From: Candidatus Thorarchaeota archaeon
GTDB lineage: Archaea > Asgardarchaeota > Thorarchaeia > Thorarchaeales > Thorarchaeaceae
Assembly: GCA_963726195.1 (NCBI GenBank)
Contig: CAVSBO010000007.1
Location: 32,001 to 96,000 of the forward strand
Direction of reading: 5' to 3'
Length of the DNA stretch: 64,000 bases
Shown here: positions 1-64,000 of the stretch, piece after piece
Position numbering within the stretch: position 1 is the first letter of the stretch
Layout of the letters: the number at the start of each line of letters is the position of its first letter
The notes under the pieces: generated by a model
What the model was told of the DNA's origin: nothing
Seen by the model: only the letters and a program-made list of their open reading frames with translations
The model's database searches: none
Made by a program: the position numbers and the translations under genes

Positions 1-90
1 TGGGCTCTAGACAACGATCTCGATTTTCGAAGCCACAGTTAGCGCTCGAATATGCATGCGATTGCAGGTATGAAACACAGAGGACGACAG

Positions 91-306
91 CTACTCTTTT
101 GCTTGGGCTTCAAGGAATGCGGAGACAATCTCAGTATCTGCGACTTGAAAATGGCTGTCAACATAGCAGACAATATAGTGCTCGTCGTGCTTTATGATGA
201 CCGGGGTGGGGAATCGCTTAACGCTCTTCAGGACCTTCTCCGGGACTTTCCAGTAGATAGTCTGCTTGCATATGGGGCATTGCAGCCACTTTAGCCCGTT
301 ACTCAT
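91..306 (-). CDS. Small hypothetical protein with CxxC (CPIC), possible Zn-binding
   Basis: ORF 91..444; ATG at 306 gives MSNGLKWLQCPICKQTIYW..., and the upstream part looks non-coding. Confidence 0.6.
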   Translation of the reverse strand: MSNGLKWLQCPICKQTIYWKVPEKVLKSVKRFPTPVIIKHDEHYIVCYVDSHFQVADTEIVSAFLEAQAKE

Positions 307-440
307 CAATACCACCAGTGGTCCGGAGGGCCGAGCCAATGGCGCAGACAACAATCGGACTAAAAACGTTTTCCTGTCAATTAGCCCGTGCTTGACGAAT
401 AGGTCATCAGGAATGAGCAACGATGAATCACAGGATGCTA

Positions 441-1271
441 TCATTCATCAAGGTCAGCATCCCACGCTCCGGGGTCCTTCAAGTCTCTGCTCAATATGGG
501 ACCTTTCCTGAGATTCAAGCTTTCGGAGTCGTACCTGCTTGCATCGATTACGAGTTCTTCTGTCTCTTGGTCGAATGAAGCAGGTATTAGTCCTTCGTCT
601 ATGCCTCTTTTGACGAGTTCCTTTAGTCTAGGCTGACTGAGCCCCGTGCTTTCGGCGAGACTCGCGATTGTGATTGCCGCCTCCGACTCCAGTGAGGTGC
701 GGATGAACTCTGACAGAATGAGAAAGAAGTCCCTCTCGACTTTGCTCAGTTCGGGTTGGTCTAGTAACCCTGTGAGCACAGATTCAATGTAAGTATCTGC
801 TTTGCCAAACTCATACTCACTCAACATGAGAGCGAGATCAATCAGTTCCTTTGATTTGCCTCTTGTCGTCTCCGATGCTCCGTGGATGAGTCGCCTTGCC
901 ATGTCAAGGTCCCCTCCCAGAATGGAGCAGAATGCGGCATCAACAAAACACTGTGGATCCTTCTCTTCGTCGGCTGCGGCTATGTAGGCATCAGAAGCAA
1001 TCTGGCAGTCCAGTTCGAATTTCTCGTGCTCCCCCTGCTTTACCCATGCCCAAGCCGCTTTCAGTATGGTTTCGGCTGCTGATCTGTATTGGTGGCACAG
1101 CATGCCGTGTTCGTAAGCTCTTTCGTAGCACATCGCAGCTTTTGAGGAAGAGTCCCAACTGTTCCAGCACTCTGCGGCTTGCAGGAACCCATACATGGCC
1201 TCCTCATTCAACCCATTCTCGGCCATTGTTTCAGCCGTTGTTTCGAGCTTCTGGCACTCTTTGCTGGGCAT
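441..1271 (-). CDS. TPR/SNAP-like helical repeat protein with C-terminal PCI-like winged helix
   Basis: AAxCxxxA-type helical repeats; C-terminal ITIASLAESTGLSQPRLKELVKRGIDEGLIPASFDQETEELVI matches the PCI-domain pattern. Confidence 0.6.
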   Translation of the reverse strand: MPSKECQKLETTAETMAENGLNEEAMYGFLQAAECWNSWDSSSKAAMCYERAYEHGMLCHQYRSAAETILKAAWAWVKQGEHEKFELDCQIASDAYIAAADEEKDPQCFVDAAFCSILGGDLDMARRLIHGASETTRGKSKELIDLALMLSEYEFGKADTYIESVLTGLLDQPELSKVERDFFLILSEFIRTSLESEAAITIASLAESTGLSQPRLKELVKRGIDEGLIPASFDQETEELVIDASRYDSESLNLRKGPILSRDLKDPGAWDADLDE

Positions 1272-1372
1272 TTTCGCTCAATCCCCGAGAACACCCCAGT
1301 CGACTGGTTCGTTTCCACCAAAGGAGCTGGTGAAGGTCACCTGCATTACCTAAAGGGCATTTCCAACTGATT

Positions 1373-2059
1373 TCACTTGTCTGCAACGATTGCCCCATCT
1401 CTCATCCGCAATATGCGCCTGGCATACTTGATGAGCTCCTCGTTGTGGGTGACAAGCACGACAGTCATTTTCCTGTCCTTGTTCAGGCCTGCGATAATCT
1501 TCATGACCGTGTCGCCTGTCTTGGAATCGAGATTGCCAGTAGGCTCGTCGCAGAAGAGGATTGGTGGGCTATTCACGAGAGCCCTTGCGATTGCGACTCT
1601 CTGTTGCTCTCCTCCGCTCATCTGCCTTGGGAAGTGGTCCTTTCTTTCGAGCATGTCAACTTCGCGCAGAACCTCAAGTGCCATGGCTTCCTCTTTTTCC
1701 TTCTTTAGGTCAGTACTGGGCCATAGCACGGCCTCGATGTTCTCGAATGCTGTCAGGTCCTCTATGAGCAAGAACGACTGAAAGACAAAGCCAATCTTCT
1801 GGGCTCGGACCTTCGGCATATCTCGTTCGCTTATGAGCGTCACATCAACTCCATCTATCAGGATCCTTCCATTGGTTGGCGCTTCTAGGCCTGCCATCAC
1901 ATGAAGAAGAGTGGACTTGCCGCAACCGGATGGTCCTACTACGGCGACGAAGTCACCGGGCATTATCTCTAGGTTTATGTCCTTTAGTGCGGCGACTGTC
2001 TTCTTTCCTTTGCCGTACTCTTTGTTGACACCCTGAACTTGGATTATTGGGTTCGCCAT
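1373..2059 (-). CDS. ABC transporter ATP-binding protein (LolD/MacB family)
   Basis: Walker [41 protein letters not shown]; probable start MANPII at 2059. Confidence 0.92.
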
Positions 2060-2061
2060 CT

Positions 2062-2586
2062 CTATTCCTCCCTTATCGCCATCATTGGCGGAATGTGGTT
2101 TGCTCTGAATTGTGCTAGTATTAGACCCGGTATCTGAAGGATTACAATGAGGAATAGGGCGATGAGCATGGGTCCGGCACTGATTGTTATATAATTCGTA
2201 AGCCACGTGACAAGCGGCGTGTTCGTGGTACCAATGGCATATTGTGTTACGCCTAGGACCTCAACAGTCAGCTGGAACACGACAAGGAATGCAGAGACCG
2301 AGACAACCACGACCTCGCCAACAAGGAGCAACATGACATCCGGATTGCTCCAAGAGACGCATTTCAGGATTGCAATGTCTCTTCTTCTGAACTGACTAAT
2401 CAGAATTGCATACACCGATGACACCGCAAAGGCTACTATAGGCCAGAGCCACCAATCTGCAGCCCCATGCTCTAAGCCCTTGCCAACCATTATGTACAGT
2501 ACGGCGTAGATTATGATGAACGCGAATATGCGTCGGCGTGACCGAAACGCGAATCTCATACTCTTGAAAAAGATCCTAAGGTTCAA
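2062..2586 (-). CDS. Minimal FtsX/MacB-like ABC permease
   Basis: 4 hydrophobic segments, RRRDIAILKCVSWS (FtsX-type RxxEIaiLkavG motif), ends IPPMMAIREE; adjacent to LolD-like ATPase. Confidence 0.75.
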   Translation of the reverse strand: MNLRIFFKSMRFAFRSRRRIFAFIIIYAVLYIMVGKGLEHGAADWWLWPIVAFAVSSVYAILISQFRRRDIAILKCVSWSNPDVMLLLVGEVVVVSVSAFLVVFQLTVEVLGVTQYAIGTTNTPLVTWLTNYITISAGPMLIALFLIVILQIPGLILAQFRANHIPPMMAIREE

Positions 2587-2741
2587 GCTTCTCTTGCTCC
2601 TACGGACTGTCAGATAGTTGGCTGTTGCACATCTGAATCCTTAAAGTGTCTTCCGCGTATCTAGACACGGCATATGAGAACTGCAGAGGTACATCACTGG
2701 CACAAATCAATGGAGTTCGGTAAATCTAACACATCTACACA

Positions 2742-2960
2742 CTAGCCCTCGATCTTTGCATCAGAATGCTTTGGCATCGGTACACCATCAACCCAGAGTT
2801 CTTTCATGAGGAGATCTCTGATTGCGACTCTGATGGCTTCACTGCGCGACGGGTACATCCCGCGTTCGACCAGCTTGTCGAGTGCACTCACGTAGATGTC
2901 GCTCATTTTGACGGTGACGAGCTGCAACTTTGTTTCCTCCCGACTTGCGCTAGCGGCCAC
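2742..2960 (-). CDS. Ribbon-helix-helix (CopG/NikR N-terminal-like) DNA-binding protein
   Basis: LVTVKMSDIYVSALDKLVERGMYPSRSEAIRVAIRDLL; start uncertain. Confidence 0.85.
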   Translation of the reverse strand: MAASASREETKLQLVTVKMSDIYVSALDKLVERGMYPSRSEAIRVAIRDLLMKELWVDGVPMPKHSDAKIEG

Positions 2961-3187
2961 CCAAGTCGAATATAACACCTTCTAGTGTCGAATGTCCCAT
3001 AGCGAAGTGTGTGCCACTGATGGAACACTGCGTCACATTCTGGTGGACATGGCTCGCCACTGCTGACGAAGGCTTGAGGTGCAATGCTAGAAAGGCTAAA
3101 TAGCAATAACTAGCAAGTCCTCGTTGTTCCCATATTCTCTGGACAGCAATGAATGGATTCGGCAAAACGAAGATGGTAGGGACCGCT

Positions 3188-3748
3188 ATGTCACAGGCGA
3201 AGGCGATGGTGTCAGTGTCTGCGAATTTTGACTTCATGAGAAAGGTCGTCATGATTGGCGCAGGCGGCAGCGGGAAGACAGCACTCGTCAATCGCTTTCT
3301 GACTCAGAAGTTTTCGGAGCAGTACATTGTGACCATAGGTTCCCAGTTCGCAGTTAAGACGGTCACCGTGGAGAACTTCAATGGACACAGTGTGGTAGTG
3401 AAGCTCCTCGTGTGGGATTTGGCGGGCCAGGAACGTTTCGATTTCATTCGCAGCAGTTACTACAAGGGATCCAAAGGAGGGCTGCTCGTGTTCGACACGA
3501 CACGAAAAAACACTTGGGCCGAACTGCCGAAGTGGATTGAAGAGACAGACAACGCGCTCGGGCTGCGAATACCAATCATATTGCTTGCGAACAAGGTCGA
3601 CTTGGCAGACGAGCGTATCATTACAGCCGAGATGGGTAAGGCGTTTGTCCAAGAGCATGGCCTTGTTGGTTATTTGGAAACCAGCGCACTCACCGGACAG
3701 AATGTGGAAGAGGCGTTCAGTCTTCTGGCGAGGTCGAGCATATCGTAG
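3188..3748 (+). CDS. Rab-like small GTPase
   Basis: G1 GAGGSGKT, G2 YIVTIG, G3 WDLAGQERF, G4 NKVD, G5 ETSA; no C-terminal prenylation Cys. Confidence 0.9.
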   Translation: MSQAKAMVSVSANFDFMRKVVMIGAGGSGKTALVNRFLTQKFSEQYIVTIGSQFAVKTVTVENFNGHSVVVKLLVWDLAGQERFDFIRSSYYKGSKGGLLVFDTTRKNTWAELPKWIEETDNALGLRIPIILLANKVDLADERIITAEMGKAFVQEHGLVGYLETSALTGQNVEEAFSLLARSSIS

Positions 3749-3847
3749 TCGCGAGAACGCCGCTATCAGTCTGCTGCAATTTAGTTAGCGCAACACAAAC
3801 GGTGTCCCCGACGAATCGATGATACCACGATATTGGCCAATTGGTGC

Positions 3848-4969
3848 CTAACGATCCCTCTTGCCTTCGATGTATTCATCGACACGCTTCCGTCCCTCGA
3901 AATCATCTATCTGGTATCGAGGATGCTTGAAGCTGTAAGAGCTGATACTTGAGAGTTCTCCCCCGATTCCTCTATCCAAGCCAATCTTCACTGCCCTTGC
4001 CACATCGATGATTACGCCTGCGCTGTTGGTGGAGTCCTGGACTGAAAGCTTGAGGAAGAGATCTATCTGCTGGTCGCCGAAGGATTTCGCCCGCATGGTG
4101 ATATAACATACCTTATTGTTGTCGAGGAACGGCACGTAGTCGCTCGGTCCTATCTTAGTGGGAAGCTCGTAGTCGACACAGCTCGTGACCGCCGCGGTCT
4201 TGCTGATCCTCTTTGACTTCAATCTCGCTTCGACTTGCATATTTTCAAAATCTGTATCGCCCCCGATGTTCAGCTGATATGTGTTCAGCACGACCAGACC
4301 TCTCTGGTCAAAAAGCTGCGTCAGCACACGATGGAGAATGGTGGCTCCGAGCTGACTCTTCACATCATCGCCAGCGCAGGGCAATCCCTTTCTCAGAAAC
4401 TCCTTCTCATGAGGACTATTCGGGTCTGATACTATGAATTCCGGCATTGCATTAATGAATCCTATACCAGCATCCAACGCGGCCTGCGCGTACGTTCGCG
4501 CACCTACCTCACTTCCGACTGGAAGGTAGTTGATGAGAAGATCTGCCTTTGTTTTTCTTAGTTCTTCTGTCACATCTACGGGCTGAATTTCGCTCTCGTC
4601 GTATGTGAAGAAGGACTCTCTCATGTGGGGGGCCACGCCATCCATAATGGGAGCAGGCATAACCTCAACCCCCATCTTCGGAACATCAGGAGCGAAAATC
4701 GGAGCACAGTTTGGCTTCACCCACATTGCCTCTGCAATGTCATGCCCTATCTTGTTTCTGTTGACTTCAAACGCCGCAACAAACTTCAGGTCTCTTGGGA
4801 AATATCCTCCAAAATCAACGTGCATGAGACCTGGGACATCCTCATCGGGTCTTGCATTGCGATAGTAGTGCACTCCTTGGATAAGTGCTGACGCGCAGTT
4901 GCCGAGTCCAGCTAGTGCGACACGAATCTCACCCATTATGGTCATCTCTCGGAAGTATTCTTCAGTCAT
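3848..4969 (-). CDS. ino1: myo-inositol-1-phosphate synthase
   Basis: GLGNCASALIQG, NYLPVGSE, GDDVKSQLGATILHR, YQLNIGGDTDF, SKRISKT. Confidence 0.93.
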   Translation of the reverse strand: MTEEYFREMTIMGEIRVALAGLGNCASALIQGVHYYRNARPDEDVPGLMHVDFGGYFPRDLKFVAAFEVNRNKIGHDIAEAMWVKPNCAPIFAPDVPKMGVEVMPAPIMDGVAPHMRESFFTYDESEIQPVDVTEELRKTKADLLINYLPVGSEVGARTYAQAALDAGIGFINAMPEFIVSDPNSPHEKEFLRKGLPCAGDDVKSQLGATILHRVLTQLFDQRGLVVLNTYQLNIGGDTDFENMQVEARLKSKRISKTAAVTSCVDYELPTKIGPSDYVPFLDNNKVCYITMRAKSFGDQQIDLFLKLSVQDSTNSAGVIIDVARAVKIGLDRGIGGELSSISSYSFKHPRYQIDDFEGRKRVDEYIEGKRDR

Positions 4970-4999
4970 AGAATAGTCTTATCTTTTAAAACTATCGAG

Positions 5000-5851
5000 T
5001 TAGGACAACTCTGTAGCGTCGTCTGCCTTTGGTTCGCCTTCCGCTGTCTCCTCCTTTGGGGACACACTTGAGTAATCCGAGAACAGGATTCTCCGGGCTG
5101 ACGCCACCGTCTTCGGTCCAATGCCGGACACAGCAGTCCACTCGTCCGTCCGACTGACTACTTCGATTGGTGAGTGAAAATGCTTGAGTAGGCTCCTTGC
5201 GCGCACAACATTGATTCCTGGCAAACCCGCGACGAAGAACTCCTGTTCGTTATCGAGCGTGTCTAGGCCCTTTCGCGTACGAATCACTGGGAGCCTACTT
5301 GTCTGCTCGTCATGCGTGTCGTCTCTTGTTGTTAGTAGCCCAAATAGAAGACCAGCTGAGTGCAACGAGTTGAATCCCTTAAGCAAGTGTATTCCTCTCT
5401 CACTTATGCTCTCAAGAAGCGCATCCAAAGCATGCGGATGAATGTAACTAACCCTCTCCATTGTTACTGCATAGGGCTTGCCCTTTGTCTGTCGTGTCTT
5501 GAAAGGAATGTAGATGCATCCTTTCACGGGGTCTCTTCTGATGGCGAGTATGTCCTCGACAAGTAGGTGAGGTCTTTCGTACTTCATGAGCCCGTCAAGC
5601 TGTTTATTGAGACGAGGAACTCCAAGATTGCTGCCACCGAGAGTATTCACGAGATCGCTCACAGTCTTTCTTTCTATCGCTATTCCATCCGGTCCTAAGA
5701 CGTCTCCAATTGGTATCTCCTGAACTGCATAAATGATACCTTCCTTGTCCAGCATCGACATCAAGTGCTTGCTAGCATTCATACTCTTCCCAGTTGTCTC
5801 GTGCACATCGACGATTACTTGAGGAACGTTTCCAAACACATCTGTCTGCAT
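5000..5851 (-). CDS. xpf: Short XPF/ERCC4-family structure-specific endonuclease with HhH domain
   Basis: VDVHE, GDV, ERKTVSDL nuclease motif; C-terminal GLPGIN...GIGPKT HhH2. Confidence 0.82.
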   Translation of the reverse strand: MQTDVFGNVPQVIVDVHETTGKSMNASKHLMSMLDKEGIIYAVQEIPIGDVLGPDGIAIERKTVSDLVNTLGGSNLGVPRLNKQLDGLMKYERPHLLVEDILAIRRDPVKGCIYIPFKTRQTKGKPYAVTMERVSYIHPHALDALLESISERGIHLLKGFNSLHSAGLLFGLLTTRDDTHDEQTSRLPVIRTRKGLDTLDNEQEFFVAGLPGINVVRARSLLKHFHSPIEVVSRTDEWTAVSGIGPKTVASARRILFSDYSSVSPKEETAEGEPKADDATELS

Positions 5852-5853
5852 GG

Positions 5854-6492
5854 CTATTCCACATCAAAGAGCGTCATGACGGCTGCCATTGAGACTTCTC
5901 TCGCAAGGTTGGCTTCAATGGCTGATCCAATAACGACCGCGTCGCCATCTTCGGGTTTCACGCTGTCGACTACCAATGCGACTTCGTCCCCGTACTCCGA
6001 GAGTATGTCGAAATCGCCCGGCGGCATCGTCAGCGCGCCTCGTTTGTAAGTAAGGGTTGTGACACCCGCCTTGCCGTAGCCTCCTTGGATGATTGCCTCA
6101 TCTCTCTGTCTGATTCCATCGGTCACCTTCTGTGCCTTGCTCTTTACGAGATTTGCATACGCATGGTGATACATGACGAGTCTTGGCACGTCCAAGAACA
6201 AGCCCAGAGGAATGTCACCGGTCATTTGATCGAAGAGCGCAAGTCCTTTGCGTGTTAACTTCTGACCTTGCTTTCCGTTGGCAGTTGTGTAGTCAGCCTC
6301 TGTCAGTCTCTTGAGCAGAGTCCTCGCGCTTCCTTCACCGATTGACATGTTCTCGCACAATTCATAGCGTCCTAGAGGTTGTTGTCTGCCGATCATAATC
6401 AGCGCCACGGCGGGATGGTGTGCCTTGAAGGCATGAGGAACACGCCCGTCGGCAGGTTCAGCAAGGCGAATGAGTTCTTTCTTCCAGCTCAA
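5854..6492 (-). CDS. wHTH transcription-regulator-like protein (DUF4443-like)
   Basis: GRYELCENMSIGEGSARTLLKRL HTH; GIRQRDEAI motif; C-terminal DAVVIGSA. Confidence 0.65.
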   Translation of the reverse strand: MSWKKELIRLAEPADGRVPHAFKAHHPAVALIMIGRQQPLGRYELCENMSIGEGSARTLLKRLTEADYTTANGKQGQKLTRKGLALFDQMTGDIPLGLFLDVPRLVMYHHAYANLVKSKAQKVTDGIRQRDEAIIQGGYGKAGVTTLTYKRGALTMPPGDFDILSEYGDEVALVVDSVKPEDGDAVVIGSAIEANLAREVSMAAVMTLFDVE

Positions 6493-6529
6493 ACCACATA
6501 CGCTCCAGTATTCAGATTCTCATCCTCTT

Positions 6530-7144
6530 TTATCCTTCACTCAATGAAGCAGGATATTGAATCGGTACGTCCCAGATTGCATCCTTGAATGACTGATCGA
6601 CTAGGTGCCCTATCACCGGCACGACGAGTAGAAAAATGAAGAAGTTCGAAACGATGTGCACCACCATGAAAGGCAACCCAAAGACAACTGCACCGTAATA
6701 TGGAACTTCGAAAGCCCATGAATAGCCCAAGTCAGTGACAAGATCGAAGAACAGGGTTGTAATGGCGCCTAGCGTGCCGAATCCGATTGGATTCATCTTT
6801 TCGCTCCTCTTTTCCTCACGATTCCTGCCTGCAATCGATCCGACCGCAACCACGAACAGCCACCCCACTATCTGACTGAGGTAGATTTGAGGCACGAGGC
6901 CTCCCCAAGGATTGAGGGTGCCGAAGATTGTTGACATGATTAGAGTGCACCAAAATGCCATGTGGAATCCGAAGACGTAGGCCGTGACGAAGAGAATGCA
7001 TGAGCCCAGCTCCACGTTTGGCAAGCCTGCTAGCGCATAGTTTCCAAGCAGGGCAAGACCGCTCATCATTCCTGTAATCGCTAGCCATTTGCTCCGCCTG
7101 ATCTTGCGCCCGCCGGTTGAGCGGTACATTTGGTCTTGCGTCAT
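6530..7144 (-). CDS. ECF transporter S-component (CbrT-like, possibly cobalamin)
   Basis: 6 TM helices, LPNVE motif, PFxxxHxVSN; co-transcribed with a DUF4430 gene. Confidence 0.7.
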   Translation of the reverse strand: MTQDQMYRSTGGRKIRRSKWLAITGMMSGLALLGNYALAGLPNVELGSCILFVTAYVFGFHMAFWCTLIMSTIFGTLNPWGGLVPQIYLSQIVGWLFVVAVGSIAGRNREEKRSEKMNPIGFGTLGAITTLFFDLVTDLGYSWAFEVPYYGAVVFGLPFMVVHIVSNFFIFLLVVPVIGHLVDQSFKDAIWDVPIQYPASLSEG

Positions 7145-7153
7145 CAGGTCCTG

Positions 7154-7894
7154 TCATCTCCGCCTCAAAAGAATCAGCACCATGATGACAGCCACGCCTA
7201 GCGAGAGTCCGACTATGACAAGCGGAACAACCGACGCGGGAGCATAGACCGACGCGAGTTCAATTGACAACTCATAGGGCGTCCCGAACGAATAGGATGT
7301 ATTGCCTATCACGAGCAAGCCACTCGCGGTGTCATAAGCTAGCAGAGTTCTCTGAGGCTCGCCAAATGATGTGTTGTCCTGCCGATACTCAAACACCATG
7401 CAGCTGTAGGCCACACCGCTCGCGGTAACCGGACCGTAGTATGATGACATAGTGCCATTGAGGAAGTTTCCCGGGACTCTTTGAGCTGAATCGTAAGCCG
7501 TTTTGTTTAGCTGCTCAAGGTCTTGGTGTCCGATTTTGACTACCAGTCCCGGAAGCCATGGCGTGAGTCCCCATACCCCTAAGGCTAGATCCTTAGCGAT
7601 GTCAGTGTCATTAGCGTTCCACGTCCTGTTACCGAGGGTGATAGTACCCTCGATGTCTTCCTTCACGGCAAGAATAGTCAAAGTCATTCTGCTGTTGGGC
7701 TGAGCGAGCCAGTAGCCCCTGCCCGACCAGTATAGACCGAAGGGAGTGACAGGGCAGTCTACGACTCTCCAAGCAATCTCTGTGTCACCCAAAATGCTTG
7801 GACTCAGAACTCCATAGCCATTGCTTACGTAGATGTTGCCGCCGTTGATGATAACCACAAGGATTAGCGCTGCCATCAGAGATCCTTCTTTCAT
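7154..7894 (-). CDS. Secreted, C-terminally membrane-anchored hypothetical protein
   Basis: N-terminal signal-like segment, N-glycosylation sequons, C-terminal TM plus RRR. Confidence 0.65.
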   Translation of the reverse strand: MKEGSLMAALILVVIINGGNIYVSNGYGVLSPSILGDTEIAWRVVDCPVTPFGLYWSGRGYWLAQPNSRMTLTILAVKEDIEGTITLGNRTWNANDTDIAKDLALGVWGLTPWLPGLVVKIGHQDLEQLNKTAYDSAQRVPGNFLNGTMSSYYGPVTASGVAYSCMVFEYRQDNTSFGEPQRTLLAYDTASGLLVIGNTSYSFGTPYELSIELASVYAPASVVPLVIVGLSLGVAVIMVLILLRRR

Positions 7895-8403
7895 TTCTGA
7901 TTGACCCTCGATCTTCTCTGAAGTATGCCCAAGAACGCTAGTGCGAAAACCCCCAGAGCCGCTGCTCCGAACAAGGCCGTGTAGTTGAATTGGCCTCCTG
8001 GATTCGTGCTGTACTCAGAAGGTTCTCTTCGCCATTGGATAGAGTCATTACTCTGAAGCTGATACTTGTTTGCGGCTACGGGACCTAGTTGCCCATCTAC
8101 CCAATACTGCCACCACAATCCCTGTGCAGCATCATTCGAAACTCCATCAATCGATACGACAAAAGCCAGGTCGCCATACCAGTTTAGTTCTATCCGCGCG
8201 ATTGCCTGCGTGGCGTTCAATACATTGGATGCCTGAAGACCCGCGTAAGTCACATTCGTGCCGTTGCCAAAGTCGATATTGACGACGATTCCGGAGGAGG
8301 CCTGAGCGTGCTTGTGAGCGTCTGTCACAGCACCAGCCACGGGCAATGCACATACGGGGACACAGACGAGCAGGAACGATGCGACTAGAGCGACGGTCCT
8401 CAT
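7891..8403 (-). CDS. DUF4430 / transcobalamin C-terminal-like surface protein
   Basis: FVVSIDGV...WWQYWVDGQLGPVAANKYQLQSNDSIQW motif; signal peptide and C-terminal TM. Confidence 0.78.
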   Translation of the reverse strand: MRTVALVASFLLVCVPVCALPVAGAVTDAHKHAQASSGIVVNIDFGNGTNVTYAGLQASNVLNATQAIARIELNWYGDLAFVVSIDGVSNDAAQGLWWQYWVDGQLGPVAANKYQLQSNDSIQWRREPSEYSTNPGGQFNYTALFGAAALGVFALAFLGILQRRSRVNQK

Positions 8404-8411
8404 TGTCCTTC

Positions 8412-8433
8412 TAGGATAGGATATCCTATCCTA
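8412..8433. promoter_or_regulatory. Perfect 22-bp palindrome, candidate operator
   Basis: TAGGATAGGATATCCTATCCTA equals its own reverse complement; lies between a minus-strand TATA-like CTTATATC (~8439-8446) and the ATG at 8403. Confidence 0.7.
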
Positions 8434-8651
8434 TTTCGATATAAGCGTTGCCTCTGAAATGATGCGCCCTGACGAGTCCAGCCAAATGGCTAGCAATGGT
8501 CTCAGCCCCAAATGCAGTTTGTATTATGCATTGAACCCAGTGGTAGTGATTTTGTCGCAAGAGCCGTCAGATTATGCCTATACTTCAACGAGGAACGCAA
8601 CACATTAAAAACGGGCACGAGGTCAACCTTCATTCGAAGGCATCTAGCCAA

Positions 8652-9305
8652 ATGAAGAGTCGCAGGAGTCGCAAGGGACTGCTGTTTGTGCTGGAGGGGA
8701 TTGATGGTTCTGGGAAGACCGCTGTAGCAGAGCTAGTTGTTGCACGTCTTACCAAGGAGGGAATTGATGCTGTCAAGCTTCACGAGCCCACAAGCGAGAG
8801 TAAATGGGGACGCGAGATTAGAGCCCGATCTCCACGCGGCGAATTGAGCCCGGCTGAAGAACTTGAGTTCTTCATACGCGATAGGGACTGGCATATCCGT
8901 AACCGCATACAACCTGCTCTGGATGCAGGGAAGATTGTGGTGTTAGACCGCTACTACTTTGCCAATGGAGCCTATCAGAGTGCCAGCACCGGAATTCCTT
9001 GGAAGGAAATCGTCCGAAGAAACATAGAAGAAATACACGCGCCATTGCCCAACCTAGTATTCGTACTGGACGTTCCAGCAGAGACAGGTCTTGCAAGAGT
9101 GCTCGGTCGTGATTATGTAAGCAACGAGCAATTCGAGAAGATTGAGCGGCTTGTGAAGGTCCGGCAGGCCTACTTGGAAATGGCACGTGAGTATTCGAGT
9201 GTTTTCGTGGTCGTAGACGCTACTCGAACGTTAGAACAAGTCGTAGACGAAGTGTGCAGGAGAATACTAGGTTTCTTAGGACGGAAGGGGACGAAAGCGG
9301 GTTGA
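8652..9305 (+). CDS. tmk: Thymidylate kinase
   Basis: EGIDGSGKT P-loop, HEP, VLDRYY, AYQ. Confidence 0.92.
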   Translation: MKSRRSRKGLLFVLEGIDGSGKTAVAELVVARLTKEGIDAVKLHEPTSESKWGREIRARSPRGELSPAEELEFFIRDRDWHIRNRIQPALDAGKIVVLDRYYFANGAYQSASTGIPWKEIVRRNIEEIHAPLPNLVFVLDVPAETGLARVLGRDYVSNEQFEKIERLVKVRQAYLEMAREYSSVFVVVDATRTLEQVVDEVCRRILGFLGRKGTKAG

Positions 9306-9459
9306 GAGCTGGCCGCTTGGCGGCTTCACAACCAAAACCGATGCTTGCGGTGGAAATAATGTGACGATTTTGTCACAAGCTTTTTTAATACGGACCCACG
9401 CAGCGGAAAAAAGACAAGCTCCTAAGAGACCAGCGAGCAAGGGACCGGAGTAGAAGATC

Positions 9460-10648
9460 ATGCCCACAGCAATGCTTCTGATTGATTGGGACAGTAAGAT
9501 AGGTGCTGTTTTGAAAGCAAAGGTTCCCAAGGATTTTGCTGACTATTACAAGGAAGACCTGAACACAGAAATCATGCGTATCTTCACGTCGCATGCTATG
9601 GGTGACGCCACTGCAGGATTCTCGTCTCTAAGTATTCGAATCGGCGGCGAGGAGTATGGCGTCGCATCATACTATACAGGAATCCTTCGCGAGGAGGAAC
9701 AGTACTGTGTGTCGCTGCTTCTGACTCCTTCTGAAGATCCGAAGATGTATGAAGCGGCAATAACCTCCATTGTTTCTCCGCTCACGAATGCAGTTGTCTC
9801 AATGACTGATGCTGAGTTTCAAGCAGAGTTTGAGAACACCTACCGTAGAATAATCAGATTGGCTGGCATGACCGATGAGTCGCGTCTTGCTCGACTATTC
9901 GCTGACGAAGTCTCAAGGGCTGTCTTTCCCAAGCTTTGGAAGGGAGGCATATCCAAAGAGGATCTTGAGGAATGGCTGAAGATGGTCACAGGCCTACCTA
10001 GCGTCAGCGTGGACTCCATACTATCACCATTTGAGGAGCTGAGGTATCATCAAGACCGACTGGGTCGACGAGATTGGTAGGACCTGTATCTTCATGATAA
10101 AAGACCTCGAAGTTTTCCGTGCCCCGCCACTACAAGCCATGGAGGCTGCTGGTTCAATCCTGGATCCTGAGCTTGCAGCTGAGTACAAGGGCGAGGTGCT
10201 TGAGTTCCTGACAGAGTGGCAGAAGACACCTGACGATACAGTGGCCGTTGCTCAGGTTTTGGCAGACCCCGATTGTTATGATATGATGAATGAACTGAGG
10301 CGTCGGCCTGCAAACATATCTGAGCTTGAGGCCACACTTGGGATTCCGCCCAAGGAACTGAAAGAGGCAATTCAGACTCTTAAGAAGTACAGAATTGTCT
10401 CTGAGAAGAGACGGAAGGGATCCTCCGGGGAGTTCGACAAGTGGCTGTTCCTCCTGAATGATATCCGTGTACGGCTCTTTTTCCCTGAGTATTTCTTGCA
10501 GTCTCTCATAGTCGACCTCGAGAAGACGCCAGACGATCCGAAGGCAAGGGAGATGGTACATCACCACCTGCGCCTGCTACGAGAACAACTTCCCACGATG
10601 AGAGTATTGTCAGCGTTGGTGAGCGTTACCTGTTTGGTGTTCGCCTAG
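9460..10648 (+). CDS. uDENN/longin-like N-terminus plus wHTH protein (split by +1 indel near 10040; C-terminus possibly also shifted)
   Basis: IDWDSKIGAVLKAKVP uDENN-type start; removing one A in gagctgAggtatc joins ORFs 9460..10080 and 10094..10648 (EELGIIKTDWVDEIGRTCIFMIKDL). Confidence 0.6.
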
Positions 10649-10827
10649 GTCAGAAGCCTTCTGCGTATTCTCTGGCCCATTAGAACGTAGTTGGCGTCAG
10701 GATTCTAGAACAGGAATAGAAGAAGGGCTCAGGCGAGGAATTCGGCGAATTATGACTAGACACCGGCTCCGCTCGCCCGATATGTTGTCTTCCTGCTATA
10801 TGAGCTCCTCCATTCTTGGGCTCGTGA

Positions 10828-11450
10828 TTGGCAGTTATTGGTTCTCTAGTTAGGAGATATCGTTGAAGACTGTCTGTCGGTTGATTGAGGGTTGGGGGCT
10901 GAAAGCATTTTCGGTGAAAACCGAATGAACGCAAAAACAGGCGGACTACCAATCGTTCCTCCGGGCGGTCCTTGGTAAGACCCTCTGAGAGGAGCCAATG
11001 CCCTCCTGTGGACAACTACGGTTCACAGGACCGCAACTAGTTTAGAGCCCGGTGCCAGTTCCAGAATTGGGACTGGCACCCGCAACATCTTCTTATGATT
11101 GGGCTTTCGCCCTGCCGATTCCTGAGCAACCATCCTCAAAGTCTCACCCAAACACCGGATGAACCGGGTTCGTTGTAGGCACCGGCAAGATAGGAAAATC
11201 TGACCATTGACAGACCGTTTAATGCAGCCTTTGTGAGAGTCGGCTATCTGTCGACAACTTCGTGATAAACGCGACAAAGAAGATCCCACAATCGGTTGAC
11301 GGCGAGGGGAAGTTCCTTTTGCTTTCGAAGACTAGGTAAATTCATAAGCTTCGTTTGCCAAGGATGCTTGGTTGATTCGGGTTTCCGGCCTGAATCAATT
11401 CCGTAAGAGTGGTTATGTCGAGGAGCGCGGTTCCCGTCTGGAACTCGCTT
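10828..11450 (+). ncRNA. Candidate large structured non-coding RNA of unknown family
   Basis: No credible ORF; nested long-range helices and many local hairpins with plus-strand G-U pairs and GNRA loops; TATA-like GCTATATG at ~10795-10802. Confidence 0.6.
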
Positions 11451-11615
11451 AAAAAACGGTCCCTAATCTCCGAGTTTCCAATTGGTCCCCCTTGCCATTG
11501 CAAGTACTTGCGCATTACCGGTTTTTGCCGCGCGCCCCGACAATCGAGCTCACGGAAGCGGGAGCTGCACGATGTGGGCTTAGGCCTAGCGGCTTCCGCC
11601 CACCTTTGTCTCGGC

Positions 11616-12524
11616 TCATCTCATCGCATTTTGGTACCAGATTCGTCTGTATCTTTCCTTGTAGCCAGCCGCACAGTACATCTTCATGGCAGGAACGTTT
11701 CGGCTGTCCGTGATCAACTCTGATTGCATCACGCCCATAGAAGCCGCGCGAATCAACACCTCGCTGAGAATTGAAGCCCAAAAACCGTGATGTCGGGAAC
11801 GAGCTGTCACAACAATCCCATCCATGACCAAACGTCTCATTTGGACAGGACTGCCCGTCGGTCCGAGCAGCGTTCCAACGCAATATGCTGCAGTACGTCC
11901 CTTGTGCAAACCAAAGACGGCCAAGTCTTGGCAGAACGTGTCAAGTTGAATCATTCTAAGGTAGTCGTCAGGGGTGACCTCTTTGTAGTTGAATAGACCC
12001 TTGAACAGACTGTTCTGGAGAGATGCCCATGTGCCCGCGTCTTCCTCTCCTATGGATCGGTAGGTCAGTTCACTCGGACGAGCTTGAACTTGACCGATGT
12101 CAAAATGAACAAGCTTGACCCACTCCAGCATGGGCTCGAAGCCCCGTTTCTCCAAGAAAGACATTGTATCAGGTCTGAAGCTTGGCACATTGCAGATGAC
12201 CTTCTTTGCTCCCAACTCTTCGGCTCTTGCAACAAGATTGGCGGGCAGCTGCGCCCCGATGCCCGCCTTCCTGAATTTTGGATGAACGTACATGGTCAGA
12301 AGAACGATGGATTCAGTTCTCTCTGTACCCTTGACAGTCACTCCGAATGCCGCGACCTGTCCTTTGTTGCGTACTAGGACTATATCACGTGCGATATCGA
12401 TACCGGGGACCGAATAGATTTGCCTGAAGTAATCTCAATCTAGGTCCATGTGGTCGGGATTGTCAAGGCCATTGGCTGCATTATAGATTGCCGCAATCCT
12501 TTCAAAAATGGATGAATCAACCAT
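11616..12524 (-). CDS. Tandem GNAT acetyltransferase (MshD-like architecture) with in-frame UGA at codon 30
   Basis: YVHPKFRKAGIG and NVPAMKMYCAAGY GNAT motifs; the frame continues upstream through TGA (12435-12437) to ATG at 12524. Confidence 0.7.
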
Positions 12525-12728
12525 GTGTGGCACTGACGATTCTTCCTACATATTCTCATGGTATCCTCGCAAGACGTTGGGCCTTCCATGGATTAAAGTA
12601 CCACAGTATGCACAGCATAAGAGATTCAATGGCATAAATCGCGAGAAGCTTTAATTTGCATCAAGCCCCTGAATGACTTGCTAGGATTGACCCGCGGGGT
12701 TTAGTTCAGACTCTTGTTGGTGCCCTGT

Positions 12729-14473
12729 ATGATTCACAACACTTTCTTGGTATACGCTGGAACGGTTCTCGCCTCGTCACAGTACTGGCCGACCACCGTC
12801 ACCCCTGACGAGATTGACGAGTTCATTACAACGAGAGCAGACCTTCTAGCGGAACACGGCGGCTCCATGGACCTCCCGCTCATAATCGGGGACAAGAAGT
12901 TTCTCGCGCGAACTGTGGAGTCTGACATGCTTCTCATCTTTGTCACCGACAAGGGTGAGGATGAGCGTGTTGTTGCCGAGAGACTCGACACAGCGGCAAA
13001 GGAGCTGGCAAAGAAGATCAGAGCGAGCGGGATTCGTGGTATTGCAAAACAATATGCCACACTCATTGAGCCCATGATCACTACTAGGCTCAAGATTGCC
13101 CTTGTGGGAGAGGGTGGTGTTGGAAAAACAACAACTCTGCAACTACTCTTGGGCAACAGTCCTCCATTGTCCTATGTGCCCACGATTGCATTGAACCTTG
13201 AAACGGTCGAGAACATCCGCTTCGGCAGCTACTCTCTTGTCCTATGGGACTTTGCAGGTCAGGAGCGTTTCAGAACTCTGTGGAAGTTCTATTTCCATGG
13301 GGCGGATGTCATATTCTTGGTATGCGATTCGACCCTACGTAATGTGATTGTTAGCAAAGACATACTGAAGCTGATAAGACGCGACGCGCCCAAGGTCCCG
13401 GTGTTTGCGTTGGCAAACAAACAGGACAAGCCCAATGCGATGAAGCCCGAGGTTATCCAGAAGATTCTCGGCATTCCCACCTATCCTATGGTGGCCATCG
13501 ACAGGGACCGCAGAGATGAGATGCTCAAGATACTGCTGACAGCCGCTGCTCAGTTCGTCGGTGTGACTTTGCCCGATGTACCCACTTCCGAGCTGTTTCG
13601 ATTCAGTGACCAAGCCGCAAAGAGCACGATGAAGGGTAAGGCAGCCGCTCGCGAACCGCCACAGCCAGAAGAAGCAGAAGAGGAAGTTATCGAAGAAGTG
13701 CTGGTTGACGAGCAGGGCAATGTGGTTGAGGGCTCAGAGGAATACGAAGTCGTGGAGGAAGTCGTCGAGGTCGTCGACGAAGAGACGGAAAATGAGGCCG
13801 AAGCGGCCCGACAGCCGCAGAGGAAGCACCTCTGGAACAGGAGCAGGGAGAAGCACCCCTGCAAGAAGAGCCGGAGGAGACGGCCGAACAGGAGCAGGAG
13901 GAAGCACCCCTCCAAGAAGAGCAAGAGGAGCCGGCTGAGACCGAACCGGAGATTGAGACAGAGAGCGAGTCTGGTTTCGGAGTCACAGAAGGCGAGGTGG
14001 AATCATCGGCAGAAGAGGAGCAACCGGTGGATAGCGCCTATCCCGAAGAAGAACCCGAAGAACAATTCTCGAGCTCAGAGGTTGCTAGTGATTCTTCCGA
14101 TGTTGCCAAACAGCTGATTGCAGATGCCTTGGACGCAGACGACATAGTCGCCGCAGAGATAGACCGGGTCCCTAGTGAGCATCTAGGCGCAGCTCTGGAC
14201 GCTATACGATGCGATGAGACACTGTCAACAGAACCTGAGAACGATAACGTCCATGCGGTGGGCAACAAAGCCCGACGAGACTTGGACAAGGTCCTAGGTC
14301 CTTCATCCGGCAAGGAAAGCGGCGCCTCTGATCGTCGTAAGATATCTGAGAGCCCGATGGCAGTGGATCAAGATACAATCCGTGAGCTAGACAAGATTAT
14401 CGATAACTCAAACACAGAAGAAAAGCCAAAGTCTACTCGCACAAGGCTGTTGTATGACGACGAGGACGAGTAG
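12729..14473 (+). CDS. Longin-like domain + Arf-like small GTPase + long acidic tail (frameshift near 13808)
   Basis: GEGGVGKT, VPTIALNLETV, WDFAGQERFRTLW, NKQD; N-terminal longin-like MIHNTFLV...LLIFVTD; Glu-rich tail continues in the frame of ORF 13997..14473. Confidence 0.82.
13835..13930 (+). repeat. Imperfect 51-bp tandem repeat (about 2 copies) encoding EQEQxEAPLQEExEExA
   Basis: GAACAGGAGCAGG..GAAGCACCCCT.CAAGAAGAGC starts at 13835 and at 13886. Confidence 0.85.
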
Positions 14474-14632
14474 CCATTCTGTCAATTGGCTCAGTATAAT
14501 ATCATGTGTTCTTGCTTACCTGAGTCGCGTTGTCATTGATGAACCCGTGAACTGCTGGCAGATGGCGTGGTTGAATCCTGCTTTCTCCATGCTCCAGCAT
14601 CCCACGCTGCACGACACGGAAGACTAAATTGC

Positions 14633-15007
14633 ATGTCAGAGTATAGTCAAGTACGGGGTTCTATATTGAAGCTGAAGGACTTGGAAGCCGGCAAGAACAT
14701 CTCTGAGCTTCTAGTTAGGGTTGTGTCCGTTGCACCAGGCCGGATAATCTCAACACGAACTGGTCGCAAGACCCAGCTCACAGAGATCTTGGTGGCAGAC
14801 GAAACCGCCACGGCGATTTTCTCCTTGTGGGGCTTCGGCGAGGGTGCATCTGTTTCCGCAGGGAAGGTGATAAGAATCACGAACGGATGGGCAAAAGAAT
14901 GGCAGGGAAAGATACAGTTGTCGCTGGGACGTTCCGGTAGTTTCGAAGAGGTACCGGATGACGGAACGCTTCCATCTATAAGCGAGCTCAAGGCCGATAA
15001 GAAATAG
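14633..15007 (+). CDS. Single OB-fold ssDNA-binding protein (SSB/RPA-like)
   Basis: ILVADETATAIFSLWG, GKVIRITNGWAKEWQGKIQLSLGRSG. Confidence 0.85.
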   Translation: MSEYSQVRGSILKLKDLEAGKNISELLVRVVSVAPGRIISTRTGRKTQLTEILVADETATAIFSLWGFGEGASVSAGKVIRITNGWAKEWQGKIQLSLGRSGSFEEVPDDGTLPSISELKADKK

Positions 15008-15030
15008 AACGTGGTCTGAAAGAGTACAGT

Positions 15031-15531
15031 GTGATGCATATGGTTGAGGCATACCTCTCGGGACCTATCGTGGACGCTAGCCTTAGGAAAGATGAATTCT
15101 ACCGTGTCGTTGTCGAGATACTGGAGGAGCTCGGCATCACAGTCTTTGCGCCGCAATTCAGTCCGAGACTCAATCCCATCGAGACTTTCAAACGTGACAC
15201 AAATGCGCTAAGAATGTGCGATTTTGTTGTCGCAGAGATCTCAAGCCCCTCTCTTGGCGTTGGTATGGAGATCATGCTCGCGATTGATTTGGTAAAACCA
15301 GTTCTCATGTTCTGCAGTAAGGGTTCTAAGGACGTTTCCTATATGGCGTTAGGAGCTGAGGGGAAAGCGCTCTTTGAGTATGAGTCGGCAGGCGATGTGC
15401 GAACCATCCTGCTGGAACGCAATCTTGATAGCTTGATGGTCCAGCAATGTCCGTCGTGTTCCTCGCAAGTTGTCGAGATCACTGATGAAGGACTTCGGTG
15501 CGTGGTGTGCTTGCGTAAGTTCGCGGTGTAG
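15031..15531 (+). CDS. Nucleoside 2-deoxyribosyltransferase/DNPH1(Rcl)-like protein with C-terminal Zn ribbon
   Basis: YLSGPI, CDFVVAEISSPSLGVGMEI, CPSC...CVVC. Confidence 0.8.
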   Translation: MMHMVEAYLSGPIVDASLRKDEFYRVVVEILEELGITVFAPQFSPRLNPIETFKRDTNALRMCDFVVAEISSPSLGVGMEIMLAIDLVKPVLMFCSKGSKDVSYMALGAEGKALFEYESAGDVRTILLERNLDSLMVQQCPSCSSQVVEITDEGLRCVVCLRKFAV

Positions 15532-15534
15532 AGA

Positions 15535-16482
15535 ATGACGGAGCCTGGGGCAGTTCATGCCCGGTATCGTCTTCGGGTCGTTTTGCTGCTTATCCTATCC
15601 ATCTCGATGGTATCCACCGCGAGTATTCTGATACGCCTCAGCACATCGCCGCCACTTGTTAAGGTATTCTGGAGAACCTTGTTTGCTTCGATGATTATGA
15701 CATCGGTGGGTGGTCTCCGCGGGAATCTTCATGCGGTTAAGGAGCCGACTCTTAGGAGCAGATGGAGCTGGCTAGTGTTCATAGGCATGATGCTCTCGCT
15801 GCATTTCTCATCTTGGTTTGTATCACTTTCCATGACGAGCGTCGCAGCGAGCGTCGTATTGACAGACTCATCGCCAATTTTCACAGCTGTTCTTTCAGTT
15901 CTCATATTACGCGAGCCACCTCGGCGAAGAGCATGGGCAGGAGTCCTTATCGCCTTCACAGGGGCGTGTGTTCTTGCAATAGGTGACGTTGAATCCGGCG
16001 GGACTGAGGCGCTCTCGGGGGACCTCCTTGCTCTTCTCAGTGCTTTCTTCGTGTCAGTGTACTTCATAGGCGGCAGAAGGTACGCTAGGGGAATTCCGAA
16101 TTCAGTTTACACCGCTGTCGTCTACTTGTCCGCTGCTGGAACGACGCTGGTACTGTGCGTGATATCTGGATCTGACATAGTAGTCCTAGTCCCGTCCGAA
16201 GTGGCGTTGTTCATTGCACTTGCAGTGTTCCCGACTGCTTTGGGCCACTCAGTGAACAACTATCTTCTAACCTTGGTTCCGGCTTACGTCGTGTCGTCTG
16301 CAATGCTCGGGGAGCCCATAGGTGCGACACTCTTGGCAGCACTAATCCTGCGAGAGACCCCGTCTGCAGTCACTCTTGGGGGATTCGTGGTCATCCTTCT
16401 GGGAGTTGCACTTGTGTTGATGGGGCTTCCTAGGGATGAAACGACGATTCACTCAGCCCTTGATGACTCCGATGGGCCGTAG
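15535..16482 (+). CDS. DMT/EamA family transporter
   Basis: 10 TM segments, SPIFTA, GDLLAL, LGEPIGA. Confidence 0.88.
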   Translation: MTEPGAVHARYRLRVVLLLILSISMVSTASILIRLSTSPPLVKVFWRTLFASMIMTSVGGLRGNLHAVKEPTLRSRWSWLVFIGMMLSLHFSSWFVSLSMTSVAASVVLTDSSPIFTAVLSVLILREPPRRRAWAGVLIAFTGACVLAIGDVESGGTEALSGDLLALLSAFFVSVYFIGGRRYARGIPNSVYTAVVYLSAAGTTLVLCVISGSDIVVLVPSEVALFIALAVFPTALGHSVNNYLLTLVPAYVVSSAMLGEPIGATLLAALILRETPSAVTLGGFVVILLGVALVLMGLPRDETTIHSALDDSDGP

Positions 16483-17904
16483 TCTGACGGCCTTTGTGGC
16501 AATTCCAATCTCATGTGAGACTCTGACGACCTCGTCAACGTCTTTGTAGGCTCCGGGGGCTTCTTCAGCTATACCTATCGCCTGCGGCGACTTCACGATG
16601 ATGCCGCGACCCGCAAGCTCTCGCTGTACCTCGCCGCCCCTGAACTCCTTTGTTGCTCTCTCCCGACTCATGAATCGTCCAGCTCCGTGGGCGGTTGACC
16701 CGAAGGATAGCTCCATGCTTTTCGGATTTCCAAGAAGAATGTAGGAAGCAGTACCCATGGTACCTGGGATTAGAACGGGCTGACCAATGTTCTTGTACTT
16801 TGCAGGAGTCTCCGGATGACCGGGCGGAAAGGCACGAGTTGCTCCCTTTCGATGAACCAATACCTTCTTCCTCTTGCCATCTATGGTGTGTTCTTCCACC
16901 TTGGCCACGTTGTGACAGACATCGTATATCATGTGCATGTCTAGATCTTCACTGGATCTTTGCAGTAGCTTGGCGAAAACCTCCCTTGTCCAGTGCATCA
17001 TGCACTGCCTGTTCGCCCAGGCGAAGTTAGCTGCGGCACTCATTGCACCTAGATATGCTTGCCCCTCGGGTGACGTTGTAGGTGCACTGCAGAGTTCTCT
17101 ATCAGGCACTTGAATGTTGTATTTCCTCATGGCTTGGGTCATCGTCTTGATATAGTCGTCACAGACTTGGTGACCGAGCCCGCGAGAGCCACTGTGTATC
17201 ATCACAGTGACCTGTCCCTTTCTTGTAATTCCCATTGCCTTTGCAGCACTTGGGTCATAGATTTCGTCAACGAGCTGGATTTCAAGAAAGTGATTGCCAG
17301 ATCCCAGCGTTCCGACTTGATTCCTTCCTCTGGCCTTGGCTTCTCCCGAGACTTTCGTTGCATCGGCAAACGGTAGTTGTCCCCCAGCCTCGGTGTATTC
17401 CGAATCTTCTTCCCAGCCAAAACCATGTTCGACTGCCCACTTAGTCCCCCCGTTGAGCACCTTGTCGACCCCTCCTAGGGCCTGCAAGTCAATCTTGCCA
17501 GTTCGGCCGACGCCCGTGGGAACATCTATGAACAGGCGGTCGATTAGGTCCTTCAGTTTAGGTCGAACATCGGCCTCATCAAGATTCGTCCTAATGACAC
17601 GGACTCCACAGTTGATATCATAGCCGACTCCGCCAGGTGATATGACACCCTGCTCGTAGTCAGTTGCTGCAACTCCGCCGATTGGGAATCCATACCCTTG
17701 GTGCCCATCTGGCAATACGATGCTGTGAGTGTAAATGCCCGGAAGACACGCAACGTTGACGCCCTGTTCGAAAGTTGCGTCCTGCTGCATTTTCTTTACG
17801 AGCGATGCTGAGGCATACACCCTAACGGGCACTTTCATGCAATCCTTCGTGCCCTTCGGAATCTCGTACACATTCTCAGCAATCTTCTTTATTTCCAAGG
17901 TCAC
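16453..17904 (-). CDS. rtcB: RNA-splicing ligase RtcB
   Basis: PDGHQGYGFPIGG, GYDINCG, GTLGSGNHFLE, HRKGAT, HGAGR, EEAPGAYK. Confidence 0.97.
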   Translation of the reverse strand: MTLEIKKIAENVYEIPKGTKDCMKVPVRVYASASLVKKMQQDATFEQGVNVACLPGIYTHSIVLPDGHQGYGFPIGGVAATDYEQGVISPGGVGYDINCGVRVIRTNLDEADVRPKLKDLIDRLFIDVPTGVGRTGKIDLQALGGVDKVLNGGTKWAVEHGFGWEEDSEYTEAGGQLPFADATKVSGEAKARGRNQVGTLGSGNHFLEIQLVDEIYDPSAAKAMGITRKGQVTVMIHSGSRGLGHQVCDDYIKTMTQAMRKYNIQVPDRELCSAPTTSPEGQAYLGAMSAAANFAWANRQCMMHWTREVFAKLLQRSSEDLDMHMIYDVCHNVAKVEEHTIDGKRKKVLVHRKGATRAFPPGHPETPAKYKNIGQPVLIPGTMGTASYILLGNPKSMELSFGSTAHGAGRFMSRERATKEFRGGEVQRELAGRGIIVKSPQAIGIAEEAPGAYKDVDEVVRVSHEIGIATKAVRLRPIGVIKG

Positions 17905-18048
17905 TCATTCCGTCCTTCTGGCACTCTCTTTCTCGGATGTGCTATAAGTATTGTGAACGCGTCTCGTCCCGCGCCTTTATTACTTAGGTGCTCTCATCGT
18001 TGCTTGGGGCTGTTGGCCCACGCACGAACAGGAGGTCGATGTAACTAA

Positions 18049-19083
18049 GTGGCGAAGGTACGTCTGACTGCAATGGTTACTCAGCACGGATGATCATGCA
18101 AGGTCCGTCAAGAGGATTTGACACGACTTCTGCAGGCCGCGGGTCTGCTTCCACCTGGTGCCTCTCATGCGGGGGACATCGGTCGCGATGCAGTAGTTCG
18201 CATCCTGAACGATGACATAGCTGTCGTCGAGAACGTGGACGTTTTCACACCAATCCACGACGATCCTCATGCTCAAGGAGAGATCGTTGCCTGCAATGCG
18301 ACTAATGATGTCTACGCAATGGGCGCGGTCGATGTGATTTCTCTTCAGGCCTTTCTCGGGTATCCGGCAGAGCTTCCCGAAGAGATGGCTGCCGAAGTAC
18401 TGAGGGGAATGAACGACTTCATGACTGCAATAGGCTCACAGGTCACAGGTGGCCAGACGATAAGGAATCCTTGGCCTGTCTTCGGAGGGATATGCCTCGG
18501 TGTCGCTCACCCGCGCGATATCGTGTACCCAAATGGTGCGAAGGTCGGCGATGCTGTTGTCTTGACAAAGCCTCTTGGAATACAGCCTGCAATGAGATCC
18601 TACAGGGAGCTGAATGACGAAAGGCGTGACCGCCTACTTGAGCGATTCAAAGAATCCGCCTTGCTGGCGGCTCAAGAAATTGCTGTCCGGGTGATGACAA
18701 AGAGCAACCTCGAAGTTGCCAAGGCGATGAGGGTTGTGAGAGTGAACGCAGCGACCGACGTCACAGGCTTCGGCTTGATAGGTCATGCAAGCAACATCGC
18801 ATCGATGAGCGGTGTTGATGTTGTGTTCGACAAGATTCCTGTAATTCGAGGAACCCTTGAACTGGCTGAGTTCTTCGGTCACAAACTCTCAACAGGCCTT
18901 AGCGCGGAGACGGCTGGCGGAATGCTGTGTTTCATGCATCCGAGCAAAGTCGAACGGTTCAAGGCTATTCTGAGTCAGTCCGGTCTTCCGTGTTGGGCAG
19001 TTGGCAAGACAGAGAAGCCAAAGGTATCTCCAACCGCGAGGCTTGCGGAAGGGGTACAGTTTATTGAGACCGAGTTCCCGTGA
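18049..19083 (+). CDS. selD: Selenophosphate synthetase, selenoprotein form (Sec at UGA 18091-18093)
   Basis: GTG 18049 reads MAKVRLTAMVTQHG-U-SCKV in frame with ORF 18118..19083; NDVYAMG, GGQT, LTKPLG, ATDVTGFGLIGH, AETAGGML; GGAGGT upstream. Confidence 0.93.
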
Positions 19084-19121
19084 AGCCGCCAAAAACCGTG
19101 AGGGAAAAGCGGCTGAGGACT
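19073..19121 (+). promoter_or_regulatory. SECIS-like element (eukaryote/Asgard-type core) overlapping selD stop
   Basis: AGUUC/GGACU lower stem; GUGA...GA tandem G.A core; AGCCGC/GCGGCU upper stem; unpaired AAAAA; CC-GUGA-GG ministem. Confidence 0.72.
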
Positions 19122-19210
19122 GCCGTCGTGAGCGGCCGGTTTCATTTGATTGAATGCACTTGTGAGATTGCAGTGAAACGCACACGCTATGCGGGGACAG
19201 GAGATGCTGT

Positions 19211-19381
19211 TCAGCTGAATCTAGGAGATGTTCTCAGTTTGTACAGCAAGTCGTCGATTCCCTCAAGCGGCTTCGTATCTATCTCAGGATCTATGAACTT
19301 CCTAAGTTCCTTCAGTTCACTCTCGTCTTGTTCATGAAAGAGCCAAAAGACCTCAGGGGATGTTACTTCAGACTCGGTCAT
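19211..19381 (-). CDS. Small hypothetical protein (56 aa)
   Basis: MTESEVTSPEVFWLFHEQDESELKELRKFIDPEIDTKPLEGIDDLLYKLRTSPRFS preceded by SD-like GGAGAGTGA; below the ORF-track cutoff. Confidence 0.45.
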   Translation of the reverse strand: MTESEVTSPEVFWLFHEQDESELKELRKFIDPEIDTKPLEGIDDLLYKLRTSPRFS

Positions 19382-19805
19382 TTCGATTCACTCTCCTTTC
19401 CAGTTCTGAAGAAGGGCACACAATCTGTCAATATAACCATTTTCGCGGAAAACACGGTGTTTGTCGACATGAATAGGAGCATCCAGCTTGGTATTTGTCG
19501 ACAATTCTGGCAACAACCCGCTGCTCCAATTTCCCTACCCGGCTCATAGATTGCAGAGGTTATCGTTCGTAGTCTTTGCTTGCCCTTATGCTGTGCCCCG
19601 GTATTCGCTCTGTGACATGAAGGCCAGCGGCCATTCGAGTTCTGCTCACGGTTTGCCCTTGGCTTGAAATCGCGCAACTCTGTGCCTCTGACTACTAAGG
19701 CGACACGGATGTAGTGGAGACATGACAAACCCTTTATGACTGAGCAGAACACTGAAGCAATACATTGGAAAGGCAAACGTTAGCCTCGCGGCTCAGGTGC
19801 ACAGA

Positions 19806-20507
19806 ATGAAGATAGTTGTTACGGGCCCCCTCGCGTCTGGCAAGAGTCAGATCATCAATAAGATTACTGATGGAGCATGTATAAACATAGAGCGAAGAGG
19901 GACCACTATTGCTATGGACCATGGTGTGGCGCACGTTGATGGCATGACGGTCTTCATGTTCGGAACGCCAGGGCTTCTTAGGTTCAGAACAATGAGGAAG
20001 ATACTGAGTTCCGGAGCTGATGGCATCATATTTGTTGTGGATTCAGTTGATCCGGAATCCGATGCTAGAGCGAAGCTGTTCTTCAGGGAAGTTGCATTCT
20101 TTCTCCCAGGAGTCCCATGCGTTGTGGCTGCCAACAAGCAGGACATGGAAAACGCAAGGCCCGTTGACAGGTTGAGGAGCAGCATGAGCTTTCTGGCGGG
20201 ATTGCCGGTCTTTCCGTGCTCTGCTATAACTGGCGAAAATGTGGACATGATCTTGCGCACACTACTCTACCTGATAATGATGCAGTGGAGTTCTCTGTTC
20301 AGGAAGTTCGCAGAGTACAGCGGTGAACGAAACGGTCTAAGTCGGCTCATGGCTGATCTAAAGCTGGAACGTCAGCAGGCCGTGGGCTACTTGAGACGAT
20401 TCGAGCTTCGGAAACTCGTTGAGGTCCGGATAGGTGACGAGCAGTTCACTGTCAACGATTCAATCAGGCATCTACTCGAGAATCCTGTTCTAATCATGCG
20501 CCGTTAA
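19806..20507 (+). CDS. MglA/CvnD-like small GTPase with C-terminal wHTH
   Basis: GPLASGKS, GTTIAMDHG, FGTPGLLRF, NKQD, CSA. Confidence 0.85.
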   Translation: MKIVVTGPLASGKSQIINKITDGACINIERRGTTIAMDHGVAHVDGMTVFMFGTPGLLRFRTMRKILSSGADGIIFVVDSVDPESDARAKLFFREVAFFLPGVPCVVAANKQDMENARPVDRLRSSMSFLAGLPVFPCSAITGENVDMILRTLLYLIMMQWSSLFRKFAEYSGERNGLSRLMADLKLERQQAVGYLRRFELRKLVEVRIGDEQFTVNDSIRHLLENPVLIMRR

Positions 20508-20561
20508 ACCTGCAGAAAGAATCAAAAGCGACAAACAACGGCTCATTTGTGAGCCATAGAG

Positions 20562-21485
20562 GTGAGCCTCTTGAGTGACGAAGAAGAGCCGCTTGAAGAT
20601 ATGGACCCGGCTGAGCTAATGGAACAGGCGGCCGCGGCGAAGGAGTCAGGTGACAAAGCCTCAGCCGGTAAGCTGTACAACGCGGCAGGCAACATATACA
20701 TGTCAGTGGCTGAGTATACAGAGGCTCTGGACTGTTTCGAGAAATCATTGTCATTGTTTGCTGAGATCAAGGACGAGACCGGCACAAGTGACACCACGTA
20801 CAATCTGGGAGTAGCTCAAATCAATCTTGAGCGATGGGATGAAGCCATCAAGACCTGCGAGACCGCCATGAATACGTTCGAGAAGCTGTCGAACAACGAG
20901 GGTGCGGCTGATGCAATGTACGGATTGGCTCTAGCACATCTCGGCAAAGGAAACTTCGAGCAGGCTATGGAGTACTTCAACAAGGCCCAGAAAGCGTACA
21001 AGGCCGTCGGCAACGAACAAGGTGTTGCAAGCACCTTGATGGACATAGGCAATGCCTATGCCGATAAGGAAGACTGGGAATCCGCTGAAGCGTCCTTCAA
21101 GAAGGCTCTCAAAATCTACAGAGATCTCGATGACAAAGCCGGAATAGCTGATGCTTTGTCCTTGCTTGGCGACGTTTTTGAGACACGCAACAACCAGAGG
21201 AAATCGGCTGAATACTTTGTTGAGGCAGCCCAGTGTTACTTTGAGGCCGACATACTGGACATAGCAAGAGAGGTCGTAGACCGGGCCGAGCAGAAGCTTT
21301 GGGATCTACCAAAGGCGACACGCCGGCGACTGAGAAAGATGATTGATGACATCAAAGACGCATTACCAGAAGAAACTGAGGAAGCCGAGGAAGAAGGTGG
21401 CGATGAAGACCTCGATGAGGAGGCGCTTGATGCCGAAATCGAAGGCGGCGAATTAGACGACTCTGACATGGACGAAGAGAAGTAG
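20562..21485 (+). CDS. TPR protein with acidic tails
   Basis: ~40-aa helical repeats (GNxY...wxxAxxxfxkAL); D/E-rich C-terminus. Confidence 0.85.
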   Translation: MSLLSDEEEPLEDMDPAELMEQAAAAKESGDKASAGKLYNAAGNIYMSVAEYTEALDCFEKSLSLFAEIKDETGTSDTTYNLGVAQINLERWDEAIKTCETAMNTFEKLSNNEGAADAMYGLALAHLGKGNFEQAMEYFNKAQKAYKAVGNEQGVASTLMDIGNAYADKEDWESAEASFKKALKIYRDLDDKAGIADALSLLGDVFETRNNQRKSAEYFVEAAQCYFEADILDIAREVVDRAEQKLWDLPKATRRRLRKMIDDIKDALPEETEEAEEEGGDEDLDEEALDAEIEGGELDDSDMDEEK

Positions 21486-21606
21486 GTTGGTAGTGTCTTG
21501 CGCATTGGCCGTTAGTGAACGGCATCGGTACAATTGCATCAATCCAGAATAACCCTATTTACGTGACAGCACTTAGAAACTCGGAAAAGTCAGGAGCTGC
21601 CGTTGC

Positions 21607-24600
21607 TTGAAGGGTCATACGAGAGCGGTCTGCACATGCGTTTTCATCGCTATCTTTGCCATATTCGCGATTCCCGCCATACCTGCTGGATTGGCGTCTA
21701 GCATCCTTGACGCATCATGTTCTTCAAACGAAAACCAAGCAGCGTCTCTCTCAGGGCTGGAGGTTGATCCCATTGGGAAAGTCACTTTCGTAGCGACGGA
21801 CTCCAGTTCACTTATTGACGAGTTCTCCTTCATGGCGTCTGTTCCTACTGCCGTGTTCAGGTACGGCGGTCACCAATACCTTTCTCCCGTTGTGTTTGAT
21901 ACTCAATCCGATTCTGAAAGATGGCTCATTGAGGATTGGGCTCATTACCTATCTTCTGATGGTGGCGTAGGCCAAGCTGTGAGCATCGGCAATATTTCCG
22001 ACTCAACCCTCTTCAATCTCGAGAAGCTCATCGGAGCTCAAATCTATCCAAGGGTGAAAGGAGCAACTTCCGCAGATATTGCATCACTGCTGGCTCTCAT
22101 GGACTGGAAGACATCTGACGTAGCCGTATTCGCTCTTGCAGACGATTCTCTTGCCCCCATGACCATCTCCCAAGGCAATGTCAATCACACGATTATCAAC
22201 GAACCCGTCACTGTCTATACACCCTCTGTCAGCGTTAGTTCGAGTGCCCCTGTCTACGTGACATTCACACCTCCCGCCGGGACTGGTTGGATCGAGGGCA
22301 GCTTCAATTGGACAGGTGACGAGTTCTTTACGCACACCCTGATTGACCCAGGAAATATGACAGTCGATTACTCTAGTCACGCTCAAGCATACGGGGAGCG
22401 GTTTTTTACGCAGAGTCCCATGCCGCTGTATTTCTGGGTGCCCAAGACTGCTGATGGGCAATGGCAGTTCGTTCTTCATCCTGAAACTGCAATTAGCCGT
22501 ACAATCCCTATTGACTGCCAAATCAAGTATCATACTGGATTCAGTCAGGCCATTAGTGTTCCATCGGACGCTCGTTGGCTTAATGTGAGCGTGAATTGGA
22601 ACAAGGCGGGTGCCAACCTCAATCTCGCCCTCATCGATCCAACAGGCCGACTTGGAGAGTGGGCGCCTTCTGGCAGCATTCTTTCCAGTCCCGGCCTCAA
22701 GTCAATCGCATTGCCTTATCCAATGCCCGGTGTTTGGACTGCCGTCGTCGCTTGGATGGACTCCACATCGCAACAAAACGATGTCAATCTCTCATGGAAA
22801 ATCCCGGCTCTGCCCACTCATCTCCAAGCCTATCTTGAGTCGGCGGCAAATGGGGCGGTCTTGGCCTCTCTTCTAAATGCGCCTCTTCTGTTTGTCTCAG
22901 CAAACTCAGTGCCTTCTGCGACAATGTCGGCAGCTGCGGCACTTGGTGTGAGCACCGCTTTCCTAGTGGATCCGGACAACATTCATTCCCTTGCTGTGTT
23001 GAATGAGCTACAGCTGTTTGCTAACGTCACCAATCTTGACACTGCCCCATTGGTTTCTACTACTATCCGGCAATATTCTGCAGTGAATGATGTTGTTGTC
23101 ACAGTGCCCACTGGTTCAGGAGACGAGACATTCGCGTCAGCAGCCCTTTCCGCGGCTGTACACGGTTGCCCCGTATTCTCCCTGTGCGGCAATGACAACG
23201 CGCTCACCACAAGGGCAGAGGAAACATGGGCGCCGTACCTCATAGGCCCTGACATCGAGGTGTACGTCACAAGCAGATACACAACGAGAACCGAGAATGG
23301 TTGGTACGACGAGAGGATTCCAAACAAGTACTCAATGACTGCCTCTGCGTTTAGTTTCAAGGGTTTCTTGGAGAACAGGGGTGCCTACAATGCCACGCAG
23401 ACGCAGCAAATCGTCGTCATCTCCTCCCTTGATAACCTAAAGCCCAGTTTCGATAGATCATTACAGTGCAATTTCTCTGTGGGGCGCATTCCCACCGATG
23501 ACCCTGCGATGGCTTCCGTGATGATATCGAGGGCCGCACTTCATCGATTCCTGTTCAGCACAGCCGAATCAGTGAATCAGGCTCTTCTTACAATGTACGC
23601 TTATACCAACGGTGCTGGATACGTTGACAATTTCCATAATGTGCATGAGATTTGGCAGATTGAGAACTCAACCAATGCGCTTCAATCTGCGGGGTTCGGC
23701 ATTGAAAGCCATGTAGGCTACTCCGAGGTCTTCACTGCACTTGCAGCACAGCCCTCATTCTGGTCGTTGAGCACTCACGGTACTCTCACAAGCTACCCGA
23801 CGGATCCTCCTGAGAGACCTGATGGGCTTGGGCTCTTTTCATTGAGGAATCAAGATGCTCCCTACGGTTTCGAAGTGAGTCTCACCCAACGTGAGAGCAC
23901 AAGCCACAGTGATCATATCGTGAACCCTGTAGCATACTCGCAAGAGAGCTTACATCACGTGATCAAGTCAACGAATGACCTTGAAGCCGCGATATCTGAC
24001 ATAGGTTCTCCGATTGTGATTCTTACTGCATGCCTGCTTGGAGGTAGCAGTCTTCCTGAGATGCTGATGAAGCACGGTGCAGTGGCGGTGATGGCCTCTC
24101 CACGAACTGTCTACTTCCAGCCTGCAGGTCTGTTGTCAGTCTTGATTACTAGTTCGTTGGCAGCGGGCAATACGACCGGCATTTCTCTTGCGCAGGCCTT
24201 ACGAGCTGTATCCTATGACTATTCGAATCCTCCTCTCGTCGATCCCACTGACTATGCCAACCAACAGATTCTGTTTGGCGACCCCGCTATCAGACTGTAC
24301 AACACGGTGAGCGATCCTCATGTTACTGCAATCAACCCAACAAGTACTTCGTTCGGAAGTCATTTGTCTGGCAGGGGCGTGCCTGCTGTCGCAGGCCTTG
24401 GGTCTTCCAGCTACTTGCCCGAATCACTCAATATGCTCGGAATAGGCAATGACTTCTACGGAACCAACAACTACAGCACGTTTCTCTGGTTGCTACCTCT
24501 AAGGCACGCTGTTCTGTTAGAACCTGGTTCGCTGAGCGCACTTGCGAAAAACATCTCTGGAAGCGCCAGTCAGCTCGACGATTACGTTCGCAGTGGCGGT

Positions 24601-25440
24601 ACTCTTGTGCTGTTTGGAATCTCGGGAGACACGAGCTGGATGCCTTGGTCCGTAGTGGTGGAAGACAGCCCACCGGGGAATCCTATAACTGTCACAGATG
24701 CGGCTCACCCTCTGATGTCTTTGCCCAACGTAGTCGGCAGCTCTACGGGATACCGTGGCTACTTCAGTTCCGTTTCAGCCAATCTCTCTGCTATTGCCAC
24801 TGATGGTTCACATCCCGTGATTGTTGCAGGAGTGCTGGGCTATGGCAAGCTGGCACTCACCACAACTTACCCCACGGGAGCAGAAGGTAATGCAACAATC
24901 CAGAATGCTGCGCTGTGGTATGAACAGCCCTCCCTCTGTCTCAACAGCGTGACGATGAACGAGTACGTGATCTGGGCGGGCGACCGCGTGATTATCACGA
25001 TCCATATCACTAATCTCATAGGCAACGAAATACCAAACGCGAGCATTCGGGTCTGGCTGAATTCCTCCCAGGTGGATGTTCTAGACACCGGCAACGGTGC
25101 CTATGTGGCGACACTCAGCGAACAATGGACCGGGAACAGGTCCGGCTACTATGATCTCAGAATCGAATCTACCAAGCCCGGCTACGATACTATGACGAAG
25201 CTGTTGCCCCGCTTCTTGTACGTTCGTCCCTCCCCTTGGCTCGCCCTCGGGATCATCGGTGCCGTAGTGGGGACTGTGTTTGTGGGCCTGCTATACATCA
25301 GGCATCGACGCGGAGCCAAATTGCTGCCTAGTCGTCACGGAGACCGTTCGAGTCGAGACCAGGAACGGGAGAGAAGGGAGAAGGAGCGTCAAAAAAAGGA
25401 GGACCAAAAGGTCAATCCCTCTGAGTTCTTTGGAGTGTGA
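21607..25440 (+). CDS. Large membrane-anchored surface protein with peptidase C25 (gingipain-like) domain
   Basis: Signal peptide; VGRIP, STHG (His), LTAC (Cys), GAVAVMA, LFGDP motifs in C25 order; C-terminal TM plus charged tail. Confidence 0.68.
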   Translation: MKGHTRAVCTCVFIAIFAIFAIPAIPAGLASSILDASCSSNENQAASLSGLEVDPIGKVTFVATDSSSLIDEFSFMASVPTAVFRYGGHQYLSPVVFDTQSDSERWLIEDWAHYLSSDGGVGQAVSIGNISDSTLFNLEKLIGAQIYPRVKGATSADIASLLALMDWKTSDVAVFALADDSLAPMTISQGNVNHTIINEPVTVYTPSVSVSSSAPVYVTFTPPAGTGWIEGSFNWTGDEFFTHTLIDPGNMTVDYSSHAQAYGERFFTQSPMPLYFWVPKTADGQWQFVLHPETAISRTIPIDCQIKYHTGFSQAISVPSDARWLNVSVNWNKAGANLNLALIDPTGRLGEWAPSGSILSSPGLKSIALPYPMPGVWTAVVAWMDSTSQQNDVNLSWKIPALPTHLQAYLESAANGAVLASLLNAPLLFVSANSVPSATMSAAAALGVSTAFLVDPDNIHSLAVLNELQLFANVTNLDTAPLVSTTIRQYSAVNDVVVTVPTGSGDETFASAALSAAVHGCPVFSLCGNDNALTTRAEETWAPYLIGPDIEVYVTSRYTTRTENGWYDERIPNKYSMTASAFSFKGFLENRGAYNATQTQQIVVISSLDNLKPSFDRSLQCNFSVGRIPTDDPAMASVMISRAALHRFLFSTAESVNQALLTMYAYTNGAGYVDNFHNVHEIWQIENSTNALQSAGFGIESHVGYSEVFTALAAQPSFWSLSTHGTLTSYPTDPPERPDGLGLFSLRNQDAPYGFEVSLTQRESTSHSDHIVNPVAYSQESLHHVIKSTNDLEAAISDIGSPIVILTACLLGGSSLPEMLMKHGAVAVMASPRTVYFQPAGLLSVLITSSLAAGNTTGISLAQALRAVSYDYSNPPLVDPTDYANQQILFGDPAIRLYNTVSDPHVTAINPTSTSFGSHLSGRGVPAVAGLGSSSYLPESLNMLGIGNDFYGTNNYSTFLWLLPLRHAVLLEPGSLSALAKNISGSASQLDDYVRSGGTLVLFGISGDTSWMPWSVVVEDSPPGNPITVTDAAHPLMSLPNVVGSSTGYRGYFSSVSANLSAIATDGSHPVIVAGVLGYGKLALTTTYPTGAEGNATIQNAALWYEQPSLCLNSVTMNEYVIWAGDRVIITIHITNLIGNEIPNASIRVWLNSSQVDVLDTGNGAYVATLSEQWTGNRSGYYDLRIESTKPGYDTMTKLLPRFLYVRPSPWLALGIIGAVVGTVFVGLLYIRHRRGAKLLPSRHGDRSSRDQERERREKERQKKEDQKVNPSEFFGV

Positions 25441-25538
25441 TTGACTGATAACGCTAGCCAAATGGCATTTATGTATCACTAAGGTTTTAAGATGTGCTAC
25501 GTGACTGACGTATATTCCGAGGAGCTGAAGAACGAGCC

Positions 25539-25901
25539 ATGTCCAGTCGGGTTGACAAGATTAACAAGACCATCAGGGATTTCGAGACTGTGCCAGGAGT
25601 CGAGGGGGCCGCATTGGTCTCGCTGGATGGTCTCATGATCTCTTCTGCACTCCCTGAAAGCGAACAGGAAAGAGTGGCTGCTATTAGTGCCGCGCTGCTG
25701 TCGCTGGGCGAGAAAGCGACCAACGAGCTTGATCGAGGGCTCCTGCTCGAGATTTACGTCAAGGGCGACAAGGGTTACACCCTCATGACCTCGGTTGGAG
25801 ATACTGCTCTGTTGCTAGTGCTAGCGAAGGCCGATGCGCAGCTAGGTTTGATCTTTGTCGACATGAAACGGATGGCTGAGAACTTGCTCGATATTCTGTA
25901 A
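25539..25901 (+). CDS. Roadblock/LC7 (MglB/LAMTOR-like) protein
   Basis: GVEGAALVSLDGLMISSALP...RVAAISAALLSLG...LGLIFVDM. Confidence 0.92.
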   Translation: MSSRVDKINKTIRDFETVPGVEGAALVSLDGLMISSALPESEQERVAAISAALLSLGEKATNELDRGLLLEIYVKGDKGYTLMTSVGDTALLLVLAKADAQLGLIFVDMKRMAENLLDIL

Positions 25902-25948
25902 CAAGGCAATGAATGTCTTGGCTGCTACCAATGCGCAGAACCAGTTTC

Positions 25949-27181
25949 TCAGATCCTTCGCACCATTTCGTCGACTATCGCGCGGGCTACTTCTCTCTTT
26001 GTTGCGAGAGGAATCTTCTTTGCGAACCCTTTCGACCCAACTATCACCACTTCGTTTGTATCTGCTCCAAAAGCCGCGCCTTTCCGACGTTCGTCATTAC
26101 CAATGACCAAGTTGCACACTCCGCCATCCACCTTGGTTCTAGCCCGAGCTTCAAGTTCTTCGTCGGTGACTCCTGATTCAACCTTGAAGCCAACTATGAA
26201 GAGGTCCTTGTGACGTTTCCGAACCTCCTCTATTATCTTGGGGGTAGATACGAGCTGGATCGCGTAAGGCTCACCGGATGGTCTCTTTCTGTCCTCGCGT
26301 TTGGCGGGAGCGAAGTCAAGTACTGCTGCCGCTGAAAGAAACGCAGTTGCCTTGTATGCAGCGAGAGCGTCAAGAACGGCCTGCAGCATTTCCTCTGACG
26401 TTTCTACGTGCTTTACCTCCGCGTCGTGAGGAACAGCTTGTGTGGTGGGTCCGATCACAAGTGTGACGCTCCCTCCCCTTCCTATGATTTCACGGGCTAT
26501 TTCGATGCCCATCTTGCCCGTAGAGGGGTTCGTCATGTATCTTACTCGGTCAATCCAACCTCGAGTTGGTCCTGCAGTAACGACGAAACGCTTGCCGCGC
26601 AAGTCGCCTGGACCGAGCACTGCGAGAACGTGGTCCACGATTTCTTCAACTTCGGGTATCTTTGCCTTGTCCTCTTCCAACCTAGGCGCAACCACACCAA
26701 CTCCCATTTGCTGCAGTTTGTCGATGTTGGCTCTGACAGCGGGATGGTCATACATGGACTCGTGCATTGCTGGTACAACAAGCACCGGAATGTGGGCGCC
26801 AATTGCGGAGGAGACGGTGGTCGTGACCGGTGTGTCGTCAATTCCGTTTGCGATTTTCCCTATCGTGTTCGCAGTGGCTGGGGCGACCAGGACAAGATCG
26901 ACGTGGCCTTCGTGTTTGCCAGCCAAACTGACGTGTTCTATCTGTCCCGTGAGCTCAGTCACCACACGATTGCCGGTTGCCCATTCAAGCAGGTAGGGAT
27001 GGAGAATCTTCTGAGCATTCGGGCTCATGACGCAATAGATGTCTGCTCCATGTCTCATGAGTCGCCTAGCAAGTGCCACGCATTCGACAGCCGCAACACT
27101 TCCGGTAATACAAAGGGCGATTTTGCGTCCTTCTAGAAGGCTGCTCAGAGTACCCCTGATGAGCTTGGATGTATGTTCCAT
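25949..27181 (-). CDS. coaBC: Phosphopantothenoylcysteine decarboxylase/ligase
   Basis: GSVAA, APATANTIGKIANGIDD, PAMHESMY, TAGPT..IDRVRYMTNPSTGKMG, VGFKVE. Confidence 0.95.
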   Translation of the reverse strand: MEHTSKLIRGTLSSLLEGRKIALCITGSVAAVECVALARRLMRHGADIYCVMSPNAQKILHPYLLEWATGNRVVTELTGQIEHVSLAGKHEGHVDLVLVAPATANTIGKIANGIDDTPVTTTVSSAIGAHIPVLVVPAMHESMYDHPAVRANIDKLQQMGVGVVAPRLEEDKAKIPEVEEIVDHVLAVLGPGDLRGKRFVVTAGPTRGWIDRVRYMTNPSTGKMGIEIAREIIGRGGSVTLVIGPTTQAVPHDAEVKHVETSEEMLQAVLDALAAYKATAFLSAAAVLDFAPAKREDRKRPSGEPYAIQLVSTPKIIEEVRKRHKDLFIVGFKVESGVTDEELEARARTKVDGGVCNLVIGNDERRKGAAFGADTNEVVIVGSKGFAKKIPLATKREVARAIVDEMVRRI

Positions 27182-27422
27182 TCGACCATTCCCATGAAAA
27201 GCCATTCTCCATCTGCTCATAAACTGAACGTCCACGGTGGCGTTCTGGTCCCATGCCTATTGTGCCTGCTTTGGGCAAAGGATATATGAGCCAGTTGAAA
27301 CAGACCTCTTCGCCAACGGTGGATTCCCCTGTGTTAGTCCAGACCGGGAGAGCACGCTTGGACCCTCGCACAGGAACACTACAGGTTGCATTGTGGAGAG
27401 TGAATACTCCCTCTAGAACTCA

Positions 27423-28283
27423 ATGGCGGTGCGATGTACTTGGCGGACTCTTCTCAAGACCGAGACGTTATCTACAGAAGACTGCCCGCCTGAGAAGAGG
27501 GCCCGATTTCAGGCCTATGATCGAACTGTGTCTTCGCTCGGAAGCCTAACGCAATCGATGTTCATTCTAGATAACGACAATGAGATTGACACTTTTCAGC
27601 ACGACTTCAATGAGTTCTTGAAGACGAGCGGCCGGTGGGATGACGAGTCAGATAAGTTGCCTTACTACGTCGTGCACATTGGCTACGACGGAGACATGCT
27701 TGACGACATGTTTAGGCTGGTGGTATCGGATGAGGCCAGCAATTTCGATCCAGCCAAACTGGACGCTAGCATGCTCTACTCAAAGCAGGCCATCTTTCAG
27801 CATCTCTACCACATAATAACGAAGGACAAGTTCGTTGTTTTTCATATCACGGAGTTTCCACTGGCCTACTATTTCGAGACCGCGGTCGTTGTTGACGTTG
27901 AGGATCTGTCTGACGTTATGGATCCCGCCGTGCATGATGAGACAATAGTCCGATACCTCAACGATTTGCGAGACCAAGGGACAGAGGAGCACCGAAAGAC
28001 CTACAGCTTCTTCTACAGAATCAGTACGTCGCTATTGATGGAGTTGTCCAACGCGTTCTTGGTGGTCCCAACTGCCGGAATGAACAGACATCTGGTTGTT
28101 ACGAGCTGGAGAACTCAGACTCTGCTGCTCGGTTTCAGCCCTCTCACCTGGTCGTCAGGTTCGTTCAATGTCTACGACCTATCCGGCCGCGATATAGATG
28201 CGCGCTGGGCCTACCCTGCTCGGCGCACTACTGACCCACGGATAAAGCAATACACGAGTCTGGTGCCGCTGAACAAGGTTTGA
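27423..28283 (+). CDS. Hypothetical protein
   Basis: 286-aa ORF with normal globular composition; no motif recognised. Confidence 0.55.
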   Translation: MAVRCTWRTLLKTETLSTEDCPPEKRARFQAYDRTVSSLGSLTQSMFILDNDNEIDTFQHDFNEFLKTSGRWDDESDKLPYYVVHIGYDGDMLDDMFRLVVSDEASNFDPAKLDASMLYSKQAIFQHLYHIITKDKFVVFHITEFPLAYYFETAVVVDVEDLSDVMDPAVHDETIVRYLNDLRDQGTEEHRKTYSFFYRISTSLLMELSNAFLVVPTAGMNRHLVVTSWRTQTLLLGFSPLTWSSGSFNVYDLSGRDIDARWAYPARRTTDPRIKQYTSLVPLNKV

Positions 28284-28397
28284 TGTTTCGCACCTAGATC
28301 CAGTCTTTTGAGAGCAGAGGACCCCAAACATATACAACATGTATGAGTTCTTTTATGTATAGTATACACTTATACAGCGCCTTTTCCATTTTATATT

Positions 28398-29333
28398 GTG
28401 AAGCGCGCTCCAACACCTAGTGCGATAGCTATCAGAGCCTTTGTTCCCGGGCACATAACAGGGTTGTTCAGGATTCATGATAGCGCTCCAGATACTCTTC
28501 ACTGCGGGTCTACGGGCGCGGGCTTCTCGGTGTCACTGGGTACGACAACGAGTGTCCGGACGGAAGAAGGCAACTCGCTGCAGGTAGAAGTTGAATACAA
28601 CGGAAAGCGCATCGATGCGCCAGTAACGACCACGGTCGTGATGACGATGGCAGAACAATACGAGTGCAAATTCCCAGTACATATCCAGCACCAATCAGAC
28701 CTTCCAATAGGCGTAGGATTTGGTGCATCTGGGGCAGGCGCCCTAGGCACTGCATTGGCACTCGGTAAGATGATGGATCCCAAAATGACTCCGGCGAAGG
28801 CAGCGGGTTTCGCTCATTCTGCAGAGGTGGTGAATCACACTGGGCTGGGTGACGTAATCGGTCAGTTTGAGGGAGGAGTTGAGGTCCGGGTTTTGCCAGG
28901 CGCACCTGGCATAGGTAGGATTGTCCATGTCCCTTACGATCACTCGATGCAAGTTGCACTTGCCGGCGGTCACGGACTCAAAGCAAAGAGAGCGGCTCTG
29001 GTAGATGCTGAATGGCATGAAAGAATCAACCGTGTTGCAGGAGACCTCATTGAAGAAATGAAGGCAAACCCGTCCATCTTGAGGTTCATAGACTGCTCTC
29101 GTCGTTTTGCAGATACGACTGGTCTCGCAACAGAGCGAGTCAGATCCACATTGAAACGTCTAGACTCAGCCGGGCTGGATCAATCAGGAATGGTCATGCT
29201 GGGCGACTCCGTCTTTTGTTTCTGTGGGGAGGAGAACTCCTCAGCCGCCACTGAGATTCTCTCACAGGAATGGAACACGGAAGAAGTCATGGTAACAAGC
29301 GTGGCCGCAAAAGGGGGTCATGTGCTTCCATGA
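28398..29333 (+). CDS. Pantoate kinase (GHMP family, PoK)
   Basis: AFVPGHITGLF, GSTGAG, PIGVGFGASGA, TGLGDV; upstream of PPS. Confidence 0.9.
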   Translation: MKRAPTPSAIAIRAFVPGHITGLFRIHDSAPDTLHCGSTGAGFSVSLGTTTSVRTEEGNSLQVEVEYNGKRIDAPVTTTVVMTMAEQYECKFPVHIQHQSDLPIGVGFGASGAGALGTALALGKMMDPKMTPAKAAGFAHSAEVVNHTGLGDVIGQFEGGVEVRVLPGAPGIGRIVHVPYDHSMQVALAGGHGLKAKRAALVDAEWHERINRVAGDLIEEMKANPSILRFIDCSRRFADTTGLATERVRSTLKRLDSAGLDQSGMVMLGDSVFCFCGEENSSAATEILSQEWNTEEVMVTSVAAKGGHVLP

Positions 29334-30142
29334 AGCAGACAGTCGTTCCACCGGACCACCCGCGGAAAGTCTCGCTTGAGATAAGGGAGCGAGTGATAGA
29401 AGGCCATGACAACCACATAGTGGCGACAGCTGGTCTTCTTGCACATGGCAGAGGCGAAGCATTCGACTACTTGATTGGAGAGAAGACTACTGACCAGGCG
29501 CGAGAATCGGCTCGCGCGGCAGTCGCTTCTCTTCTCTGGGCAAATCATCCAGTAATCAGTGTCAATGGAAATGCTTGTGCATTGGCCGCAAAGGAGTTGA
29601 CGGTTCTCGCGGAGCTCATTCATGCTCCCCTCGAGATCAATCTGTTCTACTATGCTAGAGAACGTGAAGATGCTATTTTCAAGGCTCTGAAGAAGGCAGG
29701 TGCGAAGAGGATCCTAGGTACTCACGACCGGCCGTCCTCGACGATACCGGAGCTGAGTAGCAACCGGAGAAAGGTGGACTCTGATGGCATAGCGATCGCG
29801 GACGCTGTGTTGGTCCCTCTCGAAGACGGCGATCGAACAGAAGCTCTGAGGGCCTTGGGCAAGACAGTGGTCGCCATAGACCTTAACCCAATGAGCCGAA
29901 CGGCTAGACACGCAAGCATCACTATTGTCGACAATATTGTGCGCATCTTGCCGGTGATGATAGAGTACGCTCAAGAAATGAAAGACCTGTCAAAGGAACA
30001 GCTCAGGTCAATAGTGTCCAACTATGACAATGGAGCCAGCCTGAGCAATTCTGTTCGTAACATGATGGACCATCTCGAATCGGAGGCTCATGATTGGGAG
30101 GCAGCAAGTGGGATGGCCCAAGAAGGAGGAATCGTCCGATGA
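29330..30142 (+). CDS. Phosphopantothenate synthetase (archaeal PPS)
   Basis: AHGRGEAFDYLIGE, SVNGN, VPLEDGDR, IDLNPMSRT; start overlaps the PoK stop (ATGA). Confidence 0.93.
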   Translation: MKQTVVPPDHPRKVSLEIRERVIEGHDNHIVATAGLLAHGRGEAFDYLIGEKTTDQARESARAAVASLLWANHPVISVNGNACALAAKELTVLAELIHAPLEINLFYYAREREDAIFKALKKAGAKRILGTHDRPSSTIPELSSNRRKVDSDGIAIADAVLVPLEDGDRTEALRALGKTVVAIDLNPMSRTARHASITIVDNIVRILPVMIEYAQEMKDLSKEQLRSIVSNYDNGASLSNSVRNMMDHLESEAHDWEAASGMAQEGGIVR

Positions 30143-31128
30143 AGATAGTCATGATGGGCGCAGGTGCAATTGGGAGTCTGTACGGCGGCATGCTTAGTCT
30201 TGCAGGCGAATCAGAAGTGATCCTCGTGGCGCGCAGACCAAATGCGGATGCCATACGCCGCGATGGCCTGAAGCTCAGAGGTGTTCTGGGCGAGCACACT
30301 GTGCGTTTGAAAGCTACTGCTGATCCCCGACAGATCACTCGAGCTGACTTTGTGTTCATTACGACTAAGACGTACGATACTCTCACTGCTGCTTCTCGAA
30401 TTCGCCACCTGACAGACGATGGCGCTTACGTTATTGTTCTCCAGAATGGCTTGGGTACCGAGAACGAAGTTGAGAAGGTTCTCTCTACGACTCGAGTACT
30501 AAGAGCCACGACCTGTATGGGCGCTCTCGTGACTCGTCCGGGAGAGATCACAGTCACTGGCCGGGGCCTGACCGAGATTGGTTCCCATCATGAGGAGAAC
30601 ATGGAGGTTGTTGAGCGGGTTGCCGAACTGCTCAGACATGCTGGCTTCGAGGTCAAGACAAGCGATGACATAGACGGAGTCGTTTGGACAAAGACGATAG
30701 TCAACTGTGGCCTGAATCCAGTTGGTGCCTTGACGGGCCTAACAAATGGCGAGGTTTATGGAAACAAGGCTCTAAGAGGGCTTGTTCTTCGTCTGGTGAA
30801 GGAGGCAGCCCAGGTAGCTGAGGAACTGGGCGTAAAGCTCACTACTGAGGACCCTGTTCGCTATACCCTAGGCACAGCGAAAGCCACTGGGGCCAACGTC
30901 AACTCAATGCTTCAGGACATCCGAGCGAGGAAGAAAACAGAGATTGATTCCATCACTGGTGAAGTGATTCGCTTGGCTCATGAGATGGGCATCGAGACGC
31001 CCGCAAGTGAGGCAGTATGCGCATTGGTTAAGGCTGTCGAGTTGGAATACCTCAGAGATTCTGGTTCTCGGAGTGCTGCAGAGAGCACAAGCTTGGACGA
31101 AGTCACCGAGGTCACGACTAGCTCCTGA
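30139..31128 (+). CDS. panE: Ketopantoate reductase
   Basis: GAGAIG, LQNGLG, WTKTIVN, NSMLQD, TEIDSITG. Confidence 0.92.
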   Translation: MKIVMMGAGAIGSLYGGMLSLAGESEVILVARRPNADAIRRDGLKLRGVLGEHTVRLKATADPRQITRADFVFITTKTYDTLTAASRIRHLTDDGAYVIVLQNGLGTENEVEKVLSTTRVLRATTCMGALVTRPGEITVTGRGLTEIGSHHEENMEVVERVAELLRHAGFEVKTSDDIDGVVWTKTIVNCGLNPVGALTGLTNGEVYGNKALRGLVLRLVKEAAQVAEELGVKLTTEDPVRYTLGTAKATGANVNSMLQDIRARKKTEIDSITGEVIRLAHEMGIETPASEAVCALVKAVELEYLRDSGSRSAAESTSLDEVTEVTTSS

Positions 31129-31806
31129 ACCAGCCGCGTGCCATTTCGTATGATAGGCGAGCTGAGCTCTTGGCATCTTGGGTTATCGCCTGCATATGAC
31201 CAGGCAGGGCAACGTCAAAATCGATCTGTGAAATCCTTCTGAGTGACTGCACTGAGCTTTGAAGAGTCTCCTGTGGGAAAATCCACTCGCCCGAAGCTGC
31301 CCTCAGCAAACATCGTGTCACCAGTAATCATCAGACCGAGGTCTTGGTCGTGTAGGCAGATGCTGCCGATAGAATGGCCGGGCGTGTGATACACCTGCAG
31401 ATTCACATCACCAAAGCTGAGGAATCGTCCCTCTTCGAGAGGGTCATCGATCCTTATCGGAGGCAGTTCCGCTCCGAATGTGTCCGCCAACGTGAGACTC
31501 CATGTCCCCGGAGTTGATTCGGTCCGCCTCCTCTCTATGCAAATGGATTGTCGGTGACGCCGATTCGAGAATCGGGATTAGACCTCCAATATGGTCGATG
31601 TGACTGTGTGTAAGAACGACATCAGTGATTGCCTCTGTGCTTGTCCCTAGTGTCCTGAGGTCCAAGTCGAGCTTGGGTGCGTTTAGGCCGGTTCCTGTGT
31701 CAACAAGCACATGGAGGTCGCCGCCATCGATGTATATTATATTGCTGTCAAATGATGTGCTTTCAAGGAAATAGACTTGGCCCGCTATTTTCTCAAACAC
31801 AATCAA
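31118..31806 (-). CDS. Metallo-beta-lactamase-fold hydrolase (two +1 indels, ~31495 and ~31255)
   Basis: LVDTG, THSHIDHIGG, HTPGHS, TGD, LPGH spread over three consecutive ORFs. Confidence 0.85.
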
Positions 31807-32932
31807 TCACCTGAGGTGTTTGACTAACCTATCGACTTCCTCGTGCGTATTGTAGAAGTGGGACGAAACACGAAGTCTGCCGTTCCGGACCGAGCAATGG
31901 ATCTTTTCTTTTAGCATCGACTTCTGCAGTTCTTCCGCGTCTCGCGGAGCGCATGAGACAATTGCGGAGCTGTTCTTTGGTCCGAAGTCATAGTACTCTA
32001 TTCCGATTTCCGAGAGTCTTTTTCGGAGGTAGCTTGCATTGTCGAGCGCGGCTCTCTCTCTAGTGCTGGAAGGTAGTTTCATCAGAACCTTCAATGATTC
32101 GATCAATCCAACATAGGATACTACGGCTATTGAACCGACTTCAAACTTGCTCGCGGTTGGCAGTGGTTCTCTTTCTGAATAGGTGAAGTCCTCAATGTTC
32201 TTGACTCCCCACCATCCAAGAAATCTCGGCTTTATTTCGTTGACAATGCTTTTTCTGATGTAGATGAATCCAGCCCCAACGGGACCAAGGAGCCACTTGG
32301 CCGCTTGTGCGGCAGCGAAGTCGACTTCCTCCTTTTCCAAGTCGGTGTTGATACATCCGGCTGCTTGGATTATGTCTGCGAAAAGGTAGCCGCCTGCGTC
32401 ATGGACAACACGAGCTGAGGTCCTTGAGCTGCATCCTGAATCCAGAAGCAAATTGGACCTGACTTACGGCCACGACCCTAGTTTTGTCATCGATTTTCTC
32501 CTTGAAGCTCTCTACGGATGCTGCGCCAACGCGTGATTTCACAATTCGGAGTTCGGCGCCATATAACCTAGCAGCATTCTGCCAAGGAACGTAGTTCGCG
32601 GGGAATTCTAGGTCGCATATGACGATGTTTGAACCTCGGGGATAATCGACGCCGTGGGCGAAGATATTGATGCCCTCCGAGGTGCTTGGAACCAATGCGT
32701 ACTGGGCCTCAGTTCCTCCCAATAGCTTGGGCAGAAGACTTCGGGCTGTCCTGAGAGTCTCTATGACACGCTCGAAATCATCGTTGGCGTGAGCTATGCC
32801 ATCGAGGTATTCCTTCATGGCCCGTATCGTCGTAGCAGGCGGAATGCCGGTCGAAGCGTTGTTCAGATACGTCATTTCTGCAAGCGTGGGAAAGTGCATG
32901 GCTACAAAAGCAGGGTCGATACTGTCGGGCAT
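31807..32932 (-). CDS. Class V PLP aminotransferase / cysteine desulfurase-selenocysteine lyase-like (frameshift near 32420)
   Basis: YLNNAS, STSEG, EFPAN, DIIQAAG, AKWLLGP (PLP Lys), LRVSSHFYN. Confidence 0.82.
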
Positions 32933-33021
32933 TGAGCCGAGGTGGAGTGAGAACCTCAGATAAAGCTCACTGGAGTTGGCAATCCCCCCAAAGTTTATTG
33001 GTTGCCTGCACAGGCTAGGAA

Positions 33022-33897
33022 TTGGAGAGCGGCTTGTCGGTATTTCACAGGCTGGCGGCGCGCCTAAGGAGACACAAGACCAAAGAGCCTCCTCACGTTG
33101 CAAGCGCAGCTTCAGAGGCATTGGTTCCTGCCAAAGAGCCCGCAGTAGGTCTGCCAAGTAAGCCAATGAAGACTTCATCAACGAAGGAGTTGATGGAACC
33201 CAAGTATCCTGCCCCGGTGGGAACATTGGTGGCGTCAAGCGAGGGGTTCACGATTGATGCTGCAGCTACAAGAAGATTGGCCCGGGCCGCAGACATTCGA
33301 CCCCAGATGACCGCTGAGATCGTACCGGGCAAGGTATTGAAGCGGGACGAGAAAGGTCGGATTCACCTCAAGATAGTGTTCTATGGCCCTTCTTTGTCGG
33401 GCAAGACCACAGCACTCCGCTGGCTATTCGCGAATGTCCGATCTCTCTCAAAAGGCAAGATTGTTGAAGTTGCGGACGAACTAGGACGAACAACATTCTT
33501 TGATTTTATTCCTATTTCTGCAAGCGAGAAGATTGTGTTTGATGTGTTCACTGTTGCTGGCCAGAGGCGCCATGCCGGCAACCGAATCGCTGTACTGAGG
33601 GACGCGGATGGCCTGATTTTCATGGCCGATAGCACACCTGAACAAATGAATGAGAACTTGGCATCGATTGGAGAGTTACGGTTGGCCATGGGTACCGACA
33701 GAATGGCAACTCTCCCGATAGTTGTGGCACTCAACAAGAGAGATGTGGCGAACGCTCTGCCTGTTGACTATATGGTCACGATGATGGGCCTCGAAGGCTA
33801 TCCTGTATTTGGAACCGTAGCCACAGCAGGCACGAATCTGTTAAGGATGTTTCAGCGTGTCTTGAGAGATGCACTGGTTTTCAAGGTGGGAATCTAG
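33022..33897 (+). CDS. MglA-like small GTPase with N-terminal extension
   Basis: KIVFYGPSLSGKTT, GRTTFFDF, TVAGQ, DGLIFMADS, NKRD. Confidence 0.87.
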   Translation: MESGLSVFHRLAARLRRHKTKEPPHVASAASEALVPAKEPAVGLPSKPMKTSSTKELMEPKYPAPVGTLVASSEGFTIDAAATRRLARAADIRPQMTAEIVPGKVLKRDEKGRIHLKIVFYGPSLSGKTTALRWLFANVRSLSKGKIVEVADELGRTTFFDFIPISASEKIVFDVFTVAGQRRHAGNRIAVLRDADGLIFMADSTPEQMNENLASIGELRLAMGTDRMATLPIVVALNKRDVANALPVDYMVTMMGLEGYPVFGTVATAGTNLLRMFQRVLRDALVFKVGI

Positions 33898-33914
33898 AGC
33901 TCTCAGGTTTCTGC

Positions 33915-34676
33915 CTATCCCTTCATCAAGGGGAGTTCACCTTTCTCAAGCTGAGCTATGAGTTCCAGCAGCTCTCGTGCAGCTTCCTCCATGAACCGAT
34001 TCCCTTTCTCGCGCGTCGCCTTTCTCGGGTCTCCGCGAACGGCGGAAGGAAAGAGCTCTCCTCGATATCTGCCTGATACGATGGCATACTTGACTTTCAC
34101 TTCAGAACTCTTGTAGGCAGAGGTGTCAACAAGGTCTGGCCGCACGCACATCATTTCTGAAGTCTCGTCCTCGGCCGCATGGCCCTCGGGCGATTCTAGG
34201 AGCTTTTGTCTGATTTCCTTCCCGAGGTCTGTCCACCAGTTCACAACTATCACGGCGCGTTCGCCCACCATTGTGGACTTCCTAGCCGCAAGCTGAAGCA
34301 GAGAGGAGTTCCCACCGTGGCCATTCAGTGCGACGATGTATCTGAAGCCATGCTTGAAGACCGACTCCATTATGTCACTGTAGTAACTGAGCAAGGCGGA
34401 AGGGCTCACGCAAATCGTGCCCTCGAACTCTTCAAAGGTCCAACTTTCTCCAAACGGGATTGGCGGCAGTACAAGCGTTTTCGTTCTATTGGCAACAATG
34501 TCAGCAAGGTAGCTTGGAAGTATGGTGTCGGAGCCAAGAGGAAGATGATCTCCATGTGCCTCGAGCGCACCCACGACCATGAGCGCAACCTCGGTCTCGT
34601 GGCAGGCCTTCATGAACTGTTTGTGTGTGAGTTCTTGCCAGTAGGGCATATGTTGTTCGGGATACTCCGGTCTCAC
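33915..34676 (-). CDS. Creatininase/creatinine amidohydrolase family
   Basis: GALEAHGDHLPLGSD, NGHGGN, HAAEDETS. Confidence 0.9.
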   Translation of the reverse strand: MRPEYPEQHMPYWQELTHKQFMKACHETEVALMVVGALEAHGDHLPLGSDTILPSYLADIVANRTKTLVLPPIPFGESWTFEEFEGTICVSPSALLSYYSDIMESVFKHGFRYIVALNGHGGNSSLLQLAARKSTMVGERAVIVVNWWTDLGKEIRQKLLESPEGHAAEDETSEMMCVRPDLVDTSAYKSSEVKVKYAIVSGRYRGELFPSAVRGDPRKATREKGNRFMEEAARELLELIAQLEKGELPLMKG

Positions 34677-34830
34677 TGAGACCTAATTAATCATCTGGAA
34701 AGCGAGAGTAGCCGTCGAGTCGAGGAACAAGTCCACGCTTTTCGGCGGGCAAGACCGAAAAGGTAATTAAAGTAGGCCAACGAGCCTCCGAACTGGACCC
34801 CCTCAAAGGGGAAGTGCCCCTTTTGGAAGT

Positions 34831-34936
34831 AGCCCCGTGGTGTAGTGGTCCAGCATAGGAGCCTCTGGAGCTCTTGACCGAGGTTCGAATCGTTGTAGGA
34901 TTCGTCCACAACGCGAACGTCCTCGCGGGGCTACCA
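34831..34936 (+). tRNA. tRNA-Gln(CUG) with 30-nt intron at 59/60 (34890-34919)
   Basis: Acceptor AGCCCCG/CGGGGCT+A+CCA; anticodon stem GGAGC/GCTCT with CTG at 34865-34867; T arm CGAGG-TTCGAAT-CCTCG is restored after intron removal; BHB motif. Confidence 0.95.
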
Positions 34937-35156
34937 TCATTTCGCTTCAGACATACTCAGGTCGTTCTTCCGTCTGATATAGCCCGACAGGAGAGCCGTC
35001 TTGAATTCCGGGAAGGTCTAAGCTTCACAGAACCGCGATTCTTACCAATGAATACTGAGCTTTTCTAAAAAGAGAACGGTTCGATGATTCTTGCTGAAGC
35101 CGGCGCATCTTCTCTAGGAACTATACATTTATAGGCACTTATGTGATTGAATAATC

Positions 35157-35262
35157 GGAGATTAGACCCGCAGCTGCATGGTCATCTATGCGAGCGTCCT
35201 GTTGTGATATTCTGCGTCCCTCCCGGCGGAGATTAACAGGTGGCGGGTCCTCCACCTTTTTC
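35157..35262 (+). ncRNA. Candidate small structured RNA (three-way junction)
   Basis: TTTATA at 35128-35133; GACCCGC/GCGGGUC closing stem, two hairpins, trailing U-tract. Confidence 0.5.
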
Positions 35263-35426
35263 TTGCCTAGCGAGTGATGCATGACTGGAAGAAGGATTAG
35301 TGCAAGCACGCAAGCATGTGCGGCCCTTCCTTTGTTGTCCTGTCAGCTCTTCGTCGACTAAAGCATCGCCAAATCAATGATAATGTTCATATCACTTCTA
35401 TTTGACGCGGTCAGCTAGATGAGCAA

Positions 35427-36236
35427 GTGATGGAACAGGTTGAGCGCGGCTGGGATGACTTCTGGGCCGAGATACTGCGTGTGAAATACAGAAACACGTT
35501 GCAGGGTATTGAGCAGTATGACAAGATGGTCGCGGATTTTTGCGTCGAAGTCTTGCGCCTTCATTCTGGCAGTGAGTTATTGGACATCGCTTCAGGTGCT
35601 GGCGACCAAAGCATTGAGTTTGCGAAGCGCGGGATGATTGTCACCGGATTCGACCTTGCAAGGAGTCTTGTCAAGGTCGCGCAAGAGAGAGCAAGACAGG
35701 AAGGCGTTACAGTAAACTTCTATCAGGGCGACATGCGCGACATGAGCTACAATCAGCGATTCGATGCGGCGGTCATGCTAAGCCACAGTTTTGGTTTCTT
35801 CGATCACGAAGAGAACAGACGTGTCTTGCGGGAGTCGCACGAGGCACTTGTCGACGGCGGCTCTCTCCTGCTGGACCTCATGAATCCGTACAATCTGCCA
35901 GTGTTCCAGAAGACATGGACGAAGATTGAAGGCGGCTATTTGCTCAGCGAGCCTCATGTCTTCGATGCTCCCGCAGGCGTGCTGAGGGGCCGCTCGCCGA
36001 CATTCATTGATGTAGATAGAGGAGTTGTGGTGCTCGCTTCTCAGGACGCATTAGCAAACAACGACATCAGAATGTACACCGCACCCGAGATACGAGTGTT
36101 GCTCGAAGAAGTGGGTTTCACGAAGACTGAGTTGTATGGCCAGAACAAACTTCCTCGAATGCCGTATACAGTCAGGTCGGAGAGACTCGTAGTCTGTTGC
36201 GACCCGGTGAAATCACAGGTCGATAGGCTTTTATGA
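35427..36236 (+). CDS. Class I SAM-dependent methyltransferase
   Basis: LLDIASGAG, VTGFDLA, GDMRD, FDAAV, SFGFF. Confidence 0.9.
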   Translation: MMEQVERGWDDFWAEILRVKYRNTLQGIEQYDKMVADFCVEVLRLHSGSELLDIASGAGDQSIEFAKRGMIVTGFDLARSLVKVAQERARQEGVTVNFYQGDMRDMSYNQRFDAAVMLSHSFGFFDHEENRRVLRESHEALVDGGSLLLDLMNPYNLPVFQKTWTKIEGGYLLSEPHVFDAPAGVLRGRSPTFIDVDRGVVVLASQDALANNDIRMYTAPEIRVLLEEVGFTKTELYGQNKLPRMPYTVRSERLVVCCDPVKSQVDRLL

Positions 36237-36337
36237 CCAAGATAAAGAGGGGGCCTGAATCAGTGACGAGGTTATCGGCTACTCGGCCGAGTTCTCTTGC
36301 ACCGATGTTTCATTTCGGAATGCATTGTCTTTAGAGA

Positions 36338-38559
36338 GTGAGTAGAATGGTCAAAATAAAGGACCCGGACGCAATCAGGGCACTGATAAAGTCTGACGAT
36401 TATCCACACAAGAGAATCGTATCTATTAGCGCGCACGTTGATCACGGCAAGACAACAACAAGCGACTATCTGCTACGTCATGCCGGTCTGATGAGCGATG
36501 CAGCGGCAGGACAAGTGCTCATGACTGACAGTGACTGGGAAGAGCAGCAACGAGGCATCACGATTTTCACCTCGGTGGTCCTGCTCGATTGCGAAGTAGA
36601 TGGAGAGGAATACCTGATTCAGCTTTCGGATACACCGGGTCACCTTTCGTTCACCGGTGAAGTATCGCGGGCGCTTAGGGCAAGCGATGGAGTCGTGATT
36701 CTTGTCGATGCCCTGGAGGGCGTTCGCACTCAGACAGAAACCAACATCCGCCTTTCAGTAGGTGGTGAGGGCTGCAAACCGGTGCTGTTCGTAAACAAGG
36801 TTGACCGACTCATCAATGAGCTGAAGTTGCCACCTGCCAAGGTCTACGAGCGCATCGATGCCATCATCAAGAAGGTGAACGAACTTATCGCGAAGGTCGC
36901 CCCACCAGAGTTCTTGAAAGCATGGCAGGTCAGCTTCCAAGAGGGTAGTGTCGCTATCGGAAGTGCAAAGACCGGCTGGGCATTCACCATGAAAACCCTA
37001 GACAAGAAGGGGATAAAGCCCATAGTGGTCTTCGAGAAGTATCAGCAAGGTCAGGCAGACTGGCTCAGGCAGAACCTACCCCTTGATGAAGCCCTTCTTG
37101 AGATGATTGTCCATCATCTGCCGAATCCGAGGGAGGCACAGCAATACAAGATACCCCGGATTTGGAAAGGCGACCTTGAGAGCCCACAGGGCAAGGCACT
37201 TCTGAGCTGCGACCCGAATGGCCCTGTCTTAGGCATGATAACCAAGATTTACGTAGACCCGAAGAGCAAGAGGCCAACTCTGATTGGACGTGTTTTCTCA
37301 GGCACACTCAAGGCAGGCCAGGAGATTTCTTGGTGAACAGGAGAGAAAAGGCCACTGTGAAACGTCTTGGTGTGCAAGAGATTACGGACATGCTTGACAT
37401 CGATGAGGTGCCTGCTGGGAACTTGTTCTCGGTCTTCGGTTTCATTTGCCCCGCTGGCGAATCGTTTGTTGAGGCTGGCTCAGATATGAAGCCGTTCGAG
37501 GCCATCCAGTATGCGAGCGAACCAGTCGTGAGCCGGAGTATCAAGCCTGTTGATCCTCAGGACATAGCAAAGCTCGATGACGTTGTCTCTAAGTGGATTA
37601 TGGCTGACCCAACAGCCAGGTTCCACCGTGACAAGGAATCCGGAGAGTATCGGCTGGATGGAATCGACCCACTACAGATTGAGATTCTTACGGGAAGAAT
37701 CAACGAGCAGGTCAAGATCAAGATATCAGACCCAGTGATAGTCTACAGGGAAAAGATATCGACTCGCGGCGGTGAGTTTCACACGAAGTCTCCCAACGGT
37801 CACAACAGACTGAGAATATACGTCGAGCCTCTTGACGAGGCGACCCTCAACCTTTTCCGAAAGAAGAGGATATTCTCAGACATGAAGGCTCAAGAGGTAG
37901 GCCCGATTCTGCGTGAAGAGGCGCACTGGGACCCGAAGGAAGCCAAGAAGATACTTGACATCTATGAGTCTTGCCTACTTGTTGACGCCATGTCTGGTGT
38001 GCAAAGGTTCGATAGGATACTTCCATACGTGCAAACGACGTTCAGAGACTTTTGTGATTCTGGTCCTCTCGCGCATGAGCCTATAATGGGAATCAAGGCA
38101 GTCGTGACAGATGCGACTGTCCACAATGACCCTGCTCACACTGGGTTCACTGAAATCACCACGATGACAGCTGCTGCTCTCAATATGAGCTTCTTGACTG
38201 CCAACCCCTCTCTGTATGAGCCAGTCCTTAATGTTGACATAAAAACTCCAACGGACACTCAGGGTGCAGTCATCAAGGTTCTGACAGGTCACAGGGGACA
38301 AATAGTGACCATAGAGGCAGAGGAAGACACAGTCACTGTGAAGGGTATGCTCCCGACTGCTGAGACAATCGGTATCGCGGACGAGTTCAGAGGAGCGACC
38401 TCCGGTAGGAGCTTCTTTGGCTATGAGTTCCGGGGATTTGATCCATTGCCGACAAACATGCAGCAGGAGAAAATCCTGGACATACGCAAGCGAAAGAAGA
38501 TGCCTGCCGAGATGCCCAATACCGCCTCGTGGGCAAGGTTTGTCTACAAGAGAACTTAG
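36338..38559 (+). CDS. fusA: Elongation factor 2, divergent (probable Asgard EF-2 paralogue); 1-bp deletion near 37327
   Basis: AHVDHGKTT, RGITI, DTPGH, NKVD, KSPNGHNR, LYEP; domain IV loop HNDPAHTG; gagatt(t)cttggtg restores the frame. Confidence 0.9.
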
Positions 38560-38714
38560 AACGTATGGATTGAGTGACGCTCGGAAGAGTGTCGCTCATT
38601 GCCTCTTTCTTGACTGCCACAAGAACGCCGTCTTTTCTTTCACTTGTTTGAAGTACTCGAGCAACTATTGGATAGCTTTTGACGCGCAGTCTCCTAGATG
38701 TATATGGGATTGAA

Positions 38715-40073
38715 ATGGATGCGCGACCCGAGCTCGAACGCTTGGTCTCGATGGATACGGTGAGTGACACCAAGTCTGGCAAGCGGGTGTTGCCAAGATG
38801 TCCACAGTACATCAAAGAGAAGCTTGAATCCGCGGGTTTCACTTCTGATATTTTGGAGTCAAACGGAGTATTGACCACTTTTGGCCGCAGGGGGCAGGGC
38901 TCTTTCAAGATTCTGTTCTTAGCACACTTCGATGTAGTTCCGGTTAGCGAAGGATGGAAAACCGATCCCTTCTCCCTTACTGTAGAAGGCGATAGAGCAT
39001 ACGGCAGGGGATCATTAGATGATAAAGGCAACATCGTTTCCTTGCTTCTTCTTGCAGAAATGCTTGGCAAATCCGAGCCCCCTTGCACCGTGATGATTGC
39101 AGCAAGTGGAGACGAGGAATTGGGAGGAGAGAACGGCGCCGGCTACCTCAGAGGATACCTGATGAAGAACGGGCTATTCCCCGACTACGTGGTTGTAGCC
39201 GACGGTAGTGGGCAGAAGGTGATACATCGTAGGCGCAACATCCTGCCAACCACTATCAAGGTCAAACAGGCGTTGGCTCGGATGAAGGGGCAGATGGAGA
39301 CCATCCGGTTCACTACGGACACGTTCGGGACTGAGACACGTCATTCCGCATACTTCAGGCCAGGTGTGGACCGCCATGCAATGCTGGCCGCTTCTAAGTA
39401 CCTAGATCTCAATCCGCAAGTGGTTGTCCGCGGAATTCGGGGGGCATTCCTGAAGACAAATGTGATTCCTGATTGGGTCGAGCTAGATATCGTACGACCT
39501 GCTACATCTGCCAGTGAGGTCGAGTACGACAAAGCGCTAACGGGTCTGATTAGATCCCTGCTTCCGATGTCAAACGCTCAGTTTCCCACGAAGTACTCAG
39601 ACATGGGAATCTTCGTCTCCCCAAACTTGGCCTCCTTAGAGAAGAACCTATGGACAGTGTACTGTGACGTAAGAGCGATGACAAATGACAAGGAGGCCGT
39701 GAGGACCGCTTTTGAGACGTCGTTGAAGGGAAAGGTTGACGTTTACTCGCTCGAAGTGGCACCCGGCAAGGGCTTCGTTGAAGCAAACGTCGAGTCAAAG
39801 CTTATTCGTGCTGCGACCTGGGCCCTCGAAAAGGAAGGCATCAAGTACACGATTGGAGAGGGCTACGGCGCGTCAGATTCGCGTTATTTCTCAGATGTGA
39901 AGGCAGGCCTCTTCGACTTCGGTCCGCGTGGAGACAATATGCATGGAGCCAACGAGTGGGTGTCTCTCACTTCGATCGAGGAGAACGCGTCTTTCTTCCA
40001 GACTTTGCTGGAGGTGCTTTCGCGTGAGAAGCCCGTTTCTGGACGACCTGTATCGGCGTCATCCCGACCTTAA
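38715..40073 (+). CDS. M20 family metallopeptidase (ArgE/DapE-like)
   Basis: AHFDVVP, YGRGSLDDKG, DEELGG, GASDSRYF, HGANE. Confidence 0.9.
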   Translation: MDARPELERLVSMDTVSDTKSGKRVLPRCPQYIKEKLESAGFTSDILESNGVLTTFGRRGQGSFKILFLAHFDVVPVSEGWKTDPFSLTVEGDRAYGRGSLDDKGNIVSLLLLAEMLGKSEPPCTVMIAASGDEELGGENGAGYLRGYLMKNGLFPDYVVVADGSGQKVIHRRRNILPTTIKVKQALARMKGQMETIRFTTDTFGTETRHSAYFRPGVDRHAMLAASKYLDLNPQVVVRGIRGAFLKTNVIPDWVELDIVRPATSASEVEYDKALTGLIRSLLPMSNAQFPTKYSDMGIFVSPNLASLEKNLWTVYCDVRAMTNDKEAVRTAFETSLKGKVDVYSLEVAPGKGFVEANVESKLIRAATWALEKEGIKYTIGEGYGASDSRYFSDVKAGLFDFGPRGDNMHGANEWVSLTSIEENASFFQTLLEVLSREKPVSGRPVSASSRP

Positions 40074-43000
40074 TCTTGAGGTCTTCAATCTCCCATTCCT
40101 TCACGTACTTGAATGGCTTCCACGCTGCCTGTGACTCTGGGCCAACAAGCTGAGTCTTGCTCGATCTGGTCTCTGTGGCAAGTTGGTCGGAGAACATCCT
40201 TGCAAGGTCTGCTGATTCGCTATCTGAAAACTCAATCATCAGACTTACTCTCTGTTCCACATTGAGGTCCATCTCCTTTCTCATGACCTGTATTCGCCTA
40301 ATCACATCTCTAACGAGCCCTTCGGCCTCGAGTTCTCTGGTTCGAGTAACGTCCACGTAGACCTTGCCTATCTTGCACTCCGCGATGCTCAGGTTATCCG
40401 GAACGCTTTCCTCAAACTCGATGTCCTCTGATTCAAGGACGAACCTGTCGCTGCCTGCGGTGAGAGTTGCATCACCTTTCTGGAGTTCGGTCCTAAGCTT
40501 CGATGCGTCTGATTTCTCAAGGGCAGTAAGAAGCTTCTTCATTCCGTCCCTGTACTTCGGTCCCAAAGACTTGAAATTGGGTTTCGCCACAAGGCGAGTG
40601 AAGTCAGGCACGACGTCAGATTTTAGCACGACAAATTCACGTGTATTCAAGTCATCCTCTAGAAGCGACTTCAAGTTTTCTGCCCGCCTTGCTACCTCCT
40701 GTGATGAAGGTATGAGCATCACCTTGCTTACCGGATGCCGCAGTTTCACACCCTTCTTGTTTCTAGCAAATGATGAAGCACTTCTTAGCTCCTCAAGTAC
40801 TAGGAACGACTCCTCCATCTCCGAGTCGGCCAAGTTCTCGTCAGGTTCCGGCATATCACTTAGATTAACCGATTCTGGAAGTCCACCAGAGAAACGGACG
40901 AAGAAGCCAATGTGCAGCTTTTCTGCTAGGAAAGGTGTGAGGATGTTCAAACACCTCACTACGGCATAGAGGGTATAGAACATCACGTCATACGCCATGA
41001 GCTTCTTCGGGTCTTCGCTCTCTAACCAGACTCTCTTCTTTACAAGCGGAAGATACACCCTACTGAAATCCTCAGTTATGAAGTCAAGTAGCATCCTTGC
41101 GGCTTGATGATAGAAATACTGTTTCATGTTTGAATGAAATTCCGTCAATACGTACTGGAGTCGTGAAATGAGCCACCGGTCCTCTAGGTCTGATTCCTTG
41201 ACCTTCTTCTCGAATCTCTTGGGGTCAAAACGATACTTGTCCAAGTCCATGTACGTCTCGGCAAAGAGGAATATGTTCCATAGGATGTCTAGTTTCTTCC
41301 TTGTGAGTTCGATTTCACTTGGGCTGTAGTTAGTGGCGGACCACGGGGCTGACTTGCTTAGAACGTAGAGTCTGAAGGGGTCTGCTCCCGCTGCCTTCAA
41401 TGCATCCTTCATCCATACAACGTTGCCTTTGGACTTGCTCATCTTTCCGCCGTCTTCATCAAGGACATGGCCTTGACTTACACAAGCTTTGAAAGCCACG
41501 CGCCCATGCAACACGACAGATGTATAGAGCAGGCTGTAGAACCATCCCCGCGACTGGTCAACTGCCTCGGTTATGAAATCGTATGGGAAAACATGCTCAA
41601 ACAACCCGGGGTCCTTGAGGTAATCTACGCTAGCGGTATGGGCCATCCCTGAGTCAAGCCAGGCGTCAACCACGAACTGCTCCCGATGCATCCTGCTGCC
41701 GCACTTCTCGCATCTCAGAACCACTTTGTCAACCCAAGGCCTGTGCATTTCAAACTCCTCAGGAAACTCGATTGCCCGGTCTTTCAACTCCTGCCTTGAT
41801 CCCACAACGGTCTCATTCTTACAGCTGTCACAGACCCAGACGGGTAATGGAGATCCCCATACCCTAGACCTTGATATGCACCAGTCATCTGCGTTGGCTA
41901 CCCAATCGCCGAAACGTCCGGTGCCCGCCCATTCTGGTGTCCACTCTACCTTCTTGTTCTCCTCCAAAAGCCTATCACGAACATCCTCCATCTTCAGGAA
42001 CCATTGCGTCTTGTCAGCTAGATAGACGAGTGGCGTGTCACATCTCCAGCAATGGGGGTATTCGTGTTCCACTGTCTCTTCGTGTATGAGCAGCCCTTTC
42101 TCTCTCAGCATTACCGGGACTTTGGGATTCGTATCAAATACGAACTGACCACTGAACATTGGAACTTCATCCGTGAAAAGACCGGACGGTGTAACAGGGC
42201 AGAACACCGGCACATCGTACTCTCTGCCAACGTTGAAGTCATCGGGTCCGAATCCGGGTGCTGTATGCACAAGGCCCGTACCCTCCTCCAAAGTGACATG
42301 AGTGCCAGTTACCACAGCGTGCATGTACTTCTCATCATGTTCTCGATGCCACTCCACCTCATCCCGGAAAGGATGCTCATATTTCCAGCCTAGCATCTCC
42401 TTCCCTAACAGAGTATCCGCGATGTCATAGGAGCTGATGCCTGCTTTCTGCATCACTGTTTCGACAAGGTTTTCGACAAGCCACCAGTATTCATCTTGTA
42501 CTTGGACCTTGACATACTTCGAGTCGGGATGAACGGAAACCATTTCGTTGGAGACCAAGGTGAACGGCGTTGTTGTCCAGATTACGAGAAACTCGTTGTC
42601 CTTTCCCAAGAGTTTGAATTTGACGTATATCGACGGGTCAACCTTCGTTTTGTACCCCTGCGATACTTCGTGACTTGAAAGTGCGGTCACACATCGGGGA
42701 CAAGTGGGGTTCACTCTGTAACCGCGTGTTAGGAGCCCCTTTTCGTTAGCGACCTTTAAGAAGTGCCAGACATGCTCTATGTAATCGTCGCGGCGGGTCT
42801 GGTATGCGGTTGGATAGTCGAGCCATAGTCCCAGCCGGACAGAGTCGTCTACCCAGCTCTTCAGGTAAGTATCGACCAGCTCCTTGCATTTCTTCACAAA
42901 TAGGTCCAGACCTATTGTCGACTCGATCTGACGCTTCTGCGCTATCCCTTCCTTCTTCTCAACTTCGAGTTCGACAGGCAGGCCTTGCATATCCCAGCCC

Positions 43001-43245
43001 GCGCGTCTCCAAACATCATAGCCCTTCATGGTCATGTACCGGATCTGGGCGTCCTTTATCGCACGTCCTCTCCCGTGGCCGACGTGCATGAACCCATTTG
43101 TAGTTGGAGGCCCTTCGAGGAAGTTCCAAGGTTTTCCTGAGTGTCGGTACTCCACAGTCTTCTCGTAGACATGTTTCTTCTTCCAGAAGTCCAAAACCTC
43201 TGATTCGACAGCCTGTGGATCATAGCGTTTGGGTAAGTAACTCAT
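39967..43245 (-). CDS. ileS: Isoleucyl-tRNA synthetase (archaeal/eukaryotic type)
   Basis: EGPPTTNG..HVGH, GWDMQGLPVE, WTTTP, GTGLVH, DWCISRSRVWG, DQSRGWF, KMSKS. Confidence 0.96.
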   Translation of the reverse strand: MSYLPKRYDPQAVESEVLDFWKKKHVYEKTVEYRHSGKPWNFLEGPPTTNGFMHVGHGRGRAIKDAQIRYMTMKGYDVWRRAGWDMQGLPVELEVEKKEGIAQKRQIESTIGLDLFVKKCKELVDTYLKSWVDDSVRLGLWLDYPTAYQTRRDDYIEHVWHFLKVANEKGLLTRGYRVNPTCPRCVTALSSHEVSQGYKTKVDPSIYVKFKLLGKDNEFLVIWTTTPFTLVSNEMVSVHPDSKYVKVQVQDEYWWLVENLVETVMQKAGISSYDIADTLLGKEMLGWKYEHPFRDEVEWHREHDEKYMHAVVTGTHVTLEEGTGLVHTAPGFGPDDFNVGREYDVPVFCPVTPSGLFTDEVPMFSGQFVFDTNPKVPVMLREKGLLIHEETVEHEYPHCWRCDTPLVYLADKTQWFLKMEDVRDRLLEENKKVEWTPEWAGTGRFGDWVANADDWCISRSRVWGSPLPVWVCDSCKNETVVGSRQELKDRAIEFPEEFEMHRPWVDKVVLRCEKCGSRMHREQFVVDAWLDSGMAHTASVDYLKDPGLFEHVFPYDFITEAVDQSRGWFYSLLYTSVVLHGRVAFKACVSQGHVLDEDGGKMSKSKGNVVWMKDALKAAGADPFRLYVLSKSAPWSATNYSPSEIELTRKKLDILWNIFLFAETYMDLDKYRFDPKRFEKKVKESDLEDRWLISRLQYVLTEFHSNMKQYFYHQAARMLLDFITEDFSRVYLPLVKKRVWLESEDPKKLMAYDVMFYTLYAVVRCLNILTPFLAEKLHIGFFVRFSGGLPESVNLSDMPEPDENLADSEMEESFLVLEELRSASSFARNKKGVKLRHPVSKVMLIPSSQEVARRAENLKSLLEDDLNTREFVVLKSDVVPDFTRLVAKPNFKSLGPKYRDGMKKLLTALEKSDASKLRTELQKGDATLTAGSDRFVLESEDIEFEESVPDNLSIAECKIGKVYVDVTRTRELEAEGLVRDVIRRIQVMRKEMDLNVEQRVSLMIEFSDSESADLARMFSDQLATETRSSKTQLVGPESQAAWKPFKYVKEWEIEDLKIKVGMTPIQVVQKRASHAKAPPAKSGRKTRSPRSK

Positions 43246-43597
43246 TGTGGTCTCCTCTCATCTGACGTAAATCGTACGAATGATACAGAAGTCGTTTCCG
43301 CGCGATGATAGGTGAGAAAGCTTGCTACGCTTGTCCGCAGCTCGACGCCACCTTTGCTAGATGATTTGGCAATCCATCCTTTCGCTCACCTATCTGGGCT
43401 TGCTGTCGAGACAGTCTTGGCCCTTTTAAAAAGGTTAGGCTAACGCGGATTACCCAGTGCCTGTGAATCTTTCCGAGGATTCGCTTCGTCACGAGACCGC
43501 AATCAAACCTATTGACGGGACACCCGACCAACGTTTAATTGCCGAGCATGGTTGCTCATCATCATCTAATCGCCAGACGGCTGCAAGGTGCAAGATC

Positions 43598-44270
43598 ATG
43601 AGTTCTCTCGAAAGCAAGTCGCTGGACACACTCGTTGACATGGTACTGAACGTGATGTCTCAAGACTCCTTAGGGTTATGGAGAGCTATCCGTAAGAAAA
43701 TGGATACCGAGGGGCCGGTTAAGGTAAAGGCCGCTTTCGAAAAAGGCGCTTCCCGTTTCTTGTCTGGACCATTCAAGAATCACTTGGAAGTTCGCTGGGG
43801 CATGAGTCTCTGTGTCCACTGTAATGATAGCAACATAGAGAAGAACGGCATCGCGTATGTTCAGCCCAGCGGTGACGGTCTAGAGTTCAATCAATGCTTG
43901 AACTGTCGAATCGGCATTCTCTACAACGTTGTATCAGCAAAGGCGACGATGGACAGCTATCTGGTATCTGTTGGTAAGCCGAATCAGTTCAACAGTGTCT
44001 CCTTCTTCTGGGATGCGATTGTTCCCACCAAGCTGAGGAAGTTTCTTCCGATGTATCGAGCTCATAAAAGGAGGGCAGTGGATAGGAACCCTCTTATTTG
44101 ACAGCACGATGAAGACCAAGTTCCGACCCTTTAGCTCGATGACCGGATCCACGCCGCGTGATGCTGACTCACCTTGGTCTGCTCAGATTCCAGTTGATGT
44201 GAAGAGTGCAGCAGATCAATTTCTCAAAGCGGCAAAGCCTCAAGTGGAAGTCGGACTAGCCGTCAAGTAA
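43598..44270 (+). CDS. Hypothetical protein with two CxxC pairs (probable +1 indel near 44080)
   Basis: CVHC...CLNC; the alternative frame continues open to TAA at 44268-44270. Confidence 0.5.
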
Positions 44271-44579
44271 GAGAAAACGGTGACGCTTCCGTTCATGAAG
44301 AAACAGGCGGTTAGTGTTCATCCCGCTGCTCCTTCGGACATGAAACGCTCGCGCTCGAGATTGCGTAATGGACACGATATCTAGCAGATGCCCAGATTGA
44401 AAGACTGGCCTGAGACTTAGCCATAACGGGCACCATGTGCCCCAACGGCCAGTTAGAACGATGGTTTACCAATACTCCGCTTCATACTCTGAAACATCGG
44501 ACAAAGGTTATATTCATTGAATTGGCCTGACCTAATGAATTACCACTCTGTTTAGTGGTGGTATTTTAGTTTTCGGAGA

Positions 44580-46236
44580 ATGATCGCGATGGAAATTGAA
44601 GTAAAGCGTGTACCTGAAGTCATGCCCTCTCACACCACGGGTGACAAGGACATCTCAAGGTACCACGTGGAGAAGCACGAAATCCGCCCGCTACCGTATA
44701 CTACCAAGTCTATCTGCCCGGAGTGTCTTCTCACAAATGACGAAGTTCGCGTAATCGACGCGACTGTTTACGAAGAGGACGGGAAAATAATGTACAAGAA
44801 GTCCTGCCCTGACCACGGTGAGTTTGTTGACGTTTACTGGGGCGACGCCGAGATGTTCAAGCGCGCCCAGACTTACTGGTATGAAAGCGTAGGCCTTGAT
44901 AATCCAAGGACCGAAACGATTGAGGGCTGCCCGAATGATTGCGGTCAGTGCCCGCAGCATCAGTCGCATACTGCGCTGGCCTTGCTAGACGTTACTAATC
45001 GATGCAATCTGCGCTGCCCGATCTGTTTCGCAAACGCAGCTGAGTCCGGCTCAGTCTATGAGCCGACGCCCGAGGAAGTCCTCGAGATGATGAAAAACCT
45101 CAGACGCAACTTGCCTGTGCCAGCTCCTGCCCTACAGTTCGCTGGAGGCGAACCGACGGTCAGCAAGAATCTTCCGCAATACATTCGGTGGGCCAAGGAG
45201 CTTGGTTTTCGTCATGTTCAGATTGCCAGCAATGTTATCCGGATAGGGAACAGCCTAGACTATGCAAAGGAGCTGGTCGATGCTGGACTATCTGCTATCT
45301 ATATGCAGTTTGATGGTGTCACACCTGAGCCATATCTGGCCGCTAGAGGAACGAATCTATTGCCAGTGAAGCTCCAAGCCATTGAGAATTGTCGGAAGCT
45401 TGGGCTGGACGCAGTCATCTTGGTACCGACGGTTGTTCGCGGTGTCAACGATGACCAGCTTGGCCGCATAGTTGAATTCGCCGTTGAGAACCGGGATGTA
45501 GTCCGTTGTGTCAACTTCCAGCCTGTCAGCATTACGGGCAGAATAGATTACGAGCAGCGTCAGGCAATGCGGATAACGGTGCCCGATGTAGTTCACCGAA
45601 TCGAGGAGCAGACCAATGGCAAGATTCCTATCTCGGCCTGGTACCCCGTACCTGCGATGATGCCCGTAGGAAGAGCCCTCGGTTTGATTAAGGGTGTCCC
45701 ACAGCTGAGCTCAGCGCCCACTTCGCATGCGGAATGGCAACATTCCTGTACATCGACGACAAAGGCCATTACGAGCCCATAACGAATCTAATTGATGTGG
45801 ACAAGTTCCTCGAGCTCTGTCCGAGATCTCCGACCTCTACGCAGATGGCAAGACCGCAGCTAGCAAGCGCGCGAAAGCAAAGCTCTTGGGAGGAGTTCGA
45901 CACATCAAGAAGAAGGGAATCATTAAGGATCTCTTGGGTGCCTTCCTGAACAGAGGAGACTACGATTCGCTTGCGAAGTTCATGCACCATATCGTCATGC
46001 TCGGCATCATGCATTTTCAAGACCCATACAACTTCGATCTTGAACGAGTTCAGCATTGTGACGTGAACTACGCTGTCCCTGACGGAAGAATCGTCCCATT
46101 CTGCACGATGAACACCATTCATCGGTCTAGGATAGAACAGAAATTCGGTATGCCCGTCAAGGAGTGGCGCAAGACCCGGAGTCCGAGCCAATTCGAGGAA
46201 GAGACCATAACGAAGCCGTACTCGGGTAACCAATAG
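44580..46236 (+). CDS. tes: Radical SAM tetraether lipid synthase (Tes/GDGT-MAS, MJ0619-like); two indels (~45704, ~45820)
   Basis: N-terminal SICPEC...CPDHG, CPNDCGQC, CNLRCPICFA, GGEPT, NFQPVS, HFACG, MHFQD.YNFD..RV..C, PFC. Confidence 0.85.
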
Positions 46237-46250
46237 TACAGCGAACAACT

Positions 46251-46296
46251 ACCGGGACTGCCCATAGCTCATATGAGTAGTCCGGTTCTCTATTTC
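46251..46296 (+). terminator. 3' hairpin after tes
   Basis: ACCGG(G)ACUGC.CAUA / UAUG.GUAGUCCGGU ~14-bp stem followed by a pyrimidine tract. Confidence 0.45.
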
Positions 46297-46476
46297 ACAT
46301 CGACACGCTATCGCGATTTCGTGAACGCTCTCTCGCCCAAGGCATGAACGACGACTGCCTTTTTGACTCCTGAATCTAGGAAATGGGTGGTCATTATGCA
46401 GTTTAATATGCTTTAACAGAATCAAGCAGATTCGTTATGGATATGTTTAAAAGTTGGGGACACCCGGTAGTGTGTA

Positions 46477-46622
46477 GATGTAGGGTAAGTGCGGGAGCGC
46501 AACCTCCAGATAAGTAGCAAAGGCGGCGTGCGGGCTAGTTTTTCGTTACATGCCCTCAATTACGAAACTCCCCCCTCCTACCACGATTACCTGCACGTCG
46601 CCACCTCCTCATACCCAATATC
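46477..46622 (+). ncRNA. Candidate ~146-nt structured RNA
   Basis: TTTAAAAG at 46446-46453; 5'/3' terminal stem with 10 of 11 positions paired; 13-bp GC-rich stem with G-U pairs. Confidence 0.55.
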
Positions 46623-46719
46623 ATTCATGGCAATCCTTGAAATGATTGATGTAGGTGCTTTCCCTAGCATGAACAATCCTTAATTGAGGACAGTCGGGTC
46701 AAGACTTGGTTCTTTAAGA

Positions 46720-47634
46720 ATGACGAGACGTCAGCGACTGACTTTGCTGCAGGTCGACGCGTTCACTGATGTGCCCTTTGGAGGAAATCCATCTGCCGTA
46801 GTGCTCAACGCGGACCATGTTAGCGATGAGATAATCAGAGAGCTGTCAAGGGAGCTAGGTATTGGCCAGACCGTTTTTGTATCGGACTCGGGTGTTGCGG
46901 ACACGCGTTTCCGGTTCATTGTTTCTGGAGGCGAGATGCCATTTTCAGGTAGCCTCACTGTGGCTGCTCTTCATGCAATGGTCGAAGAGGGCATCATTGA
47001 CACTCCAAGAGATGTCTCTACCGTTAGCGTGGAAACAAAAGCTGGCGTTCTCTCGGTTGACATAGTGAAGAATGAGGAAACGAAGAGGCCCGAGATTCAG
47101 ATTACTGCCAAGAAGCCAGAGTTTCTCAGGACGTATGATCCCAGAGACTATGCAGAGGCTCTTGGTCTGAGTCTTGCCGACATTCTGTCATCAACTCCGA
47201 TTCAGACGGTCAGCACAGGTACCCCACAGCTGATGATTCCCGTAGGCACGCTGAAGGCTCTCGAAAGAATCCGCCCTGCTTGGGATCGACTCACTAGGCT
47301 GGGTAAGAACTCGGACTATGTCTCGATTCAGGTGTTCACAAGAGAGACGCTTGAACCCACGTCTGATGTTCATGTCAGGCACTTTGCTCCATCTCTGGGT
47401 ATCAATGAAGACCCAGTAACAGGGTCGGCGGCTGCGAGCATGGGCGGCTACATCATAAGATATGGTTTGATGGAGCCAACATATCCGGTTACCAGCATAG
47501 TGGTCGAACAGGGCCACTCAATGGGGCGCCCTGGAAAGGTTTTCGTTGAAGTCCGAGGAGATCCGGAAGACATTGAGCAAGTCAAGGTGAGCGGTACAGC
47601 AGTTACTATCTTCAAAGGTACGCTTTATGTTTAG
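46720..47634 (+). CDS. PhzF/DAP-epimerase-fold protein
   Basis: QVDAFT...GGNPSAVV, VSTG, RHFAPSLGINEDPVTGSA, EQG..MGRPG. Confidence 0.88.
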   Translation: MTRRQRLTLLQVDAFTDVPFGGNPSAVVLNADHVSDEIIRELSRELGIGQTVFVSDSGVADTRFRFIVSGGEMPFSGSLTVAALHAMVEEGIIDTPRDVSTVSVETKAGVLSVDIVKNEETKRPEIQITAKKPEFLRTYDPRDYAEALGLSLADILSSTPIQTVSTGTPQLMIPVGTLKALERIRPAWDRLTRLGKNSDYVSIQVFTRETLEPTSDVHVRHFAPSLGINEDPVTGSAAASMGGYIIRYGLMEPTYPVTSIVVEQGHSMGRPGKVFVEVRGDPEDIEQVKVSGTAVTIFKGTLYV

Positions 47635-47721
47635 CAAAGCCAGAGTACGGATTTCCGTTCCTATAGGACAACCTTGCTGTTTGGTTAAGACTTATCATGC
47701 AGGAAGGATTCGATTGCAGTC

Positions 47722-49119
47722 ATGCAACCCCTGCCCGAAATGATGGAAAAGGCAATTGATGAGATTCGGGAGCGAGACGTGGCTTTCGCTGACATTCGTC
47801 ATGAGATTCGCTCAGGTACACAGCTCAGCATGGTAAATGGAACTTTGCGAAGGTTTGAAAGAACAAACAGAGCAGGCACTGTAGCGAGAGTTTTGGTTGG
47901 AGCGTGCTGGGGCCAGGCATCAACGACTGCTTCCTTGTCCCAGAGCATGTTGAAGGAGCTACTTTCAGATGCCTTGAGTATGGCAAAGGTCACTGCTCAC
48001 TATTCGCAGAAGACTGTCGACCTATCGCACGTTCCGTCTTTGAGAAGGACCGCTCATCAGAAGCTCAAGGAGATCCATCAAAGGTCAGCGACGAGGACAA
48101 GCTAGCCTTAGTCGTGGACCTAGACAAGGCTCAGAGAATTGACCAGCGGATAGTCAACAACACATCCAACTATGCGGATACTAGGCAGGATCTTGTTCTC
48201 GTCAATAGCGCTGGGTCGAGGCTTGAGTGGGACGAAGTTCGAGTGCTCGTCATGATTCAATCAGTTGCCAGAGAATCTGATAAGATGCAGTTCAACTATG
48301 ACATAAAGGACGGTCAGGCTGGGTTCGAGTTGATGCGCACTGTGAATCCTGCAGAGTTCGGCGAGGAATGTGCCCGGGGTGCAGTAGATCTCCTTTCTGC
48401 CCGCGAAGCCTCCGTCCGGGGAAATGACAATTGTGACCGATGCCGACGTTGCCGGGCTCATTGCTCACGAGGTCTGTGGTCACGCGAGCGAGGCAGACGA
48501 AGTTGTCAAGGGCCGTTCCTTTCTAACCAACATGGCTGGGAAGCAGGTTGGTTCAGAGCAGGTGACCCTAGTAGACGACGGAACGATTCAGGGTTTGAGA
48601 GGGACAATTCCCTTTGACTCAGAGGGCTCACTTGGTTCGCGAACACTGATTATCAATGGAGGCACATATGAGGGGTTTCTTCACACGTTGGAGACCTCCG
48701 CAACAATGAATGTGCCCCCGACGGGAAATGGCCGCGCACAAGACTACAATCATAGAATCTTCGCTAGAATGACTAACACGTATTTCGACAAGGGTAGCTG
48801 GAAGGACGAGGAGATTATCGAAGACACAAAAGACGGCCTATACGTAAATCGTGCTCTTTCTGGTATGGAGGATGTTGTTGGCGGCGGAGTTCAGTGTTCG
48901 GCGCTGAAGGGCTACATCATCAAGAATGGTGAATTAACGACTCTCGTCAGGTCAATGTCCTTGGCAGGAAAAGTGCTGGATTTCCTGAAGACAGTTGATG
49001 CTGTTGGCGACACACTCAGTTTTGTCGGTGGAACCTGTGGAAAAGGTGAGGAGGACTTTGTTCCCGTTGCCACAGGCGGCCCACGAATGAGGGCGAGAAT
49101 AGTTGTAGGAGGCGGCTAG
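47722..49119 (+). CDS. tldD: TldD-family metalloprotease (indels near 48075 and 48405)
   Basis: AHEVCGHASEAD, FDSEG, TGNGRA, RMTNTY, CGKG spread across three ORFs. Confidence 0.88.
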
Positions 49120-49120
49120 A

Positions 49121-50482
49121 ATGGACAAGGAGCAAACAGCAGATAGGATATTGTCTCTGTGCCAGAAGGAGGGCGCATCGCAGGCTGAGGTTTTCGCTGC
49201 AACAACGAAGATATCGAGCATATACATCGACGATAGTGTACCGAAGATTGCAGATGCCAAGACGGAGTTTGGAGTCGGTCTCAAGTACGTGCTTGGCAAG
49301 CGAGTCGGATTCACAAGCTCGACGCTACTTTCAGAGACACCTGAGGAAGTTGTACGGCGAGCAAGCTCAGTGGCACGAGTAAGCAACGAAGACCCGAGGT
49401 TTGTTTCTCTGCCTGAGCCCAAGACTCCCTCTGGAAGAAGTGATCGTTTCTTCGACAAGCAAACTGCCAATGCTGATTCTTCTCAGCTCCTAGACTATGC
49501 AATGCGAGTTGTGAGGTCCGCGGTGTCAGGTGACGTGAGTGTTCCCAATGGCGTACTGCGTGCAAGTTCAATCGATTTTCTAGTGCGGAATTCGCTTGGT
49601 GTCAGGGTGAGTTCAAGGTCCACAATGGTGTTCGGCTTCTTTACTGCGAAATCGGGTAAGGGAGGACTTGTCGGAGAGGGTGTCCAAAGATGCTGGTCTC
49701 GGAAACTCTCCACGGTCGACTTCGATGTTCTAGGGGAGAAGCTTCGGTCTCAAGCGGTCAGTTCACTGAGTGCCGAAGCTTTCAAAGACCACTGGACGGA
49801 CATCGTCGGAGTTCTTGCCCCCAGTGAGTGCAGCGAGATGCTTGGACAGTTGATTGGCATGGCTGCGTCTGCTGAGAATATCAACAATCATTCCAGCCCA
49901 TGGACAGATAGGATAGGAGATCGCGTGGCTCACGAGAACCTGACGATAATGGACAATGGTCTATCTGAGACCGGTATGCTGAGTTCAGTTGTTGACGATG
50001 AAGGGACTCCTACACGGAAGACGATGCTGATTGACAGGGGTGAGCTGAAGTCGTATTTCTTTGATTCTTACAATGGGGCGCTTGGAGGCTTGGCATCGAC
50101 AGGGAATGGAATCAGACGAGACCCACGAGAGTGTCTTGGCCGCTTTTCTTCTCCAGCCGCGTGCGGCCTCACCACACTCGAGATACGTCCGGGAAGACAA
50201 TCTGTCGAGGACATTATCGGAGAAACAAAAAGGGGTGTGTACATTGAGCATCTTGCTTGGCCTCAGGTGGATCCCACGTCTGGTGCGTTCTCGAACGAAG
50301 TTCGGAGTGCGTCTCTGATTGAGAACGGACAAATCACACACGAAATCAAACATGCTTTACTTGTCGGCAATCTCTATGAATCCCTGAGACGTGAAATCAA
50401 TCTCGGTTCTCGGGCAGAAGTTCACGACAGCTGCGTGATTCCTTGTGTGGCATTCTCCGGCTTGGAGCTTGTTGGGCAGTAG
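49121..50482 (+). CDS. pmbA: PmbA/TldE-family protein
   Basis: AEVF, DDEGTPT, STGNG, SGAFS; lacks HExxH; follows tldD. Confidence 0.85.
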   Translation: MDKEQTADRILSLCQKEGASQAEVFAATTKISSIYIDDSVPKIADAKTEFGVGLKYVLGKRVGFTSSTLLSETPEEVVRRASSVARVSNEDPRFVSLPEPKTPSGRSDRFFDKQTANADSSQLLDYAMRVVRSAVSGDVSVPNGVLRASSIDFLVRNSLGVRVSSRSTMVFGFFTAKSGKGGLVGEGVQRCWSRKLSTVDFDVLGEKLRSQAVSSLSAEAFKDHWTDIVGVLAPSECSEMLGQLIGMAASAENINNHSSPWTDRIGDRVAHENLTIMDNGLSETGMLSSVVDDEGTPTRKTMLIDRGELKSYFFDSYNGALGGLASTGNGIRRDPRECLGRFSSPAACGLTTLEIRPGRQSVEDIIGETKRGVYIEHLAWPQVDPTSGAFSNEVRSASLIENGQITHEIKHALLVGNLYESLRREINLGSRAEVHDSCVIPCVAFSGLELVGQ

Positions 50483-50619
50483 ATTTCAGTTGTCTTGCCA
50501 TCTGGACCAATCCCGGAGGTGGTCGGTGTATACCCGATGTCTAGTTCGTTCTTTGGTTAACTCATCTTCGACATTTTCAGAAATGCTAATTAGGTGCCGG
50601 TAGACCTGCGTTTTGAGAG

Positions 50620-51705
50620 TTGAGAAGAGTGTCTGAGTTCAACGAGATTTGGAGCGAGGAAGGTGAACTCGTCAATCGTGCCCTAGGCGATTATCTTGAG
50701 GCGAAGATTACCGAGGCCAAGAAGCTTAGCAGTTCTCTGGCACAGTATTATCAGAATCTAAGAGATTACGTAATGCGGGGCGGAAAGAGACTGCGACCCG
50801 TGCTTGTAGCGGCTGGCTACAAAGCAATACGCGAGAAACTGGAAGTGAAGGACCTCTACAGAACTGCATGTTCCGTCGAGATTCTACACAATGGCTCACT
50901 GCTGCATGATGACCTAATCGACCATGACGAGACTCGGCGCGGGGGACCGACGTTCCATGCACTATATCGAGACTTGTACGCCAAGGCCTCCAAGAATTCT
51001 GAAAAGGCACGTGACTTTGGGAGTGCAATGGCAATTATCGGCGGTGACACACTTCTCAACATGGGTGCTGACGCGATTGGGTCTTCGAATCTGGATCCAA
51101 AGGTTGCCGTGCAGTGTCTCCGCTACTACCAACAGGCGTACCAGACTCTCGGAGACGGTGTCTTGCTCGAAACAAATATGACGCATGAGCGCGACACGAC
51201 AGCCGAAGCGTATCTGCAAATGGTTCGTATGAAGACCGCTGTGCTTTTTGAGAACTCTTTGCAGATTGGTGCTACCATTGCTCGTGGGACACAGTCTCAA
51301 ATCAGCGGCCTTCGTGACTTCGGAATGAAAGTGGGTCAAGCCTTTCAAATGCAAGATGATATCCTCGGCTCCTTTGGTGATGAATCGGTGACTGGAAAAG
51401 CTGTCGATAGCGATATTCGCGAGGGAAAGAAGACAATGCTTGTCATCGAGTCTTATCGGAGAGGGAGCGCCGAGCAGAAGAAAACACTCGATGGCTTGCT
51501 GGGAATGAAGGATATAACTCCGAAACAGGTAGAGCAGGTCAAGAGTGCGTTCCGAGACTCCGGAGCATTGAAGGCCACTCAGGAGACGATGGAAAAGCTG
51601 CTTGTAGCCGGGCAGAAAGCTCTCGACACCAATCCGCCACTGACGCCGAAGTACAAGGCGTTCTTAATCAGTCTCTCACACTTCATCGTAGAGAGGAGTT
51701 TCTGA
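50620..51705 (+). CDS. Polyprenyl (geranylgeranyl) diphosphate synthase
   Basis: GGKRLRP, LHDDLIDHDETRRG, KTA, FQMQDDILG, SDIREGKKT. Confidence 0.92.
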   Translation: MRRVSEFNEIWSEEGELVNRALGDYLEAKITEAKKLSSSLAQYYQNLRDYVMRGGKRLRPVLVAAGYKAIREKLEVKDLYRTACSVEILHNGSLLHDDLIDHDETRRGGPTFHALYRDLYAKASKNSEKARDFGSAMAIIGGDTLLNMGADAIGSSNLDPKVAVQCLRYYQQAYQTLGDGVLLETNMTHERDTTAEAYLQMVRMKTAVLFENSLQIGATIARGTQSQISGLRDFGMKVGQAFQMQDDILGSFGDESVTGKAVDSDIREGKKTMLVIESYRRGSAEQKKTLDGLLGMKDITPKQVEQVKSAFRDSGALKATQETMEKLLVAGQKALDTNPPLTPKYKAFLISLSHFIVERSF

Positions 51706-51751
51706 AAGGGAAAATCAATGTCCGAGTGATGCGTCGCTGAGTAATGCAATC

Positions 51752-52384
51752 TCAAGAGCTCGCGTATCCACTCTCAATAAGACGAAGGCTAAGCAGCAGC
51801 AAATTCTCTCCCTTTGAGTTCAGGATCCTTTGCATGGGCTCACTCATAGACGGGGTGTTGGAGCGAACATAATCGAGGAATCCTTGTCTTGACTCCATAA
51901 GTGCCCTGCGCATCTCTGCAGCCTGTCTTGCTAGCACTTCTCGTGCTTTCGTATCGAGGGCTCGGCCTCCCAGTAGCTTGCCCCTCATGGTATTAACGAG
52001 GTCCTCAGCCATGGCTCTAGATTCACTCACAAGTCGTTCGTCAAATCTCTTGGGAAGCCTCTCTGGCTTTGTGTGAATTGCAGAATCTTCAGATGTTGTC
52101 TGAGCAGATATCCGCTGAAGTCTGTCCTCCAGTCTGTCCTCTACTACGAGCCTCTTCCAAGCCCTTCTGCCAAGGAACTCGAGCGGCGCCACGTAACCCT
52201 TCGAATGCATTCTGGACAGAATCCTTCCAAACTGCTCCTTGGTTACGACTGAGTTCGGGCCTGACATAATGAGAAACTTCTGGAAAATGACGTCCTCGAA
52301 TTCGATAATCGCGGATCCGAACGAGTGGACAACGCTTGTTTCAATGCCGTTCTCCCTTTCTTCCGCTGCGGCATTCTCCGACAT
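51752..52384 (-). CDS. Hypothetical protein
   Basis: 210-aa ORF, helical; no motif recognised. Confidence 0.55.
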   Translation of the reverse strand: MSENAAAEERENGIETSVVHSFGSAIIEFEDVIFQKFLIMSGPNSVVTKEQFGRILSRMHSKGYVAPLEFLGRRAWKRLVVEDRLEDRLQRISAQTTSEDSAIHTKPERLPKRFDERLVSESRAMAEDLVNTMRGKLLGGRALDTKAREVLARQAAEMRRALMESRQGFLDYVRSNTPSMSEPMQRILNSKGENLLLLSLRLIESGYASS

Positions 52385-52535
52385 GATTCAACCCCAAACG
52401 CTGAAACGCCAAAACATAGGTCACCAACGCATATGAAGATTATCAAATCCTGCGAAGTAGTGAAAAAGAGCCACGCGGAAGTGCTCATCGCGACAGTTCT
52501 GCGTTTCATGACAGGTCAGACTGATGGGGACCCAC

Positions 52536-52576
52536 AAAAAAAAGAGTGAAGCAGACGGGTACTGCCCGTCCACTCC
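52536..52576 (-). terminator. Hairpin plus U8 terminator
   Basis: Minus strand GGAGUGGACGGG-CAGUA-CCCGUCUGCUUC, then ACUC and U8, 10 nt after the stop of 52587..53630. Confidence 0.7.
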
Positions 52577-52586
52577 ATTTGACGCC

Positions 52587-53630
52587 TTACTTCTTTCTAA
52601 GGAAGTACACTAATGCGATTATTACGACTACTGCGACAGCTCCTATGCCAAGATAGAGAATCCAGTTGACTGCACCGATAGTCGGAGCAAGCTTCATGGC
52701 CCAGTCGATAGTCTGCTTGACTAGATTGTAACCGGTCAAGGTCACGTTCTTGTACGATGAATCGTACATCGGCTGGTAATCAGCATAGGGGTTCGCACCA
52801 GATACAGCAATGATTCCGGTCTTGTTGCCGCCTGCGTTGATCTCAACACTCATCGCCGTGAATGATCCTACCTGACCCTGATAATGAGCGACAGGTCGAA
52901 TAATATCTGCATCAACAATGTGCGCAGACGCTCCGTAGTAGAGCACTGGGTACACGTTCGCGATAGTAGTGTTCTCCAGACTGACCGCGCTGCTGTTCAC
53001 GTGTCCAACTGTGCTGCCATAGACGCAAGTTGGGCCGTGCATCAAGACCTTAGTCACACCTGTCACCAAGCTGGCAACGTAGGGATCTGTGCTGGTCTTG
53101 TTGGCAACTGCTCGGTATGCACTGGCGCAGTTCGACTTCGGATCCTCCACGGATGTAGGCTCCAAGTAGACGTGTGAGCCAATCGAATCGAGGATCTTGG
53201 ACATGTTGCCGTTAATGTAGTTCCAGCCGGCAAAGTCGGAGTCTCCACAAATCCAGATGAACTTGTTACCTGAGTTGAACCATTTGGCGATGGCACTAAA
53301 CTCAGCAGCACTGAAGCTTTTCGAGGTTCCGTATATGGCACCGATTACTAGTCCTGTTGCATTGGTAAGAATGGTAGAGTTCAATCCGCCCTTAGCCCAA
53401 ACCACCGTATATCCCATTGCGGTCAGGTTGGCCTGCAGCCGAGGATCTTCAATAGCATGAATGCCATTGTAATCCTGTCCGTGCGAGAGGTCAAAGACGA
53501 TTGTTCCTCCCGCAGCGCGAGCTGGAACGGGGGCCATACCCACTACAATGAAAGATGGTAGGAACAGGGCCGCAACGACTAGGATTGTACCAATCCTGTG
53601 AATGTTGTTTCCTGCTCTCACTATAGACAT
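52587..53630 (-). CDS. Secreted membrane-anchored protein (GldG/DUF4350-like, GATase-like fold)
   Basis: Signal peptide, IVFDLSHGQ, FSAAE..AI..WF..G, many sequons, C-terminal TM plus RKK. Confidence 0.65.
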   Translation of the reverse strand: MSIVRAGNNIHRIGTILVVAALFLPSFIVVGMAPVPARAAGGTIVFDLSHGQDYNGIHAIEDPRLQANLTAMGYTVVWAKGGLNSTILTNATGLVIGAIYGTSKSFSAAEFSAIAKWFNSGNKFIWICGDSDFAGWNYINGNMSKILDSIGSHVYLEPTSVEDPKSNCASAYRAVANKTSTDPYVASLVTGVTKVLMHGPTCVYGSTVGHVNSSAVSLENTTIANVYPVLYYGASAHIVDADIIRPVAHYQGQVGSFTAMSVEINAGGNKTGIIAVSGANPYADYQPMYDSSYKNVTLTGYNLVKQTIDWAMKLAPTIGAVNWILYLGIGAVAVVVIIALVYFLRKK

Positions 53631-53922
53631 CTCCTCCTCTTCTCCTCAGAGCGAGGCATTGAGAGGATGACCTCGGGTAGTCAGGTGTACTATTTAGCCT
53701 TTTAGGGACAACACAGACACCACGAACAGCGGCCTATGGCGATAGCGTCATCCTAGCCAGTGTTTCTGTTGGCGGTGTTCAGATGTAACAGCTTTCACAT
53801 ACTTCAACGACATCGTCAGTGACAAACCTTTAATATCGCCTCTCGGCCTGTTGTTGATTGAAGGACGAGCAAAAGGGATGACAGTACTCTCCTCTCTTTT
53901 GGATGAAATCTAAAGGCGGTGT

Positions 53923-55347
53923 TTGATTATGTCCTCAGGAGAATTACAGGCTGGGCGCAATGTCAAGATGATTATCATCGTTGTCGTCATCGTTGGCATT
54001 TTGGGCGTGGCGGCAGTCGTTACTGTGCTGACTCCCCCTCAGCAGAACGCCGGGCAAACGCTGACGATTCTTACGCGACACGATACGTCAATACAATCAG
54101 TCTATGAAGAGGCGTTTCTAGCAACTGACTTTGCTAAGGCGAACAATATCAAGGATATCATGTGGAAGACACAGGACGGTGCGTTCTGGGACCAAGTCGT
54201 AAAGGCTGGAGGCGTCGACGTTCTTTGGGGAGGAGGACCCACGCTGTTTGATCAGATGCAGCGAGACGGCAACCTAGAACCCTTGAACAGTACCCACATG
54301 CTGAGTGTTCTGGCGAGAGTCCCGAATGAGATAGCAGGAGCTGACATGAAGCGAAATAACACCGAGAACCAGACGATATGGGTGGCCGCCGCAATCTCCT
54401 CTTTCGGCTTTACCATTAACAAGGCATTTCTCAGTGCTTACGGTTTACCGACACCAAAGAACTGGACGGACTTGGCACAGCCGATTTGGGGCAGTCTCCT
54501 GCCCACTGCGACAATCGCTATGGGGGATGCCCCAAGGACCACATCGAACACAAGAATCTACGAAATAATGACTCAAGGTATGGGATGGAATGCCGGATGG
54601 GTCAATCTGGCTCGAATGGCCGGCAGTGCTAGGCTCTATACAGGCTCTGTTGAGACTCAGGCGGGAGTGGAGAATCAACAGGTCGGTGTAGGTATGTCAA
54701 TCGATTACTACGGCTACAGTTCGCAAGTGAACAACCCACAATGCCAGTACGTACTCCCGGAGAATCAGACGATTGTCAACGGGGACCCGATTGCGATTGC
54801 GAAAGGCACATCAAAGCTGGCACTAGCTGAAGGCTTCGTTGATTTCGTGCTATCGGCCGAAGGCCAAGCATATTGGTTTACTGCTGGAATCAACCGGATG
54901 CCAGTTCTCGAATCAGCGTTTCAGACGGCCACAGGAAAACTGCACCCTGATTTGTACGCAGCGTTCAACAAGACAGTGACCAATCATGGCATTGATTTCA
55001 ACGACACGCTGTCCCTTCTTACGAATGCCGCCTACATATTCTACTTCGAAGCAGTATTCAACAATGCTCACGACAAGCTTGAGGCGACTTGGAAGGCATT
55101 GGTTGACGCGTACTATAAAGGGAACATCACACCCACGCAGCTGGACATGCTAGCCACGAAAATGGGCACGCCCGTGAACGTAACCGTTGACAGCACTGTA
55201 CATCAGTTCACAATCCCATACGCAACGCAAATCAACGACAACATTCTGAATAACGATGTCTTCCGGTACAACATGCAAACACTGTGGACCGCTGCAGCGA
55301 ACGCACAATATGATGCGGTGTATGCCGAGCTGCTCTCAATGATATAG
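53923..55347 (+). CDS. ABC transporter substrate-binding protein (Fe3+/thiamine AfuA-like)
   Basis: N-terminal TM, ILTRHD, DVLWGGGP, PKNWTDLA, GDPIAI, FVDFVLSAEGQ. Confidence 0.85.
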   Translation: MIMSSGELQAGRNVKMIIIVVVIVGILGVAAVVTVLTPPQQNAGQTLTILTRHDTSIQSVYEEAFLATDFAKANNIKDIMWKTQDGAFWDQVVKAGGVDVLWGGGPTLFDQMQRDGNLEPLNSTHMLSVLARVPNEIAGADMKRNNTENQTIWVAAAISSFGFTINKAFLSAYGLPTPKNWTDLAQPIWGSLLPTATIAMGDAPRTTSNTRIYEIMTQGMGWNAGWVNLARMAGSARLYTGSVETQAGVENQQVGVGMSIDYYGYSSQVNNPQCQYVLPENQTIVNGDPIAIAKGTSKLALAEGFVDFVLSAEGQAYWFTAGINRMPVLESAFQTATGKLHPDLYAAFNKTVTNHGIDFNDTLSLLTNAAYIFYFEAVFNNAHDKLEATWKALVDAYYKGNITPTQLDMLATKMGTPVNVTVDSTVHQFTIPYATQINDNILNNDVFRYNMQTLWTAAANAQYDAVYAELLSMI

Positions 55348-55383
55348 ACCATAGGAGGTACTGGGCCGCCCAAGTAGCTGGAC

Positions 55384-57426
55384 GTGGACAAAGTGGCACA
55401 AGTCTCAGAAACAACAGAATCGGAACCTACCGGTACTGAGATGTTAAGACGAGAGAACCTCTTTGTTGCCATCCTCCGATTCTTGGGTGGCCTAGTCATA
55501 GGTCTGTTCAAGGGCATCGCATTACGCATCATTGGATTCGTCAAGTGGACTTGGCGGGGTATCGAACGTTTGGCCGGCTTTCTGCACAGCCCCGCGAAGA
55601 ACACAGGGATCCTTTTTCATAAGTTCAGGTCCAGTATGCACCAATTCAGGCGAGAGATGGACTCACTCTCTTGGGTTCAGCTAACGGCCATTTTAGTGGT
55701 CTTCGGACTGTTTCTGATTGCACCTCTCCTCAAGGTCGTTGTCGGGTCTTTCGCGATTCAGGATGGCCAACTCGTACTCTTTCTCGTTTTGAACAACCCA
55801 GCCTTCGTACCACAATGGTCTCCAGCCGACTTTCAGATAATCCGACCTAGCCCAAGTGGTATTGTGGAAATATGGGGAATCGACTTGGGCATAATCCTGA
55901 ATTCTCTGTACGTGGCTGCTGTTGTCACCTGCGTTACCGTAGTACTTGGCACTTTCTTCGCTTACCTGATTGCCCGATATGATTTCCGCGGAAAGTCGAT
56001 ACTTCGAACAGTGCTTTTGTTCCCAATGTTATCGACACCATTTGTAGGTGCCATTGGAATAAAGTGGTTCTTGGGCGGGAATGGATTTCTGAATAACCTT
56101 GCATCTGCGGCCTGTTCATGGTTCGGCTTGACGTGGACGCGGATTGAGGTCCATGGTCTGGCCGCAATAATACTGGTGCAGAGTCTGTCCCTTTTCTCTC
56201 TCGTGTACTTGAATGCATATTCCTCCTTTGTAGCCATAGACCCATCCCTTGAAGAACAGGCGGAGAACCTTGGTGCCAAAGGCTTCACACTGTTCAGGAC
56301 CGTTACGCTTCCGCTCGCAATGCCTGGCATCCAGGCCGGAGCGATACTGGTGTTTATCTTAAGCATTGAAGACTTGGGAACTCCTCTTGTCTACTCTGAA
56401 GATCTGCAGGCCCAGCATTGTCTCGCATATCAAGTATTCAACAACATCACCGCTGAATCAGGTACAGTAAGCCCTATCGGCCCCGCCATCGGAATGATTC
56501 TCCTGACATTCGCTCTCTTGGGTTTCCTAGCCATCCGCAAATATGCTGCTCTCAGGAGCTACGCATCAACCAGTAAGGGTGGCCAATGGAATCCCCGGAC
56601 AAGAAGGCTCAGCGCGAGAGCAACGCTCCTTCTCTACGCCCTTGTCGTACCCATCCTGCTCTTTGCTCTTATTCCTCAGCTGAGCGTCATTCTGCTCGCA
56701 TTTGCCGAGTATCGGTCCAGTGCATTGTTTCCTCCATTGACACTTAGTAACTTCGCCATACTCGGAAATCCAGACATTCAGGGTTCAATTACGAGGACAC
56801 TCAGCTATGCGGGAATCGCGTGCTTCGGCATTGTTCTATTGGGTGTCTCCGCCGCCTACATAATATCGCGACGGAAGATTCCGGGGCGCACCGCACTTGA
56901 CCTGCTTGTCACTTCACCCATCGCGATTCCAGGCATTGTGATTGCCACAGGCTACTTCACGCTCTTCTACAATACTCCTTTCTTCCCTAGGGATGCACCC
57001 ATGTTCCTGATTGTGATGTCTTACATGGTGAGGAAGTTTCCCTTTACGGTGAGGGCCGCATATGCGGGGTTGCAGCAGACCCCCGTGGTCATGGAAGAGG
57101 CGTCTCTCAATGTCGGGGCGGGTCGCAATACTACTTTTGCGAAGATTGTGGTTCCTCTGATAGGCTTGAGCGTGCTCGCGGGTGCCCTTCTGTCATTCGT
57201 ATACTGCGTCAGTGAGGTCAGTACAAGCCTGTTGCTCGGCGCAGCAAATTACTACCAAGCCCCTCTTACTTATTGGATAAACGACACACGAGCCGGACTT
57301 CCTCCGACACTAGGGATTGGCCCGGCAGCGGCCCTTGGTGTACTGATGATGAGCATGCAGATGGTCGTGATAACGGTGACTAACAGGATACTCAAGACCA
57401 GAGCCTCGGCGATGACCGGCATATAG
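55384..57426 (+). CDS. ABC permease (FbpB/AfuB-like, two TM modules)
   Basis: IDPSLEEQAENLGA and EEASLNVGA EAA loops. Confidence 0.9.
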   Translation: MDKVAQVSETTESEPTGTEMLRRENLFVAILRFLGGLVIGLFKGIALRIIGFVKWTWRGIERLAGFLHSPAKNTGILFHKFRSSMHQFRREMDSLSWVQLTAILVVFGLFLIAPLLKVVVGSFAIQDGQLVLFLVLNNPAFVPQWSPADFQIIRPSPSGIVEIWGIDLGIILNSLYVAAVVTCVTVVLGTFFAYLIARYDFRGKSILRTVLLFPMLSTPFVGAIGIKWFLGGNGFLNNLASAACSWFGLTWTRIEVHGLAAIILVQSLSLFSLVYLNAYSSFVAIDPSLEEQAENLGAKGFTLFRTVTLPLAMPGIQAGAILVFILSIEDLGTPLVYSEDLQAQHCLAYQVFNNITAESGTVSPIGPAIGMILLTFALLGFLAIRKYAALRSYASTSKGGQWNPRTRRLSARATLLLYALVVPILLFALIPQLSVILLAFAEYRSSALFPPLTLSNFAILGNPDIQGSITRTLSYAGIACFGIVLLGVSAAYIISRRKIPGRTALDLLVTSPIAIPGIVIATGYFTLFYNTPFFPRDAPMFLIVMSYMVRKFPFTVRAAYAGLQQTPVVMEEASLNVGAGRNTTFAKIVVPLIGLSVLAGALLSFVYCVSEVSTSLLLGAANYYQAPLTYWINDTRAGLPPTLGIGPAAALGVLMMSMQMVVITVTNRILKTRASAMTGI

Positions 57427-57427
57427 G

Positions 57428-58594
57428 GTGACAGTCATGGTAACCATACGCCTAGTCAACTTGAGAAAGACATTCGGTGACGTTGTGGCCACTGATGACG
57501 TCAACATGGAGCTTGAGGAGGGAAAGCTAACCACATTGCTCGGCCCCTCAGGCTGCGGCAAGACCACGCTACTCAGGCTGATTGCTGGATTCTACTTTCC
57601 AGACAGAGGACAGATCTTCTTCTCTGACAGAGATATGACGGAAGTTCCCCCGAACAGGCGGAACACCGGCATGTGCTTTCAGAACTACGCGCTCTGGCCC
57701 CACATGACCGTTTTCGACAATATTGCCTACGGACTCAAGATGAAGCGAATCAATGGTATGAAGTACACGCCTGCTGCGATATCTCGACGTGTGGAGAAAT
57801 CACTTGAGCTCGTCCACATGGAGGGCTTGGCCAATCGTACTCCTCATCAGCTAAGTGGAGGTCAGCAGCAGAGGGTAGCGCTCGCCCGGGCTCTAGTCAT
57901 AGAGCCAGATGTCTTGCTTCTCGATGAGCCACTCTCAAACCTTGATGCCAAGCTCAGACATGAGATGCGAGAGGAAATCATGCGCATTCAGAAGGAGCTA
58001 GGTATCACGACAGTCTATGTCACTCATGATCAGAACGAGGCGCTCAGCATATCTGACATGGTAGCAGTCATGGACAAGGGATACATTCAGCAGTATGGGT
58101 CGCCAAGAGAGATTTATGCTAAGCCCCAGACTATCTTTGTTGCTGACTTTATCGGTAAATGCACTTTTGTAGACGCAGAAATCGTCTCATTAGGGGAGTA
58201 CATCAAAGCCCGTCTGCCAGACGGACAGATGGTGTCAGGAATAAGCCCTCTGGAAGGTTATCCATTTCAGATCGGAGAACATGTGAGATGTGCTGTTCGT
58301 CCTGAGGATCTACAAACCATTCGCACTGATGCGAGTGATAATGAGATTGCAGGTATCGTCGACGAGGTTGTCTATGTGGGTAGCAATCTGGAGGTTCACT
58401 TTAAGGTGGGTGACATCGATGCAGTATCCCTACTGCCCCAAGACGCTCCGTGCTGCAAGGGCGACAGAATCCGACTGTTTGCGCCCAGAGCGAACGTGAT
58501 GGTCCTGCCTCTCGGAGGTGTCGACGCGCTCAGAAAGATACCTGGTCATCCTCTCTACAACCAACCGTCGGCTGCTTCTTCGAGTGCCGCATGA
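57428..58594 (+). CDS. ABC ATP-binding protein (PotA/FbpC-like, TOBE)
   Basis: GPSGCGKT, FQNYALWPH, LSGGQQQRVALAR, DEPLSNLD. Confidence 0.93.
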   Translation: MTVMVTIRLVNLRKTFGDVVATDDVNMELEEGKLTTLLGPSGCGKTTLLRLIAGFYFPDRGQIFFSDRDMTEVPPNRRNTGMCFQNYALWPHMTVFDNIAYGLKMKRINGMKYTPAAISRRVEKSLELVHMEGLANRTPHQLSGGQQQRVALARALVIEPDVLLLDEPLSNLDAKLRHEMREEIMRIQKELGITTVYVTHDQNEALSISDMVAVMDKGYIQQYGSPREIYAKPQTIFVADFIGKCTFVDAEIVSLGEYIKARLPDGQMVSGISPLEGYPFQIGEHVRCAVRPEDLQTIRTDASDNEIAGIVDEVVYVGSNLEVHFKVGDIDAVSLLPQDAPCCKGDRIRLFAPRANVMVLPLGGVDALRKIPGHPLYNQPSAASSSAA

Positions 58595-60607
58595 TGACAG
58601 CGACGCCACGCCTGAATGCCATCATTTCTTTGCCATCTAGAATGGCCCTCCCGGAACCTAGCAATTCCCCTCTGGAGTCGAGCACTAGCACTTCCTCTCC
58701 AGCCTTGAGATGCGGGTTGGCTCGTTTGACGAACTTGGTCATCACAGATTTGCCCTCCGCTACGAACGGCGCAGCATCGTCGTCAACCACGACCCTGTAA
58801 TCATCTATCAAGCCCGACTTCAATAGGAGCCTACCGCCATCGTATGTGGGAGTCAACAGCCCGTTAGTTGGGACCAGCGTAAAGAGTACTTTGCCCCCTC
58901 GCATGATGTGTCGTATCTTGCCTGTCGATGAAGAAAGGGTGATCTCTAATTCATCGAGTCCGAGACTGTCTATGTCTTTCACATCCCACTGAAAGGCGCA
59001 GATGCCTGCTATCATTCTTCTCTGCCAAGAGGCATGCGGATGGCTCGCTGCCGGCAGGGTCTGCAACAGCTCGGAAACCCCTGACACCTTCGTTAATCTA
59101 TCAGCTAGTCCGGTTGCCGATAACAGCAGATTGGTCGGTGTCTCTCGCGACACCCATATGCAGGCATTGAATTGGATGGTATTCAACAGTCTGCTCAGGC
59201 GTTCCCCAGCTGCAGTCAGACACTCAGAATCCACAGTCGCAGGAAAAATAGTCTGCTGGGCAGGGTAGACATGCTCCAGTTCCCATGGTACCACTCCTAG
59301 AGGTGTCACATAGAAAAGAAGCATCTCAGCAGGATCGCGAATCTTCACTTCGTTCTCAATTGCCTGATTGGTCTCTGAGAACGGTTTCGTACCCATATCA
59401 GGCACTATCACAAGTACCTCGGTTCTTCTGTATGGATAGCGCTCGAGAATCCTGTCTTGGAACGTTCTAAGTAGCGGGTGATTTGCTGTCTCAGGACCTG
59501 TATAGAACACAGACTTCGAGTCCGCACTAGGCGCCGACGATTGTATGTTTCTCATTTCATGAAGAAAGACTCTTAGGGCATCAATGAGTGCTGGGTGGCT
59601 CCGGGCGCGCAACGCAGCCAGCTCTAACAGATTGCCATCAGTGATGGCCTGTCTTATTCTCCTGATCTCGGCAGCGCTGACATACAGGTTGTGTTTTGTA
59701 AGAATGAGTGCTTGGGCGGCCTTGTCAAGGGACAACAGCTCCTCGATTGTCGTGTTGTTGCAAGCAGGGCATTCACATGGAAGCTCTCGAAGGTCGCTTA
59801 GATGGACAGTCCCGGTGGGAAACAGCATTCGACCCGATTCCGCGAACTTGGCATATGATGCCGAGTCGAAGAGGTCGCAGCCCATCAATACCGCCTGTGC
59901 AAAGAACATGGGGTGGCCACATCCGAAGAGGTGGACGGGACGTTGAGGTGGAAGACGAGGCTTAGCCGCGAGGGTCGCTCTCACTATGTCAGCGTAACGG
60001 TACTGCTCCATAAGAGGCACGAGACCGCCAATAGGATGAACGTCGAAATCTAGAGGTGCCATCTCGTCCGCTGCTCGGATTCGCAAATCTGTGTAGATGC
60101 CACCTTGGATTGTGCCGGCAAGAAGCATGTCTCCCTTCTGGCCGACCGACATCCGGGCTCTCTCTGTAGACACACTAACGTCCTGCTCAACTTTCGCCCG
60201 TGTAGCACTGGGATCCGAAAACGTGTCCAGGATTGTCCCGACATCCGACGCCGATCTGCTGTTGGAAACTTACTATGTCTACGGGGTCAATCTCTCCCTC
60301 AGGAAGACCGTGAGTGTACATCTGGAATGTTCCAGAGTCTGTCATGATAGGCCCGTCGAAGTTGAGAAGTGAATGCACTCCATGGCCAAGAGCCACATCT
60401 CTGAAGCGGTCTGTGGACTTGATTATGTATGCGTTGGTTATAATCATCTGGAACTTGAATTCGGACATGAGCTGGCTCGGTGACACTTCTGATTTTCCGG
60501 GATGCACGACCGGCATCAATGAGTGGTGTTGTTACTGTCCCGTGCTTGGTCTCGAATCTCCCAAGCCGAGCCAGTCCGTCCTTGGCACGAATCTCAAAGT
60601 GGCTCAA
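58530..60607 (-). CDS. tgtA: Archaeosine tRNA-guanine(15) transglycosylase with C-terminal PUA (several indels 60185-60520)
   Basis: KDGLARLG, ITNAYII, TDSGTFQ, IQGG, HLFGCGHP, DLFDSASY, CECPAC...HNL, PUA (VVDDDAAPFVAEGKSV). Confidence 0.9.
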
Positions 60608-60703
60608 TCAGAGTTCCTCATGTGGCATCTATTGACTTGCGCGAGAGTTTCGCTCCAAGCATCAATCAATCGATTTAAGACCATATGCCTCAAGCTAAAG
60701 TCA

Positions 60704-62030
60704 ATGGGTTCCATAACTGCACTCCTCATCCAGCACAGATACGCGCGCGATCCGGACCTGCTGGGAGAGTTCGAGGCGTTAGCCAAGACGGCAGAATACA
60801 ACGTAGTTGGAACCTTCGATGTTGTGGGGCCTTCTTCAGCGCGTTTCGGACTCAGAGGAGGCAAGGTCGAGGAAATAAAAATCTGGATTGAAGCCCAGAA
60901 GCCCGACCTTGTGTTCTACTCTCCTAGCCTCAAATCAAGCCAAATGTACAGGTTGAAGGAAGAATGGAAGACTGAAGTGAGAGATAGGACCCAGCTAATC
61001 CTAGAGATATTTGACAAGCACGCAAGAACCCCTCAGTCCAAACTGCAGATTGAACAGGCAAGGCTGAGCTATGAGCTTCCTTTCGTGCGACACCAGCTGA
61101 ACGAGCATCTGGACAAAGAACGGTCTGGTCCCAGACCAGTTGGCCAAGGGATTGGCCCAGGTGAGGACCCCCTCAATCTGAGATTCATGGAGATAAGACA
61201 TCGCATCGCAACCATCGAGGATAAGCTCGAGAAGATATCGGACGAGTCCGAACTGAAACGGAAGAGGCGAGTTGACTCGGGTTTTCTTGAGGTCGCTCTT
61301 GCTGGCTATACTAATGCGGGCAAGAGCACCCTTCACCGTGCTTTGACGGGGTCACAAGTGGAGGTTGCAAACGGGCTCTTCACAACGCTCTCTACGAAGT
61401 CATCTGACTTAGCGATGGATGGTCGGCAGGTTGTCCTCACAGACTCTGTGGGTTTCATAAGTGACCTTCCGAAGTCTCTGCTCCGCGCGTTCAACACTAC
61501 CCTGATGGAGATTGCGGACGCAGACGTCATTCTTCTTGTTGTGGATGGGTCTGATTCCGTGAGCGAAGTCCGACGAAAGGCAAACGTCTGCCTGGACACG
61601 TTCACAAGAATCGGGATCAACGGGATTCCTATAATCACTGCGTTGAACAAGGTTGACCTTATTGATGAGGCCGGTATCGAGCAGAGAATCTCCGCACTTG
61701 ACGGCATCGGCTTGCAGGTAATCCCAGTCTCCGCAATGAACTATGACCAATCTTCCAGCGTTGATCGGGGTAATTGAGAGCCTGCTCCCGATTCTATCTG
61801 TCTATTCAATCGATCTGCCCTATGGCGATTCGACTATGTCGCTCATCTCTTGGTTGCATCAGGTTAGTGATGTTCTCAATCAGGAGTTCAAAGAGGATCG
61901 CATCGAGATTGAAGCCAAGCTGAGTCTTGATGTCGCCCAAAAGCTGCTCAAGATGCTTCCACCCGGCGCGATTCGGAAACTGGAACCACAGTCTAACCAC
62001 GTGCCTCAGCCCAGTAATAGGGACGAATAG
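60704..62030 (+). CDS. hflX: GTPase HflX (indel near 61740)
   Basis: DRTQLILEIF, KLQIEQA, GYTNAGKST, LFTTL, DSVGFI, NKVD. Confidence 0.92.
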
Positions 62031-62096
62031 TTTGTGCACTTAGGAAACTGTTTTTAGATGCAATATCGATGTCTCAGCACAATCGAGGCTTTCATC

Positions 62097-62753
62097 ATGA
62101 TTGCCATGGAACTGAAATCACCGGATGAGATTCTCCAGATGTTGGAAGGATACGAGAAGATAGTTCTCTTTGGCGATTCAGGTTGCGCTCAGATGTGTGA
62201 TGTTGGCGGCATACTTCAACTCGAAGACATGGAAGATTTCCTGCGACAGCACAACAAGCAGGTACTGGGCAAGATATTCGTTGAAGGCGGAATATGTGAT
62301 GTGAATGCTGTGAAACAGGAAATGGAGAACAACAAGGAGATTCTGGATGAGGCCGACGCTTTTCTAATACAAGCCTGCGGCGTGGCCACCCAGAACGTTA
62401 CCGAACTGATGCCGGAGAAGGAATCTTTTCCAGCCACTGATTCGAAGTTCCTTGGCACGATGCCACGGCGGTTCGTTCATCAAGAGCGCTGTATCATGTG
62501 CGGAGAATGCATACTGGATTTGACCGGCGGTATTTGTCCGCTCGCCCGGTGTGCCAAGGGCATTCTAAATGGGCCATGCGGAGGCTCGATGAACGGCAAG
62601 TGCGAGAGGGACCCAGAGACCGACTGCGCCTGGCAGCTGATCTACGACCGACTGAAGAAGCTTGGAAAGCTCGACAAGCTGAAGTCAATCTGGGAGATTA
62701 AGGACTGGAGCCTGTCCCAAGGTCCTCATTCGGTAATCCATGAGGAAGCCTAG
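62097..62753 (+). CDS. metV: Methylenetetrahydrofolate reductase small Fe-S subunit (MetV-like)
   Basis: GCAQMC, ACGVA, CIMCGEC..TGGICP..RCAKGILNGPCGG...CE...DCAW; adjacent to metF. Confidence 0.85.
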   Translation: MIAMELKSPDEILQMLEGYEKIVLFGDSGCAQMCDVGGILQLEDMEDFLRQHNKQVLGKIFVEGGICDVNAVKQEMENNKEILDEADAFLIQACGVATQNVTELMPEKESFPATDSKFLGTMPRRFVHQERCIMCGECILDLTGGICPLARCAKGILNGPCGGSMNGKCERDPETDCAWQLIYDRLKKLGKLDKLKSIWEIKDWSLSQGPHSVIHEEA

Positions 62754-62870
62754 AAGAATGCTCTCCAACAGTGTCATCCTTCTTGACTGCTGAAGCACCA
62801 ACTGTGCTGTTCGATTGCTCAACCAAAGGAGATATGTGTCAGTCTTCAGACCCGGTCCTTCGACACCAGA

Positions 62871-63816
62871 TTGAAGGACAGCGTACAATCACCCGAAACC
62901 AAGCTTAGACGCATGCTTCAAAGTGGCAAGTTCACTGTCACAGGAGAAGTCGGTCCTCCGCATGGTGCTGACTACAAGCTGGTGACTGAACGGACACGTC
63001 TTGTGAAGGACTACTGTGACGCAATCAACATCACCGACAATGTTCGCGGCATTCCTACCATGAGCAGTATGGCATGTGCTCATTTCGTGATTGAGGCCGG
63101 CGCCGAGCCGGTCATGCAAATGTCTGCCAGAGACAGAAATCGTATTCTCTTTGAAAGCGAGCTCTATGGTGCTCATGCACTCGGGATTCGCAACATCCTG
63201 TTCGTGACAGGCGATCACACTCTTCTTGGATCGCATCCTCAAGCAAAGATGGTGTACGACTTAGACTCGATTCAGGCACTCCAACTTGCGAGTCATCTGA
63301 TGTCGGGAAAGGACTTGGCTGGGGAGGAGCTCGAGGGCGTGCCGCTTTTCCACCTTGGTGCAACTTTCAATCCGAATGCCGACCCACTCGAACTCCAAGT
63401 CTGGCGTGTTGAGAAAAAACGCGATGCAGGGGCCCAGTTCTTCCAGACTCAGGCCGTCTACGATACTGGCAGGCTCGAGGAGTACATGGAGCAGATTGAG
63501 CCATTGGGCGTCAAGGTACTGGCGGGCGTTATTCCCCTGAAGGGACCAAAGATGGCTCGCTTCATGAACGAGCGAATTCCCGGCATCAGGATTCCTGAGG
63601 AGACAATCAATCGCTCTGGAGTCTGCAGGTGCCGGCATGAAAGGTGAGGAAAAGAAAGAGGCCGTGCGTGCTGAGGGTATCGGAATTACTTTAGAGATAA
63701 TCAATCATGTAAAGAAGATTCGTGGAATCAATGGTATTCACATTATGGCAATCGGATGGGAAGAGAGCATACCCGAGCTCGTGAAAGCTTCGGGGTTATA
63801 CCCCCGACCGAAGTGA
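62871..63816 (+). CDS. metF: Methylenetetrahydrofolate reductase (+1 indel near 63615)
   Basis: EVGPP, INITDN, RDRNR, TGD, KRDAGAQFFQTQ, GIHIMA; continues to TGA at 63814-63816. Confidence 0.9.
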
Positions 63817-63827
63817 GGTTGACAAGA

Positions 63828-64000
63828 ATGTTCGTTTTCAAGAAAGAGCAGCAGGCTTTCGATTTCGGTGGAGTGACAATCGGTGGCCAGCCGGGACAAA
63901 ACCCTACGGTATTGATCGGCGGCTTGTTCTTTACGACACAGCCAATCGTGAAGAGCGCGAAGGAAGGCACGTTTGACAAGGAGATGGCCAAGCAGTGGAT
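63828..64000 (+). CDS. mtrH: MtrH/MtgA-like pterin methyltransferase (5' partial)
   Basis: MFVFKKEQQAFDFGGVTIGGQPGQNPTVLIG matches the MtrH N-terminus. Confidence 0.82.
   Translation, partial: MFVFKKEQQAFDFGGVTIGGQPGQNPTVLIGGLFFTTQPIVKSAKEGTFDKEMAKQW

Follow-up and report, generated by a model that had tools for sequence, protein, structure and literature searches.

A predicted micro-peptide mRNA and a structured non-coding RNA side by side in a Thorarchaeia genome, with a candidate Lrp-fold partner for the peptide family

The locus and its two units

The window, the whole stretch of 64,000 nucleotides analyzed here, corresponds to positions 32001-96000 of contig C7 of the source genome, G000, of which C3 (see below) is another contig. 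Candidatus Thorarchaeota is the source name on homologues of a family-specific protein. Upstream of the region of interest lies a conserved gene of about 390 codons (9460-10648, plus strand), found in 82 of 87 genomes of the class and without a Pfam match. Single extra bases at 10041/2 and 10584 split this gene and, since independent contigs do not have them, the split is probably due to assembly indel errors. On the other side there is a convergent gene for a GNAT acetyltransferase (11616-12341, minus strand; Pfam PF00583). Elsewhere in the window, an Arf-like GTPase with an N-terminal extension and an acidic tail (12714-14473, plus strand) appears to be broken near 13900-14000 into two frames that overlap, which may be a further assembly frameshift, and a tRNA-Gln(CTG) at 34831-34903 (plus strand), with an Rfam score of just 30.8 bits, is the sole match of the tRNA/tmRNA search. 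PADLOC returned nothing meaningful, viral contigs gave no true match to the region (three matches were due to chance) and a metagenome pattern scan returned the species of genome G002 alone. The sigma-70 promoter scan is uninformative for archaea.

Between the two flanking genes the initial annotation had placed a single multi-domain RNA of at least 530 nt, belonging to no recognized family. Plus-strand RNA structure that is under selection and fits no known family is indeed present: the entire stretch folds better than its shuffles, with the plus strand ahead (z -4.4 vs. -3.3 on the minus strand), and it has no match to RNase P, SRP, group I or II introns or other Rfam families at E ≤ 10, nor have eight homologue loci at E ≤ 1 (RNase P and an SRP-like match sit on other contigs of G000). 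The complementarities described are also all in place, but the four long-range helices thought to enclose the molecule are not supported, as their ensemble pair probability is ≤ 0.01 and merely 4/7, 5/7, 5/6 and 6/14 pairs are kept in the G002 orthologue. The 3' arm of one of them (11330-11336) falls inside the predicted promoter of unit B, and the 5' end pairs locally rather than over a long range (10830-10836 with 10868-10874, 7/7 pairs kept in G002). Of the local hairpins, those at 11051-11080 (13/13 pairs) and 11372-11398 (10/12) are preserved in the orthologue.

The boundaries drawn earlier do not hold, because 11096-11330 is without folding excess (z -0.5) and the best-conserved part extends to about 11602; the parts on either side, 10825-11095 and 11368-11602, have z values of -4.2 and -3.0. 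The spacer (11098-11329; z -0.5/-0.6) is 45-58% identical to G002, compared with 80-95% in unit B. Moreover, each half has a predicted promoter of its own and is distributed differently, unit A being found without unit B on contig C3 and unit B without unit A in nearly all relatives, and their adjacency is limited to two species. One stand-alone RNA closed by long helices would account for the complementarities and for the z of -4.4, but the improbable long helices, broken in the orthologue, the internal predicted promoter, the unstructured spacer, a selected ORF and the occurrence of the halves apart at other loci make it very improbable, and nothing was found in support of a ribozyme or scaffold role. 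It is very likely that the host belongs to Thorarchaeia (Asgard) and that the region holds two independent plus-strand genes, here called units A and B; a small RNA and a folded micro-mRNA that are neighbours can look like one large non-coding RNA. Paralogy of the two units was considered and rejected, since the profile of neither finds the other. In genome G084 (contig C69; L132 1080-1112) a degenerate stretch similar to the loop and P2 arm of unit B precedes a Pro-Trp peptide gene by about 100 nt and constitutes a second side-by-side case.

Unit A (putatively 10825-11095, plus strand) appears to be a folded mRNA, with z of -4.2 on the plus and -2.0 on the minus strand; its homologues are on contig C3 of G000 and contigs C77 and C39 of G002. 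The TATA-like box noted earlier (10796-10802, plus strand) stands up to comparison, with an aligned counterpart in 4/4 copies about 125-135 nt before the ATG. A 5' hairpin (10830-10874) is kept in all four copies with changes of the G-U type, and a second hairpin (10910-10925) contains the putative ribosome-binding site GGUGA (10913-10917), which is invariant in the four copies and has its first four bases predicted to be paired in each. The statement that the region has no credible ORF was mistaken: this site is followed by a conserved ORF of 17 codons (10925-10978, plus strand) ending in PPGGPW, a member of a Thorarchaeia Pro-Trp peptide family. Synonymous and nonsynonymous codon changes between copies stand at 3:1, 7:1, 6:2 and 4:2, the stop codon is exchanged between TAA and TAG among strains of the G002 species and, judged by such sequence comparison, the ORF is under purifying selection. 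Unit A likely ends at a 3' hairpin with a pyrimidine tract (11051-11097), in which two pairs show compensatory changes between copies. We infer translation of the ORF, as well as the promoters and ends of both units, from these sequence features.

The window copy (10900-10975) and that at C3:725175-725289 share 89% identity across some 115 nt surrounding the ORF and have diverged beyond it. Copies of unit A within a genome are closer to each other than to their orthologues, which suggests gene conversion or shared selection. Two tandem genes for DapA-like aldolases with a fused C-terminal domain (L010 2046-5063, minus strand) lie 3' of the second copy on C3 and have their own TATA-like box, a layout also seen in G002 (L086). 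The 17-mer itself is rich in Pro and Gly, with a GRAVY of -0.05 and no hydrophobic stretch by inspection. A type I toxin-antitoxin locus would share the structured mRNA and the occluded ribosome-binding site (predicted in four copies), but this candidate was rejected since the peptide is not of the small hydrophobic kind.

The Pro-Trp peptide family and its partner protein

A profile built from the four unit A copies retrieved more distant members in genomes G001, G003 and G073, some of them with two or three tandem cores. The family pattern, PxxPPx[EGD]PW, was searched across 87 genomes of the class and 30 loci were inspected, 21 of which are short stand-alone ORFs from five genera, often with 2-3 tandem cores. 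The peptides of the family have 12-57 residues and a Pro-Trp end, are often tandemly repeated, and come in leader-plus-core as well as multi-core layouts; a terminator-like hairpin follows most of the pattern-locus ORFs. Copies within a genome have one core in common and cores differ between species, as drawn from eight genomes (G000, G002, G003, G024, G078, G093, G104 and G109). Several peptide copies are followed by convergent genes (L130, L134, L136, L141), which favours action in trans. Strong folding of the sense strand is not a general trait of the peptide mRNAs in other genera. A PxxPPxEPW motif inside a conserved 330-aa protein of genus g12 (L138-L140) was treated as unrelated. The literature searched yielded no paper on this peptide family or on the unit B family.

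The peptide ORF usually lies 200-350 nt upstream of a co-oriented gene. Directly downstream of nine pattern loci is a gene for a protein of 650-700 aa (about 660 aa), hereafter the partner. Of 43 family genomes 41 have it, and a search of 157 other Asgard genomes found none. When the survey started from the partner, an upstream ORF ending in Pro-Trp or Pro-Phe was seen by eye at 23 of 29 loci and recovered by a fixed rule at 21 of them. On a fresh set the same rule succeeded at 14 of 20 unseen loci, one probably by chance, against a background of 24/1593 (1.5%) upstream of other long ORFs. Genomes with multiple copies have a distinct peptide upstream of each partner paralogue. In G000 the partner gene is on contig C3 (620236-622317) with no peptide gene adjacent, its gene order being that of G003, and the peptide gene copies are at the window site and at C3:725225. 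Since both G000 and G002 keep the partner without an upstream peptide, the window ORF is best read as a relocated and duplicated member of the family. A convergent gene for a protein of 1400-1600 aa repeatedly follows the partner (L145, L146, L148, L149, L152, L153, L154 and L157); the one that was scanned has bacterial Ig-like domains, and the product is possibly a regulated surface protein.

The partner has no Pfam or NCBIfam family, TPR and enzyme families included. Residues 318-655 of its structure model (pLDDT 89) match NirDL (Foldseek E 1e-5; Z 10.4, rmsd 5.5, 268 residues aligned). Lrp/AsnC regulators are weaker matches, Lrp structures aligning to residues 485-637 with Z 5-6, and archaeal AsnC-type HTH proteins come nearest among the Atlas models. 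In the model the C-terminal half is a tandem Lrp/AsnC fold (wHTH plus ferredoxin-like) and the N-terminal half is novel; the N-terminal domain modelled alone (pLDDT 85) has no clear match (best Z 5.0, tied rows), which leaves a PH/EVH1-like or RRE-like domain unsupported, and gluzincin-like matches to the helical domain are weak (Z under 4.1). The first wHTH keeps basic residues, with R357 invariant; in the second, the recognition helix varies and lacks basic character. Histidines H388, H392 and H394, all in one loop, are nearly invariant across partners. H394 (57/59 members) is at the start of the first beta-2 strand and H572 (37/59; Tyr or Gln in a third of members) just before the second, in an approximate register.

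The complex was modelled for a cognate pair from genome G068, whose peptide has 37 residues and is not the window 17-mer. It scored 0.71, the best control reaching 0.02; of the solved pairs 58 of 80 attain that mark, as do 2 of 110 mismatched ones, but since own alignments were used the counts are only roughly valid. The runs have at least 61% of contacts in common and a peptide pLDDT of at least 48, the fold of the peptide itself being uncertain. Confident contacts to the N-domain and the ferredoxin domains come from peptide residues 15-25 and 32-37; the best-resolved ones use an upstream SPF segment, which the window 17-mer does not have. Conservation is hardly higher at the predicted interface (0.56) than in the rest of the partner (0.54), and no partner residue was found to track the change from EPW to GPW. 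As a model, the complex supports binding between peptide and partner.

Unit B and its candidate target

Unit B (11368-11602, plus strand, about 235 bases) is a structured RNA composed of a variable 5' hairpin, helices P1 and P2, GGUCCC loops (11458-11463 and 11484-11489, plus strand) and a 3' hairpin. Its predicted BRE/TATA-like promoter (11330-11348, plus strand) has a corresponding block upstream of the core, at variable distance, in 58 of 60 homologues. Among 43 homologues, 89% of cells in three helices are paired and all nine P1 pairs show changes on both sides; the covariation score was matched by none of 500 shuffles, and slid registers drop to 26-52%. The motif pattern occurs in 46 of 59 family genomes, essentially in single copy, compared with 2 of 191 others (the background level), and in nearly all family genera unit B holds the same position without unit A. 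Rfam gave no match to unit B. Divergent variants with an altered P2 sequence were seen in genera g12 (L064, L065, L070) and g2 (L062, L063), and in g12 a GNAT-like convergent gene seems, by eye, to lie downstream of the variant.

Each unit B RNA has 1-3 GGUCC motifs in loops or linkers. A candidate target, present in 30/30 leaders, is the GGGAC that adjoins the ribosome-binding site of the gene upstream (9441-9450, plus strand). The loop-leader duplexes are predicted at -11 to -19 kcal/mol, the first loop of the window at -17 kcal/mol. Cognate loop-leader pairs beat swapped ones weakly (36/1000, in related genomes that are kin and not independent), and across the genome the stretches before start codons show no enrichment of GGGACC (17 occurrences, 14.5 expected). 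Pairing of the loops with the GGGAC in the 3' hairpin of unit A was rejected, the site being predicted as paired. Base-pairing sRNAs with C-rich loops include staphylococcal RsaE. Listeria LhrC is of the same kind (PMC4132741). Unit B resembles both in having 1-3 C-rich motifs that are redundant, unpaired and able to pair with a G-rich ribosome-binding region, but it is archaeal, single-copy and without Rfam similarity, and its predicted target is a neighbouring gene. We somewhat favour the reading of unit B as an sRNA whose GGUCCC loops would pair with the GGGAC of the upstream gene and repress its translation; titration of a protein by the repeated loops is an alternative.

Peptide function and its meaning for Thorarchaeia

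Our preferred explanation, with a probability of roughly 0.55, is that the peptide serves as a ligand of the regulator-like 660-aa partner and that unit B is a separate base-pairing sRNA. The peptide would act in trans, its PxxPPxxPW end docking in the ferredoxin barrel of the partner and taking the place that the amino-acid effector has in ordinary Lrp proteins, and docking would switch a regulator in a lineage-specific manner. More peptide would be made from tandem cores and extra gene copies, and its translation would be kept in check by the hairpin that covers the ribosome-binding site. Unit B loops, for their part, would pair with the GGGAC in the leader of the upstream gene, leading to repression of its translation. 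The peptide gene has left its partner, duplicated and kept its core, which argues for action in trans. The signal is as likely to be intracellular as to be one of quorum sensing.

The closest parallels are the RRNPP pairs of Bacillota and phages (Rgg-SHP, PlcR-PapR, Rap-Phr, AimR-AimP), for which the criteria are a propeptide of 10-100 aa and a receptor of 250-500 aa with TPR repeats (PMC10075063). Likewise, a short and often unannotated peptide gene with lineage-specific cores lies by that of a cognate intracellular protein, with peptides (12-57 aa) inside the size range; the adjacency is present in most relatives and absent in G000. However, the partner is outside the receptor description, having 660 aa, a tandem Lrp/AsnC fold and no TPR match, and the peptide is Pro-rich, not hydrophobic and, by inspection, without a hydrophobic stretch of the Sec or SHP export type, in an archaeal host. 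With Lrp/AsnC regulators the modelled partner shares a wHTH plus a ferredoxin-like effector domain. In the siroheme decarboxylase NirDL/AhbAB the tetrapyrrole is bound in the barrel via a His on strand beta-2 (PMC4835899). Both this enzyme (PDB 4czc, 4ch7) and the partner fuse two wHTH plus ferredoxin-like units in one chain, but the partner has about 310 extra N-terminal residues without clear fold match and is 10% identical, and, unlike in Lrp or NirDL, its predicted ligand is a peptide, not an amino acid or a tetrapyrrole.

On the modelled fold, both a regulator and an enzyme remain as identities of the partner. In the latter case it would modify the product of a RiPP-like precursor gene at or near the terminal Trp of each core, perhaps using a metal or a tetrapyrrole as cofactor. 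Among solved structures the nearest fold is indeed that of an enzyme (NirDL), conserved H388, H392 and H394 would suit such a role, H394 and H572 lie approximately where the NirDL beta-2 His would be, the multi-core and leader-plus-core layouts are those of precursors, and the modelled binding fits a substrate as well as a ligand. Archaeal RiPP classes comprise YcaO, radical SAM, lanthipeptide and lasso systems (PMC12144867). A very short ORF of precursor type, with repeated cores and a single dedicated protein beside it, recalls the multi-core RiPPs, but the partner is outside known modifying-enzyme families, the peptide neighbourhoods examined have no recurrent gene for a protease, a transporter or another maturation factor, H572 is replaced in a third of members and the nearest predicted relatives are annotated as AsnC-type HTH proteins. 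We therefore regard an enzyme as plausible but rather unlikely.

The Pro-rich end at the stop codon, the terminator-like hairpin behind it, the structured leader and the co-oriented gene 200-350 nt downstream would also suit a cis-acting leader or arrest peptide, whose slow translation through Pro-Pro and Pro-Trp-stop would reshape the folded mRNA and govern read-through into whatever gene comes next, in most genomes that of the partner and in G000 unit B or the DapA-like operon. This is unlikely, as convergent genes follow four of the peptide copies, unit B has its own predicted promoter, identical cores recur both as internal repeats and between distant copies, a generic stall sensor would not be expected to have species-specific cores and the modelled complex stands up to its controls. 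PxxP and PPEPx motifs are frequently bound by SH3, EVH1 and PRU domains. The peptide could thus be directed at another, polyproline- or Trp-binding protein, its 660-aa neighbour being the transcriptional regulator of the peptide gene or a passenger, and its departure from the partner in G000 and G002 would agree with this; the distinct peptide upstream of each partner paralogue and, again, the controls passed by the complex model make such a target quite improbable.

Chemical communication in archaea is poorly known (PMC12144867). The partner would represent either a new kind of peptide-sensing regulator or, if it is an enzyme, a new kind of peptide-modifying one. The micro-peptide, unannotated and found across the class, and its dedicated partner of Lrp ancestry form a pair that can be tested in vitro and without culture of the host. 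To this the locus contributes a Gly-Pro-Trp variant that has departed from its partner and been duplicated, and an out-of-sample test of the pairing, and unit B contributes an Asgard sRNA that is spread through the family, covaries strongly and has a candidate target open to testing. Tentatively, Thorarchaeia may use peptide signalling in which species-specific Pro-Trp peptides, exported or intracellular, are received by a tandem Lrp/AsnC fold and not by TPRs. To our knowledge no such peptide-receptor system has been described in archaea and, if true, this would be a peptide signalling system in the lineage closest to eukaryotes.

Follow-up and report, generated by a model that had tools for sequence, protein, structure and literature searches.

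A Thorarchaeia-wide family of small RNAs with a conserved, C-rich single strand resembling the 3' tail of 16S rRNA

What lies between a tes-like radical SAM gene and phzF in the genome of a Thorarchaeota archaeon? No known organisms are more closely related to eukaryotes than the Asgard archaea, and our literature search found no described Asgard non-coding RNAs beyond rRNA, tRNA, RNase P RNA and SRP RNA. An intergenic stretch that looks like an RNA gene thus raises several questions; is it really transcribed on its own, is it a known RNA in disguise, and what might it do? The window analysed here is the whole 64,000-nucleotide stretch of DNA (G000:C7:32001-96000) from a Thorarchaeota metagenome-assembled genome that is 88.9% complete, and the parts of the RNA gene described below are on its plus strand. 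A sequence-only reading of this window had proposed that an independently transcribed, structured non-coding RNA begins downstream of a TATA box at 46446, with a long stem, paired ends and an unpaired C-rich strand. Every element that it named is present in the letters, and our comparative analysis, in which promoter, long stem and C-rich strand are found conserved across 17 genera, upholds the central proposal. We conclude that positions 46446 to about 46610 almost certainly represent a stand-alone small non-coding RNA gene, one of a multi-paralogue family found throughout Thorarchaeia.

The fold of the window copy is simple. A 13-bp helix, P1, is formed by GGCGGCGUGCGGG (46522-46534) and CCUGCACGUCGCC (46590-46602), and it closes a long, G-poor loop at 46535-46589, which we call the platform. 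Upstream of P1 is a 5' leader (46477-46521) consisting of G-rich boxes, a hairpin and an A-rich linker, and downstream is a single-stranded 3' tail, A-CC-UCCU (46603-46609). The plus strand folds at -46.1 kcal/mol (z = -3.18), a value reached by 1 of 200 shuffled sequences; the minus strand gives z = -1.69.

Is this an RNA that is already known by another name? With Rfam 15 at gathering thresholds, the only hit in the whole window is the tRNA-Gln at 34831, and lowering the threshold to E ≤ 10 for positions 46250-46800 yields two chance-level hits (E 7-9) that do not cover the conserved loop, leaving the conserved core without a match to any Rfam family. One of these, to MIMT1_1, spans 46442-46526, covering promoter and 5' leader and reaching just into the long stem; the other lies downstream, in phzF. 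The suggestion that the RNA is not 5S rRNA, a tRNA or a C/D sRNA is borne out by the lack of a match to any Rfam family or ARAGORN model. ARAGORN finds only the tRNA-Gln in the window, the tRNA model RF00005 misses the locus, and only acceptor-end geometry is shared with tRNA. The major stable RNAs are accounted for elsewhere in the genome: RNase P RNA at C11:57831-58171, SRP RNA at C16:201353-201661, 16S rRNA on C18 and 23S rRNA on C15. An archaeal C/D box sRNA is rejected because the RUGAUGA and CUGA boxes are not conserved in the alignment of 89 copies and the Rfam C/D models are negative. On inspection, an archaeal H/ACA sRNA fits no better; the tail is ACC rather than ACA, the K-turn and its tandem G.A motif are missing, the 'upper stem' is optional, and the pseudouridylation pocket, which should be symmetric, would measure 6 versus 22 nt. 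Inspection of the window copy for the features of a canonical bulge-helix-bulge intron was likewise negative. Additionally, a full-text literature search did not find a description of this RNA. With neither an Rfam 15 entry nor a description found in that search, the family is uncatalogued, and it represents a clean new entry for RNA family catalogues.

How widely is it distributed? BLAST of the intergenic region shows that 46516-46612 is 85-96% identical in all 24 same-family genomes searched, at one to eight places in each, and the window's own genome carries a second copy at C17:38485-38571 on the minus strand. A covariance model matches 85 of 87 Thorarchaeia genomes, with a median of 3 copies per genome (range 1-11) and E-values down to 1e-26; the window copy itself scores 102.3 bits (E 2.7e-22). 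One of the two genomes missed by the model is 99% complete and has a copy in which a hairpin is inserted into the platform, so that the addition of a pattern search brings the count to 86 of 87, and the remaining genome is only 52% complete. In other words, every reasonably complete Thorarchaeia genome searched carries the family. The conservation check that had been proposed across Asgard genomes comes out sharply on the other side as well, with no credible match in 122 other Asgard genomes, where the sole hit (E = 0.025) is AT-rich and unstructured. When an exact two-motif pattern was run over 185,579 species, the matches listed were metagenome-assembled genomes labelled Thorarchaeota, unclassified archaeon or Promethearchaeota, plus one labelled Hermodarchaeota; this last record (L124) holds a type A copy, i.e. 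one of the same lineage as the window copy, which scores 115.1 bits and matches the copy L049 of genome G087 in the rows compared by eye. Viral contigs gave no matches.

The evidence that the stem is real RNA structure comes from covariation. Among 28 distinct homologues, 95.4% of P1 cells are paired, versus 87.6% in shuffles, and 53 cells are changed on both sides, versus 12.8 in shuffles, a result that none of 500 shuffles equals; sliding the 3' partners along the sequence lowers pairing to 33-54%. RNAalifold, run on 29 core sequences, recovers the same 13-bp helix with 9 of 13 pairs altered on both sides. A MAFFT alignment of 31 copies displays the pattern directly, as the stem arms diverge between genera yet remain complementary, and between them lies a loop of about 58 invariant nucleotides. 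The 13-bp stem of the sequence-only reading is thus strongly supported, by covariation far beyond chance, and since many of its G-U and U-G pairs would become A-C on the opposite strand, the plus strand is the functional one. Across the family the closing helix is 13-18 bp long and freely variable in sequence: type A copies have 13-14 bp of any sequence, and types B-E have 8-10 bp plus 9-11 bp with an internal loop, again of any sequence. The window copy shares this helix maintained by covariation.

The same data bear on the most sceptical view of the locus, namely that it is not an RNA gene, the overlapping 64-aa open reading frame (46489-46683) being a real small protein or the conserved stretch functioning as DNA, for instance in recombination or attachment, or being the relic of a mobile element. 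In the window this frame does run through the platform without a stop; copies are frequently located at the ends of contigs, and there is one chimeric copy. Conservation of that frame as a protein, on which the earlier proposal would have fallen, is not seen; its length, frame and stop are not conserved, since the distance between motifs changes the frame in 17 of 82 copies and an in-frame stop follows the first motif after anything from 5 to 50 codons. Stem lengths, too, vary by single bases between copies. A DNA-level site has to contend with compensatory stem changes that include strand-specific G-U pairs, with a fixed TATA spacing, with the lack of matches in viral contigs and with paralogues that sit in stable syntenic positions. 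We consider both versions of this view extremely improbable.

Whereas the helix varies freely, the platform hardly varies at all. Its 50-55 nt are barely altered over 17 genera and at least five anciently diverged, separately syntenic paralogue lineages, and are near-invariant across the 89 aligned copies. In the window the platform contains a U-tract (46539-43), the motif ACAUGCCCUCA (46548-58) and the motif AACUCCCCCCUCCUACCAC (46566-84), all within 46539-46584; the last includes the heptamer CCUCCUA (46574-80), an anti-Shine-Dalgarno (anti-SD) sequence, and overlaps the unpaired C-rich strand CUCCCCCCUCCUACCAC (46568-84) that had first drawn attention. The heptamer is retained in 84 of 88 copies, as are AUGCCCUCA (84/88) and a U4 tract (84/88), the tract being U4-5 long across lineages. 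A strand of about 50 nt that is about as strictly conserved as rRNA implies an important and conserved partner.

Does this loop have a structure of its own? An inner hairpin UUUCGU/ACGAAA (46541-46/46562-67) had been described along with an extension of the long stem by UAGUU/GAUUA (46536-40/46585-89). The hairpin is present in the window, as claimed, but it is weak (about -3 kcal/mol) and optional, being absent from some paralogue types and remodelled in others, for example into 8 perfect pairs in copy L068; within the type A subtype it is invariant, making covariation uninformative there. A GGGC/GCCC pseudoknot is disfavoured by inspection of copy L028, which alters GGG together with its long-stem partner and not together with GCCC. 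Several copies carry extra hairpins or 30-nt insertions that separate intact platform motifs, and deletion of the 30-nt insertions in L029 and L091 restores the consensus exactly; inspection of these two insertions found no fit to a canonical bulge-helix-bulge. Because the inner hairpin is optional and insertions between motifs are tolerated, the platform is, as judged from these comparisons, a string of modular single-stranded motifs and not a compact fold.

If the RNA is a gene in its own right, does it belong functionally to the genes next to it? Reading the flanks of the 89 copies aligned to the model reveals at least five paralogue lineages, each with its own stable neighbourhood. Type A, to which the window copy belongs, sits between the tes-like radical SAM gene and phzF, neighbours that are common to 37 and 28 loci, respectively; the remaining lineages follow a PAS histidine kinase gene, adjoin an OsmC-like gene or sit by a methyltransferase gene, among other places. 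These neighbours have no function in common and are often encoded on the other strand, which argues that the paralogues are independent genes. In 28 type A loci phzF follows on the same strand at a distance of 64-200 nt, and taken alone this arrangement would suit an RNA that controls the phzF-family gene in cis, as a 5' leader, riboswitch or attenuator. That reading is hard to carry over to the other paralogue lineages, where the downstream genes are unrelated or oppositely oriented; pyrimidine runs after the ACC tail also speak against it, and between the RNA and phzF lies a separate TATA-like box for that gene, which reads CCTTAATTG (46677-85) in the window and AATCCTTAATTAGC elsewhere among the genera, on account of which we reject a phzF cis-leader as very improbable.

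The promoter of the RNA itself is common to all lineages. In the window, it reads TTTAAAAG (46446-46453), letters to which we assign a predicted promoter role; same-genus orthologues have the identical box, other genera have YTTAATAAG at the equivalent place, and the consensus over all lineages is YTTAATARG. Types B-E lack a leader, and the distance from the start of their TATA box to the first helix base is 30±1 nt in about 26 copies out of 27. The usual archaeal distance from TATA box to start site places the start of transcription about there, and from this spacing leaderless copies would therefore start on the first base pair. Applying the same rule (TATA start + 30) to the window copy predicts a start at 46476-46477, ahead of its type A-specific leader. 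At the other end, the helix gives way directly to A-CC-Y in nearly all subtypes; 75 of 88 copies have CACCY, and the window has ACCU at 46603-06. In most copies a pyrimidine-rich run comes after the ACC tail, which suggests that the 3' end lies around 46606-46625 or further downstream and that no terminal helix closes the molecule.

Such a terminal helix had been part of the original proposal, in which GAUGUAGGGUA (46477-87) pairs with UACCCAAUAUC (46612-22) to define a species of about 146 nt. Ten of the 11 positions can indeed pair, but this part of the proposal did not survive comparison. When the 3' region of the window copy is shuffled, pairing is as good in 98 of 300 cases (z = -0.39), and in 38 orthologues, for which the first 28 nt of the leader were set against the 40 nt that follow the ACC tail, z averages 0.04 and never falls below -2. 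The paired ends are thus without comparative signal, and sister paralogues are predicted to start directly at the long stem.

A helix that begins at the predicted start site and ends in an A-CC overhang brings to mind the acceptor end of a tRNA. Could the RNA be a mimic that is read by tRNA-end enzymes, through completion of its tail to ACCA by the CCA-adding enzyme, removal of the leader by RNase P, trimming by RNase Z or even aminoacylation, with the chemistry of the end being essential? The alignment of helix and predicted start site in nearly all leaderless copies and the near-universal A-CC would be in keeping with this idea, as would a promoter type and a pyrimidine-rich trailer that resemble those of the genome's own tRNA genes. 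It has to be set against these points that D, anticodon and T arms are all lacking, that ARAGORN and Rfam tRNA models are negative, that the genome's own tRNA genes encode the full CCA while the listed sRNA copies carry U or C after ACC, and that CACCU is equally well explained as the 5' half of the anti-SD. We judge such a tRNA-end mimic to be improbable.

What of the leader that only type A copies carry? Its length varies by genus, from 45-58 nt in most to 7-30 nt in some, and the long leaders share two G-rich boxes, GGURGG and GRGGGYAU/GYGGGAG; their counterparts in the window are GUAGGG (46480-85) and GCGGGAG (46491-97), the second overlapping a hairpin GGAG-CGCAAC-CUCC (46494-46507, with GGAG at 46494-97 and CUCC at 46504-07). 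GGUAGG is the exact complement of the platform sequence CCUACC, and the A/G variation in the box preserves pairing with U. Leader-platform duplexes, with energies as low as -23.7 kcal/mol, beat composition-matched shuffles in most copies; over 39 leaders the mean z is -1.67 for the C-rich motif and -1.51 for ACAUGCCCUCA, figures that come from related copies and can therefore only be suggestive. In the window itself the leader (GUAGGG...GCGGGAG) shows the effect weakly, with z values of -0.59 and -0.98. We infer that the platform motifs can base-pair with G-rich RNA and do so, and that the leader is possibly a self-masking device.

Which G-rich RNA might that be? The genome's own 16S rRNA ends in ...AUCACCUCCUA, and the CCUCCUA of the platform and the CACCU of the tail jointly reproduce both halves of that tail; the 3' tail of the RNA, read together with C46602, gives CACCUCCU, the anti-SD core of 16S rRNA. 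Shine-Dalgarno (SD) sequences are in use in this organism, too. TAGGAG, AGGAGG, AGGTGA and GAGGTG are among the most enriched hexamers (5-6x) when the 22 nt that precede the first ATG are compared for about 2000 long open reading frames, and because of this enrichment we consider that SD-led initiation exists in this genome, apparently only in a minority of genes.

These observations lead to our preferred explanation, in which a stand-alone sRNA acts in trans via its platform by anti-SD mimicry. We hypothesize that transcription would begin about 30 nt after the start of the TATA box, that the helix would serve only to present the platform, and that platform and tail would pair with G-rich ribosome-binding sites of the UAGGAGG/AGGUG type, thereby modulating translation initiation or mRNA stability; a U-tract-binding chaperone, for example an Sm-like protein, would probably take part, and in type A the G-rich 5' leader may transiently mask the platform. 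As a whole this is the best explanation that we have, although we would put it a little short of an even chance, and its parts differ in strength. The best-supported part is action in trans by way of the exposed platform, which we consider likely; that it occurs specifically by anti-SD-type pairing with mRNAs is the most concrete possibility but a tentative proposal, somewhat less secure than the explanation taken as a whole.

Several points call for caution about pairing. An SD-sized match of 6-7 nt is weak evidence on its own for anti-SD pairing. Searches for targets in the window's own genome were negative throughout: blastn-short found no antisense target; exact complementary 8-11-mers to the platform are no commoner than those of its reversed control; in the range of 9-13 nt, words that allow G-U pairs (11-13-mers) and words that do not are equally unenriched over this control; and complementary sites of at least 9 nt are followed by a start codon and open reading frame in 11 of 77 cases versus 17 of 116 in the control, again no enrichment. 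Stable RNAs did not emerge as targets either, since duplexes with the rRNAs, RNase P RNA and SRP RNA fall within the tail of the genomic background (the best, at a 16S site, reaches -26.7 kcal/mol, and the minimum over a 3000-window genomic background is -27.8), and complementarity to tRNA D-loops is not general.

Additionally, anti-SD pairing leaves some 45 further invariant nucleotides (the U-tract, ACAUGCCCUCA and ACCAC) unexplained, which a protein or RNP partner would fit better, and for this reason we regard such a partner as a serious rival. In that case the RNA would be a scaffold, sponge or decoy, in which the U-tract, GCCCUCA, CCCCCCUCCUACCAC and the CACCU tail act as putative landing pads for one or more sequence-specific single-strand RNA-binding proteins that are titrated or assembled, without mRNA pairing. 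As partners we would presume KH-type or Sm-like proteins, or else a reader of the 16S 3' tail, a maturation factor of the Dim2/Pno1 or Nob1 type. Letter-for-letter conservation of about 50 nt of unstructured sequence in ancient paralogues next to a freely varying helix is what a protein-binding strand would be expected to look like, hairpin insertions tolerated between motifs suggest modular sites, and each molecule, with its two CCCUC-type and two CCAC-type elements, is reminiscent of a multi-site sponge; the negative target searches and the joint copying of the 16S tail by loop and tail can be counted on the same side. What a scaffold explains less well are the complementary G-rich boxes in type A leaders, which suggest that the motifs do base-pair, and no gene for a candidate partner protein was found beside any paralogue lineage examined. 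A scaffold, sponge or decoy is therefore in our estimation unlikely, and follows pairing with mRNAs at no great distance.

A further possibility combines elements of these readings. The RNA may act in trans as a mimic of the 16S 3' end mounted on a tRNA-acceptor-like helix, rather than as an antisense RNA aimed at mRNAs. Loop CCUCCUA and tail CACCU would copy the 16S tail, the flush 5' end and the 3' ACC overhang would copy a tRNA end, and the removable G-rich leader of type A would be a built-in mask; what the RNA would then titrate or deliver is a reader of the 16S tail, either a late 30S maturation factor or an initiation factor. We think this doubtful, only marginally less so than the tRNA-end mimic; if true, it would represent RNA-level control of ribosome maturation or initiation in Thorarchaeia, for which there is no described counterpart. 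Whichever partner is involved, an RNA that carries the ribosome's own mRNA-docking sequence would offer a testable handle on post-transcriptional control or ribosome biology in Thorarchaeia.

How does this RNA compare with known systems? It matches the 3' tail of 16S rRNA in letters, as loop CCUCCUA and tail CACCU(CCU) are identical to parts of AUCACCUCCUA; unlike in rRNA, the two anti-SD halves are on separate single strands, and the conserved sequence around them has no rRNA counterpart. The Thorarchaeia RNA resembles the tRNA acceptor end and tRNA-like minihelices in having a long helix with a predicted flush 5' end, an unpaired A-CC that overhangs at its 3' side, and a promoter and trailer like those of tRNA genes, whereas it has no cloverleaf and its terminal A is not encoded. 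Among regulatory RNAs, the RoxS/RsaE sRNAs of Firmicutes, with their C-rich regions, are also close (PMC5419742), although architecture, phylum and promoter differ, and RoxS has known targets (PMC5419742) whereas our own-genome searches found none for the Thorarchaeia RNA. The nearest described system is provided by the cuckoo RNAs, or CcsR (RSs0680, SmelC397/alpha-r14), of Alphaproteobacteria, which occur as several paralogues per genome in conserved intergenic neighbourhoods, and whose stems vary by compensatory changes while only the exposed, C-rich, anti-SD-like motif CCUCCUCCC is conserved (PMC4615179). Cuckoo RNAs consist of two to four short adjacent hairpins, each with the 9-nt motif in its loop (PMC4615179); the Thorarchaeia RNA, by contrast, has a single closing helix of 13-18 bp and a platform of about 50 nt with three or four motifs, the conserved motif is CUCCCCCCUCCUACCAC and not CCUCCUCCC, its host belongs to the archaea, it carries an A-CC tail as well as a TATA promoter of archaeal type, and Rfam scans reveal no similarity in sequence or model. 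Like the cuckoo RNAs, it is multi-copy, keeps to conserved neighbourhoods, and combines compensatory stems with a constant C-rich anti-SD-like motif. We thus see it not as a member of that family but as an apparent analogue, and this only in its mode of evolution and in its likely mode of action.

Directly upstream of the RNA gene, the tes-like radical SAM gene (44580-46236) is broken across three reading frames. When an intact same-genus orthologue was used as the tblastn query, the breaks fell near 45693-45708 and 45812-45815, the frame order running from 2 to 1 to 3 within ~120 nt. The split may reflect decay into a pseudogene, a fault in the assembly, or recoding. Ahead of phzF there is a TATA-like box, CCTTAATTG (46677-85), which is kept in other genera as AATCCTTAATTAGC, and the phzF start is likely to be the ATG at 46720 rather than the TTG at 46684 that a mechanical ORF list gives.

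The source genome carries a second copy of the RNA family outside the window, a leaderless paralogue on the minus strand of contig C17 (38485-38571; extracted as L002/L109), which reads, 5' to 3', GUGGUCGG ... CCGGCCAC-ACCUUUC and has TTTATATC 31 nt ahead of its first helix base. Among the extracted sequences, family copies with insertions or extra hairpins are found at L029:1438-1560(-), L091:1501-1621(+), L092:1393-1536(-) and L228:1473-1576(-), and in L093 and L102. In some copies the C-rich motif is interrupted by exactly 30 nt, and the consensus is restored once the insertion is excised; by eye, these 30-nt insertions showed no fit to a canonical BHB. Other copies have one or two additional hairpins between the motifs of the platform, i.e. 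the invariant single-stranded loop of the closing helix. In another genome, the copy at L022:260-349(+) (G021:C161:260-349) is composite, its 5' half belonging to a paralogue of the leaderless type B and its 3' half and flank to the type A locus, the tes/phzF-linked type, with the junction falling within the invariant platform and close to the contig start. Either paralogue recombination or an assembly chimera would account for this copy. Many family copies are located at contig ends, and several contigs terminate within the RNA element itself.

Elsewhere in the source genome, a complementarity scan found ~45 or more consecutive G residues on the minus strand (C8:116332-116376). ARAGORN calls across the genome indicate that about 33 of 41 tRNA genes encode the 3' CCA, with pyrimidine-rich trailers after the encoded CCA, and about half of the calls include introns; an additional ARAGORN call, an intron-containing 'tRNA-Stop(tta)' at C16:41110-41218, is similar to tRNA-Gln and is probably a mis-called intron position. 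In the 16S rRNA gene on C18 (L106), at about 88200-88290, helix 45 and the anti-SD sequence AUCACCUCCU are separated by an additional inserted hairpin, GAUGGAAG...CUUCCAUC, of ~29 nt. Lastly, the SRP RNA (C16:201353-201661; L105) scores 66.6 bits in Rfam, below the Archaea_SRP gathering score of 96.5, which marks it as divergent.
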